From Squalus acanthias (lineage: Eukaryota), in contig CM059449.1 of NCBI GenBank assembly GCA_030390025.1, positions 13,888,001 through 13,952,000 of the forward strand: 64,000 nt of DNA, in the 5' to 3' direction. Position 1 is the stretch's first letter, and each line of letters starts with the position of its first letter. The notes below the pieces were generated by a model, which ran no database searches, had not been told where the DNA came from, and was given only the letters and a program-made list of their open reading frames with translations. Positions 1 through 64,000 of the stretch are shown here, one piece after another. A program made the translations under genes and the position numbers.

Positions 1-639
1 GATTTTTAGAAGAGGCGGAGTGCCGGAGAAACCTCAGAATGAGGAGCAGTGGCGCCACCTTGTGGAGGGTCCGCCTATCACTGCAGCGTGACTGACAAAA
101 CCTGGCACAGGATTTTTGCATTGTCTCTTGACAAAAAACAGGTACATAAAAAGGTGGAACAGAAAATACCCCGATTCTGAAGAGATAGTGTGCACTTAAC
201 CCACTGCATTATAGATAGCTATACCAGCAGGGTTTCACCTGTAGGTTACTTAATTTTTCGCAGTATATCTAAATAAGGAAGCAAAGACAATAAAAAAAAC
301 AGTGCAACTAAATTAGAGACCTTATCAAACTCATAGGCAACTGGACGGCAGAGGACAGATTCAATTCAGTATTGATAAGTGTAAAGCAATTATTGTGGAT
401 CAAGAAACCAAAGGAAGGAACATTTGTTAGATTCTACAACGGTAGACCACGATATTCAGGAAATAGATCTAGGCATTATAGAATGGATAAATATATGAAA
501 TCAAAAGCAAAAGCTTTAACTGCAGTGATAAAAAGTGCAAATACTAGGTTGTAGTAGCAGAAAGACGGAGTGTAATTCTAAAGTTCTGTATTATTGTGCA
601 AGGAACTGGCCATAGCTTCTGTAATGCTGCATGAAGTTC

Positions 640-1590
640 TTTACATAGGATATATGGCACAGAAACAGGCCATTCGGTCCAACTACTCCATGCCGGCGTT
701 TATGCGCCACACGAGCCTCCACCCGTCATTCTTCATCCAAATCTATCAGAATAACCCTCTGTTCCTTTATCCCTCATATGTTTGTCTACCCTCCCCTTAA
801 ATGCATCTATACTATTCTCTTCAAACACTCCCTGTGGTTGCGAGTTCCACATTCTCACCACTCTCAGGGTAAAGAAGTTTCTTCTGAATTCCCTATTGGA
901 TTTCTTGCTGACTATCTTATATTGATGGCCTCTAGTTTTGCTCTTCCCCACAAGTGGAAACATTCTCTCTGTATCCACTCTATGAAAACGTTTAATAATT
1001 TTAAAGACCTCCATTAGATCTCCCCTCAGCCTTCTTTTTTCAAAAGAAAAGAGACCCAGCCTGTTCATCCTTTCCTGCTATGTATACCCTCGCATTTCTG
1101 GTATCATCCTTGGAAATCTTCTCTGCACCCTTTCCAGTGCCTCTATATCCTTTTTATAATATGGTGACCAGAACTGTACACAGTACTCTAAGTGTGGTCT
1201 AACCAAGGTTCGATACAGGTTTAGCATAACTTCCCTACTTTTCAATTCTATCCTTCTAGAAATAAACCCTAGTGCTTGGTTTGCTTTTTTTATGACCTTG
1301 CTAACCTGTGTCACAACTTTTAGAGATTTGTGTATTTGTACTCCGAGATCCCTTTGTTCCTCTACCCCACCTAGACTCGCACCCTCCAAGTGATAAGTGA
1401 CCTCCCTATTCTTCCTACCAAAATGTAATACCTCACGTTTATCTGTGTTGAACTTCATTTGCAAATTATATGCCCAATCTGCAAGTTTATTAATGTCCTC
1501 CTGTAATTCGTTGCAGTCCTCCTCAGTATTGACTATCCCCAAATCATCTGCAAATTTAGAAATTGTGTTTTTGATTCCAAAGTCTAATGA
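640..1590 (-). mobile_element. CR1 LINE 3' fragment
   Basis: RT C-terminus motifs LVRPHLEYCVQFWSP and RRLRGDL, plus 3' UTR. Confidence 0.9.
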
Positions 1591-3574
1591 TTATTCTGAT
1601 TATTTAACCACAATAAAGATATTATTCCCTTGATAAAGTACAGAGCCAAGCAACGAAAATGGTCCCAGGCATCAAGATCTTAATGATCAGGAAACGTTCA
1701 TCAGTTGACCTTGCTTCTTTCCATAGAATTGTAGAAATTGCAATGGAAAATAAGGCCATCTGGTCTCTCATGCCTGCGCCAGTGACAGTTCCACATGACA
1801 GCTATCTTCTCTAATCCCACTGATTGTCCCGTTAATAATGTGTTTCTTCGCCTTAATGAATACCACTCTTTGTAAATTCAAGACCCACTGCAGGAATTAA
1901 ATCCATAATTTAGGCTGACACGTCAGCAAAGTACTGCATTGTTCTCGGCTCAGGCCAACATTCATCCCCGAAACCGGCATCATCAAAAAACAGATCTGAT
2001 GTATATTCGGATGCATAATAATGGGACCTCACTATGTGGAAATTGATAACAGCAATGCTTGTAATTCAAAAGACAATTAATTGATACTGAATCACTTTGG
2101 GATGTCCTAAGAAGACCTAACATGGCTCTCTCGAAATACAGGTTTGTTTTTTCCTTCTTTCTTGAAGCGGTACAACAAAGTTCTCCTAAATGGTGTCATT
2201 GACTTTGCTTCAAGATATACGTGTGGTCGCTCACTCTCCCATCCCAATAACCATTTGCTTGGAAAAAAATCCTTCTCCCATGTCTTTGAGAACCCCTTAA
2301 TATTCTCTACCACGGTGAATGCAAGCCGCTTTTAAACTCGCATCATGAGTATATTGTTTCATTCCATATACAGTCCCGTGAATCTCAGATGCAACTTTTC
2401 CATTCCTCCAGCATTCTTTCTCTAAAGTTATGCTCAACGTTGGACTCAGTACTCTAACTGTTTCCTAACCAAAGGTTTGTACAGATTTATCACAGATTTT
2501 TATTCAGTGTATTAAAAGCCCAGAATCAGACATCCGTTTAATGGCTTAATAAAGCTCTAGCTTTTTAAAACAAACGGTGCATCTCTGTTCCTAGATCGCT
2601 CTGGTCCTCTACTGCTGCATTGAGAACAGTAGTTTTATTATATTTCCTGTTTTTTCCGAAAATGAGCTACGTCATATTTGTCTGAATTGACAGATGATTT
2701 ACTCTCTCCTCTTGCAATTTTGTACATTCTCTTTCACAATTTGCCAAGTTGTGTAATTAGATATAGATCAGCAGTTTTTGCAGAATGAGTTCTACTTTGC
2801 TGCACCGTTCATTCATGTACATTGGAAATTAGAACAATGTCACTAACTAGTGGCAATGTCTTAACCCCAACCTGGGAACTACACACCAGGGTACATTTCC
2901 TCACATCAGTTATTTTAATGCAACATTTCAATGTGATTGTAAATTTGCTGTTCCTATATATTAAACTATAGGCAGCGCTATTCTGTAGGCACTATTAAAG
3001 TTAATTTCAATAGGACCCTTATATTAGTGGAGACTTTTGTCCGTCATTCTCGGGAAACGACTTCAGAATCAGAGTCAGGTGATTACATCTTTACTCACTG
3101 CTCTCCTAACAAGCTGGTGACCCAAGTGTTGATTTTATTTTGACACTTTTCAAAGTGCACCATAAAATGTACTGTTTTTACTGAAAATTTGCACATGAAC
3201 GCGTTTCAGCTGCGGGTGTTTTTTTTTAAACAGGATTACCGAAAATTCATGTACTCGTCAGCATAACAATATAACAAAAGATTGGCAAATTTAAATTGTG
3301 CGACCAGACACCAACAGACGGGTGTGTGATCATGAATTGCTCTATACCTTTGACGAGTAGCTTTGTATGCGAGCTGTAGGTGTGCTTTACTGCTTAGATA
3401 TACACAGGGGAACAAAGGATTGACAATTTAGAACTGAATTATAAGAGTCAATCATCCGTCTGTCTGCAGCAAGGTAGATCGATAAACAGAAGTAAGAAAA
3501 GCGATTGGGTTCTGGAGATCCGCCGTGCCTGCAGAAAACGACAAAGAATGGCTCATATTTATTTCACTGCGATT

Positions 3575-4040
3575 AATACAAGAGCAGGTCAGAGGATAGG
3601 TATTCTGTGGCGAGTGTCTCACCTCCTGACTCCCCAAAGCCTTTCCACCATCTACAAGACACAAGTCAGGAGTGTGATGGAATACTCTCCACTTGCCTGA
3701 TGAGTGCAGCTCCAACAACACTCAAGAAGCTCGACACCATCCAGCACAAAGCAGCCTGCTGGATTGGCACCCCATCCACCACCTTAAACATTCACTCCCT
3801 CCACCACCGGCGTACCGTGGCTGCAGTGTGTACCATCTACAAGATGCACTGCAGCAACTCGCCAAGGCTTCTTCGGCAGCACCTCCCAAACCCGCGACCT
3901 CTTCCACCTAGAAGGACAAAGGCCGCAGGCACGTGGCAACACCACCACCTCCAAGTTCCCATCCAAATCACAGCACTGTGGGGGTACCTTCACCACACGG
4001 ACTGCAGCAGTTCAAGAAGGCGGCTCACCACCACCATCTG
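3575..4040 (+). mobile_element. L2/Crack-like LINE 3' fragment (mirror at ~34095-34700)
   Basis: IYKxQVRSVMEYSPLAWMSAAPTTLKKLDTIQ motif, repeated many times in the window. Confidence 0.75.
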
Positions 4041-4664
4041 CCTCTTGGTTTGGAGTGAAGTGGTCGAAAGTTGCCACAGTTATGCAATGCTGTACCGGAG
4101 CTGGGTTCCTGTCTAGATGGTTCACGGCTGACACATGGCCTTGGCTTGCTCCAGCAGACGATCACAAATGTTACCTTGCTGACAACCGTTGCTGAATTCA
4201 CAGAACCAGGATTAGCAGAATGGAAACCAACCAGTCTGCAAACCAACTAGTCTTCTCCTTCCTCACCTTTCTTCATCTTCAAGGCAATCGCCACTGAACA
4301 AGATGCAGTTTGGGTGGGAGGTTCTATCTGCAGTCTAAGATTAGAACGGCGGATACTGCAGCATGGATACTTGGTATTAGCGACCAGACTTTCATTTCTT
4401 ATGCTGTGTACTTATCAGACACCATCAACACTGTATTTTTTTTATACAATTCCCGAACGCTAGAACAAAAAGTGCGGCTTTAAAAACGAACACCATTTAA
4501 TTCTGTGTAACAGCGAAGTGTGTGCATCCTGTGTTGTCAACGTGGAGACCGCAAAATAATTCAATTCACCCTTTATGTGGCTGGCGCTGACGACGCCGCT
4601 CTCCTTTCTAACTTTGCTCGCCCCTGGGCTCATTTTTTCCAACCTCTCCGCGTGTGCACCGAAG

Positions 4665-4722
4665 ATGCTGTTTACTCAACAGCTCGCCTTAATGCAGCTG
4701 ATTCTCTTTGCAACATGCACGG
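4665..4722 (+). CDS. copy A leader (signal peptide) exon
   Basis: ATG at 4665, 19 mostly hydrophobic codons, donor G|GTGAGT in phase 1; mirrored at 33252-33309. Confidence 0.8.
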
Positions 4723-7700
4723 GTGAGTTAATTGGTTTGTGACCGTTACGGATAAAGTCCACGGGCTGGAGAACAGGGTCGATTTAAATTCTACCTTTTG
4801 CAGAAACTGGACTTTTTTTTCAGCTTCGAATTGGAAATTATTTAATTTGAGGTAACCACAACAAACGCTAATGGGTGCTGTCTGTTAACATGTTTTATTT
4901 CTGCAATTTACTTACAATTGTCGCACTAACTATGAAAAACCGGTGCAACTGTGCTTAGCACCGGTCCATCCTCCTCTAAGCACAGTTACAGTATGTTCTA
5001 GACTTGAGCGCATATGGGGCAAAATTTCCACCAGGTTCTTCCGATCTCCCGCCGTAGCTTTAGAATCATAGAATCATGGAAATGTTACAGCACAGAAGGA
5101 GGCCATTCGGCCCATCGAGCCCGTGCCGGCTCTCTGCAAGAGAACTTCAGCTAGTCCCACTCTCCCGCCCTTTCCCCGTAGCCCTGCATTTGTTTTCCTT
5201 CAGGTACTTATCCAATTCCCTTTTGAAAGCCAGGACTGAGTCTGCCTCCACCTCCCTTTCAGGCAGTGCATTCCAGATCCTAACCACTCGCTGCGTAAAT
5301 ATTTTTTTCCTCATGTCGCCTTTGGTTCTTTTGCAAATCACCTTAAATCTGTGTCCTCTGGTTCTCGAACCTTCCGCCAACGGGAACAGTTTCTCTTTAT
5401 CTGCTCTGTCCAGACCCTTCATGAATTTGAACAGCTCTATCAAATCACCTCTCAACCTTCTCTGCTCTAAGGAGAACAACCCCAGCTTCTCCAATCTATC
5501 CACGTAACTGAAGTTCCTCATCCCTGGAACCATTCTTGTAAATCTTTTCTGCACCCTCGCTAAGGCCTTCACAACCTTCCTGAAGTGCGGTGCCCAGAAT
5601 TGGACACAATACTCCAGTTGTGGCCGAATCAGTGTTTTATAAAGGTTCATCATAACTTCCTTGCTTTTGTACTCAATGCCTCTACTTATGAAGCCCAGGA
5701 TCCCGCATGCTTTTTTAACCCCTGTCTTAACCTGCCCTGCCACCTTCAATGCTGGTGGAAGATCGGCTGTATTTATTTTCCCGCCGAAGTTACGACGGGA
5801 GATGGAGAAATTCCAGGCGAAACTCTTGATTCGATTTAAGCCGTCTGTGGAAGGTTTCTGGCAGCAAGCGACTGCTCCACCTGCTTTCATAACAATCGTG
5901 GTTGCTCTCCAGAAAGTAACTGAAAGCACTTTGATATGTTTCGACGATAAGACAGGGCGCTGTACAAATTCAGCTTTTTTTCTTTATCAATGCAAGTGTG
6001 ATTATTATTGCATAATCTGATTTTTTTATTCATTCACGGGATGTGGGCGGCGCTGACACTTGTGTGGCGCGAATGTTACTTGCCACTTGATCAGCCCAAG
6101 CCTGGAATATGCCGAGGTCTTGCTGCACGCGGGCAGGGACTGCTTCATTATCTGGGGAGCTGCGAATGGAACTGAACACCGTGCAATCAACAGCCAACAT
6201 CCCCACAATATGAGTCTTTTCCTTGAGATGCTCCACAAAATGTTCTCGCCAAACCAGGATCTTTCTCCCAATCCGGTTGATTGCATCCGAATAACGGCCA
6301 CTTCTCAGTCTCAGAACAAGTCGTTCATCTTCCGCGTTGTTCAGACTCCAAATTAAAATAATAATGTTGTTCTACTTCCTGTAGCTATCTTACTGTTTGT
6401 CGCCCTTTTCCTCGTCCTTTCTTATCCTCTCCCCTTTCCTTCCCTCTGCCTTGTTCTTTCTCTCCTGCTATCCCTTTCTCAATACCACGCTCTGATCCTC
6501 AACCACCTTCTCTCATTGGCGTCTCAGCATTCGCTCTGATTCCTTTTTCTCGGCCCTTCACTCTGCTTCTGTCCATTGCACTTTTCTGTTCTCCTGTCTG
6601 TCTGACTCACAACACTCTCTCCTTGTCCCGCTTTGGTAGAAAGCAACTGCAATTATAAAATAGCTGCTGAATGAATGAGGACAATGAAACCATGGATGTC
6701 ATATGTCTCAGGTAATCGATCTGCCATCGCATTGTATTAGTTCAGCTCTTGATTTTTTGCGGCTGGCGTGTAATCCCCGCTGCTGAGTGACGCTGGGCAA
6801 GTGGTAGTGGAGGCAGCGAGGCGGAGCAGGACAACCAAGCATTAGGCTGTCTTTCCCTTTCCGACCCTGGCTGACTTTCTACATATTTGTACCACTTTCT
6901 GTGTGTGTATATAGTGTGCTTCACGGTTCCAGTGTTCGCTGCTTTACTTTTTATCTCTGTATCTGTATCATGTGGAATGAGAATTACCTTTACCGACAAA
7001 AATGCCGATCAATGTTAGACAGGTGTGGATTTTAGTACTTATCTGCTTTACCTTTCAGCATCTGGGACGAGGAATTTCACCGTTTACCAGTTTCCTCCCT
7101 TTATAAATGCGACAGAGGGGGAGTCGGTGACACTGAACTGTGCCATGGCTTCTGAAGGAAACCTATCTCCGATCGGCTCAGCTCATTGGACACGGGGTAA
7201 ACCAAATGGGTACAAACTGGACGATAGCCCGTTTTACAGCGGACGGCTGCAGAAAGCGGACAGCGAGTCGTTTGCCAAAAATAGAATTTTCATTAAAATC
7301 TCCAACTTGACTGAGAAAGACTCAGACACCTATTACTGCCGGATAACCTTAATGGGATTAGGATCGACAGACGGAAATGGCACCAAATTGGAAGTGAGAC
7401 GTAAGTAGCAACTGAAAAAATAATCGTGTACAAAGCACATGTTCTAATATTCTATTCACACAGAGCAGGGCGATCCTTGGTTCAATTTCAGGACTGTGAT
7501 TGGCTAGCTGACCCCAGCATACTGGACACCGGGGATGGGGAATACCATCTCAACTCGCTCCTCCTCCTCATTCACAAATCTTTTCCTCCTGGAAGTTGCT
7601 TGTACTGCTGTGGACATCAGGGGATGAAATTGGACGCACAACAGACGGTTTTGCGTCGGCTGCCTATTGTCCCGCTTGCCGGATATTCCGTTCCATTCAA

Positions 7701-9060
7701 GTCAGTGAAAATGAATATGGGGCTGAGCATATAACAGGTGTCCGATGCGATACCGCCTGTGTTACCATCACGCCCTTGCCCAATTTGTCTACTTTTTTAA
7801 TATTTGTTCCGGGATGTGGGCCAGCATTTATTGCCCATCCCTAATTGTCCTTGAGAAGGTGGGGGTGAGCCGCCTTCTTGAACCGCTGCAGTCTGCGCAG
7901 TGAAGGCGCTCCCACAGTGCTGTTAGGGAGGGAGTTCCAGGATTTTGACCAAGCGACGATGAAGGAACGGCCGATATATTTCCAAGTCAGGAAGGTGTGT
8001 GTGACTTGGAGGGGAACTTGGAGGTGGTGGTGTTCCCATGCGCCTGCTACCCTTGTCCCTCTAGGTGGTAGAGGTTGCGGGTTTGGGAGGTGCTGCCGAA
8101 GAAGCCTTGGCTGAGCAGGGTTGTGATGCCGCTCCGAGTCAAATAGCTAATCACACCCTCTGGGCACAACGTTGAAGAATCGCCATTAAAATGATATGTC
8201 GGGAGCTCAGTGCAATGAGAACATGGCACAAAATCAATAGAAGTTGAGGGAAGCTTCTTGACATTGTCCTTATTATCATTGAAGTGCCAATAGTAGCACA
8301 ATAGCATAGCATTAATTCTCTTTCCATTGTAATACTCTTTTTAACAATCACGCTATTTGTTTTAATGCAAGCAAAATCGTTTTTCCTCAGCGTCTTCAGA
8401 TTTAGATTTAATAATACTAACATCAACTCCTTATTTCAGGCAGAATGCAGAATGAAAAGAGAGAAGGTGTTATGCTGGGACTTGTACTGAGAGGTGCGCT
8501 GGCGTTGCTGGGTATAATCATCATAATTCTGATCTGGCAAAACAAAGGTCTGTATCTTTACAAAACACACTGGTAACCTGTTTAAATATTACACTTTCAC
8601 TATAGTGCGGGGGAATTACTCTGGCCACTATGGGTAGCAATATAATGAATGCTTTCGTGGAGCGAGTCAACTATTCCAGTGCAATCGGAATCGGGTTATT
8701 ATGAACAACTATTTTAGGACACCCTTACGATTTCACCAGAAATAATAAAAGGAGGAAATATCCATAATCCATTGTATTACCGATGCACATATTGTCCAGA
8801 ATAACTTCCCATCCTCGCTATTTATTTATGTATCAAAGGTCAATTCTACAACATTTTAAGAAGAAATAGCATCACAATGTCATTATTTTACAACAATAAT
8901 ATTAATTTTCTTCATTTCCTTTCAGTTATCCAGAGGCTGAAAGGTACGGGGAATGTTAACTCCTATAGAATTGATAATTACTGAGGACATACTGTGCATA
9001 ATTTTAAATTCAAATATCATCTCGCTTATTACAGAAATCACAGTGAAGCCAATACAATAG
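4665..9060 (+). CDS. NCR3: NKp30/NCR3-like Ig V-set receptor, copy A (activating-type: TM Arg, short tail). Exons 4665-4722, 7059-7400, 8440-8547, 8926-8943, 9035-9060; ~183 aa
   Basis: GT-AG phase-1 junctions join leader MLFTQQLALMQLILFATCT, a V domain (C..W..YYC..GNGTKLEV), TM VMLGLVLRGALALLGIIIIILIW and tail QNKVIQRLKEITVKPIQ*. The V domain resembles human NKp30 (IGSxxW, F/YxGRL, CRxxxxGLGxxxGNGTxLxV). Exact orthology is untested. Confidence 0.75.
5016..5826. mobile_element. MITE-like inverted-repeat element interrupted by a minus-strand CR1 3' fragment (~5062-5750), in intron 1 of copy A
   Basis: 5025-5060 is an imperfect reverse complement of ~5787-5822; CR1 motifs in ORF 5147-5929. Confidence 0.6.
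7059..7400 (+). CDS. copy A VJ-type Ig V-set exon
   Basis: Acceptor ctttcag, donor C|GTAAGT; canonical Cys/Trp/DxxxYYC and a J-like GNGTKLEV in one exon. Confidence 0.92.
7795..8112 (-). mobile_element. L2/Crack-like LINE 3' end (mirror ~30368-30690)
   Basis: Shared 3' UTR with other copies (gggcaataaatgctggc..cacatccc). Confidence 0.7.
8440..8547 (+). CDS. copy A stalk/transmembrane exon with intramembrane Arg
   Basis: ttatttcag acceptor; translates RRMQNEKREGVMLGLVLRGALALLGIIIIILIWQNK; phase 1/1. Confidence 0.85.
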
Positions 9061-9193
9061 ATGGTAAGGGAGCTTTAATTGCATTAAGTTACATTGATCA
9101 TTGTTGCTGGATAATTAAAACAAACTAAATATAAAAATACATTTGCACATTATTTTATTCATAATCATTTGAGTTCCAGTCAGGTTCGACTGA

Positions 9194-9797
9194 TGTGTGT
9201 GTGTGTGTGTGTGTGTGTGTGCCACAAGGCACAAGTCAGGAGTGTGATGGAATACTCTCCACTTGCCTGGATGAGTGCAGCTCCAAAAACACTCAAGAAG
9301 CTCGTCACCATCCAGGACAAAGCAGCCCACTTGATTGGCACCCCATCCACCACCTTAAACATTCACTCCCTCCACCAGCGGCGTACTGTGGCTGCAGTGT
9401 GTACCATCGACAAGATGCACTGCAGCAACTCGCCAAGGCTTCTTTGTGGCCACCGCCCAAACCCACGACCTCTACCACCTAGAAGGACAAGGGCAGCAGA
9501 TACATGAGAACACTACCACCTCCAAGTTCCCCTCCAAGTCACACACCATCCTGACTTTGAAGGATATCGCCGATCCTTCAACGTCGCTGGGTCAGAATCC
9601 TGGAACTCCCTACCTAACAGCACTGTGAGAGTACCTTCACCATACGGACTGCAGCGGTCCACATCCCATAAAACGGATTTAAAAAAAATATTTGTATGTA
9701 TATGTGCATCCGAGTATGGATGTTTGTAAGTGTGTGTAAGTGTTGTAGTATATGTGTGTGTGTGTGTGTGTTGCATGTGTGTGTGTGTGTGTGTGTT
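9194..9797 (+). repeat. (TG)n microsatellites flanking a Crack-like LINE fragment (9222-9660); mirror 28594-29285
   Basis: Dinucleotide runs and LINE motifs. Confidence 0.8.
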
Positions 9798-9959
9798 GCA
9801 TTGTGTAATTCTGACACATTCTCTATCATTGTCTCTCCTCTCATTTTCACAGCAAGTGCCGATCTACAGCCAACAACACAAGTAAGAACTATCAGATGAT
9901 GAGATGTTTTATATGTGCAATGACAGATGGTTCAGGTGTACAATAAGGCTACGGTAATT

Positions 9960-10385
9960 GGGTACGGCAGCATAGTGGTTATGTTACTGGAACTAGTAAT
10001 CTAGAGACTCTGGGCTAACGTTCCATGAGACATGAGTTCTAAATCCCACCACAGCAATTGAGGAATTTGAATTCAAAATCGTTAAATAAATGTGGAATTT
10101 AAAAAAAGAAAGAAGCTAGTATCACTCAGGGTGACCTTGAAAATGCTGGATTGTCATAAAAACCCACCTGGTTCACTAATGTCCTTTAGGGAAGAATGTC
10201 TGGCCCATGTGACTCCAGACCCACAGCAATTATGTTGACTCTTAACGGCCCACTGAGGTGACCTTGTAAGCTACTCGGTTGTATTCAAGAAGGTGGCTCA
10301 CCACCACCTTCTCGAGGGCAATTAGGGATGAACAATAAATCCTGGCCTTGCCAGCGATGTCCACATCCCGTGAATGAATAAAAAA
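9960..10385 (+). mobile_element. SINE-like element with a tRNA-like head and Crack-like LINE tail (mirror ~28010-28430; related copy ~37530-38060)
   Basis: A/B-box-like head (tagtggtta..gagttctaaatcc); 3' end catcccgtgaatgaataaaaaaa shared with the LINE. Confidence 0.6.
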
Positions 10386-10939
10386 ATAAATTCACTATCT
10401 ACGGCGATGGAATTGTTCTGTTCTCTACGTATGTTCAATATCTTATATGTGCTTGTGAAGGTTTTCCACTGTTACGTATGTTTTAGGGATGTGCTTATAA
10501 TTGCCAGTAAAATGAAACCAGAGGTGTAATAACCATTAAAATTAGTGTTTAAGGGGATGCGGTGCCACCAGCATTATGACCTGAATTCAACTCCAGCCCA
10601 GACTGATGGGCTGAAAGGCCTCTCTCTCTCTGTTGGCTGTAAGGGTTCATAACATCCCAATGGATATTGAACCACAGCAACAAAACCGTCCCAAAAAAAA
10701 GACACTTTGGTATTAAATTGGTAATCTAAGTTACAGAGGTCATAAGGTGCGAGAGTAGAAAAGTTCAGATCTGGAGTGCAAGGGTCTTTTTTCTGAGCTT
10801 TGTGTGCAGAGCCGTTGTACAAGCATAGTAGAGGAAAATTCATCTTGCAGCCTATTTGACTATAGCTGAACCGGAAATACTGGATGCCCACAATGGATAG
10901 CATTTGGTGCCCTTCTTTCCTGTACAATCGTCACAATAT

Positions 10940-12480
10940 CTCATTCCAGTTGATCCCTCTAGTATGACCCCCATCTTCGCTTCTTTAAGTCCAAGGGGCA
11001 CTCAACCGGATAAGCCACCCATTCCCACATCTGGCTTGCCGCATTAATCTCTTCCAGGCTTCGCTTTCCTCTGCAGAAACCACCCGCTACTCTCGGATCA
11101 TCCTGGAAGGTAGCGAAAACTGCAAGCTCCTTTTCTCTACTACCTTAAACAACTTTGACCACCGCCTCCTTTCCCATCTCTAACAACCAGTGCGAGGAAC
11201 TCATGCATTTCTTCCTCTCGAAGATAGAGACCATCTGTTCAGCTGCCTCGCTGCTCCTGTCTTCCCCTTGTCCACTAAGACAAATGTCCCCCAGTCCTGT
11301 CACCATCATTGCCCTGAAACCTGGCTTCTCACTAGTTTCTGCCCTTTTCCCCAAAACCCGTCCAAATTTATCTCATCCATGAGACCTACATTCTGTTCCC
11401 TTGACCCTCTTTCCCATCAAACCACTGATCACCCAACGGCCAATATTGTGAATGGCTAAATCTACACAGGGGCTGTCGCCCTGCCTTTCAAAGCTGCTGC
11501 CTTTACCCGTTTTCAAGATCCCGCCCTTTTTTATTCATTCACAGGATGTGGGCGTCGCTGGCAAAGCCAGCATTTATTGCCCATTCCTAATTGTTCTTGA
11601 GAAGGTGTGGGTGAGATGCTGCCTTCTTGATCCGCTGCAGTCCATGTGGTGAAGGTACTCCCACAGTGCTGTTAGGTAGGGAGTTCCAGTGTTTTGGTCC
11701 AGCGATATTGAAGAAACGGCGATATATTTCCAAGTCAGGATGGTGTGTGACTTGGAGGGGAACTTGGTTGTGGTGCTGTTCCCACGCGCCTACTGCCCTT
11801 GTCACGTGTTTGGGAGATGCTATTGAGAAGCCTTGGTGAGTTGCTGCAGTGTATCTTTGACCTGTCTGTCCTATCCAGCTAATGTCCCATCTTGAACCTT
11901 CCTTCCCCTCCAAGACCCTTAGAGTGCTGTCGCCTCCCAGATTTGTACCCATTTCCCTTCAGATCAGGTTTCTGCCTCTGCCACAACACTGAAACGACCC
12001 TGGCCAAAGTCACAAGTGGCCTTCTCTGCTACTGTGGCCATGGTATTTTATCCATCCTCGTTCTGCTTGACCTCTCTGTAAACTTTGAAACACCAACCAC
12101 ACGATCCTCCTCCAATGTCTCTTATCTATTGCTCAACTCAGTGGCACTGCTCTTGCTTAGCTGTACAATAATGCATCTAATTTTAATCAGAGCATCTCCA
12201 GCAATCGCATCTTTTCCCACCCACAGCCATTAGCTTGGGACTCTTCAAAGGATCCATCCTTTGCTCCCTCGTCTATATCCTTCTCCGAGTTAGCATCATC
12301 GAATCTATACATTCAGCTTCCATATTTATGCCAATTACAGCTCTACTCATCGACCACCGATCTCGATCCCTCCTTTTGGCTGTCAGACTGTATCTCCAAC
12401 ATCTAGGTTTAACTCTGTGTCCTTATTCTGATTACTCATCGGTCACGTGCCTTGGAACGTTTTTCTGCTTTAAAGACACA
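10940..12480 (+). mobile_element. decayed L2 LINE with nested Crack-like fragment (~11528-11860); mirror ~25950-27450
   Basis: L2 RT motifs SGFxxxHxTETxL and LVLLDLS. Confidence 0.7.
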
Positions 12481-13404
12481 ATAAATATGCAAATTGGTGA
12501 TGTTGTATTTATATGCATTGGGAATTAAAACTAATTTTAATCCGATTGAGATAATTATTATGTACATTTCAATCGTGGCAGTGTTGAGGCTGTTTCCCTG
12601 CAATACGCCAAAGTGAACACAAAGAAAATGGGGACGACGAGGAGAATGGACATGCAGCTACATCATGTGGAGTACGCTACCATCAGATGAAGCTGTGAGA
12701 AGAAATCTGAAAGCCTCAAAACCCTGATCCTACATATGCCTACTCCTGCCACTAACAGAACAAGAGCAATTTTAAACAATATCCAGCACACCGACCGCCT
12801 TGCTCTTATTACTCTGCCAATAAGTTTGTGACATGTTAACTGTGAATGTGTGTAAATCTGCAGCTGTTCCTAATTTCCCAGTTGTCGAATATTCTGCTGT
12901 TTCAGTTAAGCACCCTGTAGAGGCTATGTGTCTCTTAGCAACTATTAGAAAATTGAATCTTCCTTATCATTAACACAAAATATGGTTTCCAGCTTGACAA
13001 ACTGAAGAAGGTGGGAAAAGAGGTCCTTCTGGGTCACTGTGTGTAGCGACACTAAAATGAAAATTGCATTACGTGGGTATTTCTTGTGAAATTATAAAAG
13101 CGTTCTTAAAAATGTGTTTGCTGTTTTCCTAGAAATAGGAATGAAGAAATATTCTCAGTGTGTTTAAATTGTCGATAACAGATGGTTGTCAGGAAAAAAT
13201 GTATCCCAAAATGTAAATATGCTACTTACTTTTAACAGGTTCCAGTTTGTTATGAACATTAAAATACTTGATCTTCTTAGCTGTGTTCCAGATTTATAAT
13301 AGCTCTTCGCACAAGTGTGCGTCACAAATATTTCAATTTTGCACTTGATATTTTCGTAGATTCAATGTCACCAGTCACTTCTATAAGTGGACTGAGGGTC
13401 CCCT

Positions 13405-14850
13405 ACGATTTGGTAACCAGCCTTCTATGTGGTACTTTGTCAAACGCCTTCCTAAAATCGATGTAGATAACACCCATTGCATTCCCTTCATCAATTCTCC
13501 CTGTTACTTCATCAAAAAATTCAATTAGATTAGTCAAACACGATCTGCCTTTTACAAATCCGTGTTGGCTCTCCTTAATTAGCTTAAACCTCTCCAAGTG
13601 CCCGTTAATTTTTTTCTTGATTATTGTTTCTAAAACTTAACCACCACTGATGTTAAACTGACCAGCCTGTAGTTGCTAGGATTGTCCTTACACCCTTTCT
13701 TGAACAATGGTGTCACATTTGCCACTTCCAATCCTCAGGCACCTCCCCCATATCTAGGGAAGATTGGAAAATTATGGCAAGTCCTTCCACTATCTCCTCC
13801 CCCAATTCCCTTAGCAACCTGTGATGCACGCCATCTGGATCAGGCGACTTGTCCACTCTAAGCATACCCAACCTTTCTAGTACATCCTGTCTATCAATTT
13901 TCACCCCTTCCATTGCTTCTACTTTTTCCACTTCTACCGATATTTTGTCAGCATCCACCTCCTTAGTAAACACCGATACAAAGTACTCATTGAGTATTGT
14001 AGCCTTGCCCTGCGCCTCTAAGCATATATCACCTTCTTTGACTCTAATAGGCCCCACCCCGCCTCTTACTATCCGCTTACTGTTTACATGCCAGTAGAAG
14101 ATTTTTGGGTTCCCTTTTATGTTAACCGCCATTCTACTCTCATATTCTCTCTTTGCCAATCTTATTTTCATCTTCACACCTCCTCTCAACTTATTCTTTT
14201 GGTCTGGTTCTCCCTTGAAGAATTCACCTGACATGCAGCATACACCCTCTTTTTTTGTTTCATCATCTTTTCTATCTCACTCGTCATCCAAGGAGCCCGT
14301 GCTTTGTTTCCCTTACCCTTCCCCCTTGTTGGAATGTACCTAGCCTGTTCTTGGAACATCTCCTCCTTAAAGATCACCCATTGTTCCGTTACAATGTTTT
14401 CTGTCAGACTTTGGTTCATTTTACCCTGGCTAGATCCTTTCACATCCCATTGAAGTTAGCCCTCTTCCAATTTAGAAGTTCCACTCTAGATTGTTCCTTG
14501 CTCCTCGCCATTGCTAATCTAAATCTTATGATACTCGTGAGGGAACCTAGAACTGGGGGGCATAATTTCAGAATAACGGGGGCACCCATTTAAAACGGAA
14601 GTGGGGAGGAATTTCTTCTCTCAGAGGGTCGTGAATCTTCCGAATGCTCTTCCCCAGAGAGCTGTGTAGGCTGGGTCATTGAATACATTTAAGGTGGAGA
14701 TAGACAGATTTCTGAATGGTAAGGGAGTCAAGGGTTATGGGGCGCGGGCAGGGAAGTGGAGTTGAGGCCAAGATCAGATCAGCCATGATCTTATTGAATG
14801 GCGGTGCAGGCTCGAGGGGCCAAATGATCTACTCCTGCTCCTACGTCTTA
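13405..14850 (-). mobile_element. CR1 ORF2 fragment (minus, to ~14530) abutting a plus-strand CR1 3' end; present in arm 1 only
   Basis: SQHGFVKGRSCLTNL, DFRKAFDKVPH and KSPDPDG motifs. Confidence 0.85.
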
Positions 14851-15639
14851 AGTTATTTTGTTATTATGTTAGTTACCTCTGCACCACCGCCCCTTTGCCC
14901 ACCCCCTCCGCCCTGACACCAGAATGAGTTCAGATTGGACTAGTACTGTTGAACTGCTGAAAGCTTTCCTCATTTATTAATTAAATTTGAGCTGACCGGA
15001 CTTTGTCTTTTTTTACTAATAATATTTGATTATCCGCTATTCTTAAGTAGAAACCATTTAGGCTGAGTGTTTTTTCAGAAGAGGCAGGAGTGCTCGCATT
15101 TGCTTTCGGAGGTAACTGCCATGGCTGAACCACCACCCTCCTCCCCCCTCCCCCACACACCCCTCTCCCCACCCAATCTGTCTTGGAATCTGAGAAAGGA
15201 CATTGAATGGGTTAAAACCGAGCCTTCGTGAGGTTAAACCTTACTCCACCCTGTGGCCATATTGTGAATAAAAGGCGTAGAAGTTCTTCTGATGACAAAA
15301 CTTGAGGATCCTGCTATAATGGCACTAATGTGGATTTATAAACGAGTGTCGTTGGTAAATGTCCACTCAAATTAAATCTTCAAACTTAAAATATAATAAA
15401 CTGTGATGTCTTTAAATTCAACACTACAATTTAGCAAACGTTGTTGCTTAGGGGGGAGGGCTCAGACAGAAATAAAAATAGCCTAAAGATTTAAAATACT
15501 TTATAAAGGGATGAGAGCAAAGTCCAGGTAATCAATAGTGTCAAAAGTAATATACATACTTCAAGTTCAGAAACAATATAGGAAATAATAACAAACTAAC
15601 TGTTCAAGATATAACAGAAGTGATAAAAGGGAATGTGAT

Positions 15640-16185
15640 AAGTTACAACATGTGTTGAAAACATCGGGGCATCAGGGCAGGAAATGGTGTTTTCCCAAAT
15701 TAGAAGTTCTATACACTAATGCATGTAACATAAGAAATAAAACAAGTGAATTAGAAGCGCAAATTCAGTTAAAAAGATCTGACCTTGTGGCCATCACTGA
15801 GACCTGGCTACAAGCTGGGCACAAGTTCTTCACAGACCTCCAGATAGCAGTGATAAAGCAGCGGGATACATAAGCGCGGAGATCAGAAAAGCTTATTACA
15901 AGAACACAGTAGTTATAATGGGAGACTTTAATTTTCACATAGACTGGACAAAGCAAAAAAGCTCGAGTCCCAAAGGCAGCGAATTTCTTCACTGTATTTT
16001 GGAAAGTTATCTAGAATAATATGTTCTTGAACTAACAAGAACTGGCCATCTTAGATTTAGTAATGAGTAAAGAACCTGAATTAATCAATAATCTAACGGT
16101 AAGGGAACAGCTAGCTAACAGTGATCACAATATGATAGAATTCGCTGGTGGGTTTGAGAGTGTACGAAAGACTGGTATTAGAGAT
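15640..16185 (+). mobile_element. decayed CR1 endonuclease region spanning the inner end of arm 1
   Basis: LYTNACNIRNK..AITETWL, then MGDFN and SDHNMI motifs. Confidence 0.75.
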
Positions 16186-17019
16186 TCTTAGTAGATGGGA
16201 ATCATATATGTATAAATTCAAGTGTAGCCATTGACCAACTAATCTTACCAACTGCCTAAGAAGAAGAGAAGAAGCTTACCCATGATTCTCTGTGAGTACG
16301 GAAATGCTAAAGACTGTTCGAATGTAGCCACAAGACAGTTAAAAATCAGTTTTGACTAAGCTCAGATAACAAACAGCCACAGGCTGCGAGTGAAGGTCAA
16401 ATTGTTAAATCATATATTATAATACTAATAACATATTATGATGCTAAGTAGGAATTAGAGTTCGCTTAACAAAACTAATTGTACAGATATTTGAAAGATA
16501 ATTAATATAAAAGATGTAAAATGAGTGAGATCTTGGGAGCTAAAGTATCCACTTGGTAGATCGAAGTGAGATAGTCTGAACACCGTCAAGATAAGGGAGA
16601 CATCTCTGACATGGGCTCCTTGGTATTAGGCCGTATACTGCTTGTACCAGGGCAGATAGATTAAGAGAAATAAGATAAATTCCAATAAGGTGAAGAACTA
16701 TAAACAACATAACGATGAAACAGGGTAGAGTTGTTGGAAAATTACTAGAGCCAGGCGTGGCCAAGATGCTACCCTTAGTCTGAGTGACAATGGTATTTTG
16801 ACCATTAGAACCTATGAAAAAAGGTGATTTTGTTAAAGACCGGCCAAACGAACTGTTGATAAGAAAAGGGTTAAAACCCCGATACTCAAAGAATAACTTC
16901 ACTCAGAACTACTGCGAAGGCAAAGGAACAGATTGAAGATGACGTCACCTGTGTTCGAGAGGGTCCAGAGACAAAGGGCTGCGAGCTACTCGTTGAACTG
17001 TCGCCTAGCATCTGACCTG

Positions 17020-17830
17020 CTCTTTTTGCCACAGTATTTATGTGGCTAGTCCAGTTAAGTTTCTGGTAAATGGTGACCCTAGGATATTGATGGTTGGGGA
17101 TTCGGCGATGGTAATGCCGTTGAATGTCAAGGGGCGCTGGTTAGACTCTCGCTTGTTGGAGATGGTCATTGTCTGGCACTTGTTTGGTGTGAATTTTACC
17201 TGCCAATTATCAGCCCAAGCCTGAACGTCGTCCAGGTCTTGTTGAGTGCGGTCATGGAATGCATCATTATCTGAGGAGTTGTGAATGGCACTGTACACTG
17301 TGCAGTCATCAGCGAACATCCCCATTTCTGACCTTATGTTGGAGGGAAGGTCATTGATGAAGCAGCTGAAGATGGTTGGGCCTAGGACACTGCCCTGAGG
17401 AACTCCTGCGGCGATGTCCTGGGCTGTGATGATTGACCTTCAACCACCACAACCATCTTCCTTTGTGCTCGGTATGACTCCAGCCAGTGGAGAGTTTCCC
17501 CCCGATTCCCATTGACTTCAGTTTTACTAGGGCCCCTTGATGCCATACCCGGTCAAATGCTGACTTGATATCAAGGGCAGTCACTCTCACCTCACCTCTA
17601 AAATTCAGCTCCTTTGTCCATGTTTTGACCAAGGCTGTACTGAGGTCAGGAGCCGAGTGGTAATGGCAGTACCCAAACTGGGCATTAGTGAGCAGGTTAT
17701 TGGTGAGTAAGTGCCGCTTGATAGCACTGTTGATGACACCTTTCATCACCTGCTGATGATTGAGAGTAGACTGATGGGGCAGAAATTGGCCAGATTGGAT
17801 TTGTCCAGCTTTTTGTGGACAGGACGTACG
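17020..17830 (-). mobile_element. Crack/L2-like LINE RT fragment
   Basis: ALDIKSAFDRVWH and MFADD motifs. Confidence 0.8.
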
Positions 17831-18460
17831 TCGGCAGTTATCTGTGCACTCTGCTCATCTGATTTATTCCCCAGACTCCTTGTGTTGAAGTATACACCAT
17901 TTAGCACTGCCAAACTCCCTTGTTGTCTATTTTCTAGCCTTTGTTTCCTCTGCCTTCCAAATTTGCTTACTAATTTTCTGCCTTCCATTTCCAGCTTTGC
18001 TTCTCTCCCTACTGAATGTACTCTCAGGCACCCATCCCACTGCCAAGCTAGTTTAAAGCCTCTCCAACAGCACTAGCAATCCCCACCACACCCCCACGCC
18101 CGCCCAGGGTATTGGCCCAGGTCCTATTAATGTGCAACCCGTGAGGCTTGTACAGGTCCCACCTCCCCCAAAAGCGGTCACAATGCCTCAGAAATCTAAA
18201 GCCCTCCCTCCTGCACCATCTCTCAAGCCATGCATTCTCATGCTCTATCCTACGACTTCTTTACTCACCAGCACGTGGCACCGGGAGTAATCCGGATTTT
18301 TCTACATTTGAGTTCCTGCTTTTTAATCTCTTTAGCTCCCTAAAATCTGCCTGCAAGACCTCATCCCTCTTTCTACCTATGTCGTTGGTACCGATATGGG
18401 CCACGACCTCTGGCTGTTCACCACCCCTCCACCCCCCGCACCCCCCACCCACCTCAGAAT
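17830..18460 (-). mobile_element. CR1 ORF1/ORF2 junction remnant (paralogous to ~52030-52625)
   Basis: HIGTND esterase motif and YFNTRSLGNK. Confidence 0.8.
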
Positions 18461-18514
18461 GGCTTATAGTGGATGCTTTCAGTAACTTCCAGTTCAACAG
18501 TTTCAGACCATAAT

Positions 18515-20255
18515 CCATAGAAACATAGAACATAGGAGCAAGAGTAGGCCATTCGGCCCCTCGAGCCTGCTCCACCATTCGATCAGATCATGGCTGATCA
18601 TCCAAACTCAGTACCCTGTCCCTGCCTTCTCCCCATATCCCTTGATACCTTTAGCTTTAAGAAATATATCTAACTCATTCTTGAATATATTTAATGACTT
18701 GGCCTCAACTACCTTCTGTGGTAGAGAATTCCACAGGTTCACCAATCTCTGGGTGAAGAAATTCTTCCTCATTTCTGTCCTAAATGGCTTACCCCTTATC
18801 CTTAGATTATGACCCCTGGTTCTGGACTCTCCGACCATTGGCAACATTCTTCCTGCATCTAGTTTGTCCAGACCTGTCAGAATTTTATATGTTTCGATGA
18901 GATCCCCTCTCATTCTTCTATACTCCAGCGAGTATAAGCCCAATCGACCCATATCTCTCCTCATATGTCATTCCTGCCATCCCAGGTATCAGCCTTGTGA
19001 ATCTTCGCTGAACTCCCTCCATGGCAAGAACATCCTTCCTCAGATAAGGCGACCAAAACTGCACACAATACTCAAGGTGTGGTCTCACCAAGGCCCTGTA
19101 CAACTGTAGCAGGACATCCCTGTTCCTATACTCAAACCCTTTCGCAATGAAGGCCAACATACCATTTGCCTTCTTCACCGCCTGCTGCACCTGCATGCTT
19201 ACCTTCAGCGACTGGTGCACTCGTTGCACTTCCCCTTCTCCCAATCTATTGCCATTCAGATAATAGTCTGCTTTTTTGTTTTTGACACCAAAGTAGATAA
19301 CCTCGCATTTATCCACGTTATATTGCATCTGCCACGCTTCTGCCCACTCACCCAATCTGTCCAAATCATCCTGGAGTTTCTCGGTATCCTCCTCGCAGCA
19401 CACACGCCCACCCAGCTTTGTGTCATCTGCAAACTGGAGATATTACATTTAGTTCCCTTATCTAGATCATTAATATATATTGTGAATAGCTGGGATCCAA
19501 GGACCAATCCCTGCGGTACCCCACTAGGCACTGCTTGCCACTCGGAAAAAGACCCATCAATTCCTACTCTTTGCTTTCTGTCCTCCAACCAGTTCTCTAT
19601 CCAAGTCAATACCTTGCCCCCAATCCCATATGCCTTAACTTTACACGCTAATCTCTTATGCGGGACCTTATCGAAGTCCAAATACACCACATCTACTGGT
19701 TCTCCCTTATCTATTTTCCCAGTTACATCCTCAAAAAATTCCAGTAGATTAGTCAAGCACGATTTACCTTTTGTAAATCCATGTTGACTTTGTCCGATCC
19801 TGTCACTGTTTTTCAACTGCTCAGCTATTACATCCTTTATAATGGGCTCTAGCATTTTCCCCACTACCGATGCCAGGCTTACCGGTCTGTAATTCCCTGC
19901 TTTCTCTCTACCACCCTTTTTGAATAGTGGGGTAACATTAGCTACCCTCCAATCCATGGGTACACTTCCAGATTCCATCGAATGTTGGAAGATGATCAGC
20001 AATGTATCTACTATTTCTAGGGCCACTTCCTTAAGTACCCTAGGATGTAGATTATCAGGCCCTGGGGATTTATCAGCCTTCAATCCCATCAATTTCCCTA
20101 CCACCATTTCCCTGCAAATACTGATTCCTTTCAGTTCCACCCTTTCATCAGACCGTATGTTCTCCAACATCTCTGGGAGGTTATTTGTGTCCTCCTTTGT
20201 GAAGACAGAACCAAAATATGCATTTAATTGGTCTGCCATTTCTTTGTTCCCCAGT
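18515..20255 (-). mobile_element. 5'-truncated CR1 (RT + 3' UTR)
   Basis: ORFs 19256-20284, 18918-19403 and 18608-18964; tail (tttctatg)n. Confidence 0.9.
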
Positions 20256-20594
20256 ATTTTCAGCATTTTCTGTTTTAATGACAAAATGTCTTATTTGTCT
20301 GTACATTTTGTAAATGTATAAGCATGCCACGAAAATAATTCACCTGAATGCATGTGTTGTACTAATTCTATATTATAAATACATACTGTGCTTTGTGTCC
20401 AGGGGTGGAGAATGTGTTGCATTTTCGTATCTGAAGTCAGCAGCGAAGTTACAGAGTTACGGAAAAGTATACAACGGCAGTGCAGAGGAAGCCTCATTCA
20501 ACCAGATCAGCTCGCCCTCCATTCCAGGTTCCTGTGAAAGACAGTTTTCGTTGCCTTGCCCTTACTTTCTGCTAAGTGGACAATTTCTCCATTT

Positions 20595-21153
20595 CACAGA
20601 AGGCTGTGGAGGCCAAGTTACTGAATATATTTAAGAAGCAGATAGATAGATTTCTAGACACAAAAGGCATCAAGGGGTATGGGGAGAGACCGTGAATATG
20701 GTATTGAGATAGAGCATCAGCCATGATCATATTGAATGATGGAGTAGGTTTGAAGGGCCGAATGGCCGACTCCTGCTCCCATTTTTCTATGTTTCTATGT
20801 TTCTAAACTCCTTCAGCCCCACAATCCCCCGAGGTATCTGCACTCCACTAATTCTGCCCTTTTGAGCATCCCTGATTATAATCGCTCAACCTTTGGTGGT
20901 TGTGCCTTCTGTTGCCTAGGCCCCAAGCTCTGGAATTCCCTCCCTAAACCTCTCTGCCTCTCTACCTCTCTCTTTCGTCCTTTAAGACGGTCCTTAAAAC
21001 CTACCTGTTTGACCAAGCTTTTGGTCGCCTGCACGAATTTATGCTTATGTGGATCGGTGTCAAATTTGTTGTCTTAAAATACTCCTGTGCCGTGCCGTGG
21101 GACGTATTACTACGCTAAAGGTGCTATATAAATACAAGTTGTTGTTGTTGTTG
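20595..21153 (+). mobile_element. CR1 3' end followed by an L2 3' end with (TTG)n tail at the inner boundary of arm 2
   Basis: Terminal gctatataaatacaagttgttgttg. Confidence 0.75.
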
Positions 21154-21521
21154 TAGCCAGGTCTCAGTGATGGCCATAAAGTCAGATCTTTTTAACTGAA
21201 TTTGCGCTTCTAATTCACTTGTTTTATTTCTTATGCTACATGCATTAGTGTATAGAACTTCTAATTTGGGAAAAGACCATTTCCTGCCCTTATGCCCTGA
21301 TGTTTTCAACACAAGTTGTAACTTATCACATTCATTTTTATGACTCCTGCTGTATTTTCAACAGTTAGTTTGTCATTACTTCCTATATTTTTTCTGAACT
21401 TGAAGTATGTATATTACTTTTGACACTATTGCTGACCTGGACTTTGCTCTCATCCCTTTCTAATATATTTTAAATCTTTAGGCTATTTTTATTTCTGTCT
21501 GAGCCCTCCTCCCAAGCAACA

Positions 21522-22265
21522 ACATAAGAACATAAGAAATAGGAGCAGGAGTAGGCCATTCGGCCCTTCAAGCCTGCTCCGCCATTCAATGAGATCATGG
21601 CTGATCTTCTGCCTCAACTCCATTCACCGGCCCTATCGCCATATCCCTTATTGCCTTTACTAGTCAGAAATCTACCGACTTCTGTTTTGAATATACCCAA
21701 TGACTGAGCCTCCACTGCCCTCTGGGGTAGAGAATTCCAAAGATTCACCACCCTCTGTGTGAAGAAATTTCTTCTCATCTCAGTCCTGAATGGCCTACCC
21801 TTTATCCTGAGGCTGTGGTTCCTGGTTCTAGACTGCCCGGCCAAGGGAAACATTCTCCCAGCATCCACCCTATCAAGCCCTGTAATAATTTTGTATGCTT
21901 CAATGAGATAACCTCTCATTCTTCTGAATTCAAGAGAATACAAGTCTAGTTTACTCAATCTCGTCTCATAAGACCGTCCCGCCATCCCAGGAATCAATCT
22001 CGTGAACCTTCGTTGCACTCCCTCTATGGCAATTATATCCTTCCTTAGGTAAGGAGACCAAAATTGTACACAGTACTCCAGATGTGGTCTCAACAAGGCC
22101 CTATATAATTGGTAAAAGAATTCTTTACTCCTGTACTCAAATCCTCTTGTAATGAAGGCCAGCATACCATTTGCCTTCCTAATGGCTTGCTGCACCTGCA
22201 CATTCACTTTCAGTGACTCATGTACAAGGACACCCAGGACCCTTTGAGCATCTGCATTCCCCAAT
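21522..22265 (-). mobile_element. CR1 3' fragment, arm-2-specific insertion
   Basis: ORF 21614-22303; the empty site is at ~15440 in arm 1. Confidence 0.88.
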
Positions 22266-22839
22266 CGTTTGCGAAATTGTACTGTTGAATGTAAAGACAT
22301 CACGATTTATTATATTTTAAGTTTGAAGAATTAATTTGAGTAGATATTTACCAACTGCACTCGTTTATAAATCCACATTAGTACCATTATAGCAGGATCC
22401 TCAAGTTTTGTTATCAGAAGAACTGCTACGCCTTTTATTCACAATATGGCCACAGGGTGGAGTAAGGTTTAGCCTCACGAAGGCTCGGTTTTAACCCATG
22501 CAATGTCCTTTCTCAGAGTCCAAGACAGATTGGGTGGGGTGAGGGGTGTGTGGGGGAGGGGGGAGGAGGGTGATGGTTCAGCCATGGCAGTTACCTCCGA
22601 AAGCAAATGCGAGCACTCCTGTCTCTTCTGAGAAAACACTCAGCCTAAATGGTTTCTACTTCAGAATAGGGGATAATCAAATTTTATTAGTAAATAAAGA
22701 CAAAGCTCGTTCAGCTCAAATTTAAATTAATAAACAAGGAAAGCTTTTGGCACTTCAACAGTACTAGTCCAATCTGAACTCATTCTGGTGTCAGGGCGGA
22801 GTGGTGGGAAAGGGGCTGTGGTGCAAAGGTAACTAACAT

Positions 22840-24375
22840 CTCTTGTCTTCTCTCTGCTCAGGTACTGTCTCCCTCCCCTTCAAATCTGCCGTCATCAGCC
22901 CCTCCTCACAAAACCCACCCTTGGCCCTGTAAACGACTGCCCCTTCTCCAAACGGCCCTTGCTCTGCAAGGACCTTGAACGTGTTGTCAACTCCTAAATT
23001 TGTGCCCATCTTTGCTGCAGATCCATGTTTCAATCTCTCCAATCATGTTTCCGCCCATGCCACAGCATTGAAACGGCCCTTATCAGAGTCACAAGTGACA
23101 TCCTACGGGACAGTGACAAAACTAAACTGTTCCTCCTCATCCTTCTGGACCTGTCTGCAGCCTTTGACACGGTTGACCACACCATCCTCCTCCAACGCCT
23201 CTCCTCCATCGTCCAGCTGAGTGGGACTGCCCTCGCCTGGTTCCATTCCTATCTTTCCAGTCATCGCCAGAGAACCACCTGCAATGACTTCTCTTTACAC
23301 TGCCGCACCATTACCTCTGGAGTCTTGCAAGGTTCTATCCTTCGCCCCCCCCCCCCCCCGCCTTTATATTTCTCATCTACATGCTGTCCCTCCTCGAAAA
23401 CACAACGTCAGGTTCCATATGTACACTGATGACACCCATCTCTACCTCGCCACCACCACTCTTGACCTTTCCACTGCCTTGGATTTGTTATGTTCTTTGT
23501 CCAACATCCAGTACTGGATGAGCAGATACTTCCTCCAACTAAATGTTGGGAAACCCGAAGCCATTGCCTTCGGTCTCCGCCACAAATTCTGTTCCCTAGC
23601 TACCAACTCCATCCCTGTCCCTGGCCACTGTCTGATGCTGAACCAGACTGTTTCAAACCTTGGTGTCCTATTTGACACTGAACAGAGCTTCCGAACCCAT
23701 ACCTACTCAATCACTTAGGCCGCCTACTTCCACCTCTGTAACATTACCCGTATCCGCCCCACCTCAGCCCATCTGCTGCTGAAACCATCATCCATGTCTT
23801 TGTTACCTCTAGACTTGACTATTTTAATGATCTCCCGGGTGGATTCCCATCTTCCACCCTCCATAAATGTAAGCTAATCCGAAACTCTGCTGCCCGTATC
23901 CTAACTCACACCAAGTCCCATTCGCCCTTCACCCCCACTGTGCTTGCTGACTGACATTGGCTCCCCATCCGGCAATGCCTCTATTTTAAAATTCGCATCA
24001 TTGTTTTTAAATCTCTCCATGGCCTCGCCCGCTCCCTATTTCTGTAACCTCCTTGAGCCCTACATCCCTCCGAGATCTCCATGCTGATCCATTTCTGGAC
24101 TCTTGTACCTCCGCGATTTTAATCGCTCCACCATTGGTGGACCTGCCTTCAGCTGCCTAGGGCCCAAACACTGGAATTCCTTCCATAAGCGTCTCCGCCT
24201 CTCTACCTCTCTCTCCTCCTTTAAGATGTTACTTAAAAACTACTTCTTTGACAAAACTTTTGGTCACCTGTCCTAATATCTCCTTATGTGGCTTGGAGAC
24301 AAATTTTGTTTAATAACACCCCTGTGAGACCTTTTATTATGTTAATGGTGTTATATAAATACAAGTTGCAGTAGT
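22840..24375 (+). mobile_element. L2 LINE 3' part, arm-2-specific
   Basis: LLDLSAAFDTVDH and YTDDT motifs plus an L2 tail. Confidence 0.85.
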
Positions 24376-24439
24376 TGTAATCTGTTACAGTCCTGGCTAC
24401 AATATCGTTTAACTACATAAATTAATTTAACTTAATAAC

Positions 24440-25032
24440 TAGAGGACTAGAATATAAAGTGGAGGAGGTTTATCTACAGCTATATAAACTGGTTAGACTT
24501 CATCTGGAGTACTGTGTACAATTCTTGGCACCGTACATTAGAAAGTATATATTGGCCTTAGGAGTGCAACACAGATTCAACAGAATGTTATCAGAATCCA
24601 AGAGTTAAATTACGTGGAGAGATTGCATAAACTAGTCTTGTAGTCCCTAGAATCTAGAAGGTTAAGAGGTGATTTGATTTCGGTTTTTAGGATTTTGAAA
24701 GCAATTGATAGAGTAGATAGGGAGAAACATTTTACGCTGTTGGGGGAGTCTAGGACAAGGGATATAACCTGAAAATCTGTCATTGAGGAGAGAAGTTAGG
24801 AAACACTTCTTCACACAAAGGGTGGTGGAAGTGAGGAACTCTCTCCCACAAAAAGCAATAGATGCTAGCTCAATTAATATTTTTAAATTCAGGATCGATA
24901 GATTTTTGCTAGCCAAGGGTATTAAGGGGCATGGAGCAAAGGCAAGTGGATGGAGTTAAGATACAGATCAGCCATGATCTCATTGAATGGCGGAACAGGC
25001 TCGAGGGGCTGAATAGCCTACTGCTGTTCCTT
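24440..25032 (+). mobile_element. CR1 3' fragment
   Basis: CR1 C-terminal and 3' UTR similarity to other copies. Confidence 0.8.
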
Positions 25033-25743
25033 TAATACTGGACAGCAAACGGAGCACTCCAAATTGTAGGGGACCCTCGGTCCACTTACAGAAGTGACTG
25101 GTGACATTGAATCTGAGAAAATGTCAAGTGCAAAATTGAAATATTTGTGACGCACACAGAGCTAAGAAGATTAAGTATTTTAATGATCATAACAAACTGC
25201 AACCAGTTAATAGTAAGTAGCATACTTACATTTTGGGATACATTTTTTCCTGACAACTATCTGTTATCGACAATGCAAACACACTTAGAATAGTTCTTAA
25301 TTCCTATTTCTAGAAAATCAGTAAACACATTTTTAAGAACGCTTTTATAATTTCACAAGAAATACCCACGTAATGTAATTATCATTTACAGTGTCGCTAC
25401 AAGTAGTGACCCAGAAGGACCTCTTTCCCACCTTCTTCACTTTGTCAGGCTGGAAAACATATTTTGTGTTACTGATAAGGAAGATTCAATTTTCTAAGAG
25501 TTGCTAAGAGACACATAGCCTCTACAGGGTGCTTATCTGAAACAGCAGAATATCCGACAACTGGGAAATTAGGAACAGCTGCAGATTTACACACATTCAC
25601 AGCTAACATGTCGCAACCTTATTGGAAGAGTAATAAAGAGTAAGGTGGTCGGTGTGCTGGATATTGTTTAAAATTGCTCTTGTTCTCTTCGTGGCATATG
25701 TAGGATCAGGGTTTTGAGGTCTTTCAGATTTCTTCTCACAGCT

Positions 25744-25852
25744 TCATCTGATGGTGGCGTACTCCACATGATGTACCTGCATGTCCATTCTACTCGTCTT
25801 CCCCTCTTGCTTTGTGTTCACTTTGGCATAATGCAGGGAAACTGCCTCATCA
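25744..25852 (-). CDS. copy B terminal exon with ITIM (LHYAKV) and ITSM-like motif (VEYATI)
   Basis: Acceptor gtggcag preceded by an AG-free stretch with an actaat branch-like motif; open to TGA in both copies. Confidence 0.75.
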
Positions 25853-28612
25853 CTGCCACAATTGGAATGTACATAATAATTATCGCAGACGGATTAAAAT
25901 TAGTTTTAATTCCCAATACATATCAATACAACACCAGCAATTTGCAAGGCACTTGAGCTATGAGTAATCAGAAAAAGCATGCAGAGTTAAACCTAGATGT
26001 TGGAGATACAGTCTGACAGCATAAGGAGGGGTCGAGATAGGTAGTGGATGAGTAGAGCTGTAATTGGCATAAATATGGAAGCTGAATGCATAGATTCGAT
26101 GATGCCAACTCGGAGAAGGATAGAGACGAGGGAGCAAAGGATGGATCCTTTGGAGAATCCCAAGCTAACGGCTGTGGGTGGAAAAAGATACCATTGCTGG
26201 AGATGCTCTGGTTAAAATTAGATGCATTATTGTACAGCTAAGCAAGAGCAGTGCCATGGAGTTGAGCAATAGATAAGAGACATTGGAGGAGTATCGTGTG
26301 GTTGGTGTTTCAAAGTTTACAGAGAGGTCAAGCAGAACGAGGATGGATAACATACCATGGCCACAGTAGCAGAGAATGCTACTTGTGACTTTGGTCAGGG
26401 TCGTCTCAATGTTGTGGCAGAGGCAGAAACCTGATCTGAAGGGGAATGGGTACATATCTGGGAGGCGACAGCACTCTAAGGACCTTGGAGGGGAAAGGAA
26501 GGTTCAAGATGGGACATTACCTGGATAGGACAGACAGATCAAAGATACACTGCAGCAACTCACCAAGGCTTATTCAATAGCATCTCCCAAATCCGTGACA
26601 AGGGCAGTAGGCGCGTGGGAACAGCACCACCTCCAAGTTCGCCTCCAAGTCACACACCAACCTGACTTGGAAATATATCGCTGTTCCTTCATCATCGCTG
26701 GACCAAAACACTGGAACTCCCTACCTAACAGCACTGTGGGAATGCCTTCACCACATCGACTGCAGCGGTTCAGAAGGCAGCATCTCACCCCCACCTTCTC
26801 AAGGACAATTAGGAATGGGCAATAAATGCTGGCCTTGCCAGCGACGCCCACATACTGTGAATGAATAAAAAAGTGCGGGATCTTGAAAACGGGTAAAGGC
26901 AGCAGCTTTGAAAGGCAGGGCGACAGCCCCTGTGTAAATTAAGCCATTCACAATATTGGCCGTTGGGTGATCAGGAGTTTGATGGGAAAGAGGGTCAAGG
27001 GAACAGAAAGTAGGTCTCATGGATGAGATAAATTTGGAGGGAGTTTGAGGAAAAGGGCAGAAACTAGTGAGAATCCAGGTTTCAGGGCAATGATGGCGAC
27101 AGGACTGGGGGACATTTGTCTTAGTGGACAAGGGGAAGACAGGAGCAGCGAGGCAGCTGAACAGATGGTCTCTATCTTCGAGAGGAAGAAATGCGTGAGT
27201 TCCTCGCACTGGTTGTTAGAGATGGGAGAGGAGGCGGTGGTCAAAGTTGTTTAAGGTAGTAGAGAAAAGGAGCCTGCAGTTTTCTCTACCTTCCAGGATG
27301 ATCCGAGAGTAGCGGATGGTTTCTGCAGAGGAAAGCGAAGCCTGCAAGAGATTAATGCGGCAAGCCAGATCTGGGAATGGGTGGCTTATCCGGTTGAGTG
27401 CCCCTTGGACATAAAGAAACGAAGATGGGGCTCATACTAGGGGGATCAACTGGAATGAGATATTGTTACGATTGTACTGGGAAGAAGGGCACCAAATGCT
27501 GTCCATTGTGGGCATCCAGTCTTTCTGGGTCAGCTATAGTATAATAGGCTGCAAGGTGAATTTTCCTCTACGCTGCTTGTACAACGGCTCTACACACAAA
27601 GATCAGAAAAATGTCCCTTAACACTCCATTTCTGAACTTTTCTACTCTCGCACCTTATGACCTTTGTGACTGAGATTACCAAGTTAATACCAAATTGTGG
27701 TTTCATTGAGACGGTTTTGTTGCTGTGGTTCAATATCCTTTGGGATGTTATGAACCCTTACAACCAACATAGAGAGAAGCCTTTCAGCTCATCAGTCTGG
27801 GATGGCGTTGAATACAGGTCATAATGCTGGTGGCACCGCATCCCCTTAAACACAACTTTTAATGGTTATTACCTCTGGTTTCATTTTACAGGCAATTATA
27901 AGCACATCCCTAAAACATACGTAACAGGGGATAACCTTCACAAGCACATATAAGATATTGAAAATACGTAGAGAAAAGAACAATTCCATCACCGTTGATA
28001 GCAGTTGGCGATTTTTTTTTATTCATTCACGAGACGTGGACAGCGCCGACAAGGCAAGCATTTATTGTTCATCCCTAATTGCTCTCGAGAAGGTGGTGGT
28101 GAGCCACTTTCTTGAATACAACCGAGTGCTTGGGAGGTCATCTTAGAGGGCAGTTAAGAGTCAAACATATTGCTGTGGGTCTGGAGTGACATAGGCGAGA
28201 CATCCTTTCCTAAAGTACATTAGTGAACCAAAAGGGTTCTTCTGACAATCCAGTATTTTCATGGTCACCATGACTGATACTAGCTTCTTTCTTCCAGATT
28301 TAATTAATGCTTTTGAATTCAACTTCCTCGATTGCCATGGTGGGATTTGAATTCATGTCTGCATGGATTATTAGCCCATGTCTTCTAAATTACTAGTCCA
28401 GTAACATAACCAATATGCTACCGTACCCAATTACTGGAGCCTTATTGTACACCTGAGCCATTTGTCATTGCACATATAAAATATCTCATCATCTGATAGT
28501 TCTTACTTGTGTTGTTGGCTGTAGATCGGCATTTGCTGTGAAAAAGAGAGGGGAGACAATGATAGAGAATGTGTCAGAATTACACAATGCAAAACACATA
28601 CACACACACACA

Positions 28613-28644
<32 letters not shown>

Positions 28645-31600
28645 TACATAAACACTTACACACAATTACAAACATCCATACTCACAGACACATGCACACA
28701 CACATTCAAATATTTTTTTTAATCCGTTTTATGAGATGTGGGCGTCGCTGGCAAAGCCAGCATTTATTCCCCATCCCTAATTGCCGTTGAGAAGGTGGTG
28801 GTGAGCCGCCTTCTTGAACCGTTGCAGTCCGTGTGGTGAAGGTACTCCCACAGTGCTGTTAGGTAGAGAATTCCAGGATTCTGACCCAGCGACGATGAAG
28901 GATCGGCGATAAACTTCAAAGTCAGGATGCTGTGTGACTTGGAGGGGAACTTGGAGGTCGTAGTGTTCCCATGCGTCTGCTGCCCTTGTCCTTCTAGGTA
29001 GTAGAGTTCGTGGGTTTGGGAGGTGCTGCTGAACAAGCCTTCACGAGTTGCTGCAGTGCATCTTGTAGATGGTACACACGGCAGCCACAGTGCGCCAGTG
29101 GTGGAGGGAATGAATGTTTAAGGTGGTGGATGGGATGCCAATCAAGCTGGCTGCTTTGGCCTGGATGGTGTCGAGCTTCTTGAGTGTTTTTGGAGCTGCA
29201 CTCATCCAGGCAAGTGGAGAGTATTCCATCACACTCCTGACTTGTGCCTTGTAGATGGTGGCACACACACATACACACGCACACATCAGTAGAACCTGAC
29301 TGGAAATCAAATGATTTTGAATAAAATAACTTGTAAATGTACTTTTATATTCAGTTTGTTTTAATTAACCAGTAATAATGATAAATGTAAATTAATGCAA
29401 TTCAAGCTCCCTTACCATATATTGGATTGGCTTCACTTTGATTTCTGTAATAAGCGAGATGATATTTGAATTAAAAATTATACACATTATGTTCTGAATA
29501 ATCATCAATTCTATAGAAGTTAACATTCCCCGTACCTTTTCAGTCTCAGGATAACTGAAAGGAAAAGAAGAAAATTAATATTATTGTTGTAAAATAATGA
29601 CTTTGTGAAGCTATTTCTCGTTAAAATGTCAAAGAATTGCCCGTTGAAACATTAATGCATAGCGAGGATGGGAAGTTATTCTGGACAATATGTGCATTGG
29701 TATCATAATGTATTATGGAAATTTCCTCCTTTTATTATTTCTGGTGAAATCGTAAGGGTTGTTCATAATAACCCGATTCCGATTGCACTGGAATATTTGA
29801 CTCGCTCCATGAAACCATTCACTATATTGCTACCCATAGTGGCCAGAGTAATTCCCCCGCACTATAGCAAAAGTGTAATATTTAAACAGGTTACCAGTGT
29901 GTTTTGTAAAGATACAGACCTTTGTTTTGCCAGATCAGTCGAATTGTAAGAATTATGATGGTTGTAGCCAGCAACACCAGCGCACCTCCCAGTACAAGTC
30001 TCAGCTTAATACCCTCTCTCTTTTCATTATGTATTCTGCCTGAAATAAGGAGTTGAAGTCAGTATTATTAAATCTAAATCTGAAGACGCTGAGGAAAAAC
30101 GATTTTGCTTGCATTAAAACAAATAGCATGATTGTAAAAAAAAAAGTATTACAATGGAAAGAGAATGATTGCTAGGCTATTGTGCAACTATTGGCACTTC
30201 AATGATAAAAAGGACAATGTCAAGAAGCTTCTCTCAACCTCTATTGATTTTGTGCCATGTTCTCATTGCACTGAGATCCCGATATATCATTTTAATGGCG
30301 ATTCTTCAACGTTGAGCCAAGAGGGTGTGATTGGATATTTGACTCTACGCGGCATCACAACCCTGCTCAGCCAAGGCCCCATCGGCAGCACCTCCCAAAC
30401 CCGCAACCTCTACCACCTAGAGGGACAAGGGTAGCAGGCGCATGGGAACATCACCACCTCCAAGTTCCCCTCCAAGTCACACACACCTTCCTGACTTGGA
30501 AATACATCGGCCATTCCTTCATCGTCGCTGGGTCAAAATCCTGGAACTCCCTCCCTAACAGCACTGTGGGAGCACCTTCACCGCGCGGACTGCAGCAGTT
30601 CAAGAAGGCGGCTCACCACCACCTTCTCAAGGACAATTAGGGATGGGCAATAAATGCTGGCCCACATCCCGGAACAAATATTAAAAAAGGTAGACACTTT
30701 GTGCATGCGCTGGATGGCAGCACAGGCGGTATCGCATCGGTCACCTGTTATAGGCTCAGCCCCATATTCATTTCCACTGACTTGAATGGAACGGAATATC
30801 TGTCAAGCGGTACAACGGGCAGCTGACGCAAATCCGCCTGTTCTGCGTCCAATTTCATCCCCTGATGCCCACAGCAGAACAAGCAACTTCCAGGAGGAAA
30901 AGATTTGTGAATGAGGAGGAGGAGCGAGTTGAGATGGTATTCCCCATCCCCGGTGTCCAGTATGCTGGGGTCAGCTAGCCAATCACAGTCCTGAAATTGA
31001 TCCAAGGATCGCCCTGCTCTGTGTGAATAGAAAATTAGAACACGTGCTTTGGAAACGATTATTTTTTAAGTTGCTACTTACGTCTCACTTCCAATTTGGT
31101 GCCATTTCCGTCTGTCGCTCCTACTCCCATTAAGGTTATCCGGCAGTAATAGGTGTCTGAGTCTTTCTCAGTCAAGTTGGAGATTTTAATGAAAATTCTA
31201 TTGTTGGCAAATGACTCGCGATCCGATCTCTGAAGCCGTCCTCTGTAAAACGGACTATCGTCCAGTTTGTACCCATTTGGTTTACCCCGTGTCCAATGAG
31301 CTGAGCCCATCGGAGATAGGTTTCCTTCAGAAGCCACGGCACAGTTCAGTGTCACTGACTCCCCCTCTGTCGCATTTATAAAGGGAGGGAGCTGGTAAAC
31401 GGCGATATTCCTCGTCCCACCTGCTGAAAGGTAAAGCGGATAAGTACTAAAATCCACACCTGTCTAACATTGATCGGCATTTTTGTCGGTAAAGGTAATT
31501 CTCATTCCACATGATATAGAAACAGAGATAAAACGTAAAGCAGCGAACACTGGAACCGTGAAACACACTAACTACACACACAGAAAGTGCTACAAATATA

Positions 31601-33309
31601 TAGCAAGTCAGCCAGGGTTGGAAAGGGAAAGACAGGCTAATGCTTGGTTGTCCTGCTCCGCCTCGCTGCCTCCACTACCACTTGCCCAGCGTCACTCAGC
31701 AGCGGGGATTACCCGCCAGCCGCAAAAAATCAAGAGCTGAACTAATACAATGCGATGGCAGATCGATTACCTGCGATCGATTACCTGAGCCATACGACAT
31801 CCATAGTTTCATTGTCCTCTTTCATTCAGCAGCTGTTTTCTAATTGCAGTTGCTTTCGACCAAAGCGGGACAAGGAGAGAGATTGTGAGTCAGACAGACA
31901 GGAGAACAGAAAAGAGCAATGGACAGAAGCAGAGTGAAGGGCCGAGAAAAGGAATTGGAGCGAATGCTGAGACGCCAATGAGAGAAGGTGGTTGAGGATC
32001 AGAGCGTGGAATTGAGAAAGGGATAGCAGGAGAGAAAGAACAAGGCAGAGGGAAGGAAAGGGGAGATAAACGGGGGGAAAGCAGTGAGATAGCTAGAGGA
32101 AGTAGTACAACATTATTATTTTAATTTGGAGTTTGAACAACGCGGAAGATGAATGATTTGTTCTGAGACTGAGAAGTGGCCGTTATTCGGATGCAATCAA
32201 CCGGATCGGGCGAAAGATCCTGGTTTAGCGAGAACATTTTGTGGAGCATCTCAAGGAAAAGGCTCATATTGTGAGGATGTTGGCTGATGACTGCACGGTG
32301 TTCAGTTCAATTCGCAGCTCCCCAGATAATGAAGCAGCCCCTGCCCGCCTGCAGCAAGACCCGGGCATAATGCAGGCTTGGGCTGATAAGTGGCAAGTAA
32401 CATTCGCGCCACACAAGTGTCAGCGCCGCCCACATCCCGTGAATGAATAAAAAATTCCGATTACGCAATAATAATCACACTCGCATTGATAAAGAAAAAA
32501 AAGCTGAATTTGTATGCGCCCTGTCTTATCGTCGAAACATATCAAAGTGCTTTCAGTTACTTTCTGGAGAGCAACCATTATTGTTATGAAAGCATTGGCG
32601 GAAGGATCGAAAACCAGAGGACAGCGATTTAAGCTGATTGGCAAAAAAAACAAAGGCGACATGAGGAAAAACGTTTTTACACAGTGAGTGGTTAGGATCT
32701 GGAATGTACTGCCTGAAAGGGAGGTGGAGGCAGATTAAATCGTAGCTTTTAAAAGTGAATTGGATAAGTACCTGAAGGAAAAAAAGTGCTGGGCTATGGG
32801 AAAAGGGCGCGGGAGTGGGACAAGCTGAAGTGCTCTTACAGAGGGCCGGCACGGGCTCTGCGGACCGAATGGCCTCCTTCTGTGCTGTAACCATTCAATG
32901 ATTCTATGATTCTAAAGATACGGCGGGAGATCGGGAGAACCTGGCGGAAATGTTGCCCCATATGCGCTCAAGTCTAGAACATACTGTAACTGTGCTTAGA
33001 GGAGGATGGACCGGTGCTAAGCACAGTTTCACCGCTATTTCATGGTTTTTGCGAAAATTGTAACTAAGTTGCAGAAATAAAACATGTTAACAGACAGCAC
33101 CCATTAGCGTTTTTTGTGGTTACCTCAAATTAAATAATTTCCAATTCGAAGCTGAAAAAAAAGTCCAATTTCTGCAAAAGGTAGAATTTAAATCGACCCT
33201 GTTCTCTAGCCTGTGACTTTATCCGTAACGGTCACAAACCAATTAACTCACCCGTGCATGTTGCAAAGAGAATCAGCTGCATTAAGGCGAGCTGTTGAGT
33301 TAACAGCAT
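25744..33309 (-). CDS. NCR3: NKp30/NCR3-like receptor, copy B (inhibitory-type). Exons 33309-33252, 31423-31082, 30039-29920, 29554-29536, 29444-29416, 28535-28507, 27909-27890, 27756-27691, 25852-25744; ~263 aa
   Basis: 792-nt spliced ORF. Tail reads QNKVILRLKRNQSEANPIYANADLQPTTQGCAYNCLVHNIPKDIEPQQQNRLNETTICDEAVSLHYAKVNTKQEGKTSRMDMQVHHVEYATIR*. The 20-nt exon (donor CT|GTAAAA) and the 66-nt exon are the least certain. Confidence 0.68.
29920..30039 (-). CDS. copy B stalk/TM exon
   Basis: RRIHNEKREGIKLRLVLGGALVLLATTIIILTIRLIWQNK; 12 nt longer than copy A. Confidence 0.85.
31082..31423 (-). CDS. copy B VJ-type Ig V-set exon
   Basis: Within ORF 31074-31457; 13 aa differences from copy A over ~114 aa; same splice sites. 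Confidence 0.92.
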
Positions 33310-34917
33310 CTTCGGTGCACACGCGGAGAGGTTGGAAAGAATAAGCCCAGGGGCGAGCAAAGTTAGAAAGGAGAGCGGCGTCGTCAGCACCAGCCACATA
33401 AAGGGTGAATGGAATTATTTTGCGGTCTCCACGTTGACAACACAGGATGCACACACTTCAGCTGTTACACAGAATTAAATGGTGTTCGTCTTTAAAGCCG
33501 CACTTTTTGTTCTAGCGTTCGGGAATTGTATAAAAAAATACAGTGTTGATGGTGTCTGATAAGTACACAGCATAAGAAATGAAAGTCTGGTCGCTAGTAC
33601 CAAGTATCCATGCTGCAGTATCCGCGGTTCGAATCTTAGACTGCAGATAGAACCTCCCCCCCAAACTACACCTTGTTCAGTGACGATTGCCTTGAAGATG
33701 AATAAAGGTGAGGAAAGAGACGACTAGTTGGTTTGCAGACTAGTTGGTTTCCATTCTGCTAATCCTGGTTCTGTGAATTCAGCAACAGTTGTGAGCAAGG
33801 TAACACTTATGATCGTCTGCTGGGGCAAGCCAAGGCCACGTGTCAGCCGTCAAACATCTAGACAGGAACCCAGCTCCTGTACAGCATTGCATAACTGAGG
33901 CAACTTTCGACCACTTCACTCCAAACCAAGATGCAGATGGAATCATGTTGGATGGTGAGACGTGCTGTCGATTTTTTTGTCTTATAATACTCCTGTGAAG
34001 CGCCTTGGGACGTTTTACTACGTTAAAGGCGCTATATAAATACAAGTTGTTGCTGTCTGAATACAAATCAGTTACTGAGTATGGTAATTTTATTTAATTC
34101 GTTCATGGGATGTGGGCGGCGCTGGCAAGGCCAGCATTTATCCCATCCCTAATAGCCCTTGAGAAGGTGGTGGTGAGCCGCCTTCTTGAACTGCTGCAGT
34201 CCGTGTGGTGATGGTAGTCCCACAGTGCTGTTAGGGAGGGAGTTCCAGGATTTTGACCCAGCGACGATGAAGGATCGGCGATATATTTCTAAGTCAGGAT
34301 GGTGTGTGACTTGCAGTGGCACTTGGAGGTGGTGCTGTTCCCATGTGCCTGCTGCCCTTATCCTTCTAGGTGGAAGATGTCGTGGGTTTGGGAGGTGCTG
34401 TCGAAGAAGCCTTGGCGAGTTGCTGCAGTACATCTTGTAGATGGTACACACTGCAGCCACGGTACGCCGGTGGTGGAGGGAGTGAATGTTTAAGGTGGTG
34501 AATGGGGTGCCAATCAAGTGGGCTGCTTTGTCCTGGATGGTGTCGAGCTTCTTGAGTTTTGTTGGAGCTGCACTCATCCAGATAAGTGGAGAGTATTCCA
34601 AAACGCTCCTGACTTGTGCCTTGTAGATGGTGGAAAGGCTTTGGGGAGTCAGGGGGTGAGACACTCGCCACAGAATACTCAGCCTCTGACCTGCTCTTGT
34701 ATTAATCACAATGAAATTAATATGAGACATTCTTTGTCGCTTTCTGCAGGCACAGCCGAGCTCCAGAACCCAATCGCTTATCTTACTTCTGTTTAACGAT
34801 CCACCTTGATACAGACGGACTGATGATTGACGCATATAATTCAGTTCTAAATTGTCAATCCTTTGTTCCCCTGTGTATATCTAAGCAGTAAAGCACACCT
34901 ACAGCTCGCATACAAAG

Positions 34918-35390
34918 CCAGAAATGCGAGGGTATACATATCAGGAAAGGATGAACAGGCTGGGTCTCTTTTCTTTTGAAAAAGAAGGCTGAGTGGGTGA
35001 TATAATAGAGGTCTTTAAAATTATGAAAAGTTTTCAAAGAGTGGATACAGAGAAAATGTTTCCACTTGTGGGGAAGAGCATAACTAGAGGACATCAATAT
35101 AAGATAGTCACCGAGAAATCCAATAGGAAATTCATAAGAAACTTCTTTACCCAGAGAGTGGTGAGAATGTGGAACTCGCTACCACAGGGAGTGGTTGAAG
35201 CGAATATTATAGATGCATTTAAGGGGAGGCTAGACAAGTGTATGAGGGAGAAGGGAATAGAGGGTTATGCTGATAGATTTAGATGAGGAAAGACGGGAGG
35301 AGGCTCGTGTGGAGCATAAATGCCGGCATGGACTGGTTGGGCCGAATGGCCTGTTTCTGTGCCGTAAATCCTATGTAATCCTATGTAAAG
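34918..35390 (+). mobile_element. CR1 3' fragment (mirror of 640-1100)
   Basis: ORF 34993-35286; tail atcctatgta repeats. Confidence 0.85.
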
Positions 35391-36545
35391 AACTTCATAC
35401 AGCACTGCTGAAGCGTAATGCAACTGGGAGCTCGGAAATCTGTATAATATTTCGGCGAGGTAGAACTTTATCAGCCATGAATGAACGTGACACTCTTGCG
35501 ATTTGATGTATTGGTTAGTCGGCGTAATATGATTGTTCTTCTAGTCGATTTGCATCCTACATTTCAGAAAGCTAATATGGGTGTGGTTAATATTTGGCGA
35601 GGTGGAATAAAATATTGTGACATCCACCGCCCCCTCCCCGCGAGAAAACTGACATGCTATTGTGCCAATTTAACGGAAAAAAACAGTTGTGCTATATTCA
35701 GGTACCTATAATTGGTAGAAGGTTTAGAGGGGAGTTGAGGAGAACTCTGTTCACTCAGAGGGTGTTGGGAGTCTGAAACTCACTGCCTGAAAGGGTGGTA
35801 GAGGCAGAAACGCTCATCGCATTTAAAAAAATGTTTGGATATGCACTTGAAGTGTTTAACCTACAGGGATACGGAGCAAGAGCTGGAAAGTGGGATTAGG
35901 CTACATAGTTCATTTTCAGCCGGCACAGACAAAATGGGCCGAATGGCCTCCTTCAGTGCCGTAAATTTCTAGATTTTTTTTAATGATTCTGCGCTCAAAT
36001 ATCATTGTATTTCACTTGCAGCGGATTGGTTAACGGAAATCGCGGCTATGTTGCCAGCAAATTTCCATCCGTGGATGCAAATACAAATGCGTCACCAAAT
36101 AGGTATCTGTATATAAGTTGGTGAAAAATAACTAAAAATAATGAAATGAAATTTATCGTGAATATCGTATTGCGTTCACAATTGGTCCCACTGCAGGACA
36201 AGTCCAGTAAAGGCAGCTTATCTTCAAACGTGTTGACCAGCGAATTGACTGAATTGAAATGTTGCTGATGTTTAAATTCCCACGTATTTCTCACACACTA
36301 ACTTATTTATGTCTGCAAGCCTTGTAAACCGAGCCGTGTGCATGCGGTTAATTTACCGCATTACGTGACTGAGTTCACATTGACACCGAGTCATTGCAGG
36401 CTGTGCTCTGCTGGGGATGTTAGTTATTTATAATACTCTTAATTGTGTCCGCTCATTGAACCAATTATCAGCCGGAAAGTATCTAACCGAAAGAGCTCAA
36501 CTCTAACTAAATACAATTGTACACCAAGTTCAGCTACCTGCAACT

Positions 36546-37510
36546 CATAAGAACATAAGAACATAAGAAATAGGAGCAGGAATAGGCCACTTGGCCCCTC
36601 GAGCCTGCTACGCCATTCAATAAGATCATGGCTGATCTTGAGCTAAAAGCAACTTCCCTGCCCGCTCCCCATAACCCTTCACTCCCTTATCTTGCAAACA
36701 TTTGTCTATCTCCACCTTAAATCTATTTAATCACCCAGCCTCCACAGCTCTCTGGGGCAGAGAATTCCACAGATTTATGACCCTCTGAGAGAAGAAATTC
36801 CTTCTTATCTCAGTTCTAAAAGGGCGACCCTTTATTCTAAAACTGTGCCCCCGCGTTCTAGATTTCCCCACGAGGGGAAACATCCTCTCCACATCTACCT
36901 TGTTGTGCCCCCTCAGTATATTACATGTTTCAATAAGATCACCTCTCATTCTTCTAAATTCCAATGAGTATAGGCCCAGCCTGCTCAACCTTTCCTCATA
37001 AGTCAACTCCCTCATCTCTGGAATTAACCTAGTGAATCGTCTCTGAACTGCCTCCAATGCAAGTATATCCTTCCTTAAATAAGGAGACCAAAACTGTACA
37101 CAGTACTCAAGGTGTGGTCGCACCAATACCCTGTACAGTTGTAGAACGACTTCACTGCTTTTATACTCCAACCCCTTTGAAAAAAAGGCCAACATTCCAT
37201 TTGCCTTTTTGATTACTTGATGTACCTGCATGGTAACCTTTTGTGTTTCATGCACAAGGACCCCCAGGTCCCTCTGAACTGTAGCATTTTGCAGTCTCTC
37301 TCCATTTAAATAATATTTTTATATTTTTCCTGCCAAAGTGTAGAACCTCGCACTATCCCACATTATAATGCATCTGCCAAATGTTTGCCCACTCACTTAG
37401 CCTGTCTATATCCCATTGCTGGTTCTTTGAGTCCTCTGCACAACTTGCTTTCCCACCCATCTTTGTATCATTCGCAAACTTGGCTACATTACACTCGGTC
37501 CCTTCATCCA
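36546..37510 (-). mobile_element. CR1 3' fragment
   Basis: ORF 36731-37255; tail (cataagaa)n. Confidence 0.88.
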
Positions 37511-38869
37511 GCTCAAAAAATCATTCTCGGGATGCAGGCATCGCCTTTAGTGCCCATCCCTGGTGTCCTTGAGAAGTTGGTGGTAGACCTCCTCGTTCAA
37601 CTGCTGCAATGTAGTCGCTTGATACAACTGAATAGCTTGTTAGGGTACTTCAGAGCGCAGTTAAGTGTCAGTCACGTTGGAGTGGGACTGGAGTCATATA
37701 TTGACCAGGTCAGGTAAGCATTCATTTCCTAAAGGACATTCCTGAACCAGTTGGGGGTTATTACGACAACAGCTTCATGGTCACTTTTACTGACACATTT
37801 TTATTTTCAGATTTAACAAAAAACTGAATTCAAATTCTCCATGGTGGGATTTCAACCAGGTAAAGACTCCATCCCTGAAGGACATTGGTGAAAGAATTGG
37901 GTTCATAGTCACTTTTACTGACACTACCTTTTATATTTTCAGATTTTTTTAAAAAAAATGGATACAAAGTCTCACTGTGGGATTTGAATTGCAAACTGCT
38001 ACTCGAGACCTTTGGATTACTAGTCCAGCAACATAACCACCACACTACCTTACCCCGCTGCTAGCTGTTCTGGAAGAGCTGATCCAGATTCTTGTTAAGT
38101 GCACAGAATTTGGAAATGGAAACTGTTCATTCCTTCATTCCACATTCCATATTTTGAACAGTTACCATTCATTCCATATTTTTGAACAGCTCTTCCTGAA
38201 GCTTTAAAGAATTAAGGGTCGCCCTTATAGAACTGAGATGAGGAGGAATTTAATCTCTCAGAGGGTCGTAAATCTGTGTAATTCTCTGCCCCAGAGAGCC
38301 GTGGAGGCTGGGTCATTAAATACATTTAGGGTGGAGATAGACAGATTTTTGCAAGAAAAGTGAGTGAAAGGTTATGGGGAGCAGGCAGGGAAGTGGTTCT
38401 GAGCTCAAGGTCAGCCATGATCTTATTGAATGGCGGAGCAGGCTCGAGGGGCCAAGTGGCCTATTCCTGCTCCTATTTCTTATGAACTTATGTTCTTATG
38501 TTTCTCAATCTTAAACATTCAGTCCAAACACACAATACCTTCCTGTGCAGCGGCGGACACAGTTGGGATACTGTTCATGTATCAGCCTGCGGTGTTTTAA
38601 TACTGTGGCGCCGGCTCCCCTCACCGTAGGTGTTATAACACAAGGGAGAAGATGTGTGTTTCTCCTGAAATCACAATCATAGAACTGCTTGTGACGCAAG
38701 TGAACGTCGCTCAGCTTACATTGCACGTCATGCAGCGGCAGCAGGTTGGGTCGAGCAGGCCCCGAAAGCAGCCTCACTGTTTATTGGATGAACTGCCGGC
38801 TTGTGCAATGTAAACAGGGTTCTTCCAGACTGGGACTCTGATCCCAGCTATGTGCCTCAGGCGTTGCAG

Positions 38870-48490: not shown

Positions 48491-51432
48491 TATGGCAGGG
48501 GGCTAGAAACCTATGTAGTGAAATAGAGGAAAGTGAAAGGCAGACAGAAATAAATGGTAAAAGGGTGAGGAACAAAAAACAAAGGGCCAAACTAATTCAT
48601 AAAAAATGTGAGCATAAAAAAAGCCTGAGGGTTTTATACCTTAATGCGAGAAGCATCAGGAACAAGGTAGATGAACTAGCTGTGGAAATAGAGGTTAATA
48701 ATTATGATCTAATTGGGATTACGGAAACATGGTTGCAGGGTGAGCAGGGCTGGGAGCTTAACATACAGGGGTATTCAGTATTTAGGAAGGATCGACAAAA
48801 AAGAAAGGGAGGAGGGGTAGCATTGCTGGTAAAAGAGGGGATAAATGCAATTGAAAGGAAGGATATTAACTCAGTTAATACAGAATCTATATGGGTGGAG
48901 CTAAGAAATAGCGAGGGGCAAAAAACATTAATAGGAGTGGTATATAGGCCTCCAAATAGTAAAATAGAGGTTGGGGAGGGCATCACGAGGGAAATTAGAG
49001 AAGCGTGCAATAAGAGCACAGCTGTCATCATAGGTGACTTTAACTTACATATAGATTGGACTAGCCTAATCAGTAAAAATAATGAGGAGGAGGAATTCCT
49101 TGAGTGTTTAAGGGATGGTTATCTGGATCAATATGTCGAGGAACCAACTCGGGAACAGGCTATATTGGACTGGGTACTGTGCAATGAGAAGGGACTAATT
49201 AGTAATCTTGTTGTACGGGGACCCTTGGGTCAGAGCGATCATAACATGATCGATTTCTCACTCGAAATGGAGAGCAAAGAAATTGACTCAGAGACTAAGG
49301 TCCTGAATTTAAACAAGGGGAATTATGATGCCATTAGACGGGAACTGAGTAGGTCTGATTGGACAACGTTCCTGGGAGGACTGGAGGTAGATAAACAATG
49401 GCAAGCATTTAAAGATAGAATGACAAAATTGCAAAAATTGTTTATACCAATCTGGCATAAAAGGAAATCTAAAAAGGTGACTCAACCGTGGATAACACGG
49501 GAAATTAGAGACAGCATAAAATCCAAAGATAGGGCGTATAAAATAGCCAAAAAAAGTGCCAGAGCAGAAGATTGGGAACAGTTTAAGATAGAGCAAAGGA
49601 GGACAAAGGGCTTAATCAAGAGGGGCAAAATAGCTTACGAAAGCAAGCTGGCGGAAAATATAAAAACTAACTCCAAAAGCTTTTATAAGTATATCAAGAG
49701 GAAAAGACTGGTGAAAACCAAAGTTGGTCCATTGCAGTCAGATACGGGGGAATATATAACGGGAAATAAGGAAATGGCAGACCAACTAAATGCATACTTT
49801 GGGTCAGTCTTTACGAAGGAAGACACAAAAAACCTCCCTGGGATATCGGGAAAAATAGGGACATTGGCAAAGGAGGAACTGACGCAAATCAATATCTCTA
49901 AGGATATGGTGTTAAGGAAGCTAAAGGGATTGAAGGCGGACAAATCCCCAGGGCCTGATAACATGCATCCTAGGGTACTGAAGGAGGTGGCCCTAGAGAT
50001 AGCGGATGCACGAAGTATGATTTTTCAGAATTCATTAGACTCGGGAACAGTGCCCATGGATTGGAGGGTAGCTAACGTTACGCCACTATTCAAAAAGGGG
50101 GGTAGGGAAAAAGCAGGTAATTACAGACCTGTAAGCCTTACATCAGTTGTGGGCAAAATGCTGGAGTCCATCATTAAGGATGAAATAGCGGAGCACTTAG
50201 CAAATGGGGACAGGATAGGACAGAGTCAACATGGATTTACAAAGGGTAAATCGTGCTTGACTAATCTATTGGAATTTTTTGAGGGAGTAACTGGTAAAAT
50301 AGATGGGGGAGAGCCAGTAGATGTGGTGTACCTGGACTTCCAAAAGGCCTTCGACAAGGTCCCACATAAAAGATTAGCATGGAAAATTGAAGCTCATGGG
50401 ACAAAGGGGAAAGTATTGACGTGGATAGAGAACTGGCTGTCAGATAGAAAACAGAGAGTTGGAATAAACGGCTCATTTTCTGAATGGCAGGTAGTAACAA
50501 GTGAGGTACCGCAGGGATCTGTCCTGGGTCCCCAGCTGTTCACAATATACATTAATGACCTGGATCAGGGAGTCGGATGCAGCATTTCCAAATTTGCAGA
50601 CGACACTAAACTAGGAGGGGGGGTGGGCTCAGAGGAGGAGACCAGGAAGCTCCAGAGCGATTTGGACAGACTGGGTGATTGGGCGGATAAATGGCAGATG
50701 CACTATAATGTGGACAAGTGCGAAGTTATCCACCTTGGGTGCAGGAACGGGAGGGCAAATTATTATTTAAATGGCAATAAATTGGGAGAGGGGGAAGTAC
50801 AGAGAGACCTGGGTGTTCTTGTACACCAGTCACTGAAGGCGAGCATGCAGGTGCAACAGGCGGTCAAGAAGGCAAACAGTATGCTGGCCTTCATAGCAAA
50901 AGGGTTGGAATACAGGAACAGGGATACCTTGCTGCAGCTGTACAGGGCACTGGTGAGACCACACCTCGAGTACTGTGTACAGTTTTGGTCGCCTCATCTG
51001 AGGAAAGATGTTCTTGCCATGGAGGGGGTGCAGCGGCGATTCACCAGGCTGATACCAGGAATGGCGGGATTGACCTATGAGGAGAGACTATGTAGATTAG
51101 GGATGTACACACTGGAGTTTAGAAGATTGAGAGGGGACCTCATAGAAGTGTATAAAATTCTGACAGGTCTAGACAGACTAGATGAAGAAGGAATGTTTCC
51201 CTTGGCGGGTGAGAACAGAACTAGAGGACATAATTTAAGGATAAGGGCTAAACCATTTAGGACAGAAATGAGGGGGAATTTCTTCACTCAGAGGGTGGTG
51301 AACCTGTGGAACTCATTGCCACAGAGGGCAGTGTACGCCAGCTCATTAAATATATTTAAGAGGGAATTAGATATATTTCTACAGGCAAAAGGGGTTAAGG
51401 GTTACGGAGAGAAGGCGGGGACGGGATACTGA
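48481..51432 (+). CDS. CR1 ORF2: APE endonuclease + reverse transcriptase, uninterrupted
   Basis: YLNARS, ITETWL, GDFN, SDHN, KSPGPD, DFQKAFD, PQGSVLGP, FADD; frame open from 48481 with no AUG before the end of the endonuclease domain. Confidence 0.93.
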   Translation, partial: FKLVWQGARNLCSEIEESERQTEINGKRVRNKKQRAKLIHKKCEHKKSLRVLYLNARSIRNKVDELAVEIEVNNYDLIGITETWLQGEQGWELNIQGYSVFRKDRQKRKGGGVALLVKEGINAIERKDINSVNTESIWVELRNSEGQKTLIGVVYRPPNSKIEVGEGITREIREACNKSTAVIIGDFNLHIDWTSLISKNNEEEEFLECLRDGYLDQYVEEPTREQAILDWVLCNEKGLISNLVVRGPLGQSDHNMIDFSLEMESKEIDSETKVLNLNKGNYDAIRRELSRSDWTTFLGGLEVDKQWQAFKDRMTKLQKLFIPIWHKRKSKKVTQPWITREIRDSIKSKDRAYKIAKKSARAEDWEQFKIEQRRTKGLIKRGKIAYESKLAENIKTNSKSFYKYIKRKRLVKTKVGPLQSDTGEYITGNKEMADQLNAYFGSVFTKEDTKNLPGISGKIGTLAKEELTQINISKDMVLRKLKGLKADKSPGPDNMHPRVLKEVALEIADARSMIFQNSLDSGTVPMDWRVANVTPLFKKGGREKAGNYRPVSLTSVVGKMLESIIKDEIAEHLANGDRIGQSQHGFTKGKSCLTNLLEFFEGVTGKIDGGEPVDVVYLDFQKAFDKVPHKRLAWKIEAHGTKGKVLTWIENWLSDRKQRVGINGSFSEWQVVTSEVPQGSVLGPQLFTIYINDLDQGVGCSISKFADDTKLGGGVGSEEETRKLQSDLDRLGDWADKWQMHYNVDKCEVIHLGCRNGRANYYLNGNKLGEGEVQRDLGVLVHQSLKASMQVQQAVKKANSMLAFIAKGLEYRNRDTLLQLYRALVRPHLEYCVQFWSPHLRKDVLAMEGVQRRFTRLIPGMAGLTYEERLCRLGMYTLEFRRLRGDLIEVYKILTGLDRLDEEGMFPLAGENRTRGHNLRIRAKPFRTEMRGNFFTQRVVNLWNSLPQRAVYASSLNIFKRELDIFLQAKGVKGYGEKAGTGY

Positions 51433-52029
51433 ATTGGAGGATCAGCCATGATCTCATTAAATGGCGGAGCAGGCTCGAAGGGCCGGATGGCCTACTCCTG
51501 CTCCTATCTTCTATGTATCTATGTATCTATGTATATCCTATGTAATCCTATGTAATCTTAATGGAAGGAAGCAAGAGGCAAATGCAACCGAATGGGCAAC
51601 TAGTTCAAAGTTAACAAAGTTAGAAGAGAGGTTCCAGAACTATTGGCATAGTAACTGGAGCGATTGTCGACTCAGCAGACAGTAAGGGCAAGGCAACGAA
51701 AACTATCTTTCACAGGCACCTGGAATGGAGGGCGAGCTGAGCTGGTTGAATGAGGCTTCCTCTGCACTGCCGTTGTATACTTTTCAGTAACTCTGTAACT
51801 TCGCTGCTCACTTCAGATACGAAAATGCAACACATTCTCCACCCCTGGACACAAAGCACAGTATGGATTTATATTATGGAATTATTGCAACACGGGCGTT
51901 CAAGTGAATTATTTACGTGGCATTCTTCTAAATTTACAAAATGAACGGACAAATAAGACATTTTGGCATTAAAACAGAAAATGCTGGAAAAACTGGTAGA
52001 GGTTATGGTTACTGAAAACATCCAATATA

Positions 52030-54075
52030 AGCCATTCTGAGGGGGGAGGGTGAACAGCCAGAGGTCGTGGTCCATATTGGTACCAACGACATAGGTAGAA
52101 ATATGGATGAGGTCCTGCAGACACATTTTAGGGAGCTAGGAAAGAGGTTAAAAAGCAGGACCTCAAAGGTAGTAATCTCCGCATTACTCCCGGTGACACG
52201 TGCAAGTGAGTAAAGAAGTAGGAGGATCGAGCAGATGAATGCGTGGCTGGAGAGATGGTGCAGGAGGGAGGGCTTGAAATTCCTGAGGCATTGGGACCGT
52301 TTCGAGGGGAGGTGGGACCTGTACAAGACGAACAGATTGCACCTCAACAGGACTGGGACCAATATCCTCGCGGGGGCAGTTAATAGTGCTTTTGCGAAGG
52401 GTTTAAACTAGCTTCGCAGGGGGATGGGAACCTGAGAGTAAATTCAGAAGGGAGTGAAGCAAAGTTGGAAATGGAAGGCAGAAAATTAGTAAGCGAGTTT
52501 GGCAGGCAGAGGAAACAGAGGCTAGAAAATAGACAACAAGGGACATTGGCAGTCCTGAATGGTATATACTTCAACACAAGGAGTCTAGGGAATAAAGCAG
52601 ATGAGCTGAGGGCACAGATAGACACGTGGGAGTATTAACAAGGACATATGGGTTGAAGTGAAAAGCAAAAAAGCGGCAATCACATTCTGGGAGTGTACTA
52701 TAGACCCCCAAACAGTCAGAGGGGGATAGAAGAGCCAATATGTAGGCACATTTCTGAAACGTGCAAAAATAGGGGAATAGTAATATTAGGGGATTTCAAC
52801 TTCCCTAATATTAACTGGGATAAAATTAGTGTGAAAAGTGTAGAAGGAGCAGAATTCTTAAAATTCATTCAGGAGACCTTTTTTGGTCAGTACGTAGCAA
52901 GCCCAACAAGAGAGGGGGCGGTTCAGGAACTAGTTTTAGGGTATGAAGCTGGGCAGGTGGAAAGGGTATCAGTGGGAGAGCATATTGGTGGCTGTGATCA
53001 TAATTCAGTTAGAATTAGCGTAGTTTTGAAAAAGATCAAAGTTAGACCAGAAATAAAATTTATCAATTGAGGAACAGCTAATTTTACAAAGCTGAGATGT
53101 GATTTAGCCAAAGTGGACTGGAGACAGAAACTTGAAGATAAATCAGTGTCAGAGCAGTGGGAGGCATTCAATGAGGAGATAGTGAGGGTTCAGAGCAAGT
53201 TTGTTCCCTTAAAGAAAAAGGGTGGAACTAACAAACCTAGAGCTCCCTGGATGTCAAGGGGCATACAGGGTAGGATAAAGAAAAACATTGAATCTTATGA
53301 CTGATACCGAAGGCTCAATATTGCAGAAACCCTAGAGGGGTATAGAAAGTGCAGGGGGGGGATTAAAAAGTAAATTATTTAAGCAAAGAGAGGGCATGAA
53401 CAAATATTGACAAATAGAATCAAGGAAAACCCAAAGATGTTTTATAAATGCATTAAGTGCAATAGGATAACTAAAGTAAGAGTAGGGACTATTAGGGATC
53501 ATAAACGTAACCTGTGTTTGGAGGCAGAAGACATTGGTATGGTTCTTAATGAATACTTTGCGTCTGTTTTCACAAAAGAGAGGGACGATGCAGAGATTTC
53601 AATCAGGGAGCAGGTGTGTGAATTATCAGATGAAATAAACATAGTGAAAGAGGAAGTATTAATGGGGTTAAGCATGTTTGAAAGTGGATAAATCCCCAGG
53701 CCCGGATGAAATGTATCCCAGACTGTTAAGAGAAGTAAGAGAGGAAATAGCAGAGCCTCTGACCATCATTTTCCAATCCTCTATAGGACTAGGGGGCATA
53801 GTCTACAAATTAGAGCTAGACCTTTCAGGAGTGGAATTAGGAAACACTTCTACACACAAAGGGTGGTAGAAGAATGGAACTCTCTTCCGCAAACGGCAAT
53901 TGAAGCTGGATCAATTGTTAATATTAAATCTGAGATTGTTCGATTTTTGTTAACCAAAGGGATTAAGGAATATGGGCCAAAGGTGGGTATATGGAGTGAG
54001 GTCACAGATCAGCCAAAATCTAATTGAATGGTGGAACAGGCTCGAGGGGCTGAAAGGCCGACTCCTATTCCTATG
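52030..54075 (+). mobile_element. decayed CR1 (ORF1 end, ORF2 5' part) fused to a CR1 3' end
   Basis: HIGTND, YYRPPN, LGDFN and KSPGPD motifs with stops and frameshifts. Confidence 0.85.
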
Positions 54076-54192
54076 AAACTCTGAATCTGCTGCCTTGATT
54101 TTTGTGCTCAAGTTTCTGGAGTGGGACCAACAGCCTTCTGACCCAGAGGTGAGAGTGTTACCCATTGATCCACGGCTGACACTAAAATTTCA

Positions 54193-54265
54193 CACCCCAG
54201 CTAGGACTCGAACCCACAATCCCTGATTTAGAAGACCAGGGCCGTAGCCATTAAGCCTCTGGGGC
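54193..54265 (-). pseudogene. tRNA-Arg-like sequence (TCT anticodon on an Arg-CCT-type body), probably a pseudogene
   Basis: 73 nt; acceptor and anticodon stems pair; U8>A plus D- and T-stem mismatches. Confidence 0.7.
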
Positions 54266-54409
54266 CACTATATGTACGTGCCACACCTGGACACAAAGCA
54301 CTGTATGGCATTATATTATAGATTTAGTACAACACGGGCGTTCAAGCGAATTATTTACGAGGCATTCTTATAGATTTAGAAAATGTACGGAGAAATAAGA
54401 CATTTTGGC

Positions 54410-54895
54410 ATTAAAACAGAAAATGCTGGAAATACTGGCAGAGGTTAGGTCTGAAGTTGAACTCGAAGTTACTGAAAAGTAGACAACCACAGTGCGGAGG
54501 AGTTCAACAATTTCAGAACACAACCTCCGCCCCTATTTTTTCACATGGCAGCTGTTGATGATTCTGCCATTCCCATTTACAGCTTTCTTTACCTGTCCCA
54601 TTACCATCTCCTTTTGTCTTGTACCATCATTCCTTTTGTCTTTTAATCTCTCCCGCCTTCCACCCTATCACCGACCTTCCCTTTTGTTCGTTCCTCCCCT
54701 CCCCCCTTTCCCGGCCCCCTGTACTTGCTTAAAATCTGTTGCATCTCTAACTTTTTCGAGTTCTGACGAAAGGTCAACGACCTGAAACGTTGACTCTGTT
54801 TCTTTCTCCACAGGTGCTGCCTGACCTGCTGAGTATTTCCAGCATTTACTGTTTTTATTTCAGATTTCCAGCATCCGCAGTGTTTTGCTTTTGAC
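54410..54895 (+). mobile_element. Penelope-like element terminal region with a short inverted end
   Basis: Pyrimidine-rich tract, ctgacga..gaaacgt motif; 54411-54436 is the reverse complement of ~54832-54856. Confidence 0.6.
54758..54796 (+). ncRNA. minimal type I hammerhead ribozyme motif (PLE-type)
   Basis: GAGTT-CTGACGA-A-AGGTC(AAC)GACCT-GAA-ACGT-T-GACTC. Confidence 0.55.
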
Positions 54896-55309
54896 GAAAT
54901 TTTGGCAACGGTATATAGATATTTCGTAAGTAGAGAAAATCAATCGGGATTCTGCCACCAATCAGCGATTCTCTGAATTCCACAAAGATGTATTGAAACC
55001 AACAAGAACACATTGCTGCATTGAATGTATCAGTTCGTCTTTAACTGCAACATGTCTTTTGCCCAGCCAATAGTAATATAGGTGGAAATATGCTCGAAAA
55101 GCACTGATTCACAGCTGCCCCCCCACCACCACCCTCACCCCCAATAGAAGTGGAAAAAGCTCTTAAGGAGGATGTAGTCACGCAGGCGCGTTAGGAAGTC
55201 AAGCACCGGTTGAGGCAACTTTTCTAACTGGAAAACGCCCGAGCTTGCCATTTCACTACTTGTTTTAACATTATTAAATATTGTGCACTATTTAGTTTTG
55301 TAGCATCTT

Positions 55310-55730
55310 TTGTAACACTCTCGCCTCTGATTCAGAAGGTTGTGGGTTCAGGTAACACTCCCGAGACTTGAGCACCAAATTCTAAGCTGACACTCCAGTG
55401 CTGCACTGTCGGAGGTGCTGTCTTTCGAATGAGACGTTTAACTGTGGCCCCGCCTGCCCTCTCAGGTGGATGTAAAAAATCGCACGGCACTATTTCGAAG
55501 AAGAGCAGGTGAGTTCCCGGTGTCCTGGGCCAATAGTTATCCCTGAATCAATATCACTAAAACGGATTACCTGGTCATTATCATATTGTTGTTTGTGGGA
55601 GCTGGCTGAGCTCCCGTGTTTCTTATATTACAACAGCGACTACACTCCAAACCAGTACTTCATTGGCTTTAAAGCGCTTTGGAACGTCCTGAGGTTGTGA
55701 AAGGTGCTATACAAATGCAAGTCTTTATTT
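55310..55730 (+). mobile_element. tRNA-derived Deu-domain SINE
   Basis: B-box-like gggttcagg, Deu-like core, L2-like tail. Confidence 0.7.
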
Positions 55731-56544
55731 CTATTAGCTTATTCAGGGAATAGTGCTCCAATGTTATTTATTAAAGTGTTGAGGATCTCTCAAAGCTCTA
55801 CTCCATAGGTGGAAAACGTCAATGTTTTATAAGGCCTTGAGCATTGTGTAACCAATAAAGTATCATTCTTCTGCTAAAATGCATTTATGCCTAAAATGCC
55901 TTTAAGCCCACAAGGTACAATTGACGTTCCTCCTGGGTCAGTTAGAGGCTAATTGTTCTTCGTCGGATCCTTACGTCAGTGCGACGTCAGCCTGTCTGAC
56001 GTCAATTGACTGCAATGGGACTGAATATCAGGCGCTGCCTATAATGGGCGGCCGATCCGATACCGCCAGTTTGGCGCCACCGCCAGAGACGAATATCTAG
56101 GCCCTTTATCTTTTACTTTTCGTTTTAAAGCGTGACTCCTAAAGTTAATAAGAAGCTTTTTTTTATTGTTGTCGTGGTCTCTTTAAGAAGCGAATGGGTT
56201 CGTTGTAATTTTGCAGATGATTTTTAAAGGGTCATCTTTGCCACATCATTGCTTGCGGCGCTTTAAGCCACGTTGGCCCTGCTCTCTGGTACTCGATCCC
56301 TGAGCCCTCTACCTCGCCACCTCTTTGAAACTTTCTGGAACACCATCCTTCCGGCTATGTGAGGAGAGAAGTGAGGGTTAGAGATTGGACAGTGGTTTGG
56401 AGAGAACATGTGGATCAAGCGTGTTTTCTTTAGGAGGTTTATAATGATGGTGATTTTGAACTGGAGAGAGATCGACGCTTGGAAATTTATCAACCATTCC
56501 TTCATCGTTGGTGGGTCAAAATCATGAAACTCCCTCCCTAAGAT

Positions 56545-59440
56545 AGAAACATAGAAACATAGAAGATAGGAGCAGGAGTAGGCCATTCGGCCCCTCGAGC
56601 CTGCTCCGCCATTCAATGCGATCATGGCTGATCATCCAAATTCAGTACCCTGTCCCTGCTTTCTCCACATATCCCTTGGTCCCTTTAGCCTTAAGAAATA
56701 TATCTAACTCCTTCTTAAATATATTTAATGAATTGGCCTCAACTGCCTTCTGTAGTAGAGAATTCCACAGGTTCACCACTCTCTGGGTGAAGGAATTCTT
56801 CCTCATCTCAGTCCTAAATGGCTTACACCTTATCCTTCGACTGTGACATCTGGTTCTGGACTCCCCCCGCCATCGGGAGCATCCTTCCTGCATTTAGTCT
56901 GTCTAGTACTGTTAGAATTTTATAAGTTTCAATGAGATCCCCTCTCATTCTTCTAAACTCTAGCGAATATAAGCCTAATCGACCCAATCTCTCTTCATAC
57001 GTCATTCCTGCCAGCCCAGATATCAGTCTGGTGAATCTTCGCTGCACTCTCTCCAATGCAAGAACATCCTTCATCAGATAAGGCGACCAAAACTGCACAC
57101 AATACTCAAGGTGTGGTCTCACCAAGGCTCTGTACAACTGCAGCAAGACATCCTTGCTCCTGCACTCGAATCCTCTCGCTATGAAGGCCAACATACCATT
57201 TGCCTTCTTAACCGCCTGCTGCACCTGCATACTTACCTTCAGCGACTAGTGCACAAGGACACCCAGGTCTCGTTGCACTTCCCCTTTTTCCAATCTATTG
57301 CCGTTTTTGGCACCAAAGTGGATAACCTCGCATTTATGCACATTATACTGCATCTGCCATGCATCTGCCCAATCACCCAACCTGTCCAAATCATACTGGA
57401 TTTTCTCTGCATCCTCCTCACAGCACACACACCTCCCCAGCTTTGTGTCGTCTGCAAACTTGGAGATATTACATCTAGTTCCCTCGTCTAGATCATTAAT
57501 ATATATATTGAGAATAGCTGGGGTCCTAGCATCGATCCCTGCGGTACCCCACTAGTCACTGCCTGCCACTCGGAAAAAGACCCGTTTATTCCAACACTTT
57601 GCTTCCTGTCTGCCAACCAGTTCTCTATCCAAGTCAGTACCTTACCCCCAATCCCATGTGCTTTAACTTTGCACGCTAATCTCTTATGCGGGACCTTATC
57701 GAAAGCCTTCTGAAAGTCCAAATACACCACATCCACTGGTTCTCCCTTATCTATTCTACCAGTTACATCCTCAAAAAATTCCAGTAGATTAGTCAAGCAT
57801 GATTTACCTTTTGTAAATCCATGTTGACTTTGTCCGATCCTGTCACTGTTTTCCAAGTGCTCTGCTGTTACATCTTTTAAAATGGACTCTAGCATTTTCC
57901 CCACGACCGATGTCAGGTCTATAATTCCCTGTTTTCTCTCTACCACCTTTTTTAAATAGTGGGGTTACATTAGCTACCCTCCAATCCATGGGAACTGTTC
58001 CGGAGTCTATAGAATTTTGGAAGATGACCAGCAATGCATCTTCTATTTCTAGGGCCACTTCCTTAAGTACCTGAGGATGTAGATTATCAGGCCCTGGGGA
58101 TTTATCGGCCTTCAATCCCGTCAATTTCCCTAACACCATTTCCCAACAAATACTGATTTCATTCAATTGTTCCCTCTCATTTGACCCTATGTTCCCCGAC
58201 ATCTCTGGGAGGTTACTTGTGTCCTCCTTTGTGAAGACAGAACCAAAGTATGAATTTAATTGGTCTGCCATTTCTTTGTTCCCCATTATAAATTCCCCTG
58301 ATTCTGACTGCAAGGGACCTATGCTTGACTTCACCAATCTTTTTCTCTTCACATATCTATAGAAGCTTTTACAGTCAGTTTTTATGTTCCCTGAAAGCTT
58401 ACTCTCATATTCTATTTTCCCCCTCTTAATTAATCCCTTTTTCCTCCTTTGCTGAATCCTAAACTGCTCCCAATCCTCAGGTTTGCTGCTTTTTCTGGCC
58501 AATTTGTATGTCCTGTCCTTGGATCTTATGCTATCCCTAATTTCCCTTGTTATCCACGGTTGAGTCACCTTTTTTGTTTTATTTTTATGCCAAACAGGGA
58601 TGAACAAATTCTGTAGCTCATCCATGCAATCTTTAAATGTTTGCCATTGCCTATCTACCGTCAACCCTTTAAGTGACGCTCCCCAATCCATCCTAGCCAA
58701 CTCGAGCCTCATACCATTGTAGTTTCCTTTATTTAAATTCAGGACCGCAGTCTCTGAGTCAACTACTTCACTCTCCATCTTAATGAAGAATTCTATCATA
58801 TTATGATCGCTCCTCCCCAAGGGGCCTCGCACAACAAGATTGCTAATTAATCCTTTCTCATTACATAATACCCAGTCTAAGATGGCCTGATCTCGAGTTG
58901 GTTCCTCGACATATTGGTCCAGGAAACCATCCTGTATACACTCTAGCAATTTCTCCTCCACAGTATTGTTACTAACTTGGTTAGCCCAATCTATATGTAG
59001 ATTGAAGTCACCCATGATGACTGCTGTTCCCTTATTGCACGCATCTCTAATTTCCCATTTAATGCCATCCCCAACCTCAGCATTACTGTTTGGGGGTCTG
59101 TATACAACTCCCACTAACGTTTTCTGCCCCTTGGTATTTTTCAGCTCAACCCATACAGATTCCACATTATCAGAGCTAATATCCTTCCTTACTATTGTGT
59201 TAATCTCCTCTTTACCCTGCAATGCTACCCCACCTCCTTTTCCTTTTTCCCTGTCCTTCCTGAATATTGAATACCCCTGGATGTTGAATTCCCAGCCTTG
59301 GTCACCCTGGAGCCATGTCTCCGTAATCCCAATTATATCATATCCGTTTGCATCCATTTGTGCAGCTAATTCATCCACCTTATTATGAATGCTCCTCGCA
59401 TTAAGACACAAAGCCTTCAGGCTTGTTTTTTTAACACTAC
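56545..59440 (-). mobile_element. CR1 with near-complete but frameshifted ORF2
   Basis: ORFs 57843-59411, 57488-57946, 56823-57230 and 56642-56893. Confidence 0.92.
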
Positions 59441-59736
59441 TTTAAGAGTACCTTCAACACATGGACTGCAGCGGTTCAAGAAGTCAGCTCACCACCATCT
59501 TCTCAAGGGCAATCAGGGATGGGCAATGAATAAAAAAATGGAAGGCAGATTAACAATGTTAGCTAGAATTAGAGATCAGGAGGGGAAGTTCAGGGGTCAC
59601 GTGTTGAGCAGGGAATGGATACAGGGACTCGGACATGTGTCTTATAAATTAGATGAGCTTAGAAAAGTTGTGGGGTAAATGGTGGGAAAAGTGCAATGTG
59701 ATTAGTTTTAAGGATTATGGAACTGCTTGTAAATTT

Positions 59737-60372
59737 GGGCTAGAAATTGGCCTCCTTTGCGCCTCCCGTTATTGCCTCCGGGGGGCGATAACAGGGCGCT
59801 AACGACTTACCGACCGGGTGCGGTGAAAGAAACGACTCTCGCGAAATTCAGTGGGGGCGGGGGGCGAGGGGTAGCGCCAGCGGTAAAATTTACCGCCTTG
59901 ATCTCCTGCAACCCGGAAGTTGTGATGTCATCTGGTGTGCATCGCGCCGTTACCACCCCAGCTTCCGCCCCCTGCAGCTTTGCTGGGCATCAGCAACAGC
60001 AGCTTCAGGAGGCGTTGTGACCTCGGCCGGCTGCTTGGGGAGCGGTAATGAAAGGGATTGGTGGTCAGGTCGGACCAAAAAAAGTTCTCACCCCTTGGTG
60101 CTGTTTTTAAAAAAATGTTCCTTGCCGCGATTGATCTGCCTATGAATCCGGCAGCGATGCATGGAACATTGATCAGGGTTCGGCCGATCCCGCCCCTCTC
60201 GTTCCCTTTAGCGCTCTAAGGGAACTGGTAGCGCTTTTTTTAGCTCTCTACTTCCCTCTTGGAGCGCTACAACTGAATTTCGCAGGAGCCTCTCATCATT
60301 AGCGCCTGGCGATCATTTTTGTACTTCCGAAGTTTTAGCACCCCAAACGGGGCTATAATGAATTTCTCCCCC
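59737..60372. mobile_element. CpG-rich MITE-like element
   Basis: Termini gggctagaaatt / aatttctcccc are imperfect inverted repeats. Confidence 0.5.
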
Positions 60373-61151
60373 AATGTATCAGTCTGGTGCTTTGTTATTA
60401 TGTGCTATTGATTTTTTACATCTAAGGAAACCGTCTTTTAATTAATAAATTCTTCAAACGTGTACTTCCTTTCCATTTCATTTTTTAAAATCAGTTTGAA
60501 TAAATGCACTCCATGAGCGGACTTGCTATATATTTACAGAAAGGGGTATTAAATATTGCGACTAATTGTTTCTTGGTATTATTACATCGGTTTTGTGTGA
60601 CTATTGCAAAATTAAAACCTTGCAACTTATGCCCCAGCATTTAATTTTTATATTAAATCCATCACTTTGGGTTATTTCCGGGGACTGTTTGCCCCTCTCG
60701 GTGAAGTGTGCTATCTTACTCTAAGGAAATGTGCATATACTTGATGAAGCCCTCCTAGTATGAAGATATGGGACTCTTGGTAAAGTGCACTATTTCGATT
60801 TTTGCAATTTCTTAGCTTGGCATTGAAGGGAAAGTAAAACATTCAAGTATCCAAATGATAATATTGGAACTTGCTCAACACTGTGCGTACTCTGCTAAAC
60901 AGTTGAACACTTTACCCAACTCAAGTCCTGGGACGCCATCCGAGGAAGCACTAAATTAATTTAACCAAAGATGCTTAGAGACAATGTGAAGCCAAATCAA
61001 AACCAGTTCGATATGGAGGTGTTCCCGAATACCCAGACAAAAACAGACCATTAATGGCCATCTGAGGTGTTTTATTAGCCGGAGGGTTATGCTAAACCTG
61101 ACACAATTGGACATTTTGTCCAGTTATATAGCCTTTTAATGAAGGACAGGC

Positions 61152-61275
61152 CTGTGTGTTAGTGTGTGTGCCTGTGTGTCTTTGTGTATGCATGTGTCTC
61201 TGTGCGTGTCCGTGTGGTGTCTGTGTTATTTGTGTGTGTGTTGTGTGTGTGCATTTGTGGGAAGTGTGTGTGTTT
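61152..61275 (+). repeat. degenerate (TG)n microsatellite
   Basis: TG-rich run. Confidence 0.85.
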
Positions 61276-62924
61276 GTTTACATCGCATCCTTTAAAGAAT
61301 GCTTCAATTCCCAATGCTCTTCCCCCTCTGGAGGCACGAGATATGATTTTAATGTAATCACAAACAGGCTTCCAAAGAAATATAACCCATTTTGTACGTT
61401 GCAGGAGCTTATTGAATTGTTAGAATCGTTTAAGTTGAATTGGAAGGCCACACTGAACACATTGCAGTTTCTTATCTGTGGCTGCTGCTCTATCGAAAGA
61501 GGCGTGTAATTGCACCGACCGGTAAAAAGTGTGCTCTGCAATAGCAACGTTTTCTTAACAGCAGTTAACAAGTGAGAAAGGTTGAAGAATGAAAGGACGT
61601 TTTTAGATATTCAGCTTCTGTGCAATTAACAGCAATCTGCACCACCCGTTATGCGACGACGCAGAGCCGGCTGAACGTGCTGTACAATGTGATTCACACA
61701 CGTTTATTAAAGTTCAATGCTCGCTGCGGCGCTTTCTCTAGTTATTAATGGAATCAGGGGCAGGTGCACAACGCATTGCCGGCGAAAAATCTTAAAATAT
61801 GTACGGACCCAAATAGTGTTTTTCGCAGGTTTGGTTTTAATGTGCGTTGAGTCACGTAGCAGGCCTGATATTGACACGTACTATAGAAAGGTCTATTTTC
61901 AAGACTTCCAGGTATAGTTAAGCTCAGAACAGATGTGTGATATAAAGGGAGATTTAAACATCTCCAGCATTTCAATTCAGTGAACTCTCTGGCGAACATT
62001 ATTGAGGGGCAGATTGCCTCTAATACACATGTGGTATAGTGCTGATAATTTTTAGGCAATGTGGTTAAGTTCGAATTCCACGTTTTTAATTAATTTTTCA
62101 AAAGCTTACATATACGCATCCACATGTACATTTTAATCTCCCCCGTAATAGAAGTTCATCTTCACCGCCTGAAGGGTAATCTAATCTTAACACACCCCCC
62201 CCCCCCACCCGCCCCCGAAGCCCCCCACCACCCCCCACCCCCCACCCTATGGATTTCAATGGAATATAAATCAGGCGAGTTCTACAACAGCCGGGCGATT
62301 CACTTGGCCATATTACCACCCAGCTAAGTAAAGACAAAAATCCACATCCTCCTCCTGTGTTTGCGGAAGTGGAGATTGTTGACACTGGGGCTGAAATTGG
62401 TCTTGGGTCGTAGCACGAAGCGGTCAGTCCGTGTTTCACCCCCTTTAAGAGAAAATAAAAAAGAAACCGCCGGGGTGTAACACAGGCTGCGGATCCGGTT
62501 TCAATCTCTGAGATTGTTGGGATGGCTGTGCAGACTCTGGCAGCAACAAGCGTTTAAGTGGAGATATTGCCTTTGGTCTTGCTCCCTGAGTTGGAGGAGA
62601 CAAAAGAATCAATTGAGTTCATCATGATATAGCTGCTGTGTCCACAGTCGAAAATTGTTGAGAAAATGCTGTTTTGTTCTGACTCTAGAGACTAAAATGG
62701 AAAAAAAAATATTTTATCATCAGTTTACCTAATTCAACAACTGCTTATCCCATATGAAACATACATACTGTGTTCTGCAATAATCTTTTCTGATCTCCGT
62801 GCTTATGTCTCCCGTTGCTTTATCACTGCTATCTGGAGGTCTATGAAGAACTCGGGCCCAGCTTGTTTCTCATCCGTGTTTTCAAAACCCTCCATGGCCT
62901 CGCCCCTTCCTATCTCTGTAATCT

Positions 62925-63860
62925 AAGGTGGGAAACTAGGTGGGATTGTAAATTGTGAGGAGGATGCAAAGAGGCTTCAAGGTGATTTTGACAAGTTGAG
63001 TGAGTGGGCAAATACATGGCAAAAGCAGTATAACGTGGATAAATGTGAAGTTATCCACTTCGGTAGGAAAAACAGAAAGGCAGAGTATTATTTAAATGGT
63101 GATAGATTGGGAAATGTTGATGCACAGAGGGAACTGGGTGCCCTTGTACACCAGTCACTGAAAGCAAACATGAAGGTACAGCAAGCAGTTAGAAAGGCAA
63201 ATGGTATGTTGACCTTCATTGCAAGAGGATTTGAGTACAGGAGCAAGGATGTCTTACTACAGTTATACAGGGCCTTGTTGAGACCACACCTGGAGTAATG
63301 TGTGCAGTTTTTGTCACCTTACCTAGGAAAGGATATACTTGCCATAGCGGGAGTGCAGCGAAGGTTCACCAGACTGATTCCTGGGATGGCAGGACTGTCG
63401 TATGAGGAGAGATTGGGTCGACAAGGCCTGTATTCACTAGAGTTTAGAAGCATGAGAGGGGATCTCATTAAAACGTGTAAAATTCTGACAGGGCTAGACA
63501 GACTGGATGCAGGGAGGATGTTTCCCCTGGCTGGGGGGGTCCAGAACGGAGGGTCACAGTCTCAGGATACGGGGTAGGACATTTAGGACTGAGATGGGGA
63601 GAAATTTGTTCACTCAGAGGGTGGTGAACCTGTGGAATTCTCTACCACAGACAGCTGTAGAGGCCAAGTCACTGGATATATTTAAGAAGGCGATAGATAG
63701 ATTTCTAGACACAAAAGGCGTCAAGGGGTATGGGGAGAGAGCGGGAATATGGTATTGAGATAGTGGATCAGCCATGATCATATTGAATGGCGGAGCAGGC
63801 TCGAAGGGCCGAATGGCCGACTCCTGCTCCTATTTTTCTATGTTTTTCTATGATTCTATG
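62925..63860 (+). mobile_element. CR1 3' fragment
   Basis: ORFs 62996-63298, 63302-63577 and 63507-63758. Confidence 0.9.
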
Positions 63861-64000
63861 TCCATTGTAGGCCCGGACCGATATTCCCTCCCATTGGCTA
63901 GTTGACAAGGTTAGGAATCGATTTAATAAAGGTTTTTTAAAAAACTATGTCGGGTATTGCTAGGGTAAATAGGAAAAGACTTTCCACCGATTGTGGTTTC

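What the first reader, a model, noticed from the sequence alone, without database searches (positions are those of the whole stretch)
8926..9063. One-nucleotide switch in an A-run micro-exon truncates copy A, and skipping the next exon would restore its ITIMs
Seen: the micro-exon ends CTGAAAG|GT (18 nt) in A but CTGAAAAG|GT (19 nt, 29536-29554) in B. In the next exon a single T/G difference turns B's Tyr codon (PIY) into GAT and creates the TAG in A's shifted frame. Skipping the 29-nt exon 9035-9063 returns A to B's frame, giving TM Arg plus LQYAKV and VEYATI, and all downstream exons of A remain open. Established: KIR2DL4 combines a TM Arg with an ITIM and has 9A/10A frameshift alleles. Inference: splicing could toggle A between activating and dual-signalling forms. 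The truncated form could instead be an NMD target because several introns follow the stop.
Basis: partly seen in the sequence, partly recalled or inferred. Interest (0 to 1): 0.72.

Follow-up and report, generated by a model that had tools for sequence, protein, structure and literature searches.

The report
Shark NKp30-like copy loses its brake
One of five neighbouring copies of a shark immune-receptor gene related to human NKp30 has gained an arginine in its membrane anchor and has its inhibitory tail cut off by a one-letter deletion, so it likely works as a fixed 'on' partner of its 'off' sister genes rather than as a splice-controlled switch.

Summary
The 18 vs 19 nt micro-exon and the TAG are real. 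The gene is a shark NCR3/NKp30-like receptor with five close copies. Only copy A has the 18-nt exon and the TM Arg.

The proposed toggle fails as stated. The ITIM exon's ancestral acceptor (AG, intact in copies C, D, E and at the same codon in a distant paralogue) reads AT in A and B (12560-12561). Skipping 9035-9063 therefore gives ITIMs only if a second, cryptic GAG at 12589 is also used. NMD is not predicted: the stop lies 32 nt before the last junction.

A's Ig exon has 1 private change; its TM exon has 6 amino-acid changes plus a 12-nt deletion; its ITIM exon has 8. This fits a young activating paired receptor derived from an inhibitory one. Annotated isoforms in two other sharks skip the 19-nt exon and enter the same frame, so A likely hard-wires an older splice option.

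No RNA and no reads of copy A were found, so expression and an A-run assembly error remain untested. The scan noted this family before, 1.2 Mb away (e1-9319235).

The parts
4665..4722 (+). Copy A leader exon (58 nt, phase 1)
   Evidence: Best match to leaders of four shark homologues; GT donor; joins the Ig exon in frame
7059..7400 (+). Copy A VJ-type Ig exon, intact
   Evidence: Pfam V-set; best single-domain PDB hits are human NKp30; 69% to nurse shark NCR3 P0002; 1 private change
8440..8547 (+). Copy A stalk/TM exon, remodelled: 6 private amino-acid changes and a 12-nt deletion
8490..8492 (+). TM Arg codon (AGA; GGA in copies B-E)
   Evidence: Gly at this place in all 10 orthologue proteins of alignment A1
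8926..8943 (+). Micro-exon m1, 18 nt in A (three A), 19 nt (four A) in B-E
9035..9063 (+). 29-nt exon m2; TAG at 9058-9060 ends A's protein
   Evidence: the G at 9060 is shared with C and D
9853..9881 (+). 29-nt exon m3, ends in phase 0 of the ancestral frame; 3' UTR in A
12549..12550 (+). New AG private to A, 11 nt upstream of the ancestral acceptor and 16 nt below a branch-like motif (A at 12534)
   Evidence: C at 12549 in all four public runs laid; use not shown
12560..12561 (+). Lost acceptor of the ITIM exon (AT in A and B, AG in C, D, E)
   Evidence: same acceptor codon in a distant paralogue L014 and in homologue proteins
12562..12690 (+). Ancestral last exon with two ITIM-like motifs (12598-12615, 12667-12684); cryptic AG starts at 12582 (out of frame) and 12589 (in frame)
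13258..13263 (+). ATTAAA, likely poly(A) signal, present in 5 of 5 copies
33252..33309 (-). Copy B leader exon
31082..31423 (-). Copy B Ig exon
29920..30039 (-). Copy B stalk/TM exon, Gly where A has Arg
29536..29554 (-). Copy B micro-exon m1, 19 nt
29416..29444 (-). Copy B exon m2 with the Tyr codon
28507..28535 (-). Copy B exon m3
25744..25874 (-). Copy B ITIM exon, acceptor also AT (25874-25873)

Best explanation
Copy A is a shark NCR3/NKp30-like gene with a transmembrane arginine and a frameshifted, tyrosine-free tail, and it is likely a young activating paired receptor derived from an ITIM-bearing ancestor. Shown: Gly>Arg plus five more TM changes and a 4-residue deletion keep a 21-23 residue hydrophobic stretch with Arg in its N-terminal third. 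Shown: loss of one A from the 19-nt micro-exon puts the next exon in the -1 frame whether the micro-exon is spliced in or not, a TAG shared with C and D ends the protein 17 residues after the TM Trp, and the ITIM exon has lost its acceptor. Inferred: the mRNA escapes NMD, the protein pairs through the Arg with FcR-gamma or CD3-zeta and activates, and the ITIM exon is now 3' UTR and drifting. Inferred: in 19-nt copies skipping of the micro-exon is an older ITIM-off splice option, which A has fixed in its DNA.
For: A alone among 5 copies has Arg and the 18-nt exon; all 10 orthologue proteins aligned have Gly there, so Arg is derived. Private changes in A, nonsynonymous/synonymous: Ig 1/0 in 113 codons, TM 6/0, last exon 8/2; the other four copies have 1-2 nonsynonymous changes each in TM and last exon. 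TM excess over A's non-coding rate p=0.006, Ig vs TM Fisher p=0.0005 (post hoc). A is 3.5-6.1% from the others in the Ig exon, 10-12% in TM and last exon, the pattern described for paired receptors (PMC3210942 abstract). Stop is 32 nt from the last junction (rule in PMC1854916 passages). Annotated isoforms P0007 (horn shark) and P0013 (catshark) lack the micro-exon peptide and read on in A's frame without ITIMs. Among 85 of 150 distant hits with a scored TM, 27 have a TM charge without ITIM, 32 an ITIM without charge, 2 both, 24 neither; named examples are nurse shark NCR3 P0076 and catshark P0020. The genome holds two zeta-family adaptor TM exons with the Asp.
Against: No transcript or protein evidence for A. 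No public contig laid carried A's private bases, so the 3-A state rests on one assembly. pN/pS near 1 is not diagnostic here: the Ig exon also gives 0.66-2.18 between copies, and B-E gives 1.30 in the last exon. The A vs B difference in the last exon is not significant (p=0.10). Low Ig divergence may be gene conversion, not selection (p=0.065 against the local non-coding rate). Both ITIM cores are still intact in A. The isoforms of other sharks are database gene models whose DNA and RNA support I did not see. The NMD rule comes from mammals.
Confidence: 0.62

Rival explanations
1. A is a decaying copy: the frameshift, acceptor loss and TM changes are drift, and the Ig exon is kept similar by gene conversion.
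For: Two lesions in the tail; 10 private changes in 126 nt of the last exon, above A's non-coding rate; absent from the runs laid; broken Ig fragments lie in the same cluster.
Against: Leader, Ig, TM and all splice sites up to m3 are intact. All 6 TM substitutions are nonsynonymous yet keep the hydrophobic stretch (Kyte-Doolittle 2.7) and put Arg where family members carry it. The stop is predicted to escape NMD.
Confidence: 0.16
2. Splicing toggles A between activating and dual (Arg plus two ITIMs) forms, by other junctions than the first reader named: m2 skip plus the GAG at 12589, or skipping m2 and m3 onto A's new GAG at 12551.
For: Both routes are open and reach both ITIMs. A gained the AG at 12549-12550. 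KIR2DL4 9A and NKp44-1 are precedents. A horn shark NCR3-like model has TM Arg with tyrosine motifs (P0022).
Against: Needs two non-default choices or a double skip; 4 of 12 m2-free combinations are in frame, which is chance. The m2 donor is identical in all copies. The first AG after the lost site (CAG, 12582) is out of frame. A's ITIM exon has the most private amino-acid changes.
Confidence: 0.12
3. The missing A is a homopolymer error of the assembly or a rare allele, and A really has the 19-nt exon.
For: It is a 4-to-3 A-run change seen in one assembly; every contig covering the site in X1, X3 and X4 has four A.
Against: Those contigs also lack A's neighbouring private bases (8878, 8914, 8976-8992, 9088), so they are not copy A. 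A is shorter in 0 of 16 comparable runs and has 3 private 1-nt deletions in non-coding DNA against 3, 2, 0, 2 for B-E. Even with 19 nt, A would need the GAG at 12589 to reach its ITIMs.
Confidence: 0.07
4. The deletion once compensated for the acceptor loss: with all exons and the CAG at 12582, A is in phase with the ITIMs and only the TAG blocks it, so readthrough or a T allele at 9060 would give Arg plus ITIMs.
For: Phase match shown; A is a mosaic of B-like and C/D-like bases in m2.
Against: A 1-in-3 coincidence; no evidence of readthrough; A's own GAG at 12551 comes first after the branch-like motif.
Confidence: 0.03

Closest known systems
Shark NCR3 (NKp30) family, ITIM-tailed subtype: nurse shark QTT61901.1 (P0002), horn shark XP_067865596-600 (P0001, P0005-7)
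   Same: Single VJ Ig domain at 68-69% identity, same TM end and the same exon-coded tail in copies B-E.
   Different: These have Gly, not Arg, in the TM and keep the long tail; here the subtype has expanded to five copies and one has switched design.
Human NKp30 (NCR3)
   Same: IgV domain (E about 1e-10), TM Arg pairing with CD3-zeta/FcR-gamma, no ITIM, tails varied by splicing (PMC6514059 passages).
   Different: A's Arg is a new point change in a Gly-bearing shark subfamily, so likely convergent. B7-H6 binding not tested.
Activating paired receptors derived from inhibitory ones (KIR-S, Ly49, PIR, NKG2)
   Same: Similar ectodomain, charged TM, lost ITIMs, divergence confined to the signalling exons (PMC3210942 abstract). 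Recurrent origin from inhibitory genes (Abi-Rached and Parham 2005) is recalled, not read.
   Different: Unrelated or distant families in mammals; here truncation is by a micro-exon frameshift plus acceptor loss.
KIR2DL4 9A/10A and NKp44-1/2/3
   Same: An A-run at an exon end sets whether the ITIM is read; splicing can restore the frame in 9A; NKp44 isoforms differ by an ITIM.
   Different: 9A/10A are alleles of one gene with a 9-10 A run at the end of the TM exon; here it is a 3-4 A run in a cytoplasmic micro-exon differing between paralogues, with a second lock at the last acceptor.

Membership tests
NCR3/NKp30 family | Non-rearranging VJ-type IgV domain in one exon | tested here: met
   342-nt exon with V-set match and J-like end
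NCR3/NKp30 family | Closest named proteins are NCR3 | tested here: met
   68-69% to shark NCR3-named records; best single-domain PDB hits NKp30, after one multi-domain diabody
NCR3/NKp30 family | Linkage to the MHC | not tested
   No search made
NCR3/NKp30 family | Binds B7-H6 | not testable with these tools
   Needs a binding assay
Activating paired receptor | Basic residue in the TM helix | tested here: met
   Arg inside the best 19-23 residue hydrophobic window of A, none at that place in B-E
Activating paired receptor | Short tail without tyrosine motifs | tested here: met
   17 residues, no Tyr, under default splicing; rests on one assembly
Activating paired receptor | Linked ITIM-bearing partner with similar ectodomain | tested here: met
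   C, D, E keep the acceptor and at least one ITIM; Ig 86-92% identical
Activating paired receptor | Expression, adaptor binding and activation | not testable with these tools
   Adaptor-like exons exist in the genome; function untested
KIR2DL4-type 9A/10A switch | A-run length differs between alleles of one gene | tested here: inconclusive
   Here it differs between paralogues; no second haplotype of A was found
KIR2DL4-type 9A/10A switch | One alternative splice event restores the ITIM | tested here: not met
   The proposed 8943>9853 skip needs a second cryptic acceptor; intron retention hits a stop; no frame-restoring GT in the m1-m2 intron. 8943>12551 remains open but unobserved.
EJC-dependent NMD target | Stop more than 50-55 nt above the last junction | tested here: not met
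   32 nt; last exon likely terminal; a 3' UTR intron was not excluded

The most novel reading that the evidence does not exclude
The tail micro-exons of this shark NKp30 subfamily form a frame code that sets inhibitory versus silent tails by splicing, and the AG>AT loss rewired it: in B the switch is inverted (skipping the 19-nt exon onto the CAG now gives the ITIMs), and in A a newly made acceptor lets one double-exon skip (8943>12551) yield an Arg-plus-two-ITIM receptor beside the activating form. The cluster would then show the birth of an activating NKp30 from an inhibitory gene with a live dual-signalling intermediate.
Probability: 0.12. Interest if true: 0.62.

Novelty: new member of a known kind. 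Interest (0 to 1): 0.36.

Why it matters
Activating NK-type receptors are thought to arise again and again from inhibitory ones. This cluster gives a recent, step-by-step case in a shark, in the NKp30 family itself: one point change puts Arg in the membrane, one base loss and one splice-site loss remove the ITIMs, and four near-identical sisters show the starting state. It is a good test system for paired receptors in cartilaginous fish. The design is known, Arg- or Lys-bearing short-tailed NCR3 genes already exist in sharks, and no function is shown, so the surprise is modest.

Tried and rejected
RNA evidence: no RNA holder listed; the one guessed-RNA run laid (X16) gave 0 contigs; no evidence either way. 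Reads of copy A: X1, X3, X4 (X1 and X4 are one sample) and X7, X10 carry none of A's listed private bases (29 and 40 table rows were not shown), so they neither confirm nor refute three A. Other frame-restoring events near m1: intron retention has a stop in all five copies; 2 other GT sites in the m1-m2 intron do not restore frame; an internal AG at 8934 (10-nt exon) would, but still needs the GAG at 12589. An extra exon between 9882 and 12561 was considered and dropped because homologue proteins run straight from m3 into the last exon; I did not enumerate candidates. An early idea that the block 12520-12557 shared by A and B is a conversion tract was dropped: X7 and X10 show A's bases there, so it is ancestral. 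Papers on shark NCR3 (Kinlein 2021, Flajnik 2012) are not held. No structure or complex prediction was run: it would not decide a splicing question. No splice-strength model was available; AG sites were compared by position, -3 base and pyrimidine count only.

Full report
What the locus is. The window holds two inverted copies of one gene, A on the + strand and B on the - strand, about 90% alike over 8 kb. The Ig exon matches Pfam V-set; its best single-domain PDB hits are human NKp30, behind one multi-domain diabody; its closest named proteins are shark NCR3-like records at 61-69% identity. The own genome has five copies with the full tail: A, B, and C, D, E fetched as L007, L008, L009/L010. 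They lie in a large cluster: 75 of 76 Ig matches are on the same contig. The gene has seven exons: leader, Ig, TM, m1 (18/19 nt), m2 (29), m3 (29), last.

The observation. m1 is 18 nt in A and 19 nt in B, C, D and E. A reads on in the -1 frame and stops at TAG 9058-9060, 17 residues after the TM Trp, with no Tyr. The G at 9060 is shared with C and D, so it is not tied to the deletion. The TM Arg (8490) is private to A; B-E and all 10 orthologue proteins aligned have Gly. Skipping m2 does return m3 to the ancestral frame.

Homologue proteins run from m3 directly into a V/A-H/Y-S-N-R/H-G-S peptide. In C, D and E that peptide begins right after an AG; in A and B the same place reads AT (A 12560-12561, B 25874-25873). 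A distant paralogue (L014) has its AG at the same codon. In public contigs the G is at depth 20.5 of 20.5 (X3), 25.2 of 25.2 (X7), 21.2 of 31.9 (X1) and 29 of 42.2 (X10); X1 also holds a contig with B's 35-nt deletion whose depth (10.8) matches the non-G rest, so the AT state likely exists outside this assembly (40 rows not shown, so the letter in the third X10 contig is not seen). The remaining AGs in A give exon starts at 12551 (new, private GAG), 12582 (CAG) and 12589 (GAG). After an m2 skip only 12589 reaches the ITIMs; 12582 stops after one residue and 12551 reads an ITIM-less frame. Of 24 exon/acceptor combinations in A, 12 include m2 and stop at the TAG, and 4 of the other 12 reach the ITIM frame, which is chance. 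m2's donor is identical in all five copies. So the toggle as proposed needs two non-default choices. A one-event route remains on paper: skipping m2 and m3 onto 12551.

NMD. Two introns follow the stop and the last junction is 32 nt downstream. The mammalian rule needs more than 50-55 nt (PMC1854916, passages). An ATTAAA at 13258 is present in 5 of 5 copies, so the ITIM exon is likely terminal; a UTR intron or EJC-independent decay is not excluded.

Pattern of change. Private nonsynonymous/synonymous changes in A: Ig 1/0 (113 codons), TM 6/0 plus a 12-nt deletion, last exon 8/2 (42 codons). In B-E: Ig 6/2, 11/1, 7/1, 2/2; TM 1/0, 1/0, 2/0, 2/2; last exon 2/0, 1/1, 1/1, 2/0. A's private non-coding rate is 140 of 6226 columns; D and E are inflated by insertions. 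Against that rate the TM excess has p=0.006, the Ig deficit p=0.004 (0.065 with the local rate); these are post hoc. Last-exon pN/pS is 0.74-1.49 for A against the others and 0.17-1.30 among B-E, but the Ig exon also gives 0.66-2.18 and A vs B in the last exon has p=0.10, so this test only leans. An open frame with both ITIM patterns survives 10 random changes in 30% of simulations. A's TM stays hydrophobic, with Arg in the N-terminal third of the best window. A is 3.5-6.1% from its sisters in the Ig exon and 10-12% in the TM and last exon.

Family context. Database isoforms from horn shark (P0007) and catshark (P0013) lack the m1 peptide and continue in the frame A uses, without ITIMs; a sevengill isoform (P0010) loses them by another route. 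This reading rests on protein sequences of gene models; I saw neither their DNA nor their RNA support. Because 18 is a multiple of three, A is in that frame with or without m1. A profile search returned 150 hits; 18 had no J motif, 47 no TM by a crude rule, and of 85 scored 27 had a TM charge and no ITIM, 32 an ITIM and no charge, 2 both, 24 neither. These are related sequences, mostly unnamed, so the Fisher p of 5e-6 overstates independence. Of 10 looked up by name, nurse shark NCR3 P0076 has a TM Lys and a 3-residue tail, catshark P0020 a TM Arg and short tail, and horn shark P0022 a TM Arg with tyrosine motifs. The genome has two PF11628 matches whose TM exons carry the Asp; calling them CD3-zeta and FcR-gamma is from recall of the human motifs.

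Is the deletion real? Every contig over the site in X1, X3 and X4 has four A (3, 1 and 3 contigs), but at A's neighbouring private positions those runs show only the other base, so they do not hold copy A. A is shorter in 0 of 16 comparable homopolymers and shows no excess of 1-nt deletions. An error is unlikely but untested.

Mechanism. Shown: Arg in the TM, frameshift, early stop, lost acceptor. Inferred: stable mRNA, pairing with an ITAM adaptor as for human NKp30 (PMC6514059, passages), activating function beside ITIM-bearing C, D and E, and drift of the ITIM exon. I put this at 0.62, a decaying copy at 0.16, a splice toggle by other junctions at 0.12, an assembly error at 0.07 and a blocked compensatory frameshift at 0.03.

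Comparison with what is known. It works like activating paired receptors, whose ligand domains stay similar to an inhibitory partner (PMC3210942, abstract and outline). KIR2DL4 9A is a real precedent for splice rescue of an A-run frameshift (PMC6288254, passages), and NKp44-1 for a charged TM with an ITIM isoform, but A fails the single-event rescue test. Three searches listed no paper on this locus by title or abstract start; the two main shark NCR3 papers are not held, so prior description of the subtype cannot be excluded. PMC12272517, PMC12227049, PMC10450919, PMC4536121 and PMC2832619 were seen as passages only and add only references and background. No supplements were read.

Verdict. 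A real sequence difference with a partly wrong reading: a new member of a known kind, interest 0.36.

Noticed in passing
window 25874-25873 (-), copy B: B has also lost the ITIM-exon acceptor. With the next CAG its normal transcript would stop right after m3, leaving a tail with one Tyr in an N-P-I-Y-A-N context (PTB/Grb2-type motifs, recalled); skipping m1 would then reach the ITIMs. Yet B's last exon has only 2 private changes, so it may use the in-frame GAG.
   Followed up: partly
L007:7956-8084, L008:9160-9288: C and D lost the m2 tyrosine; D also lost the first ITIM tyrosine (Tyr>Cys). The five copies differ in their tyrosine motifs.
   Followed up: partly
L007:2433-2774: Copy C's Ig exon has 11 private nonsynonymous and 1 synonymous change, mostly in residues 94-111; conversion from another family member or diversifying selection.
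   Followed up: no
L011:8955-9435 (-): A sixth gene has an Ig exon 82% identical to A's but no match to A's TM or tail exons; a candidate unrelated TM exon lies about 3.3 kb downstream. Looks like an ectodomain shared with a different tail.
   Followed up: partly
window 41640-41900 (+): Broken Ig-like exon with stops and frameshifts; similar fragments at three other places in the cluster, likely part of the duplicated unit.
   Followed up: partly
window 6671-6712 (+) and from 31825 (-): Match to the alternative first exon of a horn shark isoform (P0001); whether it is used here is unknown.
   Followed up: no
G000:C26:13.47-17.14 Mb: 75 NCR3-like Ig exon matches on this contig, a large expansion of the family.
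   Followed up: no
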